This document shows positions 1 through 45,153 of a stretch of DNA of 45,153 bases, in pieces. This DNA comes from Thermoplasmatota archaeon. GTDB lineage: Archaea; Thermoplasmatota; JAKEGO01. Position 1 is the first letter of the stretch; each line of letters opens with the position of its first letter. The position numbers and the translations under genes were made by a program. A model generated the notes under the pieces. The model searched no databases. It worked only from the letters and a program-made list of their open reading frames with translations, and had not been told where the DNA came from. The DNA is taken from the NCBI GenBank assembly GCA_028279595.1, contig JANQNK010000021.1, forward strand, positions 1 through 45,153, in the 5' to 3' direction.

Positions 1-894
1 CTGTATCTCGACGTCGTAGTGGCCGGTGTTGCAGACCACGGCGCCGTCCTTCATGTCGGCGAAATGTTCGCCGGTGATGATGTCCTTCATCCCGGTGGCA
101 GTGATGAATATGTCACCCACCTTGGCGGCCTTCTCCATTGGAGCCACGCGGAATCCCTCCATCACTGCCTGCAGGGCCCTGATGGGATCGACCTCGGTCA
201 CGACGACGGCCGCGCCCATTCCGCGCGCCCTCATCGCGAGTCCGCGTCCGCAGTGGCCGTATCCGGCCACGACGAACTTCTTTCCAGCCAGAAGGATGTT
301 CGTCGATCTGAGTATGCCGTCCAGGGATGACTGACCGGTGCCGTAGACGTTGTCGAAGTCCCACTTGGTCTCGGCGTTGTTGACGGCGATCACGGGGTAG
401 GACAGTCTGCCCTCGTCCGCCATCGCCTCGAGGCGGTGGATCCCCGTCGTGGTCTCCTCGGTCGCGCCGACGATCCCCTCGGACCTGTTGATCTCGTGGG
501 TCCTGACGATGAGGTCGGCGCCGTCATCGACGAGGAGCTGCGGGCCGGCGGCGAGTATCTGGTCGAGTGCCCAGTAGTATTCGTCGCGGTCCATCCCGTG
601 CCACGCGAAGACCGGTATCCCCTCTCGAACGAGGGCCGCGGCGACATCGTCCTGTGTGCTGAGCGGGTTGCATCCCGACCACACGACGTTCGCTCCGGCT
701 GCTATGAGGGTCTTCAGCAGCACTGCTGTCTCCTTGGTAACGTGCATGCTCCCGCCGACCGTCCATCCCTCGAACGGACGGGTCACCGAGTACATTTCCT
801 TGAGCTGCGCCATGACCGGCATTCGGGTCTCCGCCCACTCTATCTTGAGCGCTCCCGCGTCTGCCAATCCCGGGTCCTTGATCTTGAAATCCAT
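1..894 (-). CDS. ahcY: Adenosylhomocysteinase (SAH hydrolase), 3' end runs off the window
   Basis: Absent from the ORF track because there is no stop in the window. My translation from ATG 894: MDFKIKDPGLADAGALKIEWAETRMPV...HVTKETAVL...CNPLSTQDDVAAAL...DDGADL...EETTTGIHRL...KWDFDNVYGTGQS...VAGYGHCGRG, which are AhcY motifs. Confidence 0.96.
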   Translation of the reverse strand, partial: MDFKIKDPGLADAGALKIEWAETRMPVMAQLKEMYSVTRPFEGWTVGGSMHVTKETAVLLKTLIAAGANVVWSGCNPLSTQDDVAAALVREGIPVFAWHGMDRDEYYWALDQILAAGPQLLVDDGADLIVRTHEINRSEGIVGATEETTTGIHRLEAMADEGRLSYPVIAVNNAETKWDFDNVYGTGQSSLDGILRSTNILLAGKKFVVAGYGHCGRGLAMRARGMGAAVVVTEVDPIRALQAVMEGFRVAPMEKAAKVGDIFITATGMKDIITGEHFADMKDGAVVCNTGHYDVEIQ

Positions 895-919
895 GCCCAC
901 CACGAAATGTACTAAAGGG

Positions 920-990
920 GCTCTATTTAAACTTTATTGGGTTGCCACCGGATGTCCGTCCGGGATCGGCCGTTCCAGTTACCTTTAAGT
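920..990. promoter_or_regulatory. Divergent archaeal promoters (TATA boxes) for ahcY and the GxGYxYP-like gene
   Basis: TTTAAATA on the minus strand (931-924) about 30 nt before the ahcY ATG; TTTAAG on the plus strand (984-989) about 25 nt before ATG 1014. Confidence 0.6.
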
Positions 991-1013
991 GGTCCCGCCC
1001 GGATTTCACCGGG

Positions 1014-3905
1014 ATGCTGAGTCGGGCCCTGACCGTCGCTCTGGTTCTCGCATTCCTTTCGCCCCTACCGATGCTCCTGACCCCGGGACCCGGCGAGGTG
1101 GTCGTGTCCTCGAGCAGCATCGAGTGGCACGCGGACCTACTATCACCTTCGATGCCCGAGGATAACATCACGGTCGTGGACATCACGGGCCTGCCGGACG
1201 AGGAGCAGCTCACGTACATATCCCTCCAGGGACTCGTTAACAAACGGTCGGGGAGCGTCTACCTCATCCAGCTGGAGACCGATCCGTACTGGCTGGACGT
1301 GCTCAAGGACCAGCATGGGATCGGCGTGCGGCTGAGGGGACCCTTGGCCTTCGCCAACGAGCAGGACGACATCCCCCAGGGATTCGTGGTCGTCGACCCG
1401 GGGAGGGGTGACACCGTGAACGTTGCAACGACGATCGCGGGGGTGATGAACTACCTGATCGTCTACCCGTCCAAGATCGACAAGTTCAGGGAGATCTTCG
1501 GTCCACTGCCTGTGATCGACCTCGGAAGGTCGCCGTGGCGCGAACGGACGGGGATGTCCATCTACACCTATGCCCACGAGAGGTACTTCTCCCTCTGCAA
1601 CCAGAGGTTCATGGGCTTCTACCCGGACTGGATAGACTACGGCCGGGACCTTCTGATCGCCAATTCCGCCTTCGCCTTCTACGCCGTGCCCGGACCCTTC
1701 TCGGACCCTTTCGCCTGGGAGGAAATGAGGGGGCTCCTGCGGGCAACCCCGCACACCCATGCACTTGTCGGCTCGATCGAACCCTACATCGCAGCCGAGG
1801 AGGACTTCGCGGTGCGCGACTTCTCGCTCCACGGCAAGTACTTCGTCCCGTGCTCCCGCGTGCCGAACCTGTCGCTGCTGTCCACGTTCCCCCAGACCGA
1901 GGATGTCGACATGGGCGTTTCCCCGGCCGCGAACGTCACCCTCGAGAAGAAACACTACGTGACGGTCGGGGTGGAGGACGGCGACAACATCGCGTTCCTC
2001 CACGACAGGATGGCCAAGGCTTGGCTGTCCTCGGGCAGGGGCGACTATCCCCTGACCTGGTCGGTGCCGCCCTATCTCGATGAGTTCGCGCCGCCGTTCC
2101 TCGACTACTACTACTCGACGAGGAGCGAGAACGATTCGTTTATGATGTCGCCCTCCGGCGCGGGGCTGGTGTTCCCGGACTACCTTCCGGACAGTGCATA
2201 CTACTCGTACATGGAGATCACGGAGGCCGGCGTCGACTCCCTCAACTTCAGTTTCATCTGGGTACTGAACGGGTACAGGACCTACGAGGTCAAGTACACG
2301 GACGGGGTCCTGGCCGATTACGCCGAAATGGGCTTCCAGGGAATGGTCCTGGACTACGACGACATGCCGTGGCACGACCAGTACATCATAGCCGGGGACA
2401 GCGAGTCCAACGCGCCGGCGATCCGGTCGACGCAGCTCTGGCAGTCCGTCGACAACCTCAAGGCGAAGATGGACGTGACCCTCGACGCCTATCCCGAGAG
2501 GCCGCTCTTCACGTTCCTCGCCTACAACCCGTGGTCCGTGAGCCTCACGGAGCTCGGCGATGTCCTCGATGATATGGACGTCGAGATCGTGGACATGGCA
2601 ACGTTCTTCGAGCTCATACGCCTGGCGGCCTTCGAGGACGCCGAGAGGGCCATCGACGCCTTCGAGGGCGTCCCGACTTCGATCTTCTTCATGTCGCACC
2701 TGGACTCCGCCGAGGAGAGGCTCGAGAACGCCAGGGACAACGACGACCCGTACGGCGCCTGGAGGGCGAGGAAGACCGCCGAGGTCGGACTCGGTCTCTC
2801 GCTCGCGCTGTTCCTGATACTGATAACAGCGATCGTCTCGGCGGCGCTCGTGTTCCTCGTGATAAGGCCCGGGAAAGGACCGCCGGGAATGCCTGCGGTC
2901 TCGAGGGTACTGACCATGACGTTGCTGTTCACGGGCTTCGTGCTGATGTACTACAGGGTGCAGTTCTCCGAGACCGGCAATTACTTTCCGCTGACCGTGA
3001 CGATGATCGGCGTTCCGGTCATCGGGCGGGTCGTCATGCGGAAGAGGGATTCGTTCCTCGTCACCGGCCTTGGGCTGTACCTCGGCGGTGCGATGGCATG
3101 CTACCTCACATGGTGGGCCTTTCCGGTCTACGCTTTCGGGCTTTTCATGCTGCTGGACCGGACCGCGCGCGGCCACATGGACGAGATGGTCGTGGCGCTC
3201 TCGGTGGCACTTTCGATATCGATACTGGCTCCCCAGGAGATCCATTCGGCGGTGATGCTCGCGCTCCTCACTCCCCTGGTCCTCCATTTGAACGAAGAGA
3301 GGGTGGACGGCGACGTCTCCGGCAACACCTCGGTCTTCGCCCCTCTTCTCCTGCCCCTTGTGGCCATCGGAGCCCTGATGATGGACAGCAGGTACATGGT
3401 CCAGAGGTTCGATTACTTCCCGCTGGCGCTTGTGCCGGTCTCGGTGGCGGTCCCCCTGCTCGGACTCGCTATCGGGTGGCTGTTGATGGATACGGGCCTC
3501 AGGAGACGCGGGTTCTGCATCGGCATGGCGATGTTCCTCGGCGCTTGGGCCCTGGTCCCGTTCCTCGAGAACCTCACGGTGCTGTCCGTGCTCCTGCTGA
3601 TCCAGCAGACCGGTATGGTCATGATGGTCCTGGAGGCCGCCCGGCGCGGCAAGCGGACCTCGAACCCGATGTACCCCGCGCTTGGGGTCTCGTTCTTCGT
3701 CTTCTACAACATGGCCTTCTACACGACCCCCGTGATAATGGACGTCTACTTCCTGAACATGGGATACACGGTGAACTACGTCCTATACCACCACCCGCTC
3801 TTCTTCGTCCTGCTCGGACTGGTCTTCCTGCTCTGCAGGATCCTGGAGAGGTTCCTCTTCGCGAGGATAGTCGACGGGTTCAGGAGAATGGCCGTCAAGG
3901 GGTGA
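1014..3905 (+). CDS. GxGYxYP-family putative glycoside hydrolase/deacetylase-like domain fused to a multi-pass membrane domain
   Basis: N-terminal signal sequence; SLQGLVNK, NVATTIAG, EDGDN, PLTWSV and SPSGAGLVFP motifs resemble the GxGYxYP family; the last ~370 aa are mostly hydrophobic helices. Start moved to ATG 1014, downstream of a TATA box. Confidence 0.7.
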   Translation: MLSRALTVALVLAFLSPLPMLLTPGPGEVVVSSSSIEWHADLLSPSMPEDNITVVDITGLPDEEQLTYISLQGLVNKRSGSVYLIQLETDPYWLDVLKDQHGIGVRLRGPLAFANEQDDIPQGFVVVDPGRGDTVNVATTIAGVMNYLIVYPSKIDKFREIFGPLPVIDLGRSPWRERTGMSIYTYAHERYFSLCNQRFMGFYPDWIDYGRDLLIANSAFAFYAVPGPFSDPFAWEEMRGLLRATPHTHALVGSIEPYIAAEEDFAVRDFSLHGKYFVPCSRVPNLSLLSTFPQTEDVDMGVSPAANVTLEKKHYVTVGVEDGDNIAFLHDRMAKAWLSSGRGDYPLTWSVPPYLDEFAPPFLDYYYSTRSENDSFMMSPSGAGLVFPDYLPDSAYYSYMEITEAGVDSLNFSFIWVLNGYRTYEVKYTDGVLADYAEMGFQGMVLDYDDMPWHDQYIIAGDSESNAPAIRSTQLWQSVDNLKAKMDVTLDAYPERPLFTFLAYNPWSVSLTELGDVLDDMDVEIVDMATFFELIRLAAFEDAERAIDAFEGVPTSIFFMSHLDSAEERLENARDNDDPYGAWRARKTAEVGLGLSLALFLILITAIVSAALVFLVIRPGKGPPGMPAVSRVLTMTLLFTGFVLMYYRVQFSETGNYFPLTVTMIGVPVIGRVVMRKRDSFLVTGLGLYLGGAMACYLTWWAFPVYAFGLFMLLDRTARGHMDEMVVALSVALSISILAPQEIHSAVMLALLTPLVLHLNEERVDGDVSGNTSVFAPLLLPLVAIGALMMDSRYMVQRFDYFPLALVPVSVAVPLLGLAIGWLLMDTGLRRRGFCIGMAMFLGAWALVPFLENLTVLSVLLLIQQTGMVMMVLEAARRGKRTSNPMYPALGVSFFVFYNMAFYTTPVIMDVYFLNMGYTVNYVLYHHPLFFVLLGLVFLLCRILERFLFARIVDGFRRMAVKG

Positions 3906-5144
3906 TCAGTCACAGCTCGGACAGCCGGCCTTCGTTCTGAAGAGCTCGGCGGCCCTTCTGGTATCGTCATCCGGGCCAGTGAAACGTATCGTGGTAGAGT
4001 ACTTATCCAGGTCGGGGTAGGACCCTATCCTCACGGCCGGGAACTCCGCCGATATCCCCTCGAGCAATGGTGAGATGGCCGATTCGCTTCCCCGGTGGAC
4101 GACCTCCTCGATGTGTAAGGCCTCACCGACCGGCTCGAGGTGCGGTACGACGTGGCGGTCGACCATGTGTTCGAGCTCCCGAGGTACGCCGGGAAGAAGG
4201 AATATCGTCCTTCCCGCAACTTCGATGCGGCACCCTGGGCCGTATCCGACATCGTTTTCGAGGACGACCGAGCCGTCCGGGACCAGTGCCATCTTCCGTC
4301 TGCCCTCGTTCAACGAGGGATCGGAGACGATGCCGGCATCGTGACCCTCCTTGAGCCGCCTGGCTATCATCGCGATGGCATCGGGGTGTTCGACGACCTC
4401 CATTCCGAGATGGCCTGCCACGGCCATCGTGGTGATGTCGTCCGGGGTCGGCCCGAGACCTCCCGCTATGATGATGGTGTCGGATATCGACAGGCCGTCG
4501 AGCAGAGCGTCCCCTATCTCCTCGATGTCGTCGGGGACGGTGACCGTGCGGTCCAGCGGCGCGCCGATCCCAAAGAGTGCCTTGGCGATGAAGTTCGAAT
4601 TGGTGTCCGCCGTGTGTCCCTGGAGGACCTCGTCGGCGACTATGATGAGCGAGACCGATGGTGGTGTCTCAACCTCGATCCCGAGATGGTCCATGACCAT
4701 GGTCAGGGCTATCTCGACCAGCTGCTCCCGGACCCAGGCCCTCGAGCCGCGAAGCTCGAGCCGGGCGACGTAGGCGCCGTCGTCGGACGCGATACCAACG
4801 TACGAGAGGCCGACGGGCTTCTCCTCGGTGGCCCCTCCCGGGCCGGCGATGCACGTCACCGAGAGGCCGATGTCGGCCCCGAAGGCCCTGCGGGCACCGA
4901 TGGCCATCTCGCCCGCGGTCTCTCCACTGACAGCCCCGTGGTCGACCAACGTCCTCTCCGGGACGCCCAGCAATGCTGTCTTCGATCCGTTCGAGTATGC
5001 TACGACGGCGCCGAGAAGGACGGCTGACGAGCCCGGCACATCCGTCAATCTTGAGGATATGAGGCCGCCGGTGCAGGATTCGGCTATCCCTATGGTCAGG
5101 CCCGACTCGGCCATTCCACTCACGACCGCCTCCTCGTACGACAT
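3906..5144 (-). CDS. cinA: CinA-like bifunctional protein: N-terminal PncC NMN deamidase plus C-terminal COG1058 (MocF-like) domain
   Basis: AESCTGG, PGSS, HGAVS and AGPGG-KPVG (PncC) in the first half; DEVLQG-DTNS, GGLGPTPDDIT and LPGVPRE (COG1058) in the second half. Confidence 0.88.
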   Translation of the reverse strand: MSYEEAVVSGMAESGLTIGIAESCTGGLISSRLTDVPGSSAVLLGAVVAYSNGSKTALLGVPERTLVDHGAVSGETAGEMAIGARRAFGADIGLSVTCIAGPGGATEEKPVGLSYVGIASDDGAYVARLELRGSRAWVREQLVEIALTMVMDHLGIEVETPPSVSLIIVADEVLQGHTADTNSNFIAKALFGIGAPLDRTVTVPDDIEEIGDALLDGLSISDTIIIAGGLGPTPDDITTMAVAGHLGMEVVEHPDAIAMIARRLKEGHDAGIVSDPSLNEGRRKMALVPDGSVVLENDVGYGPGCRIEVAGRTIFLLPGVPRELEHMVDRHVVPHLEPVGEALHIEEVVHRGSESAISPLLEGISAEFPAVRIGSYPDLDKYSTTIRFTGPDDDTRRAAELFRTKAGCPSCD

Positions 5145-5252
5145 GGCCCGAAATCCCGTGCAGGGCATAAGAATATTCGGTTTTGCACACCGGACCTACA
5201 ACTTTTAAATAGGTTAACCGTTATCGAATCAACCCTTCTGGGAGTAAATGGC

Positions 5253-5822
5253 ATGTACCGTATGGTTGAAAGGGAAGGGGTCATCCGGATACCCCCCGAG
5301 ATGCTCGGTGAGCAACTAAAGGACGCTACGAGCTTCCTGGCCGAAGGTAATTTCGAGGGCAGGATGACCGATGAGAAGGAACTGATCCTGCTGATAACCG
5401 ACCTCGAACCCCTCGGGGACGGGCATATAATCCACGGGGACGGCGGCGTCTATCAGAGGGTGAAGTACACCGCGCTCGTGTTCAGGCCCGAACTCCACGA
5501 GGTCATCGACGGAGCGGTGGTCGAGGTCCTGAAGTACGGAGCCTTCGTACGTATCGGGCCTCTCGACGGTCTTCTACACATCAGTCAGATCATGGACGAC
5601 CACATCGACATCGATGTCGGCAACGAGCGCCTCACCGGTCGGGAGACCAAGAGGGACCTGAGGGTCAACGACCACGTCAGGGCGAGGCTCGTGGCCGTGA
5701 ACCTCAACGAGAAGAACCCCAGGGAGAGCAAGATCGGCCTCACGATGCGTCAGGCGAGCCTCGGAAAGATGGATTGGCTCGAGGCCGAGAGGAAACAGCC
5801 CGCAGGAGGCGAGGTGGAATGA
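5253..5822 (+). CDS. rpo7: DNA-directed RNA polymerase subunit Rpo7 (E')
   Basis: VIRIPP, GHIIHGDG, S1 domain YGAFVRIGPLDGLLHISQIMDD, and KIGLTMRQ-LGK-W. Confidence 0.96.
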   Translation: MYRMVEREGVIRIPPEMLGEQLKDATSFLAEGNFEGRMTDEKELILLITDLEPLGDGHIIHGDGGVYQRVKYTALVFRPELHEVIDGAVVEVLKYGAFVRIGPLDGLLHISQIMDDHIDIDVGNERLTGRETKRDLRVNDHVRARLVAVNLNEKNPRESKIGLTMRQASLGKMDWLEAERKQPAGGEVE

Positions 5823-5995
5823 ACGCCTGCACCAAGTGTCACTTCCTGACGGAGGAGAAGGTATGCCCGAAGTGCTCCGGAGAGACCTCCAAGGAGTGGC
5901 AGGGCTACTGCATCGTCACCGATCACACGAAATCGCTGTTCGCGCGGAAGATGGGGATCACCGCGAACGGACGATACGCCCTCAGGGTCCGCTGA
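5819..5995 (+). CDS. spt4: Transcription elongation factor Spt4 (RpoE'')
   Basis: MNACTKCH...CPKC...WQG...GRYALRVR zinc ribbon; ATGA overlap with the rpo7 stop, the canonical gene order. Confidence 0.93.
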   Translation: MNACTKCHFLTEEKVCPKCSGETSKEWQGYCIVTDHTKSLFARKMGITANGRYALRVR

Positions 5996-6059
5996 TCGGC
6001 AGAGCACTCTCTAGACGATATGCATAATGCTTCTGAGGTAGCGTTGGCTCTTTCCACTA

Positions 6060-6567
6060 TCACCGTCGGCGTCGGTCGTCCTCGTATCCCCTCGGCGGGG
6101 GATAGTCCGGGCGTCTATCGTAATCGCGCGGTGGTGCATAGTCCCTGTCGCGCTCGCGGGGCGGCGGGTAATCCCTGTCGTAGTCCCGCGGGGGCGGTCC
6201 ATCGCGATAAGGTCCGGGACCGTATCCACCGTACATCTCTGGCGGCCGGACCATAAGCCAGATAACGATGACTATCACCGTGCCGATGATGCTGAGGAGA
6301 AGCGTTCCAAGGAGCAGGATGACGACCCACAGTGCTCCGCTCTTCCCTCTCTTCTCGGCGTCCTTATAGATCCAGACGGCGATGAATATCGCTATCACGA
6401 GGAAGAGGAAACAGATACGTCAAGCAGACGGCCCCGAACAGGGCAAAACCTCCAGCCTCGAGCTCATCGTCGTCGTCGGCAGCGGCCGCTTGCGGCAAGA
6501 GGGCGACTGCCATTATCAACAGAAGGGCAAGAACCAATCCTATCCTATGTAGCACATTTCGATCCAT
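6060..6567 (-). pseudogene. Membrane protein with Pro/Arg/Asp/Tyr-rich tail, apparently frameshifted
   Basis: ORF 6364-6567 (signal peptide, start of a TM helix) and ORF 6060-6398 (TM helices, WIYKDAEKRG, PPPRDYDR repeats) join into one frame if one base is removed from the T run at 6409-6411. Confidence 0.65.
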
Positions 6568-6683
6568 ACGATCCCACGAAATGACATCGCGACCGAGGTA
6601 TATACGTGTTACTGAGGGAGTGGTCTGTGTACCATTTGCTCATCGAGCGGTCCGGGATGGGCTCGCCATCCCCTGTGGGCCGA

Positions 6684-8294
6684 TCACATCCTGAAGACGC
6701 CGTACTTCGTGTCGGGGAAGGGTGCATTTAGGCTGGCGGATATCGCCAGTCCGAGGACCTCCCTTGTCTCGGCCGGATCGATGATGCCGTCGTCCCATAT
6801 CCTGGCCGTACTGTGGTACGGGTGCCCCTTCTCCTCGTAGACGGCCTTGATCGGCGCCTTGAACTCCTCCTTCTCCTCCTCGGACATGGCCTTGCCGCCC
6901 TTCCTCTGGAGCTGGTCCATCTTGACCGTCAGGAGGACGTTCGCGGCCTGGTCGCCGCCCATGACCGAGATCCGGGCGTTCGGCCACATCCAGAGGAACC
7001 TCGGGTCGTACGCCCTGCCGCACATGCCGTAGTTGCCGGCCCCGAAGGAGCCTCCGACGATGACGGTGAACTTGGGGACAGCGGCGTTGGAGACGGCCAT
7101 GACCATCTTGGCGCCGTCCTTCGCGATACCGCCGGCCTCGTACTGCTTCCCGACCATGAACCCGGTGATGTTCTGCAGGAACACGAGGGGTATCTTCCTC
7201 TGACCGCACATCTCTATGAAATGCGTGCCCTTGAGGGCGCTCTCCGAGAAGAGGACGCCGTTGTTGGCCAGTATCCCGACCGGGTATCCCATTATCCTGC
7301 CAAAACCCGTGACCAACGTCATGCCGTAGCGAGGTTTGAACTCGTGGAACTTGGAGCCGTCGACCACGCGGGCGATGACCTCCTTTATGTCGAAAGGGCG
7401 CCTCATGTCCGCGGGAATGATACCGTAGATCTCCTTCGGGTCGTAGAGGGGGTCTTCGGGCCGTTTTATGTCGATGAACGTCTTCGGCGGCCTGTTGAGG
7501 TTCTCGATTATGTTCCTCGTGATCCTGATGGCGTCAGGGTCGTCGGTCGCGAAGTGGTCGGACACGCCGGACTCCGCAGTGTGGACGTCGGCGCCGCCGA
7601 GCTCCTCGGCGGTCACGTCCTCCCCGGTCGCCGCCTTCACGAGGGGCGGTCCGCCGAGGAAGATGGTCCCGGTGCCCTTGACGATTGACGTCTCGTCCGA
7701 CATCGCGGGAACGTAGGCCCCGCCGGCCGTGCATGAACCCATGACAGCGGATATCTGCGGTATCCCGGCCGCGGACATCCTCGCCTGGTTGAAGAATATC
7801 TTTCCGAAGTGCTCCCTGTCCGGGAACACCTCGTCCTGGAGCGGTAGGAACGCACCGCCCGAATCGACCAGGTATACGCACGGGAGGTTGTTCTCCATGG
7901 CGATCTTCTGGGCGCGGACGTGCTTCTTGACGGTCATCGGGAAATAGGTGCCGCCCTTCACAGTGGCGTCGTTGGCGATGACCATGACCTCTCGGCCGTG
8001 GACCACGCCGATCCCGGTGACTATCCCTGCGGAGGGAGCCTTGTCGTTATACATGCCGTACGCTGCGAGGGTCGTCAGCTCGAGGAACGGGGACCCGGGG
8101 TCCAGCAGCGCCTCGATCCTCTCGCGGGGAAGCATCTTGTTCCTCGACTTGTGGAGCTCGATGACCTCCTCGCCACCGCCCATCATCGCCTGGGCCATCT
8201 TCTCCTTCAGGTCGTCCACGAGGAGCCTGTACTGCTCGTAGTTCTCCTTGTACTCCTCATCGTAGGTGTCTATCTTCGTTCCCAGGACCTCCAT
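6684..8294 (-). CDS. Acyl-CoA carboxylase carboxyltransferase subunit (3-methylcrotonyl-CoA carboxylase beta type)
   Basis: [66 protein letters not shown] and terminal GVFRM. Confidence 0.93.
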
Positions 8295-8297
8295 CTC

Positions 8298-8789
8298 TCA
8301 TTCCTCCTGTTTCTCTACCCTTGCGACGATCGTTCCGCCGTCGACCATCTCTCCTTCCGTTACCTCGATGGAACCGACCGTGCCCTTGAAGGGGGCGCGG
8401 ATCTTGTGTTCCATCTTCATGGCCTCGATTATCATGATCGGTGTCTTCTCGTCGACCTCGTCGTCCTCCGAGGCCATTATCTGGATGACCCTTCCGGTGA
8501 GCGGTGCTTCGAGGTCTCCCGAGAGCTCCTTGTGCACCTCGGCCGCGCCGGGGGCAACCTTGTTGAGCTGGAAGACGTCGCCCTTGCAGAATACGTGCTT
8601 CGTCCTGTCGTCGCCGTCGACGATGACCTTGACATTGCGGCCCTCGATGCCGAGGACGTACATGCCCGTGCCGACCTCCCTGACGCTGACGGGGATGTCG
8701 ACGCCCTGGTAATGGACGGTCAATCCCTCGTCGGTCCTCGTGGTCGCGAGGTTGAAGACGTTCCCGCCGAACTCGAAGAGGTGCTCCAT
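8298..8789 (-). CDS. Biotin carboxyl carrier protein with N-terminal BT-like beta domain
   Basis: APLTG...IEAMKMEH biotinylation motif. Confidence 0.92.
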   Translation of the reverse strand: MEHLFEFGGNVFNLATTRTDEGLTVHYQGVDIPVSVREVGTGMYVLGIEGRNVKVIVDGDDRTKHVFCKGDVFQLNKVAPGAAEVHKELSGDLEAPLTGRVIQIMASEDDEVDEKTPIMIIEAMKMEHKIRAPFKGTVGSIEVTEGEMVDGGTIVARVEKQEE

Positions 8790-10295
8790 TCAGTCACCCC
8801 CCGACGAGCGCCACGATGTAAGCGTCTTCCACGGTGAGTAGGGGTCGGAGCCCATGCTCACCTCCCCCGTCGTCGCGGCCGGGGATATGAAGCCCCTCAT
8901 GTCATGGAGGGCGGCGGCGATGAGAGCCTCCATCGGCGGCTCTGCCTGCGGCTGCCAGTCCTCCATGTACTTCTCGATGAACCTGTTGGTGGTGTCGCCG
9001 TCCACGAAGGCCGGGTGTTCAAGGATGGCCTTCAAGAACGGGATGTTGGTCTTGATCCCGATGGCGACGTAGTTGTTCAGGGCCCAGCACATCTTCCTGA
9101 TGGCGTCGTCCCTGTCCTCGCCCGATACGATCAGCTTGGCTATCATCGGATCGTAGTAGCTCGACACCTCGGAACCGGTCTCGATCCCGGAGTCGTGCCT
9201 GACCCGGAGGCCGTCCGGGAGCTTGAGCATCTGTATCACACCGGACGACGGGATGAAGTCCTGTCCGGGGTCCTCTGCGTAGATGCGGCACTCGATGGCG
9301 TGACCCGTCTGCTTGACCGTTTCGGTATCTATCGTCAGCTTGTCCCCGGATGCTATCCTGAGCTGCCATTTCACGATGTCGATGCCGGTGACCTCCTCGG
9401 TGATGGCGTGCTCCACCTGAAGGCGGGTGTTCATCTCGAGGAAGTAGTACTCGCCGTCCTCCCACATGAACTCCACGGTCCCTGCGTTCCGGTAGCCGAC
9501 GGCCTCGGCGGCCTTGACGGCCGCATCGCCCATGGCGGCCCTGGTCTCGTCGGTGAGGACAACGGAGGGCGTCTCCTCGACTATCTTCTGGTGACGCCTC
9601 TGGATGGAGCACTCGCGTTCGAACAGGTGGATGGTCCTGCCGTGGTTGTCGGCGAGGACCTGGATCTCGATGTGCCTCGGGTTCTCGAGGTACCGTTCCA
9701 GGAAGAGGGTGCCGTCGCCGAAGGCGGACTCGGACTCCCTCCGGGCTCCCTCGAGCGCGTCGACGAGCTCGTCCTCGGTCCGGACGATGCGCATGCCCTT
9801 CCCGCCGCCCCCCGCGGACGCCTTGACCATCAGCGGATAGCCGACGTCCTCTGCGCGGGCCACCAGCTGGTCGACCTTCTGCTCCTTTCCATGATACCCG
9901 GGGATGACCGGTACGCCTGCCTTCTCCATTATCGTCTTGGCCTCGATCTTGGAGCCCATGGACTCGATGGCGTTGGACGGGGGCCCGATGAAGGTCATGC
10001 CCGCATCCTCGACGGCCTTGGCGAACGCAGCATTCTCTGAGACGAAGCCGTATCCAGGATGGATCGCCTGCGTGCCCGTCTCCTTGGCGATCCCCAGGAT
10101 CTTCTCGGTGTCGAGATAGCTCTCGAGCGGGGTCGTCCCTCCAAGTGAGTGGGCCTCGTCCGCCAGGAGGACGTGGGGCGCCTCGGCGTCGACGTCCGAA
10201 TGTATCGCTATGCTGTGGACCCCCAGCTCCTGGCAGGCCTTGATTATCCTGACGGCGATCTCTCCCCTGTTGGCTATGAGCACTCTCTCGAACAT
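8790..10295 (-). CDS. Biotin carboxylase subunit
   Basis: VLIANRGEIA, HPGYGF-SEN, KASAGGGGKGMR, ERECSIQRRHQK, EMNTRLQVEH and YDPMIAKL. Confidence 0.95.
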   Translation of the reverse strand: MFERVLIANRGEIAVRIIKACQELGVHSIAIHSDVDAEAPHVLLADEAHSLGGTTPLESYLDTEKILGIAKETGTQAIHPGYGFVSENAAFAKAVEDAGMTFIGPPSNAIESMGSKIEAKTIMEKAGVPVIPGYHGKEQKVDQLVARAEDVGYPLMVKASAGGGGKGMRIVRTEDELVDALEGARRESESAFGDGTLFLERYLENPRHIEIQVLADNHGRTIHLFERECSIQRRHQKIVEETPSVVLTDETRAAMGDAAVKAAEAVGYRNAGTVEFMWEDGEYYFLEMNTRLQVEHAITEEVTGIDIVKWQLRIASGDKLTIDTETVKQTGHAIECRIYAEDPGQDFIPSSGVIQMLKLPDGLRVRHDSGIETGSEVSSYYDPMIAKLIVSGEDRDDAIRKMCWALNNYVAIGIKTNIPFLKAILEHPAFVDGDTTNRFIEKYMEDWQPQAEPPMEALIAAALHDMRGFISPAATTGEVSMGSDPYSPWKTLTSWRSSGGD

Positions 10296-10298
10296 CTG

Positions 10299-11075
10299 TC
10301 ACCATCTCCATTCCGGCTTCCTCTTCTCGAGGAACGACGTGATGCCCTCCTGCCCCTCCTCGGAGGCGCGGAGCTCGGCTATCATGATCGCGAAGTCCTC
10401 GTGGTCGCGCCGCTCCACGACCATCTGGACGAGGTCCTTCGCGTGTCCCATGGCGAGGGGTCCGCTGGACCTGAGCCTTGATATCGTATCGTCGACCGTC
10501 CTGTCGAGGAGGTCGTGGGGGACCACGGCGTCGACGAGCCCTATCTCGTATGCCCTGCTGGCGTCGACCCAGTCTCCCGAAATGAACAGCGGACGCGCCC
10601 GCGCCGGACCGATCCGCTCGATGACGAAGGGCGAGATGACGGCCGGGACGATCCCCAGCTTGACCTCGCTGAACCTGAACCTCGCCTTCTCCGATGCGAC
10701 CGCTATGTCGACGGCCGCGACCAGTCCGACGCCGCCCCCGACCGCGGGGCCGTTGATGCGGCCGATGACCGGTTTCTCGCACCCGTGGATCACTCCGAAC
10801 ATCCGGCCCATGGCCGTGCTGTCGGCGAGGTTCTCGTCGTAGGTGTACGTCGCCATCCTCTTCATCCAGTTCAGGTCCGCGCCAGCGCTGAAGGCGTCTC
10901 CCGCACCTGTGAGCACGACGACCTTGACATCGTCGTCGTCCTCGACCGCATGGAATGCATCTGTCAGCTCGGCGACCATGCGGTCGTCGAAGGCGTTCCG
11001 GATGTCGCTGCGGTTCAGCGTCACGCGGGCCACACCGTCGGCGGTGTCAACTGTGATAGTCTCGTATGACGACAT
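10299..11075 (-). CDS. Enoyl-CoA hydratase family protein (probable methylglutaconyl-CoA hydratase)
   Basis: RNAFD, FSAGADLNWM, GGGVGL, FSEVKLGIVPAVISP and FLEKRKP; adjacent to the MCC genes. Start taken at ATG 11075. Confidence 0.87.
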   Translation of the reverse strand: MSSYETITVDTADGVARVTLNRSDIRNAFDDRMVAELTDAFHAVEDDDDVKVVVLTGAGDAFSAGADLNWMKRMATYTYDENLADSTAMGRMFGVIHGCEKPVIGRINGPAVGGGVGLVAAVDIAVASEKARFRFSEVKLGIVPAVISPFVIERIGPARARPLFISGDWVDASRAYEIGLVDAVVPHDLLDRTVDDTISRLRSSGPLAMGHAKDLVQMVVERRDHEDFAIMIAELRASEEGQEGITSFLEKRKPEWRW

Positions 11076-11140
11076 TTTACCCCGTGGTCCATCTGGAGGA
11101 TGATTATAATAGTTTTCCTGGGTGACGGGGGGTTTCGACA

Positions 11141-11923
11141 TCAGTCGAACTTATCGAAGTTCGGTTTCCGTTTTTCGGCGAAAGCGTTAGAGCCCTCCCT
11201 GAACTCGTCGGTCCCTCCCGAGACGGAGAGGTACTTCCGTTCGACGGCCAGCTGCTCGTCCAGGTCGTTGACGTAGGCCCTCTGCATGAGCGATTTCGCC
11301 CTGGCCATGGCGATCCTGGGCTTTTCCGCGAGGATGTTTGCAACCTCCATCGCCCTGTCCATGAGGGCGTCGTCGTCAACGACCTCCGAGACCAGACCGA
11401 TCTCGAGGGCCTCGTCGGCCTTGACGTTCCTGCTGGTGAGGAGCATCTCCATGGACCTGGCGGCACCTGCGTGAAGGGCCAGAAGCCGGGTGCCGCACCC
11501 TGGCGCGAGACCCACCCTGAGGAATCCGGTGGTGAACATGGCCGACCTGCCTGCGATCTTCACATCGCACGCGAGGGCGATGCCGAGACCCGCTCCCACA
11601 GCTGCTCCGTTTATCGCCCCGATCACCGGCCTCGGGGAATCGCGGATCGCGTTGACGACCTTGTGGATGTTCCCGCCGAGCTTGTAGAGGAAGTCCTCCG
11701 GGTCCTCGGCCTGGGTCATCGCCTTGACGTCTCCGCCGGCTGTGAATGCCTTCCCCTTGCCGGTTAGCACTATCACCTTGGCATCCGATCTGGACACATG
11801 CTTGAGGGCGTCCTGAAGGTCAGCGAGTACCGGGAGGTTGAGCGAGTTCATGGCCTCCTCCCTGGCGATGCTGATCACGGCCACCTTGCCGACGATATCC
11901 AACTCGACGTGATCCCAAGTCAT
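11141..11923 (-). CDS. Enoyl-CoA hydratase/isomerase family protein (PaaG-like)
   Basis: FTAGGDV, INGAAVGAG-GIALACD, F-RVGLAP and FAEKRKPNF. Start taken at ATG 11923, after a TATA-like box at ~11945-11951. Confidence 0.87.
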   Translation of the reverse strand: MTWDHVELDIVGKVAVISIAREEAMNSLNLPVLADLQDALKHVSRSDAKVIVLTGKGKAFTAGGDVKAMTQAEDPEDFLYKLGGNIHKVVNAIRDSPRPVIGAINGAAVGAGLGIALACDVKIAGRSAMFTTGFLRVGLAPGCGTRLLALHAGAARSMEMLLTSRNVKADEALEIGLVSEVVDDDALMDRAMEVANILAEKPRIAMARAKSLMQRAYVNDLDEQLAVERKYLSVSGGTDEFREGSNAFAEKRKPNFDKFD

Positions 11924-12175
11924 GGTCGGCGATGACCGTCCACCATTTAATGGTTGTCGCAGACAGCCGTCGATCCCCGCGAACGTGAAGCGCAATGCTC
12001 CCTCGACCGAGTCGGGAGCGTATGCGTCAATGGTCGGGGTGGCAGGATAGTGTGTTGCACAGGGCCAGAACCCGGAGTGTTCACTCCTATGGTATAGCTG
12101 CCAGGAGTGTCAGGAGGTGGAGGTTACATTTCTTGAGGGTAAGGGTTTATATGTCCGGTCTCCTGTGCGAGGACC

Positions 12176-12409
12176 ATGTGCCTGGCGGTTCCGGGAGAGG
12201 TCGTCGAGATCGATATGCCGCAAGCCACCGTAGACTTCGGGGGCATCAAGAAGAGGGTCGATGTCAGTCTGGTCGAGCCGAAGATAGGCGACTATGTGGT
12301 CGTCCATGCCGGCTTTGCCATTGAGGTCCTCGACAAGGCCAGGGCCGAGGAGACCCTCGGACTCTGGAAGCAGATCCTCGAACTCGAGGAGAACAAGGTA
12401 CAGGACTGA
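12176..12409 (+). CDS. hypC: Hydrogenase maturation chaperone HypC/HupF
   Basis: MCLAVPG and GDYVVVHAGFAI; TTTATA at 12147-12152. Confidence 0.95.
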   Translation: MCLAVPGEVVEIDMPQATVDFGGIKKRVDVSLVEPKIGDYVVVHAGFAIEVLDKARAEETLGLWKQILELEENKVQD

Positions 12410-12439
12410 GTGGGACCGTCAAGCCTTAGGGGCCGCAGT

Positions 12440-13438
12440 ATGGAAGCACGATTCTACAGCGTCGCGGAAGGAAAGGTCCGCTGCGAGCTATGCTACCAGG
12501 GCTGCTCCATGGCTCCCGGTGAAACAGGACATTGCCGGGTCCGGAGGAACGAGGGCGGGGTCCTGAGGACGTTGATCTACGGGCTCGCCTCCGCGGTACA
12601 TGCGGATCCCATCGAGAAGAAACCGTTGTACCATTTCCACCCCGGCTCGGCCGCGCTTTCCTTCGGAACGTTCGGGTGCAACTTCCACTGCTCCTTCTGC
12701 CAGAACTGGGACATCAGCCAGAAGGACTGCGAGGATTGGGAGAGGCGTGGACGGAAGATATCAGTGGAGGACGTCGTCCGCATGGCCAAGGGTGCGGGTT
12801 GCGATGGTATTGCCTGGACCTACAACGAGCCGACCATTTGGCACGAGTTCACTTATGATGCGTCGATCGCTGCGAAGGAGGCTGGCCTTTACACATGTTA
12901 CGTCACCAACGGCTACATCCGGCCCGAGCCGCTGAGGGAGATGGCCCCGGTCCTCGACGCGATGAACATCGACGTCAAGGCGTTCAGGGACGAATTCTAC
13001 CAGAGATTCCCTGGTGCACATCTCAAACCCGTTCTGAACACGGCCGAACTCGCCGTCGAACTCGGGATCCATGTGGAGCTCACCTATCTCATCGTCCCGG
13101 GCGAGAATGACGACCCAGACGAACTGAGGGAGTTCGCTAAATGGTCCGTGGGTTCCCTCGGACCCGACGTTCCCCTGCATTTCTCGAGGTTCCACGGCGA
13201 CTACGAGATGAGGTCCCACGGCGGGACCCCGATGGAGACCATGGAGCTCGCCTACCGTACGGCAAGGGAGGAAGGGGCGAACTTCGTCTACCTGGGTAAT
13301 GTGAGGACGGACAAGGGCAACACCTTCTGCCCGGAATGCGGCGAAGTGCTGATCGACAGGTCCGGGTTCCACGTCTCGAGAATGATATCGACCTGCCCCG
13401 GCTGCGGATACGATCTCGATATCGTGGGTATGCCCTGA
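12440..13438 (+). CDS. amrS: AmmeMemoRadiSam-system radical SAM enzyme (PflA-like)
   Basis: CELC...CRVR, DPIEKKPLYHF, GCNFHCSFCQNWDISQ, TYNEPTIW, LHFSRFH, YLGNV and CPECG. Confidence 0.9.
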   Translation: MEARFYSVAEGKVRCELCYQGCSMAPGETGHCRVRRNEGGVLRTLIYGLASAVHADPIEKKPLYHFHPGSAALSFGTFGCNFHCSFCQNWDISQKDCEDWERRGRKISVEDVVRMAKGAGCDGIAWTYNEPTIWHEFTYDASIAAKEAGLYTCYVTNGYIRPEPLREMAPVLDAMNIDVKAFRDEFYQRFPGAHLKPVLNTAELAVELGIHVELTYLIVPGENDDPDELREFAKWSVGSLGPDVPLHFSRFHGDYEMRSHGGTPMETMELAYRTAREEGANFVYLGNVRTDKGNTFCPECGEVLIDRSGFHVSRMISTCPGCGYDLDIVGMP

Positions 13439-13440
13439 GG

Positions 13441-13704
13441 TCACATCCCGTCGAGACCGCCGAGCAACGATGTGAGACCGCCGATGTCGCTAGCGCTACG
13501 ATAGATACCGGTCAGCCTTTCAGCCGTCTCGACGTCTATACCCTGAAGGACCAGCTCCCTGTTGAACTCCTTCGCTGCGACGTCGACGGCGCCCTTGAAC
13601 CTGATGTACTCCCCCATGAACCTGAACATCAGTGTGGGGAGGGACGGGAGGACCGCGCCGAACATCTTCAGCGGATCGTTCCCGTCCTGTTCTTCCGGGT
13701 CCAT
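13441..13704 (-). CDS. Small hypothetical protein
   Basis: Last of three co-oriented genes; F-REL--QGI-ETA-RLT--Y resembles the upstream ORF. Confidence 0.7.
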   Translation of the reverse strand: MDPEEQDGNDPLKMFGAVLPSLPTLMFRFMGEYIRFKGAVDVAAKEFNRELVLQGIDVETAERLTGIYRSASDIGGLTSLLGGLDGM

Positions 13705-13709
13705 CGGAC

Positions 13710-14006
13710 CTACTCCTCGCCGCAGCCGTGGCCGTGGAAGTGTCCCATCTTACCGCTCATCGCCTTCCCGAGGTTCAGGGTAGACATGTACTGCTGGGTC
13801 AGCTGGAAAGCCTCCTCGTCGGTCATGCCTGCCTCCTTGAGCTCCTTGTAGAAGGTGGCGATGGACACTCCGAACTGCTTGGCCTGTTCGGGGCTGTAGA
13901 GTATGTCGCTGAGCTCCTTCAGGAGCCCGGGGACCTTCTCGGACACGACGTCGAGTATCTCCTTGATCTTCTCCGGGTCGGGTCCGCTTCCGTTTCCGTG
14001 CATCAT
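13710..14006 (-). CDS. Small hypothetical protein with His-rich C-terminus
   Basis: GGAGG RBS upstream; FYKELKEAGMTDEEAFQLTQQYM; ends GHFHGHGCGEE. Confidence 0.8.
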   Translation of the reverse strand: MMHGNGSGPDPEKIKEILDVVSEKVPGLLKELSDILYSPEQAKQFGVSIATFYKELKEAGMTDEEAFQLTQQYMSTLNLGKAMSGKMGHFHGHGCGEE

Positions 14007-14050
14007 CTGTCATTGCCTCCTATGTTCTGATAATACAACGTACGACCACA

Positions 14051-14482
14051 CTATATACGGATGCCGAGCAGATGTGACCACTTGTCGAGCACTTCCTGCG
14101 AGAGGCTGTATTCCTTTATGGTCCCGCTTGAGGCGACAACGATATCCTGGCCGACGAGGTCAGCAAGCTTCTCCCGGACGATGCGTCTTGAAGCGGTTCC
14201 CCTCTTCGAGCGCACCCTCTCGGTGATCTGGCTGATGTTCTGGCCACGGCCGTCGAGAAGTATCCTGACGATCTCCTTGGATATCGGGTCCTTGACCTCG
14301 GGAAGGATCGCGTCCGGAGTGAGGCCACCCTGCTCTGCGAGGATCTGGACCAGGCGGTAGTAGTTCTTTGCCGTGTCCTGCGCCCTCTGGAACGGTTCGA
14401 CGAGCTTGCTGATGGCGCTCTCGAGCTCGCCGATCCGGGCGTTCAGTCTCTTGATCTCCTCCGCAAGCTCTTCCTCGGCCAC
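14051..14482 (-). CDS. Coiled-coil plus winged-helix transcriptional regulator
   Basis: N-terminal heptads, then NISQITERVRSKRGTASRRIVREKL helix-turn-helix and a wing. Confidence 0.75.
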   Translation of the reverse strand: MAEEELAEEIKRLNARIGELESAISKLVEPFQRAQDTAKNYYRLVQILAEQGGLTPDAILPEVKDPISKEIVRILLDGRGQNISQITERVRSKRGTASRRIVREKLADLVGQDIVVASSGTIKEYSLSQEVLDKWSHLLGIRI

Positions 14483-14679
14483 GACATTCGTAGAGCGCGT
14501 GGATATTAACGTCTTACGGTGGAAGGAATGTCCCTTCGAAACGGCGAATGACCCCTGGTGATGCCCGTTGACGGCTTTCAGAAACGCCGTCGAGCGCGTT
14601 CGTTCGCCAGTGAGTGGGGATTGGATGGGGTCTGTGTGCCATCGTCGTAATTAAATACGATGTGTCCGGTTCATGGGGC

Positions 14680-15546
14680 ATGGAGACCGTCCTCAGATGG
14701 TACGGGGTCTTCGTCGTTGATGGCGACGACCTCGTGGAGGAGCATCCGTTCCAGGCCGACGAACTGGCCGGGAAGGTAGCCCACATGCTGAAGGGCGAGT
14801 GGTCCGAGGTGGACGGCCGCCTGTCCGGACCTCCGGAGGGATGGGTCGAGGGGGGATTGAGCGGCGGGACCGCTGGTGACAGTGTGGTCCCCGGTCCGGC
14901 GAACTACGGTTTCACGGAGACCGATCTCAGCGACGCGATCGCCGCGGCCGGAGAGGCCATCGCCCGCGAGGAACTCCGCTCGGACGATCAGGCCATAATC
15001 AGGATAGTCGACGCACTCGAGGACATCCAGCGCGCTGTCGTCCTGCTCGAGACTAGGGTCAGTGACTGGACCAAGGTCGACGGCTTCGCGGGGATCGAGG
15101 ACCCGCCGTCCCTCGAGGCGCTCAAGCGTTCACTGAAGGAGATCGAGACCGCCAAGGCGGCCCTGGAGAGCGAGCTGGAGACCATCGTCGAGGGCTGTGC
15201 CCCGAACACCGTCCGTTTGCTGGGCGCGTCAATAACGGCAAGCCTCATCGCCCGCGCCAGAGGTCTTGACAGACTTGCGCGGTTCCCGGCCGGCACCATC
15301 CAGATCCTGGGTGCCGAGAAGGCCTTCTTCAGGCACCTGAAGGGCGGGGGGAAGATGCCCAAGCACGGCTTCATCTACCAGCACCCATGGGTCCACCGGA
15401 CGCCGAGGAGGTCACGTGGGAAGGCCGCGAGGGCGCTGGCAGCCAAGACCGCCATCGCCGCCAGGGCAGACCATTACGGCGGTGACCTGGGCGACCAGCT
15501 CGTCACTGCGATGGAAGATAGGATCTCAAAGCTCATGAAAGAGTGA
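14680..15546 (+). CDS. nop5: Nop5/Nop56 family C/D-box sRNP protein
   Basis: APN--LLG, PAGTIQILGAEKAFFRHL, PKHGFIYQHP and RGKAARALAAK-AIAARAD; TATA (TAATTAAATA) about 25 nt upstream of ATG 14680. Confidence 0.9.
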   Translation: METVLRWYGVFVVDGDDLVEEHPFQADELAGKVAHMLKGEWSEVDGRLSGPPEGWVEGGLSGGTAGDSVVPGPANYGFTETDLSDAIAAAGEAIAREELRSDDQAIIRIVDALEDIQRAVVLLETRVSDWTKVDGFAGIEDPPSLEALKRSLKEIETAKAALESELETIVEGCAPNTVRLLGASITASLIARARGLDRLARFPAGTIQILGAEKAFFRHLKGGGKMPKHGFIYQHPWVHRTPRRSRGKAARALAAKTAIAARADHYGGDLGDQLVTAMEDRISKLMKE

Positions 15547-15657
15547 TCCGTCAACGGTCCATTCATTCGGTTCAAAGATCGACGCGCTTGGATGGCCCGA
15601 GGGGTCGTCATCGCGCGCGTCTACATAGTTAAAAGGGGTACCTGGAAGCCCGGTGAT

Positions 15658-16752
15658 TCATGCTGTACTGGCGAGCTCTGGCGGCAGGTATTTCCTCAGG
15701 CGTTCGAGGGCCCGCAGCCTGTCCCGGTCCCCGACCTTGGCCCTCTCGATCCCCTCACGGATGAAGTCGGTGGTCTCGTCCATGGCCTTCCTGTCCACCG
15801 GATAGGGGACGCCGTCCTTGCCGCCGACGGCGAAGGTGAACTTGAGCGGGTCGCTCCACGAGAGAGGGGTTCCGTGGACGAGTTCGGATATCAGTGCCAG
15901 CGCCCTCACGGTGGAGGGGCCGACGCCCCTGACGGCGATCAATTCCTCGTAGTTCTCCACACCCCGATCATAGGCCGCGCGGACGCCGTTCCAGTTGATC
16001 CCGGCAGGCAGGACGATGTGGTCCGAGCCGTCGGTGTAGTCGTCGAGCAGGGATTGGCCCCGCCTTCGCACGATGTAATCGCTGCGGTGCTCGTGGATGG
16101 CGTCGTTCACCAGATCGACCGAGGCGTTCCGGGCGTCGCCGACCTCCCTGTGGGTCATGTCGAGGACCTCCGGCTGGGGTGAGCCGAACATCCCGGCGTG
16201 CGGCTCCACGACGAAGTCGAGGCCTGGTCCGTCGATCCAGTGGTACCGCCGGGCCCACGACCTGGAGTGGCTCAGGCCCTGCTGGACCACCGCCCAATGC
16301 CCGCTCGAAGTGACGGCGATGGTGTGGTGGTAAAGGGAATAGGAGTCCTGGACCAGGGCGTTGTCGACCTTGGCGGTCAGCCTGCTGGCGTAGACCAAGG
16401 GCGACGGCGACAGGTCCATCCTGTCCGCTATCCCGGTGATCTCCTTCAGGGCGTTCAGGGACTGGCGCCCCTTCCCGCCGGCGATGGCGACGTTCTCGTT
16501 GTCCGCCAGTGCCTCACGCATCGCCCCCATCACGACGGTGGTCGTTCCTGAACTGTGCCAGTCGAACCCCAGGACGCAGGAGAATGCCTGGAACCGCAGG
16601 GGGTCGGCGAGCAGGCGGAGGACCTCGTCCTCACCCTTCTCCACGACGACGACCTCGGTGATCGCATCGGCCAGGGAGACCATCCGCTGGAAGAGCCATC
16701 GAGGGGCTTTACCCCCGTGGAGCGGGAGATCGGCCGTGCCCGTCCTGAGCAT
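15658..16752 (-). CDS. DUF763 domain protein
   Basis: ADLPLHGGKAP-WL, GFDWHSSGTTT, KVDNAL-QD, ARRYHW and FAVGGKDGVPYPV. Confidence 0.88.
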   Translation of the reverse strand: MLRTGTADLPLHGGKAPRWLFQRMVSLADAITEVVVVEKGEDEVLRLLADPLRFQAFSCVLGFDWHSSGTTTVVMGAMREALADNENVAIAGGKGRQSLNALKEITGIADRMDLSPSPLVYASRLTAKVDNALVQDSYSLYHHTIAVTSSGHWAVVQQGLSHSRSWARRYHWIDGPGLDFVVEPHAGMFGSPQPEVLDMTHREVGDARNASVDLVNDAIHEHRSDYIVRRRGQSLLDDYTDGSDHIVLPAGINWNGVRAAYDRGVENYEELIAVRGVGPSTVRALALISELVHGTPLSWSDPLKFTFAVGGKDGVPYPVDRKAMDETTDFIREGIERAKVGDRDRLRALERLRKYLPPELASTA

Positions 16753-16918
16753 GCCCGCAGGGATGGATCACTGGAACTATACGTGTATACTCTAGAGGAG
16801 TGAAAGTGAGCCGTGTGATAGGATACATGACTGGGGTGCAACGATCCCTGGATGGGCTGCGGGATCGCGCGCGATCCCATTGTGTCAAACGTATCAAGTT
16901 ATCCTACCATGCGATGTC

Positions 16919-17473
16919 TCAGAACATGTCCCTCTGGAAGAAGCGCTCCCTGAGGGTGCCCGGGAAATATCCTATCGGTATCAGGAGCAGGGTCGCGACG
17001 ATGAAGAGTGCCATCCCGGTGTTGCTGTATTCGAGATAATCGGGATAGGCCTGCAGGATGTACCCGGTCTGTAGGAGACGAGTTACGACGGCGGCGATGG
17101 CAGCGACCAGCCCGAGGCGCTTCCCGAACTCGATGCTGGCGAAGACGAGGAACAGTGCGAGGAACGCGAATATGATCGAGCTTGTGGCGCCCAGGAACGG
17201 ATGTGAACGGAGCGCTAACGCGGCTGCCACTGCGGCGAACGTGATGAATATCTGGATCCCGGGTTCGTATATCTCACGATATTGCCTTGCGATCGCATTT
17301 GCAGGACCGAACTCGGCGATGGCCTTCCTCATGCCCCTCCTCCTGCCGCCGTAGGACCTCGCACTTTCCTCCAGGTGGCCGCGCACCTCCTGGACGATGT
17401 CCTTCCTGACCCCTCCGGAGAGCATGAACAGCCTTCTTTCAAGGGTCCTGATGTAGGCATCGAGTTCGTTCAA
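16919..17473 (-). CDS. PadR-associated membrane protein (HAAS/DUF1700-like N-terminus)
   Basis: YIRTLERRL...DIVQEVRGHLEE...AIAEFGPANAIA followed by ~4 TM helices; TTG start overlaps the padR TGA, with GGGGGTGA upstream. Confidence 0.75.
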   Translation of the reverse strand: MNELDAYIRTLERRLFMLSGGVRKDIVQEVRGHLEESARSYGGRRRGMRKAIAEFGPANAIARQYREIYEPGIQIFITFAAVAAALALRSHPFLGATSSIIFAFLALFLVFASIEFGKRLGLVAAIAAVVTRLLQTGYILQAYPDYLEYSNTGMALFIVATLLLIPIGYFPGTLRERFFQRDMF

Positions 17474-17808
17474 TCGGTCACCCCCAGTACGTTCCTGACG
17501 CTCGAGGACATGTTGAGCCACTCCGCCTTGCCTTCGTCGAGGGCCGCCCTGCCCTCGGTGGTGATGGAGTAATACCTACGGGGCTTGTCGTTCTCGACGA
17601 TCCATTCGCTCTTGATGAGGCCCTTCTTCTCCATGCGGTGGAGGGCGGGGTAGAGGGTGCCATCCTTCAGTACGAGGTAGCCGTCGCTGCGCTCCTTCAA
17701 CTCCTTGATTATCTGGAATCCGTACTTGCGGTCCTCTCCAAGAAGTGATAGGATGCAGAGCTGGACGCTGCCCTTCTTCATCTCCCTGGACCATCCCTCG
17801 CGGGCCAT
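17470..17808 (-). CDS. PadR family transcriptional regulator
   Basis: KYGFQII, GTLYPALHRMEKKGLI and RRYYSITTEG. Start taken at ATG 17808. Confidence 0.93.
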   Translation of the reverse strand: MAREGWSREMKKGSVQLCILSLLGEDRKYGFQIIKELKERSDGYLVLKDGTLYPALHRMEKKGLIKSEWIVENDKPRRYYSITTEGRAALDEGKAEWLNMSSSVRNVLGVTD

Positions 17809-18070
17809 CGCCTTCGGATGGCGCTCGGGATATATCTCCTTTTGGGGGTCGAGGGCCTGAGTCGGCCTTGAGCCCGTGGATTTCGAATTCGCGGGGTTTT
17901 TTGAAGAGGGGGCATCCAAGCGGTAATACGCGAGTTTTATTTAAAAAAAGGGCTGTTTTCTAAAGAATAGGGTCAAGAGAACAAGGTAAATTATCCTATA
18001 AACAAGTGGACCAACGTTTATTTATATTGTTAATTCGCTCGACAACACAAAGCAAAATGGCGGTGCGTGT

Positions 18071-27037: not shown

Positions 27038-28519
27038 ATGAAGTGGACCGGCCCCCTCGAGAAGATCGATGATTTCAGGTATCGCATCCCCAGTGGTTAC
27101 AGGGACGAGATGAGCGTGGACGGGATCATCTATTCGAATGCCGAGATGATCTCCGACATCTCCATGGGCGACGCTCCCGAGCAGGTCGCGAACGTGGCGG
27201 CGCTGCCAGGGATCCTCAAGGCGTCCATGGCCATGCCGGACATCCACTGGGGCTACGGCTTCCCCATAGGCGGCGTGGCAGCGGTGTCGGCCGAGGACGG
27301 GGTCATCTCGCCGGGCGGCGTCGGTTTCGACATCAACTGCGGGGTACGCCTCGTGCGGACGGACCTGACGGCCGATGAGGTCGGTCCCCGGCTCAGGGAG
27401 CTCGTGGACGCTATGTTCGAGAACGTCCCGTCCGGGCTGGGTTCTAAGGGCCGGGTAAGGCTCTCCCGGAACGAGATCGAGAGAGTTGCCACGGACGGCG
27501 CGGCCTGGGCCGTCGAGAACGGCTACGGCTGGGACGATGACCTCGAGAGGCTCGAGGAGGAGGGACGGATGGACGGAGTGGACCCGGTGGTGGTCTCGGA
27601 GAAGGCCTACTCCAGGGGCGCCTCCCAGGTCGGGTCCCTTGGCGCTGGGAACCACTTCCTCGAGATCCAGAGGGTCGACGAGGTGTTCGAGCCCGCGGTT
27701 GCCAAGGCCTACGGGATCGATGATCCCGGGCAGGTCGTCGTCATGATCCATACCGGGTCCCGTGGTTTCGGCCACCAGATATGCACCGACAACCTGAGGG
27801 ACATGGAGCGCCTCTTCAGGAAGGACGGTGATTCGTTCTACTCGCCCGAGTTCGATATGAGGATCTACGACAGACAGCTCGTCGCGGCGCCCTTCGGCTC
27901 ACGGGTTTCAGAAAGGTACATCGGAGGGATGAAGGCGGCAGCGAACTTCGCGTGGGCGAACCGGCAGATGATCGTCCACTGGGTCAGGGCGTCCTTCGAG
28001 GACGTCATGGGAAGGAGCGCGGAGGACATGGGCATGGAGATCGTCTACGACGTGGCCCACAACATCGCGAAGCCCGAGGTCCACGAGGTGGATGGTAAGA
28101 GCACCGACGTCTGGGTCCACCGCAAGGGCGCGACCAGGGCCTTCGGGCCAGGGCGTCCGGAGGTTACCGCGAGATATAGGGACCACGGTCAGCCGGTGAT
28201 AATTCCGGGGGACATGGGGACAGCGAGCTACGTCCTTGCCGGGACCGGGGACGCCATGTCCGAGACGTTCGGATCGACCTGTCACGGAGCAGGGCGGGTA
28301 CTGTCGCGGAGTGCCGCGGTCAGGAGGTTCGATCCAAGGGCCATAAAGGAGGAGCTCCGGGCGAAGGGGGTGTACCTGAAGGCAGCCACGCCGAAGGTCG
28401 TTGCGGAGGAGTCGCCGAACGCCTACAAGGACGTCACTTCTGTGGTCGATACCGCTCACGGTGCCGGGATCTCGAGAAAGGTAGCGAAGATGACCCCGAT
28501 GGGCGTTGTAAAGGGATGA
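27038..28519 (+). CDS. rtcB: tRNA-splicing ligase RtcB
   Basis: MPDIHWGYGFPIGG, GFDINCG, GNHFLE, HTGSRG, HRKGAT, STCHGAGR and EESPNAYK. Confidence 0.97.
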   Translation: MKWTGPLEKIDDFRYRIPSGYRDEMSVDGIIYSNAEMISDISMGDAPEQVANVAALPGILKASMAMPDIHWGYGFPIGGVAAVSAEDGVISPGGVGFDINCGVRLVRTDLTADEVGPRLRELVDAMFENVPSGLGSKGRVRLSRNEIERVATDGAAWAVENGYGWDDDLERLEEEGRMDGVDPVVVSEKAYSRGASQVGSLGAGNHFLEIQRVDEVFEPAVAKAYGIDDPGQVVVMIHTGSRGFGHQICTDNLRDMERLFRKDGDSFYSPEFDMRIYDRQLVAAPFGSRVSERYIGGMKAAANFAWANRQMIVHWVRASFEDVMGRSAEDMGMEIVYDVAHNIAKPEVHEVDGKSTDVWVHRKGATRAFGPGRPEVTARYRDHGQPVIIPGDMGTASYVLAGTGDAMSETFGSTCHGAGRVLSRSAAVRRFDPRAIKEELRAKGVYLKAATPKVVAEESPNAYKDVTSVVDTAHGAGISRKVAKMTPMGVVKG

Positions 28520-28530
28520 CGAAGTGAAGT

Positions 28531-29634
28531 TCAGTTCCCGCCTATCCGTTCGTTGAGTCGGATCGCTGTCTCGACCGCGTCCAGCGCCTTCATCGCGGGT
28601 GCGTTGTCGGGGTCGTGCACCAGGGCCTCGTTGAACGAGCGCTGCGCGGCCTTCAATTTGTTCTGGTCCATCAGCACCACGCCCTTGTAGAAATGGGCCT
28701 TTGCGTGGGTGGGATCCTCGTCGAGTACTGCCTTGAAGTACCTGAGGGCCCTGTCGCCCTCCCCCGCGAGAGCGAGAGAGACAGCCATGTCGTACTTGTC
28801 CTCCTTAGCCTTGGGGTCCTGTGTCCTGATCCTGGACATAGCCTCCTTCAGGAGCGATCTGCTGAAGATGTAAAGTGTGGCGAAGAGGAGAAGGAGGGCG
28901 ACGACGAGGAATATCCAGGCCGCCAGGGGGTCGAGGGTCTCCTCGTAGGTGTCCTCGGCGATCCTCAGCTCCTTGTAGGTACTGTGGTTGACCCCGTGGT
29001 TCCCGACGACGGTCAGGCCCACCACATACCTTCCGGGCGATGTGTACTGGTGGACAGCGGTTGGCGACGTCTGGAGGCCGCTCGTGGACCCGTCGCCGTA
29101 GTCGAAGATGAACTTCAGGTCCTCGCCTGCCGAGTCCCGCGCATCGAACATTGTGTTGACGCCGGTCCTGTTGGCGCCCCAGATACTGAGCATGGGTTGC
29201 AGGGAGACCGAATGACATGTGAACTCGACGGATTCGTTCTCCCATGAGGCCGAGACAGTGATCGGGCCCACGGTGGTGCCCGTGGAGAGATGCACGGACG
29301 CCTTCCCTTCCGCGTCCGTGCCCACGTCGACCGCGGGGCCGGCGTGTCCGCCGCCCTCGAGGGAGCCCGTACCGTTACCTGAGATCTCGAAATGGACCGT
29401 CTCGCCCGACAGGGGAGCGTCCGATTCGATGAGGATTACGGTCAATGGGTCGTGAAGCCGGGTCGCGGGGAGGCCGCCCTGTCCGTCGCCGGAGAGAATC
29501 GTCAGCCCATCCGGGTGGACCTGCTGTCCGAGTTGAACCGGTGATGTGTCCGGACCGGTCGGTGCCGAGACGGTTGACACCATGAGAACGGTAAGAGCCA
29601 TAAGGACCGCAAGGGGCACCCGGAAAGCCATCAC
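28531..29634 (-). CDS. Signal peptide + Ig-like (Big_1) + PKD + TM + cytoplasmic TPR protein
   Basis: SGDGQ...TDAEGKAS (Ig-like); FDYGDG...HQYTSPGRY (PKD); one TM helix; TPRs (AHFYKGVVL...AL-HDPDN). Confidence 0.78.
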   Translation of the reverse strand: MMAFRVPLAVLMALTVLMVSTVSAPTGPDTSPVQLGQQVHPDGLTILSGDGQGGLPATRLHDPLTVILIESDAPLSGETVHFEISGNGTGSLEGGGHAGPAVDVGTDAEGKASVHLSTGTTVGPITVSASWENESVEFTCHSVSLQPMLSIWGANRTGVNTMFDARDSAGEDLKFIFDYGDGSTSGLQTSPTAVHQYTSPGRYVVGLTVVGNHGVNHSTYKELRIAEDTYEETLDPLAAWIFLVVALLLLFATLYIFSRSLLKEAMSRIRTQDPKAKEDKYDMAVSLALAGEGDRALRYFKAVLDEDPTHAKAHFYKGVVLMDQNKLKAAQRSFNEALVHDPDNAPAMKALDAVETAIRLNERIGGN

Positions 29635-29683
29635 CGTGCAATCGTGAGGCGCGTTTAAATAGTTTTACTGGGCGGGGCCGGGA

Positions 29684-30436
29684 TCAAATTCGCCTGGCTG
29701 TCACGAGGAAGCCGGAGTGGGCAGGGCCGGTGAATGACGGACGGAGCCCCTCATCCGACTTGGAGAGCTCCCATTCGCGATTTATCGATTCCCTGCACGT
29801 GGGCGCCGTGAACTCCTGACCGAACGAGCGCATCAGCCTCTCGACCTGTGTGGTGGTCGGTAAATAGGCCACCAGGTAGCCTCCCGGTCGAAGGACCCTT
29901 ATCGCGGCAGAGAGCACACCCCACGGCTCCGGTACGTCGAGGACCATCGCATCCGCGTCTACGATCGGGCAATCGGTGACGTCGCCGCTGTGGAAGTCCA
30001 CCCGGCCGGCGAATCCGGCGAGCTCGATGTTAGCCCTTGCGAGGTCCGTCGACGACTCCCTGAGGTCGAACGTATCGACGTGGCCGGTCTCGCCCACGTG
30101 GGAGGCGAGGACGATGGTGGCGCAGCCGGTTCCCGTGCCGCCCTCCACCACGCGGGAGCCGGGAGAGATGCCGGCGAGGTGGACGATCTGTGCCGCTGTC
30201 TCGGGAACTATTATCTGGGGCCCACGTTTCAGGACGTCCAGCGCGTCCCGCCACACGGGATGTGCGACAGTGAACTCCGAGCCGAGGAGTGAGATCCTTG
30301 CACCGGGTTCCGCGCCTACCACGGCCGATGTTGGGAGGACAGAATCGCCGTCCCGCAGGGGCTCGCCCGCCCGGACGAGGTGGGTGGTGCCGTCGGCGCC
30401 GATGAGGACCACGCGGTCCCCCTCGCCAACGGGCAT
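29684..30436 (-). CDS. trmI: tRNA (adenine-N1)-methyltransferase
   Basis: KRGPQII, VVEGGTGTG, LDVPEPW, YLPTTTQ and HSGFLV. Confidence 0.88.
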   Translation of the reverse strand: MPVGEGDRVVLIGADGTTHLVRAGEPLRDGDSVLPTSAVVGAEPGARISLLGSEFTVAHPVWRDALDVLKRGPQIIVPETAAQIVHLAGISPGSRVVEGGTGTGCATIVLASHVGETGHVDTFDLRESSTDLARANIELAGFAGRVDFHSGDVTDCPIVDADAMVLDVPEPWGVLSAAIRVLRPGGYLVAYLPTTTQVERLMRSFGQEFTAPTCRESINREWELSKSDEGLRPSFTGPAHSGFLVTARRI

Positions 30437-31269
30437 CAGACCTCCTCTGAGGTCATGAGGCGTATCAGCTTCTTGGTGAACCGCCTGTAGAAGTCGGTGT
30501 CGAAACGTATGAACCTCGCCAGCTCGTCGGACCTTTCGAAGGTGACGGTCTGGTCCGGTTCGATGGCGGCCTCGGCCTGGCCGTCGAGGACGAGCAGGGC
30601 GTCCTTCCCGTCGAGGAGGCGCACCTCTATCCGGCTGTCGGAGGAGACCACGAACGGACGGGCGGACAGTTTGAAGGGGGCGATCGGGACGATTATGAAG
30701 GCCTTGGCCTTCGGATCGACGATGGGCGACCCGACGCTGAGGGCGTAGCAGGTGGACCCGGTGGGCGTTGCGATGATCAGACCGTCCGCCCTGAACCTCA
30801 GGGGGTCGGATGTGTCGACCTGGACCTCGAAGTGACGCATCTTCGATATCTGTGTGGTGTGGATCACGGCCTCGTTGACCGCCGCGGGCTGGTGGTCCCC
30901 GCCCACGATGGTCGTCAGCTTGTTGCGGGCATCTATGGAGTAGTCCCCCAGGATCAACCGGGACACACCCTCCCGCCAGTCCTCGGGCTGTACCTCCGCG
31001 AGGAATCCGAGTGCGCCCATGTTGATGCTGAATATTGGATGCGTGGTGTGCTGCGCCGTCCTGAGGATGGTCCCGTCGCCGCCGATCGTTATGATGACGT
31101 CGATGTCCATGTCGTCGAGCGGGGCGGAATCGCCGTCCCAGCCGGTGGCCGCGGCGAACTGGTCGTCCAGTACGGCAGCCTCGTCGTGGCCGCGGATGAA
31201 CTCGGCGACGTCCGCCGCCATCTTGATCGCCTCTGGCATGTCAGGCCGCGCTGTCACACCGAATCTCAT
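30436..31269 (-). CDS. nadK: NAD kinase
   Basis: GGDGTILR, NMGALGFL, NE and DGLIIATPTGSTCYALSVG. Start taken at ATG 31269. Confidence 0.93.
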   Translation of the reverse strand: MRFGVTARPDMPEAIKMAADVAEFIRGHDEAAVLDDQFAAATGWDGDSAPLDDMDIDVIITIGGDGTILRTAQHTTHPIFSINMGALGFLAEVQPEDWREGVSRLILGDYSIDARNKLTTIVGGDHQPAAVNEAVIHTTQISKMRHFEVQVDTSDPLRFRADGLIIATPTGSTCYALSVGSPIVDPKAKAFIIVPIAPFKLSARPFVVSSDSRIEVRLLDGKDALLVLDGQAEAAIEPDQTVTFERSDELARFIRFDTDFYRRFTKKLIRLMTSEEV

Positions 31270-31326
31270 GGGACCGCATCGGGCTCTTAGAATAAAGTTT
31301 TTTATATTGTAAGCCATGGCCGGGGG

Positions 31327-32247
31327 ATGACCGGTGCTGGACGGGCGGTCGACGAGATACTCCGTCTCAGGGAGGAGAAGGGGTTGGCCATCATGGCCCA
31401 CAATTACCAGGTCCCGGAGGTCCAGGACCTGGCGGACATCGTCGGGGACTCGTTGTTCCTCGCGATGGAGGGGCTCAGGACCGGGGCCGACACTATCGTG
31501 TTCTGCGGGGTTGCCTTCATGGCCGAGACGGTAAAGGTGCTCAATCCGGAGAAGACCGTGGTGCACCCGGTGCCTGATTCACGCTGCCCTATGGCCGGTA
31601 TGGTCGATACGGAGACGCTCATGGCCCTGAAGGGGGAGAACCCCGGAGCCCCGGTTGTCACGTACGTCAACACAACGGCCGAGACGAAGGCGCTCTCCGA
31701 CATCTGCTGCACCTCGGCGAACGCCGTGAAGATCGTCAGATCGCTGCCGGACGAGAGGATCATCTTCGTCCCAGACCAGAACCTGGGGTCCTTCGTTCAG
31801 AGAATGGTCCCCGAGAAGGAGATCGTCCTGTACCCGGGATACTGCCACGTTCACATGGGAATATCGCTCGAGGACGTGGAGCGGCTCCGAAGGGAGCATC
31901 CGGAAGCGGAGGTACTGGTCCATCCGGAGTGCACGCCCGACGTCGTCGACGCCTCGGACCACGTCTATTCGACCGAGGGGATGATCAGACACGCAAGGGA
32001 CTCCGATGCGGATGAGTTCATCGTCCTCACCGAGAAGGAGCTCGCCTACAGGCTCTGGAAGGTCACGGGCAAGAGGGCCTACGCTCCAGACGCCACGTGT
32101 CCGAACATGAAGAAGATAACGCTGGAGGACGTCCTTTCGGCCGTCAGGGGGCTCGAGCCGACGGTCGAGCCGGACCCGGAACTCATGGTGAGGGCCAGGA
32201 TACCGATCCAGAGGATGCTGGACGTTGGGCGGGGCGACGAGGGATAG
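31327..32247 (+). CDS. nadA: Quinolinate synthase
   Basis: AHNYQ, GDSL, FCGV-FMAE, CPMA, YVNT, CTSAN, PDQNLG, HPEC and CPNMK. Confidence 0.96.
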   Translation: MTGAGRAVDEILRLREEKGLAIMAHNYQVPEVQDLADIVGDSLFLAMEGLRTGADTIVFCGVAFMAETVKVLNPEKTVVHPVPDSRCPMAGMVDTETLMALKGENPGAPVVTYVNTTAETKALSDICCTSANAVKIVRSLPDERIIFVPDQNLGSFVQRMVPEKEIVLYPGYCHVHMGISLEDVERLRREHPEAEVLVHPECTPDVVDASDHVYSTEGMIRHARDSDADEFIVLTEKELAYRLWKVTGKRAYAPDATCPNMKKITLEDVLSAVRGLEPTVEPDPELMVRARIPIQRMLDVGRGDEG

Positions 32248-32254
32248 TCAGGCC

Positions 32255-32652
32255 ACCCCATCATTTCCTGTGGAGATGGGTGTGTTTATCACGTTGCCGA
32301 CCTTGATTCTCAGGAACATTGAGAATTATCCTTTACATCATGAGACAATTAATTCAGGGACATTTCATGCTCGATCGGTGAGAGGTTCTCCCTGACGGAT
32401 AAGAGATCCTCTATGTGAATTCGATCCTCTATCATTACGCTCCGGGATCCGTGAGACTTTGGTAGGGATCGTGGATCCCATAATCGAAAATGTTATGAAT
32501 TCGATATCTTTCTTCTTGAATTAATTCAAATTTTCTTTTTTCTAATAGAAATATTTTTATATAATTTAATATATGACATTTGGGGTATTTACAAACAAAG
32601 AAATATATCAAACATTTACAAACAAGAATGTCTCCAGTGGAAATATTGGGGT
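32255..32652. other. Probable chromosomal replication origin (oriC)
   Basis: Inverted ORB-like 22-mers TCTCCACAGGAAATGATGGGGT (minus, 32255-32276) and TCTCCAGTGGAAATATTGGGGT (plus, 32631-32652) flank an extremely AT-rich core (~32510-32630) in the longest intergenic gap of the window. Confidence 0.75.
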
Positions 32653-32771
32653 CCCCCTATGCTCATCGATCATAATGCTCATTAAATGTTCTTTCAAGTC
32701 GATGGAATACGACCACCGGGGAAAGGCATAAGTAAATCCGAGCGAGTTCGTAGGTCCAGAGGTAAGATATC

Positions 32772-33056
32772 ATGGTCACCAAGGAGGATGTTCTCGAACG
32801 GCTCGGCAAGGTCATGGACCCGGAGACCGGCATCGATGTCGTAAACATGAAGTTGATAGCCGATCTGAATGTCAGCGATGATGGCGAGGTGTCCTTGACG
32901 TTCGTCCCATCATCACCGTTCTGCCCCCTCGGGATCCAGCTCGCGTTCGCAATAAAAGAGGCGGCGAAGGAGGTCGAGGGCGTGTCCAAGGTCAATGTGA
33001 AGGTGGACAATCACCTCCAGGCTGACATGATAAACGAAATGCTGGAAAAGGCATGA
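32772..33056 (+). CDS. DUF59/MIP18 (SufT-like) Fe-S cluster assembly protein
   Basis: VMDPETGIDVV-M-LI and PSSPFCP. Confidence 0.88.
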   Translation: MVTKEDVLERLGKVMDPETGIDVVNMKLIADLNVSDDGEVSLTFVPSSPFCPLGIQLAFAIKEAAKEVEGVSKVNVKVDNHLQADMINEMLEKA

Positions 33057-33607
33057 GAGAGTTCATCCTCTATTCAAGGAAGGGCCGGACATCCGGTGAC
33101 TTCGAGACCCTTATCGATGCTGGCAGACTTGATACGGTCTACCAGTGCATCCTGACATCCATGTTCATGTCCCACAGGATCCGGAGGGACACGAGGTTCC
33201 ACGCGATACTGAACGGTCCACCGGAACCACCGGGGCATCTCACGGTGGACGGCCCGACCCTCTACGATGTGAGGGTCGATGAGCGGACCTGGGAGGACAT
33301 CCTGAGGAAGGTGTTATCCGGCGGGGAACACGCTGGCGTCTCCTTCGAGAAGCGAGCCTATCAGTCGGTCGTGTCCGACCTGTCCGGTGCCTCCGTGTTC
33401 GTCCTCGAGGAGCGCGGAACGCCGATCGAGGATGCCGACTTCTCGGACCACAACGTGTTCATCGTCGGCGACCACGTCGGGCTTCCGAGGGCCGAGGAGA
33501 AGTACGCGCTAAGGACCGGAAAGAAGCTGTCCATCGGAAAGGCGCGGTACCTCTCTGCCAGCACGATCGACATCATCAATCACTACCTGGACAAGCGCGG
33601 GGTCTGA
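33053..33607 (+). CDS. trmY: tRNA (pseudouridine54-N1)-methyltransferase
   Basis: MREFIL, AGRLD, SHRIRRD, DER and SPOUT knot FIVGDHVG. Confidence 0.87.
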   Translation: MREFILYSRKGRTSGDFETLIDAGRLDTVYQCILTSMFMSHRIRRDTRFHAILNGPPEPPGHLTVDGPTLYDVRVDERTWEDILRKVLSGGEHAGVSFEKRAYQSVVSDLSGASVFVLEERGTPIEDADFSDHNVFIVGDHVGLPRAEEKYALRTGKKLSIGKARYLSASTIDIINHYLDKRGV

Positions 33608-33614
33608 AAAGCAC

Positions 33615-34550
33615 TTATGTCGAAAAGTATCTTGCGAAGAGATCGTCCACAGCGGAGTATGGGTCCAACTCCTTCGAGACGACCCGGTCCACCATCTCCG
33701 AATACTCTCCATCGCCCATCCGTCCGATGACCCTTTCCAGTGCCTGCTCCTCGATGAGAAGGCGCATCCAGTGGTCGGCGATCGTCCTTCCCCTGGCGTC
33801 GATCCCGGCGCCCTCGAGGTACTCGCGGTGGTCGGCAATTGCCTTCATCAGGTTCGTGAGCGTTCCCGGATCGTGGCCCACCGTCTTGACCACGGGCGGC
33901 ACCCATTCGTCCCTGTCCATAAGCGACAGCAACGATTCCAGCTGGACCACGAGCCTGTCCGCGTCGGGTCTGTCCGCCTTGTTGACCACGAAGACATCGC
34001 CGATCTCCATCAGCCCCGCCTTCATGACCTGGACGTCGTCGCCCAGTCCCGGGACCTCCACGACGAGCGTGGTATGGGACGCCCTTACGATGTCAACCTC
34101 GGCCTGACCCGCTCCGACCGTCTCTACCAGGATGGTGTCGAAGCCAGCGGCATCAAGTACGGTCACCGCGTCCGCGGTCGCGGGTCCGAGCCCGCCCAGG
34201 GAGCCCCGGCTCCCCATGCTCCGGACGAACACCTCCGGGTCCGTCGAATGTTCGACCATTCGTATCCGGTCCCCTAGGATCGCGCCGCCAGTGAACGGGC
34301 TGGTAGGGTCCACTGCAATTACACCCACCCTCTCGCCCCTCTCCCTCAGAACGGTTATCATGGCGTCGACGATGGTGCTCTTGCCCACCCCCGGTGGGCC
34401 GGTCATACCGATGATGTGCGCCCCTCCGGTGTGAGGGAAAAGGTCGCCGACGAGCCCCTTCCTTGTGCCCGGGTCGCCCTCGACCAACGTCAGCGCCTTC
34501 GCGATCGAACGCACGTCGCCGCCCCGCACGCCGTCGGCGAGCGCCGGCAT
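33615..34550 (-). CDS. meaB: Methylmalonyl-CoA mutase-associated GTPase MeaB/ArgK
   Basis: GPPGVGKST, AVDPTSPFTGGAILGDRIRM, ETVGAGQ and NKAD. Start is ATG 34550 or GTG 34556. Confidence 0.93.
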   Translation of the reverse strand: MPALADGVRGGDVRSIAKALTLVEGDPGTRKGLVGDLFPHTGGAHIIGMTGPPGVGKSTIVDAMITVLRERGERVGVIAVDPTSPFTGGAILGDRIRMVEHSTDPEVFVRSMGSRGSLGGLGPATADAVTVLDAAGFDTILVETVGAGQAEVDIVRASHTTLVVEVPGLGDDVQVMKAGLMEIGDVFVVNKADRPDADRLVVQLESLLSLMDRDEWVPPVVKTVGHDPGTLTNLMKAIADHREYLEGAGIDARGRTIADHWMRLLIEEQALERVIGRMGDGEYSEMVDRVVSKELDPYSAVDDLFARYFST

Positions 34551-34552
34551 CC

Positions 34553-35323
34553 TCACTGACCTCCGGAGACGATGCGAGTACCCACGGTAGAACCATCGGC
34601 CACGAGATCGGCGAGCCTCTCTGGGGCATGCCCGTTGACGATCCAGGTCTCTATTCCCGCCTCGGCCATCCTGAACATCCATTCGAGCTTTCCGCGAAGT
34701 GCTCCGGTCACGTCGGACTCAACCTCACCGAAGGAGACGGCCGTTTCCGGCGACACCTCCGTCAGGAGGATGGCGTCCTCCTCGGCGGGCGGTCTATCGA
34801 ACACGCCGTCTACGTCCGCGACAAAGACCGCCAATCGTGCGTCGAGGGACCTGGCGAACTCCATCATGAGCTGGTCGCCAGATATTATCGATACGCCCAT
34901 GGCCTCGTCGGCGACAACGTCCCCGAAGGTAACGGGCGTCATCCCCTGACGCGACCATCTTTCCGCGGCCTCTCCCGAGAAGGTCTTGATCCCCCCGTCG
35001 GAGGCGACGCATACGGACGAGGGCGGGATGGAAACAGGCTTCAGGCCAGCATCTGCCAGCGCGTTGATCACATGGAGGTTTAGCTCCCTGACGTCCGCCG
35101 AGATCCTGGCCACGGCAGCGTCGCGCTCCGGTACGTGGGGTCCCGAGCCCACGCCTGTCGCCTTTGCAACCTTGTGGCCGAAGGACCCCGCACCATGGAC
35201 GATCGCTACCGGCTCGTCTAATGCCGCGATCGATCCCGCGAGCCCGGCCAGGACATCTGGCAAGAGCGTCTTCTCGACGTCCTTGTCTGTAATGACGCTC
35301 CCGCCCAGCTTGATGACTATCAT
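34553..35323 (-). CDS. ipk: Isopentenyl phosphate kinase
   Basis: KLGGSVITDK, VHGAGSFGH, ISGD, DVDG and DVTG. Confidence 0.92.
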   Translation of the reverse strand: MIVIKLGGSVITDKDVEKTLLPDVLAGLAGSIAALDEPVAIVHGAGSFGHKVAKATGVGSGPHVPERDAAVARISADVRELNLHVINALADAGLKPVSIPPSSVCVASDGGIKTFSGEAAERWSRQGMTPVTFGDVVADEAMGVSIISGDQLMMEFARSLDARLAVFVADVDGVFDRPPAEEDAILLTEVSPETAVSFGEVESDVTGALRGKLEWMFRMAEAGIETWIVNGHAPERLADLVADGSTVGTRIVSGGQ

Positions 35324-35435
35324 CCAATCCGCAATCCCCGGGGGATTGATAAACGTTGCCGGTGGGGGGGCTTCCGGAAGCGGTAGTGTTAAATAGGACG
35401 GGCAGCCAAATTAAAGGCTAACTGGGAGGACCCAA

Positions 35436-37232
35436 ATGTTGCGCTTCGGACCCAACGGTATACCGCTGTCTTGCAAGGGGAGGACCTGGCTCGACGCTCT
35501 CTACGATGTGAAGGAGCTCGAATTGGAGGCCATCGAATTCCAGCTCCTCCGAGGGATCGGCGAACCCATCCCCGAGGCGGACCTCATAAAGGAGACCGGC
35601 CAGGAACTTGACATCTTCATCGCGGTCCACGCACCCTATTACATGGACCTCCTGGGCGACGACGAGAGTGCGGGCCGAAGCATCGAATATCTGAAATGGA
35701 GCGGCGAGGTCGCCGACTCCGTCGGCGCGAGGCTCGTGATCACCCATGTTGGCTTCTACGGCGACCTTGAGAGGAAGGAGGCCATCGACAGGGCCGTCGT
35801 GATGGTCCGCAAGATCAGGGACCACTACAAGAAGAAGAAGTACGAGCACAACCTCGGGATCGAGGTCCACGGGAAGCAGGACCTGTTCGGTAACCTGGAG
35901 GAGATCCTCGAGGTGACGAAACGGGTCTCAGGCACTGTCCCGGTCGTGAACTTCGCACACCTCCACGCGCGCGAGCGTGGCTTCTTCAAGAAGAAGGAGG
36001 ACTTCGAGGAGGTCTTCGAGGAGCTGTTCTCGGTCGAGGCCCCGTTCATCTACACGCTGTTCTCCGGGCTCGAACACGATTTCGAGGGCAACGAGCTCCG
36101 CTTCACCCCCATCAAGAAGGGCGACATGCGCTTCAACCCTCTGGCCGAGCTCCTCCTCGACAACGAGGACAAGGAGATCGTCGTGATATCCAGTTCTCCG
36201 CTCCTCGAGCACGACGCCCAGTACATGAAGGTCATCCTCAGCAGGATCGAGGAGAAGAGGATCCAGAAGGCCATCGCCCAGAAGGCCGCCGAGGAGGCGG
36301 CGAAGATCGAGGCCGCCAAGAAGAAGAAGGAGGAGGCCGCGAGGAAGAAGAAGGAAGCAGAGAAGAAGAAGAAAGAGGCGGAAAAGAAGAAGAAGGCCGA
36401 GGCCGAGAAGAAGAAGAAGGAAGCGGAAAAGAAGAAGAAAGAAGCGGAGAAGAAGAAGAAGGCTGAAGCCGAGAAGAAGAAGAAAGAGGCTGAAAAGAAG
36501 AAGAAGGCCGAGGCGGAAAAGAAGAAGAAAGAGGCAGAGAAGGCCAAGGCCGAAGCTGAGAAGAAGAAGAAGGCTGAAGCCGAGAAGAAGAAGAAAGAAT
36601 CGGAGAAGGCCAAGGCCGAAGCTGAGAAGAAGAAGAAGGCCGAGGCGGAAAAGAAGAAGAAGGAAGCGGAAAAGGCCAAGGCTGAAGCTGAGAAGAAGAA
36701 GACCGGTACCAAGTCGTCCACGGCCAAGAAGTCCGATACGAAGAAATCGACGTCGAAGAAGACCGACACCAAGAAATCGGAGACGAAGAAGGACACGAAG
36801 AAATCAGCGTCGAAGAAGTCCGACACCAAGACGTCGGATCCGAAGAAGGATACCAAGAAGTCAACCTCCAAGAAGACCGATACCAAGAAGTCGGATCCAA
36901 AGAAATCTGAATCCAAGAAATCGACCTCCAAGAAGGCCGACACGAAGAAGTCAACCTCCAAGAAGTCCGACACCAAGAAATCAGAGACGAAGAAGGACAC
37001 GAAGAAGTCCGAGACCAAGAAGTCAACCACCAAGAAGTCGGATACCAAGAAAACAGAGACAAAGAAGGACACGAAAAAAACCGAGACCAAGAAATCGACG
37101 TCAAAGAAGTCCGACACCAAGAAGTCCACATCAAAGAAGACAGATACCAAGAAATCAAGTTCGAAATCGACCTCCAAATCGTCGAGCTCGAAGAAGTCCG
37201 GATCGAAATCATCGACCAAGAAGAAGGGATGA
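35436..37232 (+). CDS. Endonuclease IV-like TIM-barrel protein with long lysine-rich repetitive tail
   Basis: MLRFGP-G, HAPYY, FAHLHAR and SPLLEHDA (archaeal Nfo-like family) in aa 1-270, then AEKKKK and KKSDTKKS repeats. Confidence 0.8.
   Translation: MLRFGPNGIPLSCKGRTWLDALYDVKELELEAIEFQLLRGIGEPIPEADLIKETGQELDIFIAVHAPYYMDLLGDDESAGRSIEYLKWSGEVADSVGARLVITHVGFYGDLERKEAIDRAVVMVRKIRDHYKKKKYEHNLGIEVHGKQDLFGNLEEILEVTKRVSGTVPVVNFAHLHARERGFFKKKEDFEEVFEELFSVEAPFIYTLFSGLEHDFEGNELRFTPIKKGDMRFNPLAELLLDNEDKEIVVISSSPLLEHDAQYMKVILSRIEEKRIQKAIAQKAAEEAAKIEAAKKKKEEAARKKKEAEKKKKEAEKKKKAEAEKKKKEAEKKKKEAEKKKKAEAEKKKKEAEKKKKAEAEKKKKEAEKAKAEAEKKKKAEAEKKKKESEKAKAEAEKKKKAEAEKKKKEAEKAKAEAEKKKTGTKSSTAKKSDTKKSTSKKTDTKKSETKKDTKKSASKKSDTKTSDPKKDTKKSTSKKTDTKKSDPKKSESKKSTSKKADTKKSTSKKSDTKKSETKKDTKKSETKKSTTKKSDTKKTETKKDTKKTETKKSTSKKSDTKKSTSKKTDTKKSSSKSTSKSSSSKKSGSKSSTKKKG
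36280..37229 (+). repeat. Degenerate coding tandem repeats (EAEKKKK, then KK[ST][DE]TKKS)
   Basis: Visible repeats of gccgagaagaagaag and gacaccaagaagtc with synonymous variation. Confidence 0.9.
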
Positions 37233-37236
37233 GGCC

Positions 37237-38748
37237 TTGGTCGACAAGGATGGTATGGCCGAGCTCGCCATCGCGATCGTCGGCTCGTGCCGCGACCCGG
37301 AATCATTGAAGAAGGAGTTCTCCCAACGATACGGGTGGGGCGGCCTGCCCCTCAACACCGAGATCATAGCAGCGGCGCCTCTCGAGGTCCGGGATGACGT
37401 GTCGAGGACGCTTCGGAAGAAGCCTTCGAGGACGATATCGGGCGTCGCGCCGGTGGCCGTCATGGCCTCTCCCGCTCCGTGCCCTCACGGGACGTGTGAC
37501 TTCTGTCCGGGGGGCGTCGATAACGACACCCCTCAGAGCTACACGGGCAGGGAACCCGCCGCGATGCGCGCCGCCGACAACGCCTACGATCCCGGGGCGC
37601 AGGTCCGGGCCCGTCTTTCCCAGTACCGCTCCGGAGGCCACTCCACCGACAAGGTGGACCTGATAGTCATGGGCGGGACCTTTTCGGCGAGGCCGAGGGA
37701 GTATCAGGAGTCCTTTGTGAAGGGCTGTCTCGATGCATTGAACGAGAGCGTCTCAGGTACCCTGGCCGAGGCCCAGAACGCCAATGCACGCGCTCCGAAC
37801 CGCTGCGTCGGCCTGACACTCGAGACGAGGCCCGACCTCTTCGGCCCAGATGGGGTCGACGACGCCGTCCGCCTTGGCACCACGAGGGTGGAACTGGGTG
37901 TCCAGACGCTCAGGGACGATGTACTTACGTCGGTCAACCGGGGTCATTCCGTCGCCGCTACGATCACGGCCACCCATGCGGCGAAGTCTGCAGGCCTGAA
38001 GGTCCTCTACCAGATGATGCCCGGCCTTCCAGGGACCACTCCCGAAGGCGACCTCGAGGACTTCGAACGGCTCTTCTCCGATCCAGGGTTCATGCCCGAC
38101 ATGCTGAAGATCTATCCGACACTGGTCATCGAGGGCACCAGACTTCACGACCTATGGTCCTCGGGGGACTACGAACCGATGGATGACGCGAACGCGGTCG
38201 ACCTCATCGCCCGGATCAAGGAGCTGGTCCCTCCCTGGGTCCGCATACAGAGGGTGCAGCGCGACATCCCGGCCCCGCTGATATCCGCTGGGGTCCGAAA
38301 GGGAAACCTTCGCGAGCTGGCCCAGCGCAGGATGGAGGAGGCTGGCAACAGATGCAAGTGCATCAGGTGCCGGGAGGTAGGACGGGTCGACGATGGCGGA
38401 GCGGATCACGAACTCAAGGCGAGGGAATACCAGGCCTCCGCCGGACGCGAGGTATTCCTCTCCTTCGAGAACGTGTCATCGATAGCAGCGTACCTCCGCC
38501 TCAGACTCGACGGCCATACTGCGCGCATCAGGGAGCTCAAGGTCCTGGGGGAGGTCGTTCCGCTGGGCCGTAGAGGCCCCGGTTGGCAGCACGGAGGACT
38601 GGGATCGGCACTTCTCAGCGAGGCCGAGTCCATCTCTGCCTCCGAGGGCGCCGACAAGGTACTGGTAACGAGCGGGGTCGGCGTCAGGGACTATTACTCG
38701 GCGAGGGGATACGCCCTCGATGGGATGTACATGGCCAAGACGATATGA
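37237..38748 (+). CDS. elp3: Elp3 tRNA uridine(34) acetyltransferase (radical SAM + GNAT)
   Basis: RTISGVAPVAVM, CPHGTCDFCPGG, SYTG-EP, ETRPD, KIYPTLV, RVQRDIP, CIRCRE and WQH-GLG. Confidence 0.95.
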   Translation: MVDKDGMAELAIAIVGSCRDPESLKKEFSQRYGWGGLPLNTEIIAAAPLEVRDDVSRTLRKKPSRTISGVAPVAVMASPAPCPHGTCDFCPGGVDNDTPQSYTGREPAAMRAADNAYDPGAQVRARLSQYRSGGHSTDKVDLIVMGGTFSARPREYQESFVKGCLDALNESVSGTLAEAQNANARAPNRCVGLTLETRPDLFGPDGVDDAVRLGTTRVELGVQTLRDDVLTSVNRGHSVAATITATHAAKSAGLKVLYQMMPGLPGTTPEGDLEDFERLFSDPGFMPDMLKIYPTLVIEGTRLHDLWSSGDYEPMDDANAVDLIARIKELVPPWVRIQRVQRDIPAPLISAGVRKGNLRELAQRRMEEAGNRCKCIRCREVGRVDDGGADHELKAREYQASAGREVFLSFENVSSIAAYLRLRLDGHTARIRELKVLGEVVPLGRRGPGWQHGGLGSALLSEAESISASEGADKVLVTSGVGVRDYYSARGYALDGMYMAKTI

Positions 38749-38830
38749 CCCCGGCCATACGGCCGAGGGTAAAATGTTCACCACAATCATTTAATCCTAT
38801 GAGCCTCTAGACGCTGCGATAGGTGGTACT

Positions 38831-41170
38831 ATGAAATGGTTCATAGCTCTGATCGCGCTGGCTCTCGCAATGGCCCCACTCCAACTCGAGGCGGAGGCTG
38901 CACATACCGGGAACATCGACGTGATGGACCCCTATCTCGAGGAGCGACTGCTCGAAATGGACAGTGACGATGAGGTCGCCATGATAGTCCAGTTCACCGT
39001 TCCTGTCGAGAAGGTCGAAAGCCTGCTGTCATCCCTCGGCCTCGAGGTCGACGTCGAACTGGTCTCCATCAACGGAGCATCCATGGTCGCTTCGAAGGAC
39101 CAGGCCCTCGACCTGTCGAGGGACCCCAGGGTCCGGTACATGGAGGCCGACCAGCCGCTCACATACTTCATGGAGGTCTCGGCCCACGCCATCGGAGCCT
39201 CGACCCAGTGGAACTACATGGAGCTCGACGACGAGCAGCCGATAGTCGACGACGACGGCTATCTCAAACGTATAGACGGCAGGGGCGTTACGGCGGTCGT
39301 GCTGGACACAGGCATCGACGCCGGGCACCCGGACCTCGACTACCTCACGAAGACGATCAAGAACGAGAAGCGCGGCGAGAACGGCTGGACCGAGATGGAG
39401 AACAGCGACACTTCCTCCGGTCACGGGACCCACTGCGCCGGGACCGTCGGCGGGAACGGGGACGCCTCCGCTGGCGCGCGTCGAGGAGTGGCTCCAGGCG
39501 CCAATCTCTACGGAATGTCCACAGGTGAGGGTCTGGCGATCATCTACGGAGCCGAGGCCCTGGACCGCGTTGCCCAGCTGACACGACCGGGCGAGAACGA
39601 ACTGAACATACGCGTCGTCTCCAACAGCTGGGGGAGCGCGGGCAATCGTTACGATCCCGAGAGCGCCATCACGCGTATCGTGGAGGTACTCAACTACGAG
39701 AACGACGTTGCTGTCGTCTTCGCGGCAGGCAACTCCGGCGGTGACGGGTCATCGATCCAGACGAACCCGTACGCCAACATACCATCCTCAATCAGCGTCG
39801 CGGCCGCCCAGCGGGACGGCAACGGGATGGCCGACTTCAGCTCACGGGGACACAAGGACATCAAGGAGACCTGGCCCGACATCGCAGCCCCGGGCGTGGA
39901 TATCTGGTCCACTGCCCCCAGGGGAACGCTCATCGACGGCGCCCAGCGACCGTCGGATGACGACCTATACTACATGGCCATCAGCGGAACCAGCATGGCG
40001 ACGCCACACATCTCGGGGGTCGTCGCGCTGCTCTACCAGGCGGCACCTTCCCTGACCTTCACGAACGTCCACGAGGATTACTCTGGAGGCGACGGCGCAC
40101 CTTCGGCCGAACAGTGGTACAACGACACCACCACACTGATATCCGAGGCCGAGCTGATCATGGAGGCGACCGCCGACTACATGCCATCCGGCTCAATGGG
40201 CGTCCCGAGCGGCAACTGGACCAACGAGCACGGCTGGCAGTACGACTTCGCCCAGGGGTACGGCCTGGTCAACGTCACACGCGCCGTCGATGTCGCCATG
40301 ACCCTCGAGACCCTCCGGACTATTGACACCGACCGCGACGGCTATCCGGACATGCCCGACGCCACGGTGTTCGACGCACTCCAGTATCACAACCTCACGT
40401 TCAAGATGCACGTGATGAAGCACACCGACACCCTCAAGACCAAGTGGCATGGGGAGTGGGCCCACTTCACACGGCAGACCGTCAGTCCGGGCGTCTACGA
40501 GACCGAGTCCACGGTCCATGTCCAGGTCCCCATGGGCGTGAACCATATGTCCATCAAGTTCGACTACGAGGCATGGAGCGCGGCCTCGTACTACTTCGCA
40601 AACCTCGACCTCGCGATCGACTGGGACGGTGACGGGAACAACGACTTCGCCACCCCGTCGGCGAACACCGAGGGCGTCAAGACCTACGAGATCGACGTTA
40701 CAGCGGACATGACCGACATGTACTGGGCCTTCTGGGTGGACGGAGAGAGTGCTGGCTACAACTGGGAGGACGAGTTCTTCGAACCGACCGTCAACTTCCA
40801 GGTGTCCATATCGGCGAGCCTCGATCCCGGGATGATCATCGTCCCCATGCCGAACCACCATACGAACGTCCGGTGGTTCGAGTTCGGGGAACCGACATCG
40901 TCAGCGGTCAACACAACAGTCTACATCGAATCACTGGTCCTCGATCCCGGCTATCTTAGACCGATGGACACGAACACGAAGGTGGTGACCAAGGACAAGG
41001 AGGTCCTCGACTCGGGCACGCTGATCCTGGTCGCGATAATCATGCTCGTCGCGGGACTCGCACTGGGATTCATACTGAAACGCTCGAGGACAGAGACCGT
41101 CGAGCCCGAGATCGTCGAGGTGGCCGATGGTCCCGTTCTCGAACCTGTCCCGCCCGAGGCCGATCAGTGA
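38831..41170 (+). CDS. Membrane-anchored subtilisin-like S8 serine peptidase
   Basis: Signal peptide and propeptide; triad VLDTG, GHGTHCAG and SGTSMATP; AAGNSG oxyanion motif; C-terminal TM helix. Confidence 0.92.
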   Translation: MKWFIALIALALAMAPLQLEAEAAHTGNIDVMDPYLEERLLEMDSDDEVAMIVQFTVPVEKVESLLSSLGLEVDVELVSINGASMVASKDQALDLSRDPRVRYMEADQPLTYFMEVSAHAIGASTQWNYMELDDEQPIVDDDGYLKRIDGRGVTAVVLDTGIDAGHPDLDYLTKTIKNEKRGENGWTEMENSDTSSGHGTHCAGTVGGNGDASAGARRGVAPGANLYGMSTGEGLAIIYGAEALDRVAQLTRPGENELNIRVVSNSWGSAGNRYDPESAITRIVEVLNYENDVAVVFAAGNSGGDGSSIQTNPYANIPSSISVAAAQRDGNGMADFSSRGHKDIKETWPDIAAPGVDIWSTAPRGTLIDGAQRPSDDDLYYMAISGTSMATPHISGVVALLYQAAPSLTFTNVHEDYSGGDGAPSAEQWYNDTTTLISEAELIMEATADYMPSGSMGVPSGNWTNEHGWQYDFAQGYGLVNVTRAVDVAMTLETLRTIDTDRDGYPDMPDATVFDALQYHNLTFKMHVMKHTDTLKTKWHGEWAHFTRQTVSPGVYETESTVHVQVPMGVNHMSIKFDYEAWSAASYYFANLDLAIDWDGDGNNDFATPSANTEGVKTYEIDVTADMTDMYWAFWVDGESAGYNWEDEFFEPTVNFQVSISASLDPGMIIVPMPNHHTNVRWFEFGEPTSSAVNTTVYIESLVLDPGYLRPMDTNTKVVTKDKEVLDSGTLILVAIIMLVAGLALGFILKRSRTETVEPEIVEVADGPVLEPVPPEADQ

Positions 41171-41234
41171 TCCGGGACCAATCTACTAGCTGATGGCTCG
41201 TATGAAAAGGGAATGGACCAGCGTCGATCTGGGA

Positions 41235-42422
41235 TCATCCTACCCGGAATGACTGCTTGCAGGACGGACACGTAACGTTCTTTGCACCGGCCGGTATGAC
41301 AATGTTCCCGCCACATCCCGGACACCGGGACTGCCGTGCTCCCGCCTGCTGGGGCGCCGCCTGCTGCTGCGGTGCCGCTCCCGGCTGCCTCTGGGCTGCC
41401 GCAGGCGCGGCTGCGGGCCTCTGGGCACCGCCGATGTTGTACGAACGGCCGCATCCAGTACACTTGATGGTCGATGCGCCCGGTGGTATCGCGATCATGG
41501 TCCCGCAACCAGGACACTTCTGCTGTCTCGCTGCCTGGGCCGGTGCTGCCGCCGGACGTCTCTGTGCCGCTGCGCCGCTCGCTCCCGCACCTATCTGGTA
41601 GGATTTGCCGCACGAGGCGCACTTGATGGACGCGGCCCCCGGCGGAATGGGGATCCCCGCACCGCAGGCGGGACACTTCGTCTGTCTGGTCGGCGCACCC
41701 CCCGCTACCTCCTTCTTCGGAGCGTTCGCTGCTCCGGCTGCAGCCGGTTTCTTCTCTACATCCTTCTTGAAATGTATGAACGCGCCCACCCCCAGGCAGG
41801 CGCCTCCGGCGATGATGAGTATCAGGCCCATGGTGAGGAACGTCTCGATGTCGATTACGTCGCTCGACGAGAGCCCCTTAGCCTCCCCCTCGTCCATCGG
41901 ATCACCGAGCTGCTGTAAGTACTCGCTGTCGTCCTTGACGCCAGCGACCTTCATCTCGATGGCTATGACCTGCCCCTTGGTGAGGTCGCCCGTGACATCC
42001 CCGTCAAAGAACACGTATGGTTTGTGTCTGTCGGCCGTGCTGCACAGGGCGAGCGCCACATCCCGATGGAGGTTGTCCGGGTCCTTGATCTTGCCGTCCC
42101 CCATGCCCGTGCTCTTGAACCAGACCAAGGTTTTACCAAGGGTACTGTTGTATTGGAAATCGGCAATATTGTCCTTAAGGAACACCGTATCCCCGGGGCC
42201 GAGGTCCCTGAAGTCCCTGATGCTCCTGTCCCAGTCGACGATCCTCGATCCGGGAGGGCCGGTCATCTTCGGTTTGAAGTAGAACTTCCCCTCCATCTCG
42301 TCCATGGTCCAGACCGCCTCCCCGGCGGTCAGGAAATCGAATATGAAGATGTAGAACACAACCCCGACGAGCATCAGGATGACGCCGAGGGTGATGATGA
42401 TCTGACCGAGCTTGACCGCCAT
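41235..42422 (-). CDS. Two-TM membrane protein with three C-terminal Cys4 zinc fingers
   Basis: TM, ~190-aa loop, TM, then three CxxC-x14-CxxC units in Ala/Pro/Gln linkers. Start taken at ATG 42422. Confidence 0.8.
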   Translation of the reverse strand: MAVKLGQIIITLGVILMLVGVVFYIFIFDFLTAGEAVWTMDEMEGKFYFKPKMTGPPGSRIVDWDRSIRDFRDLGPGDTVFLKDNIADFQYNSTLGKTLVWFKSTGMGDGKIKDPDNLHRDVALALCSTADRHKPYVFFDGDVTGDLTKGQVIAIEMKVAGVKDDSEYLQQLGDPMDEGEAKGLSSSDVIDIETFLTMGLILIIAGGACLGVGAFIHFKKDVEKKPAAAGAANAPKKEVAGGAPTRQTKCPACGAGIPIPPGAASIKCASCGKSYQIGAGASGAAAQRRPAAAPAQAARQQKCPGCGTMIAIPPGASTIKCTGCGRSYNIGGAQRPAAAPAAAQRQPGAAPQQQAAPQQAGARQSRCPGCGGNIVIPAGAKNVTCPSCKQSFRVG

Positions 42423-42535
42423 GTTGCCACCGTGTGGTCCGTGATATCGACAGCTTCGATATAACCTTTTTCCTATTCGATACTGTGATGCCGTTCCGGT
42501 AGGTGTTATCAATGGTCCGGACAATCACCCCGCTG

Positions 42536-43525
42536 ATGACGGATTGGATAGTCGAACTTGCAGGCGAGGACGCCGACTTCGCGACCATGGAGATGGCTGC
42601 CGCCCTCCAGGCGGAGGGCGTCGACGCCACCGGACCCGAGGTCCTGGGGCGCCATGCCATCATCTCGGCGGACTCCCCCCTTCCCGCCCTTGAAAGGCTG
42701 GCAATGGCCCATAGGATATTCGGGAAGGTGGCCGAATCCCCATCCCTGGACGATCTCCTTGCCGATACATCCCGGATCGCCGGCGCGCTCGATGGAACGT
42801 ACCGGATCTCCCTGGAAATGACGGACGGCACGGCTGCCGAGGCCCGCGAGACCATCGAAAGGCTCGCGAGCGCGATCGACGCACAGGTGTCCTTGAGAGG
42901 TCCCGACACCGTCCTCAAGGTGATCGTCGCTCCCGGTAGGGTCGTGGTTGGCGCGTACAGGGGCGATTCGGCAAGGCGCACGGCCCTGTCCCGGGATGTC
43001 ATGAAACGTCCGTATTTCAGCCCGGTCTCCATAAGGTCCGAATATGCCAGAGCGCTCGTGAACCTATCAAGGGCGCCGTCGGGCGGGACCCTGGCAGACC
43101 CCTTCTGTGGTGGAGGGGGGATCCTGATGGAGGCAGCAGCATCCGGCATTCGGACTGTCGGGATCGATATCGACGGCGGCATGCTCGAGGGGGCTGCAAC
43201 AAATCTCGAGAGGTTCGGCCTCGACGCCGAGCTCATGGAGGGCGATGTGTCCATGCTATCTGAACACGCCCCCCTGGACGCCGTCGCCACTGACCCGCCC
43301 TACGGCAGATCGACATCACTCCGGGACGAGGGTCTTGCGGCGATCTACACCCGAATGTTCACGGCATCGGCAGAATCCCTCAGAACGGGAGGGCACCTCG
43401 CCGTCGCCCTTCCAGCGGAATGGGCGATCAGGCTCGGAGGGGAGCACCTCGAGATGATCGGCTCCCACCCGATGAAGGTCCACCGCTCGCTGACACGGTG
43501 GTTCACGGTCTTCAGAAAGGTCTAG
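42536..43525 (+). CDS. tRNA m2G10 methyltransferase (Trm11/TrmG10-like)
   Basis: RPYFSPVS, ARALVNL, DPFCGGGG-LMEA, TDPPYGRS and VHRSLTR. Confidence 0.85.
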   Translation: MTDWIVELAGEDADFATMEMAAALQAEGVDATGPEVLGRHAIISADSPLPALERLAMAHRIFGKVAESPSLDDLLADTSRIAGALDGTYRISLEMTDGTAAEARETIERLASAIDAQVSLRGPDTVLKVIVAPGRVVVGAYRGDSARRTALSRDVMKRPYFSPVSIRSEYARALVNLSRAPSGGTLADPFCGGGGILMEAAASGIRTVGIDIDGGMLEGAATNLERFGLDAELMEGDVSMLSEHAPLDAVATDPPYGRSTSLRDEGLAAIYTRMFTASAESLRTGGHLAVALPAEWAIRLGGEHLEMIGSHPMKVHRSLTRWFTVFRKV

Positions 43526-43529
43526 CGGC

Positions 43530-44576
43530 TCAGCTTATTACCTGGGTTATCTTGCACACGTTGACGGCTGCCTTCTTCCCTAGGCCGCCGTTAAGGATCG
43601 TATACCTCTCCGGATTGATCTCGTGAGCGGTGACGAGTGCCTCGACCACCGTGTCCTCGTCCAGTCCGAGGCTGACGGCGTCCGTGGGGGCGCCGACTAT
43701 CCTCAGTGCATCCCGAATGGACTCCCAGTCCCCGCCGTGGAGGTACATCATGATTATCGAGCCGACGCCGCACTGCTCTCCGTGCAGTGCCGGGCGCTCG
43801 GCGATCCGGTCCAGGGAATGGCTGAACATGTGCTCCGCACCGCTCGCGGGCCTTGACGTCCCGGCGATGCTCATGGCGACGCTCGACAGTACGAGGCTCT
43901 TGACGAGTATCCGGAACCCCTCGGCCGTTCCCGATGCGACTACCTCCGCGTTGTTGACCAGGACGTCGGCGCTGAGGTCCGATAGCGCCGAGCCGTAGTA
44001 GCTGACCCTCTCGCCACGGATCCTCGACGCCAGGCGCCAATCGAGGACGGCCGTCTTGTTCGAAACGACGTCTCCGAACCCGGACACCCACAGGCGTCTC
44101 GGGGAGCGCGAGATCACATCGAGGTCGGCGACCACCGCGATGGGCGACCGGGCGGCGGAGGACGACTTCAGCCCGTCCTCGATTATCGACGCCCTGTCGG
44201 AGGCTATCCCGTCATGGGACGCCGCCGTCGGTACGCTGATGAACGGCGTGTCGACCTCGAACGCGGCGACCTTCGCAACGTCGATGGGCCTACCGCCACC
44301 GACCGCAACGAGGAACATCCCCCTCTCGACCTCCGCCTTCAACCTCTCGACGTTGTCCCTGTCCGCTCCGGTGACTATGAACCTAGAACTCTCGATACCG
44401 CTCGCCCCGAGCCCGTCCATGACCATCCGGCCGGCCGCATCGAACGTCCCCTCGTCGGAGACCACGACGGCCTGTCCCGGAAGCCCCAGAGCCCTGACTA
44501 TGGAGGGTATCTCATCGATGACACCCGATCCCATGATGATGTTCCTGGGAAGTACCATCATTTTCAGATCGTCCAT
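43530..44576 (-). CDS. egsA: sn-glycerol-1-phosphate dehydrogenase
   Basis: GGGRPIDVAK, PTAASHDGIAS, SRPASGAEH-FSH, LHGEQCG and ERYTIL. Confidence 0.95.
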   Translation of the reverse strand: MDDLKMMVLPRNIIMGSGVIDEIPSIVRALGLPGQAVVVSDEGTFDAAGRMVMDGLGASGIESSRFIVTGADRDNVERLKAEVERGMFLVAVGGGRPIDVAKVAAFEVDTPFISVPTAASHDGIASDRASIIEDGLKSSSAARSPIAVVADLDVISRSPRRLWVSGFGDVVSNKTAVLDWRLASRIRGERVSYYGSALSDLSADVLVNNAEVVASGTAEGFRILVKSLVLSSVAMSIAGTSRPASGAEHMFSHSLDRIAERPALHGEQCGVGSIIMMYLHGGDWESIRDALRIVGAPTDAVSLGLDEDTVVEALVTAHEINPERYTILNGGLGKKAAVNVCKITQVIS

Positions 44577-44647
44577 GCGGTCACCTCGACTGCATCGTAG
44601 GGTCGTGATAAATAGGTTGTGGGCCCTTCAGGGCCCAGCAGGCTGGC

Positions 44648-44947
44648 TCAGCTGACGGTGAGGGAACCGTAGCGTCCGGACGAGACCTGCAACTCGCCGT
44701 TCCAGATCTTCGCATATCCGTTCTTGATGAGGACCGTCGCACCCTGCTCCACCTTGTCGACGTCGTCGTTCCAGAGCGTGATCTTCACCGTGTCTCCCTG
44801 TCCGTCCTTGCCAACTGCGTCGCGAACCCTGCCCTCGTCGCCCCACTTCGTGAGGTATGTTCGAATATCGCTGAGCTCCTCGATGCTGAGCTCGATCTCT
44901 TCGACGGGTTGGTTCGCTGCGAGGTCCTTAACCATCATACGCTTCAC
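44648..44947 (-). CDS. ssb: Single-OB-fold single-stranded DNA-binding protein
   Basis: GRV-DA--KD--G-TVKITLWN and IKNGY--WNGELQVSSGRYG. The true start may be ATG 44938. Confidence 0.82.
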   Translation of the reverse strand: MKRMMVKDLAANQPVEEIELSIEELSDIRTYLTKWGDEGRVRDAVGKDGQGDTVKITLWNDDVDKVEQGATVLIKNGYAKIWNGELQVSSGRYGSLTVS

Positions 44948-45028
44948 CTGGGACCGCAGACAAAATAGGGGGTCTTATAATTTTCCCCGCGGCTTCCCCG
45001 GCATCAGCACAGCTAACTGAATGAAGAA

Positions 45029-45049
45029 TGGCACCGAGGGAGGGATTCG
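45029..45049 (-). other. 3' end of a tRNA (Ser-like), broken in the T-loop
   Basis: Minus strand reads CGAAT-CCCTC-CCTCGGT-G-CCA and then a pyrimidine tract; the sequence immediately upstream is not TT plus the 5' T-stem. Confidence 0.6.
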
Positions 45050-45153
45050 CCCAGCCCATCATTCGGATGGGCGGAGTTCGTGAACTTGCATATATCCCAA
45101 TTACCTCAAGTCCCCGAACAACCCTGTTCGAGAGCGGGTTCTCACCCACCCTC

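Follow-up and report, generated by a model that had tools for sequence, protein, structure and literature searches.

The question raised by this locus is whether the gap behind a nadA gene in an uncultured member of the Thermoplasmatota is a chromosomal replication origin and, if so, what serves it when the genes on either side are not initiator genes. The window, by which is meant the whole stretch of 45,153 nucleotides that was analyzed, makes up the complete contig C15 of an assembly of 21 contigs and 2.29 Mb that is 86% complete. The source genome (G000) belongs to a taxonomic class of only three species genomes, all known only as metagenome-assembled genomes; the other two are G001, from another genus of the same family, and G002, from another family of the same order. 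One sequencing run, a coral metagenome, contained the stretch in its assembled contigs and is its probable source, and no RNA run containing the stretch was listed.

Inverted boxes around an AT-rich core

The features of the locus, in window coordinates, are as follows.

31327-32247, plus strand: nadA (quinolinate synthase), the upstream neighbour, outside the module (PF02445, E 7e-111)
32255-32276, minus strand: left origin recognition box, ORB(-), TCTCCACAGGAAATGATGGGGT, with the G-string at its low-coordinate outer end
32277-32489, no strand: spacer from the left ORB to the DUE, GC about 0.45, with the direct repeats GATCCTCTAT (twice) and TGAATTCGAT (twice)
32490-32630, no strand: DUE, a predicted AT-rich DNA unwinding element, with the direct repeat ATTTACAAACAA (twice)
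32631-32657, plus strand: right origin recognition box, ORB(+), TCTCCAGTGGAAATATTGGGGT followed by CCCCC, with the G-string at its high-coordinate outer end
32772-33056, plus strand: DUF59/FeS_assembly_P gene, the downstream neighbour, outside the module (PF01883)

A repeat search recovered the inverted arms at 32255-32276 and 32631-32652, which are 22 nt long, 82% complementary (18/22) and have 354 nt between them. Both arms fit the canonical pattern TCCA-NN-GGAAA-N4-GGGGT and are laid out as ORB(-)/DUE/ORB(+), the pattern described for Cdc6-type origins (Ori-Finder-Arch preprint). Read 5′ to 3′, each arm ends in a G-run, the left one on the minus strand and the right one on the plus strand, and both G-strings therefore face away from the centre. 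The arms also fit the published archaeal ORB consensus, CTTCCAGTGGAAACGAAAGGGGT, as well as that of the Methanomassiliicoccales, GTTCCAGTGGAAATGG-AGGGGTA, to which the 4-nt spacing is identical (PMC4153887).

Such sites are rare in this genome. Apart from the two arms, the 2.29 Mb assembly has no site with zero or one mismatch to TCCASTGGAAANNNNGGGGT (the left arm has one, the right arm none); two further genomic sites had two mismatches, and the reversed control of the same pattern gave no genomic site with two or fewer. Within the 45 kb window TCCASNGGAAA was found at two places only, the arms, the mean in shuffled windows being 0.18 matches with 4/100 shuffles reaching two, and the full 21-mer was unique within the window. 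A blastn search of the 461-bp element at 32240-32700 against the genome returned, besides the element itself, one 21-nt match on contig C1, and the element is thus single-copy.

The core between the arms is equally distinct. The GC content, about 0.62 in the flanks, dropped to 0.27-0.31 at the gap in 200-nt windows, and the 120 nt starting at 32498 have a GC of 0.175, lower than all but one of the 120-nt stretches of the whole 2.29 Mb assembly. The lowest such stretch, at C7:59297, contains no boxes and is located upstream of a 2744-aa ORF, and for these reasons it is probably a promoter. A degenerate ORB-like copy was identified inside the DUE of the module, at 32541-32555.

The nadA-DUF59 gene gap that holds the module measures 524 bp, as compared with a crude intergenic median of 156 bp. 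The genes around it are of housekeeping type and of chromosomal GC, and no integrase, rep, orc or replication gene was present among the 28 window ORFs scanned against Pfam. The sequence-only reading had described inverted 22-mers identical at 18 of 22 positions, made up of an ORB-type core plus an outward G-string, bracketing a strongly AT-rich core in a GC-rich window between nadA and a DUF59 gene. The repeat search, the strand of each G-run, the match to the archaeal consensus, the GC profile and the two Pfam assignments bear out this description in every part, and a multicopy MITE, which it had named as a refuting outcome, was checked for by the blastn search described above.

Two observations were made on other parts of the window. 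The longest GTG-started ORF for the NAD kinase gene at 30436-31566 (minus strand) shares 240 nt with the beginning of nadA; translation of the kinase probably begins further downstream, and nadK and nadA would then form a divergent pair. In the stretch at 35436-38000 the AT skew was unusually strong, at +0.39 to +0.45 per 2-kb window, and the coding GC3 skew was positive; the stretch differs from its neighbours in both respects, and it spans a 598-aa ORF with a xylose-isomerase-like TIM-barrel domain.

Conservation within the class and in other archaea

The ORB(-)/DUE/ORB(+) layout was present in both other members of the class. In G001 it is located behind nadA and reads CGCTCCAAAGGAAATCAGGGGGT (minus strand), AT-rich core, CTCTCCAGTGGAAATACTGGGGTCCCCCCC (plus strand). 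Window positions 32530-32657 aligned to this region with 76% identity (E 5.6e-16, blastn), a value similar to that for the nadA coding DNA (75%), and the DUE block TTTTTATAT-ATTTA-TATATGACATTTGGG is common to the two genomes. The downstream gene in G001 is a different one, its DUF59 gene being located 6 kb off on the opposite strand. The module of G002 comprises two left boxes, about 130 bp of very AT-rich core and a right box reading CTCCAGTGGAAAAACAGGGGTCCCCC. It is bordered by queH on one side and by a Pop5-like gene followed by an XPD-like helicase on the other, and nadA is found on a separate contig; linkage of nadA to the module was seen in G000 and G001 only. The spacer is not conserved in these relatives: across the three genera it measures anywhere between about 30 and about 215 bp. 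In G000, G001 and G002 alike the right box directly adjoins the core, and CTCCAGTGGAAA-N4-GGGGTCCCCC is invariant in all three.

Comparison of the six good boxes from the three genera showed that TCCA, GGAAA and GGGGT never vary, and that the dyad centre and the 4-nt spacer do vary, without compensation between the arms. Such a combination typifies a protein-binding site, as opposed to an RNA stem, and the boxes, as judged from their sequences, fit the former. Outside the class, a nadA-based metagenome scan yielded 80 more distant loci (no more than 59% identity), of which 0/80 carried a box, and the class-specific right-arm pattern gave 0 matches in metagenomes.

The box motif itself is widespread. 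The pattern TCCAGTGGAAA-N4-GGGG was found in 158 of 401 sampled Thermoplasmatota genomes, its reversed control in two genomes only. The right-arm form, CTCCAGTGGAAA-N4-GGGGTCCCC, occurred at 26 loci in diverse archaea among 185,579 species genomes, and at 12 of these 26 loci the sequence retrieved, up to 8 kb long, also contained an orthologue of the Orc1 protein encoded on contig C11 (Orc1-1; see below). The orc1-1-linked loci include Metallosphaera yellowstonensis, a Sulfolobales genome, Methanosarcina, Methanoculleus, Methanomassiliicoccaceae and Nitrososphaerales. Because the same motif recurs at orc1-1-linked loci elsewhere, the arms are assigned, by sequence comparison, to the conserved oriC1 type of box and not to an element-specific type.

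Initiator genes and their linkage to the boxes

Two orc1/cdc6 genes were identified in the genome.

C11:162309-163571, minus strand: orc1-1 (Orc1-1 class), with a Cdc6_C match and structure-database matches
C5:34876-36042, minus strand: second, divergent orc1, its product 26% identical to the C11 Orc1

The window had been said to be free of orc1/cdc6, and this is the case, since the genome's two Cdc6_C matches sit on other contigs; the search for such genes elsewhere in the genome, proposed at the same time, led to C11 and C5, neither of which is the module contig. The positions of these genes and of the module on their contigs set minimum distances of 51 kb to the C11 orc1-1 and 47 kb to the C5 orc1. 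The C11 Orc1 protein matched Sulfolobus solfataricus Orc1-1 (2QBY_A, E 2.5e-97) and Aeropyrum pernix ORC1 (2V1U, E 3e-94), structures that were both solved on ORB DNA, and it is 43-58% identical to the ORB-adjacent Orc1 proteins of other archaea. The region upstream of orc1-1 in G000 is intergenic and AT-rich, and no site in it had fewer than 3 mismatches. Module and orc1-1 are on separate contigs in G002 too, at least 16.6 kb apart, and no orc1 was found in the 73% complete G001 assembly.

A further box was observed in G002. On contig C111 (L065:3380-3401) the orc1-1 orthologue is preceded, at a distance of about 300 nt, by the one-mismatch box TCTCCACACGAAATCAGGGGGT; some weaker box-like sites occur close by, and there is no strong AT-rich core. 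This box may be a relic of ancestral linkage, or it may be a self-regulatory site.

The best explanation of these data is that the locus is an Orc1/Cdc6-type chromosomal origin of the conserved oriC1 kind, predicted to be served in trans, and we regard this as likely. The original proposal of an origin served in trans thus finds support at the sequence level in the boxes and their orientation, the core, the single copy, the conservation across the class, and the location of orc1-1 elsewhere in the genome. With the anatomy of the locus, its rarity, its class-wide conservation and an initiator of the cognate class established, Orc1 binding, MCM loading and firing at this site are predicted, and the steps can be put forward by analogy with the biochemistry of Sulfolobus and Aeropyrum. 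One Orc1-1 monomer would bind each box, its winged-helix domain contacting the TCCA..GGAAA dyad and its AAA+ initiator-specific motif contacting the G-string. The outward G-strings would orient both Orc1-1 proteins towards the AT-rich core, at about 32490-32630, where MCM loading and DNA melting would then occur. The initiator would act in trans, as the Orc1-1 orthologue produced from C11, at least 51 kb away.

Several known origins can be compared with this predicted one. Aeropyrum pernix oriC1 is similar in having dyad plus G-string ORBs around an AT-rich region and an Orc1-1-class initiator; it differs in that A. pernix is a crenarchaeon in which binding has been shown biochemically, whereas G000 is an uncultured member of the Thermoplasmatota known from sequence alone. 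A. pernix oriC1 is reported to have four boxes, as compared with two here and three in G002. The predicted origins of the Methanomassiliicoccales, which belong to the same phylum, share the ORB variant GTTCCAGTGGAAATGG-AGGGGT and have boxes arranged mostly as inverted pairs (PMC4153887). In that group, however, the paired boxes flank orc1/cdc6.1 with only single orphans elsewhere (PMC4153887), whereas here the pair and its DUE are at least 51 kb off. Sulfolobus oriC1 has the same ORB(-)/DUE/ORB(+) arrangement, and the right-arm form is also found beside orc1-1 in Metallosphaera and a Sulfolobales genome; Sulfolobus oriC1, unlike the unlinked module of G000, immediately precedes cdc6-1 and needs that gene in order to fire (PMC4010727). 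The Hyperthermus butylicus oriC and the Ori-Finder-Arch 'Type III structure-match' origins can also be compared, ORB(-)/DUE/ORB(+) with no adjacent initiator being a category that is already recognized. Ori-Finder-Arch asks for at least three boxes for a Type III call, that is, when there is no adjacent initiator gene, and as G000 has two canonical boxes and one degenerate copy the pipeline might miss the locus.

Archaeal origins are typically found beside an initiator gene, on which the characterized origins depend, and in the haloarchaea cis placement is not required for ARS activity (PMC4010727). The absence of a neighbouring initiator had been presented as unusual, and it is less so than was implied: neither cdc6 gene of A. 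pernix adjoins the predicted origins (PMC5333045), and the H. butylicus oriC lacks a neighbouring initiator gene (Ori-Finder-Arch preprint). Given these precedents for trans-served origins, a specialist should find the locus useful rather than surprising. It provides a concrete candidate origin for a class-level lineage of the Thermoplasmatota, and origin finders anchored on orc1/cdc6 would search in the wrong place in this genome. Although uncommon, an unlinked layout of this sort has been described before; of greater interest as a lead is the lineage-wide pattern.

That pattern was studied by comparing ORB positions with orc1-1 positions in the Thermoplasmatota, counting only genomes that listed both. 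Boxes and orc1-1 were on different contigs in every such genome of family f3 (14/14) and family f38 (11/11), that is, in 25/25 genomes listing both. In families f14, f26, f50 and f20 the boxes were adjacent to orc1-1 or no more than 2 kb from it, with one exception in f14 (G219), and in a genome of family f4 (G143) they flank orc1-1. From this survey, separation of canonical boxes from orc1-1 seems to extend to several Thermoplasmatota families, and it would qualify the textbook claim that archaeal origins lie beside the initiator gene.

It could be that the linkage between replicator and initiator has been lost repeatedly and stably in the Thermoplasmatota, both in the three-species class of G000 and in families f3 and f38, with the ORB-DUE-ORB cassette relocating as a unit and orc1-1 keeping a relic box. 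This interpretation is put forward tentatively, as a possibility somewhat short of an even chance. It would place the cassette behind nadA in one family and between queH and Pop5 in another, and the relic box would possibly be self-regulatory. If it is true, these lineages amount to a natural experiment on the importance of cis-linkage for origin control.

The arrangement of the boxes in families f3 and f38 was noted in G071 (C23:120492-124986; L059:4511-8969), and likewise in G369, G258 and G053: inverted canonical boxes are 4.4-4.5 kb apart. The boxes of these families bracket radical-SAM, TraB-like, CobW-like and HflX genes, and a PolD small-subunit gene and SRP RNA adjoin them.

Dormant, regulatory and mobile-element readings

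The serious rival is a dormant or purely regulatory Orc1 site, since lone boxes do occur before genes. According to this explanation the locus binds Orc1 and is not an active origin, being either a dormant or backup site or a relic kept for transcriptional control or chromosome organization, and replication starts elsewhere, for example beside the C11 orc1-1 or in the unassembled 14% of the genome. The clearest case of a lone box comes from the closed 2.06 Mb genome G036, in which the sole match to the box pattern (C1:305934) is canonical, lies about 50 nt upstream of mcm and is 395-540 kb from both orc1 genes, with no partner box and no AT-rich core. Boxes placed in this way, upstream of genes and without a DUE, indicate that a box by itself does not make an origin; in G036 the position of the box suggests control of mcm by Orc1. 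Orphan boxes have also been reported in Ca. M. intestinalis (PMC4153887), and dormant origins are documented in Haloferax mediterranei (PMC4595724). The AT-rich region upstream of orc1-1 in G000, and the one-mismatch box at the corresponding position in G002, would likewise be in keeping with initiation beside the initiator gene. At 86% completeness, the assembly could lack a stronger orc1-linked origin; however, orc1-1 and its flanks are assembled, and the region upstream of the gene has the poor box matches described above. The complete pair and its DUE have, moreover, been kept in all three genera despite relocation, and there are no other good boxes in the assembly. A site of this kind without origin activity is therefore considered unlikely.

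The dormant-site explanation also draws on nucleotide skew, which gave no supportive inflection. Raw GC skew, cumulative skew (for the window and for all contigs) and strand-corrected third-codon-position skew were calculated. No clean inflection was seen at the locus, and the same analysis was featureless at the ORB sites of G174, G071 and G258. A weak skew change from plus to minus was present near 32-33 kb. In G143, where the boxes flank orc1, there was a mild change from about zero to plus, a polarity opposite to that at the C15 locus. Skew and gene strand were negatively correlated (r = -0.46), and as this value may be a local operon effect the polarity of the skew could not be set. The closed genome G036 was dropped as a skew reference, its only pattern match being the lone box before mcm and not an origin module. 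Since skew was flat or noisy at the ORB sites of three other relatives it has little power here, and at this scale it was treated as uninformative rather than as negative evidence.

Another explanation is that the gap is a promoter or regulator region in which the 22-mers are operators of a non-Orc1 factor, acting on nadA, on the DUF59 operon or on a small RNA. A promoter for the DUF59 gene must indeed lie in the gap, a 21-nt copy of the left arm is present in another intergenic region (C1:80451-80471), and the RNA fold of the region has a z-score of -2.33. The fold score is, however, what any inverted repeat gives, the differences between the arms are not compensatory, and scans of the gap gave neither a tRNA nor an Rfam match (E<=1). 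The 22-mers carry the pan-archaeal ORB motif, which many phyla have at their orc1 loci and which 0/80 of the distant nadA loci carry; moreover, the gene downstream of the module is a different one in G001, and in G002 neither neighbour is the same. Operators of this kind are accordingly judged highly improbable. A structured non-coding RNA gene was rejected on the same findings (no Rfam match at E<=1, no tRNA, no compensatory arm changes, and a z-score of -2.33 attributable to the inverted repeat).

The weakest proposal, that the arms are the terminal inverted repeats of a MITE or other mobile element, or that the locus is the origin of an integrated plasmid or virus, can point to the neighbourhood in G000 and G001 differing from that in G002 and to the capture of extrachromosomal elements as an accepted source of extra archaeal origins (PMC4010727), but it is barely credible given flanks at chromosomal GC, boxes of the conserved oriC1 type and not of an element-specific one, the lack of integrase, rep or orc among the 28 window ORFs scanned and of a Cdc6_C match on C15, and the single copy of the 461-bp element (blastn), which rules out a MITE.

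Some box-like sequences were noted elsewhere in the G000 assembly. The match on C1 (C1:80451-80471) is an orphan ORB that shares the exact 21-mer CATCTCCACAGGAAATGATGG with the left arm and has a broken G-string (GGTG); it sits in a 250-bp gap between two minus-strand genes without a Pfam match and may be a regulatory Orc1 site. Contig C5, which carries the divergent second orc1, is low in GC (51% vs 58%). Its AT-rich gap at C5:32150-32470, 2.5 kb from that orc1 and separated from it by two glycosyltransferase genes, holds the G-string-less box GGTTCCAGTGGAAATGG and repeated TGTAATAC and TTACAAATG motifs. This gap and the C5 orc1 together are a candidate second origin or a candidate acquired island. 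Exact copies of the 14-mer TTCCAGTGGAAATG were also found in two further AT-rich gaps, at C11:154990-155010, upstream of a pyruvate-kinase-like gene and 7 kb from orc1-1, and at C4:251150-251175, at a low-GC contig end. Including the C5 copy, TTCCAGTGGAAATG occurs three times, as compared with about 0.02 occurrences expected.
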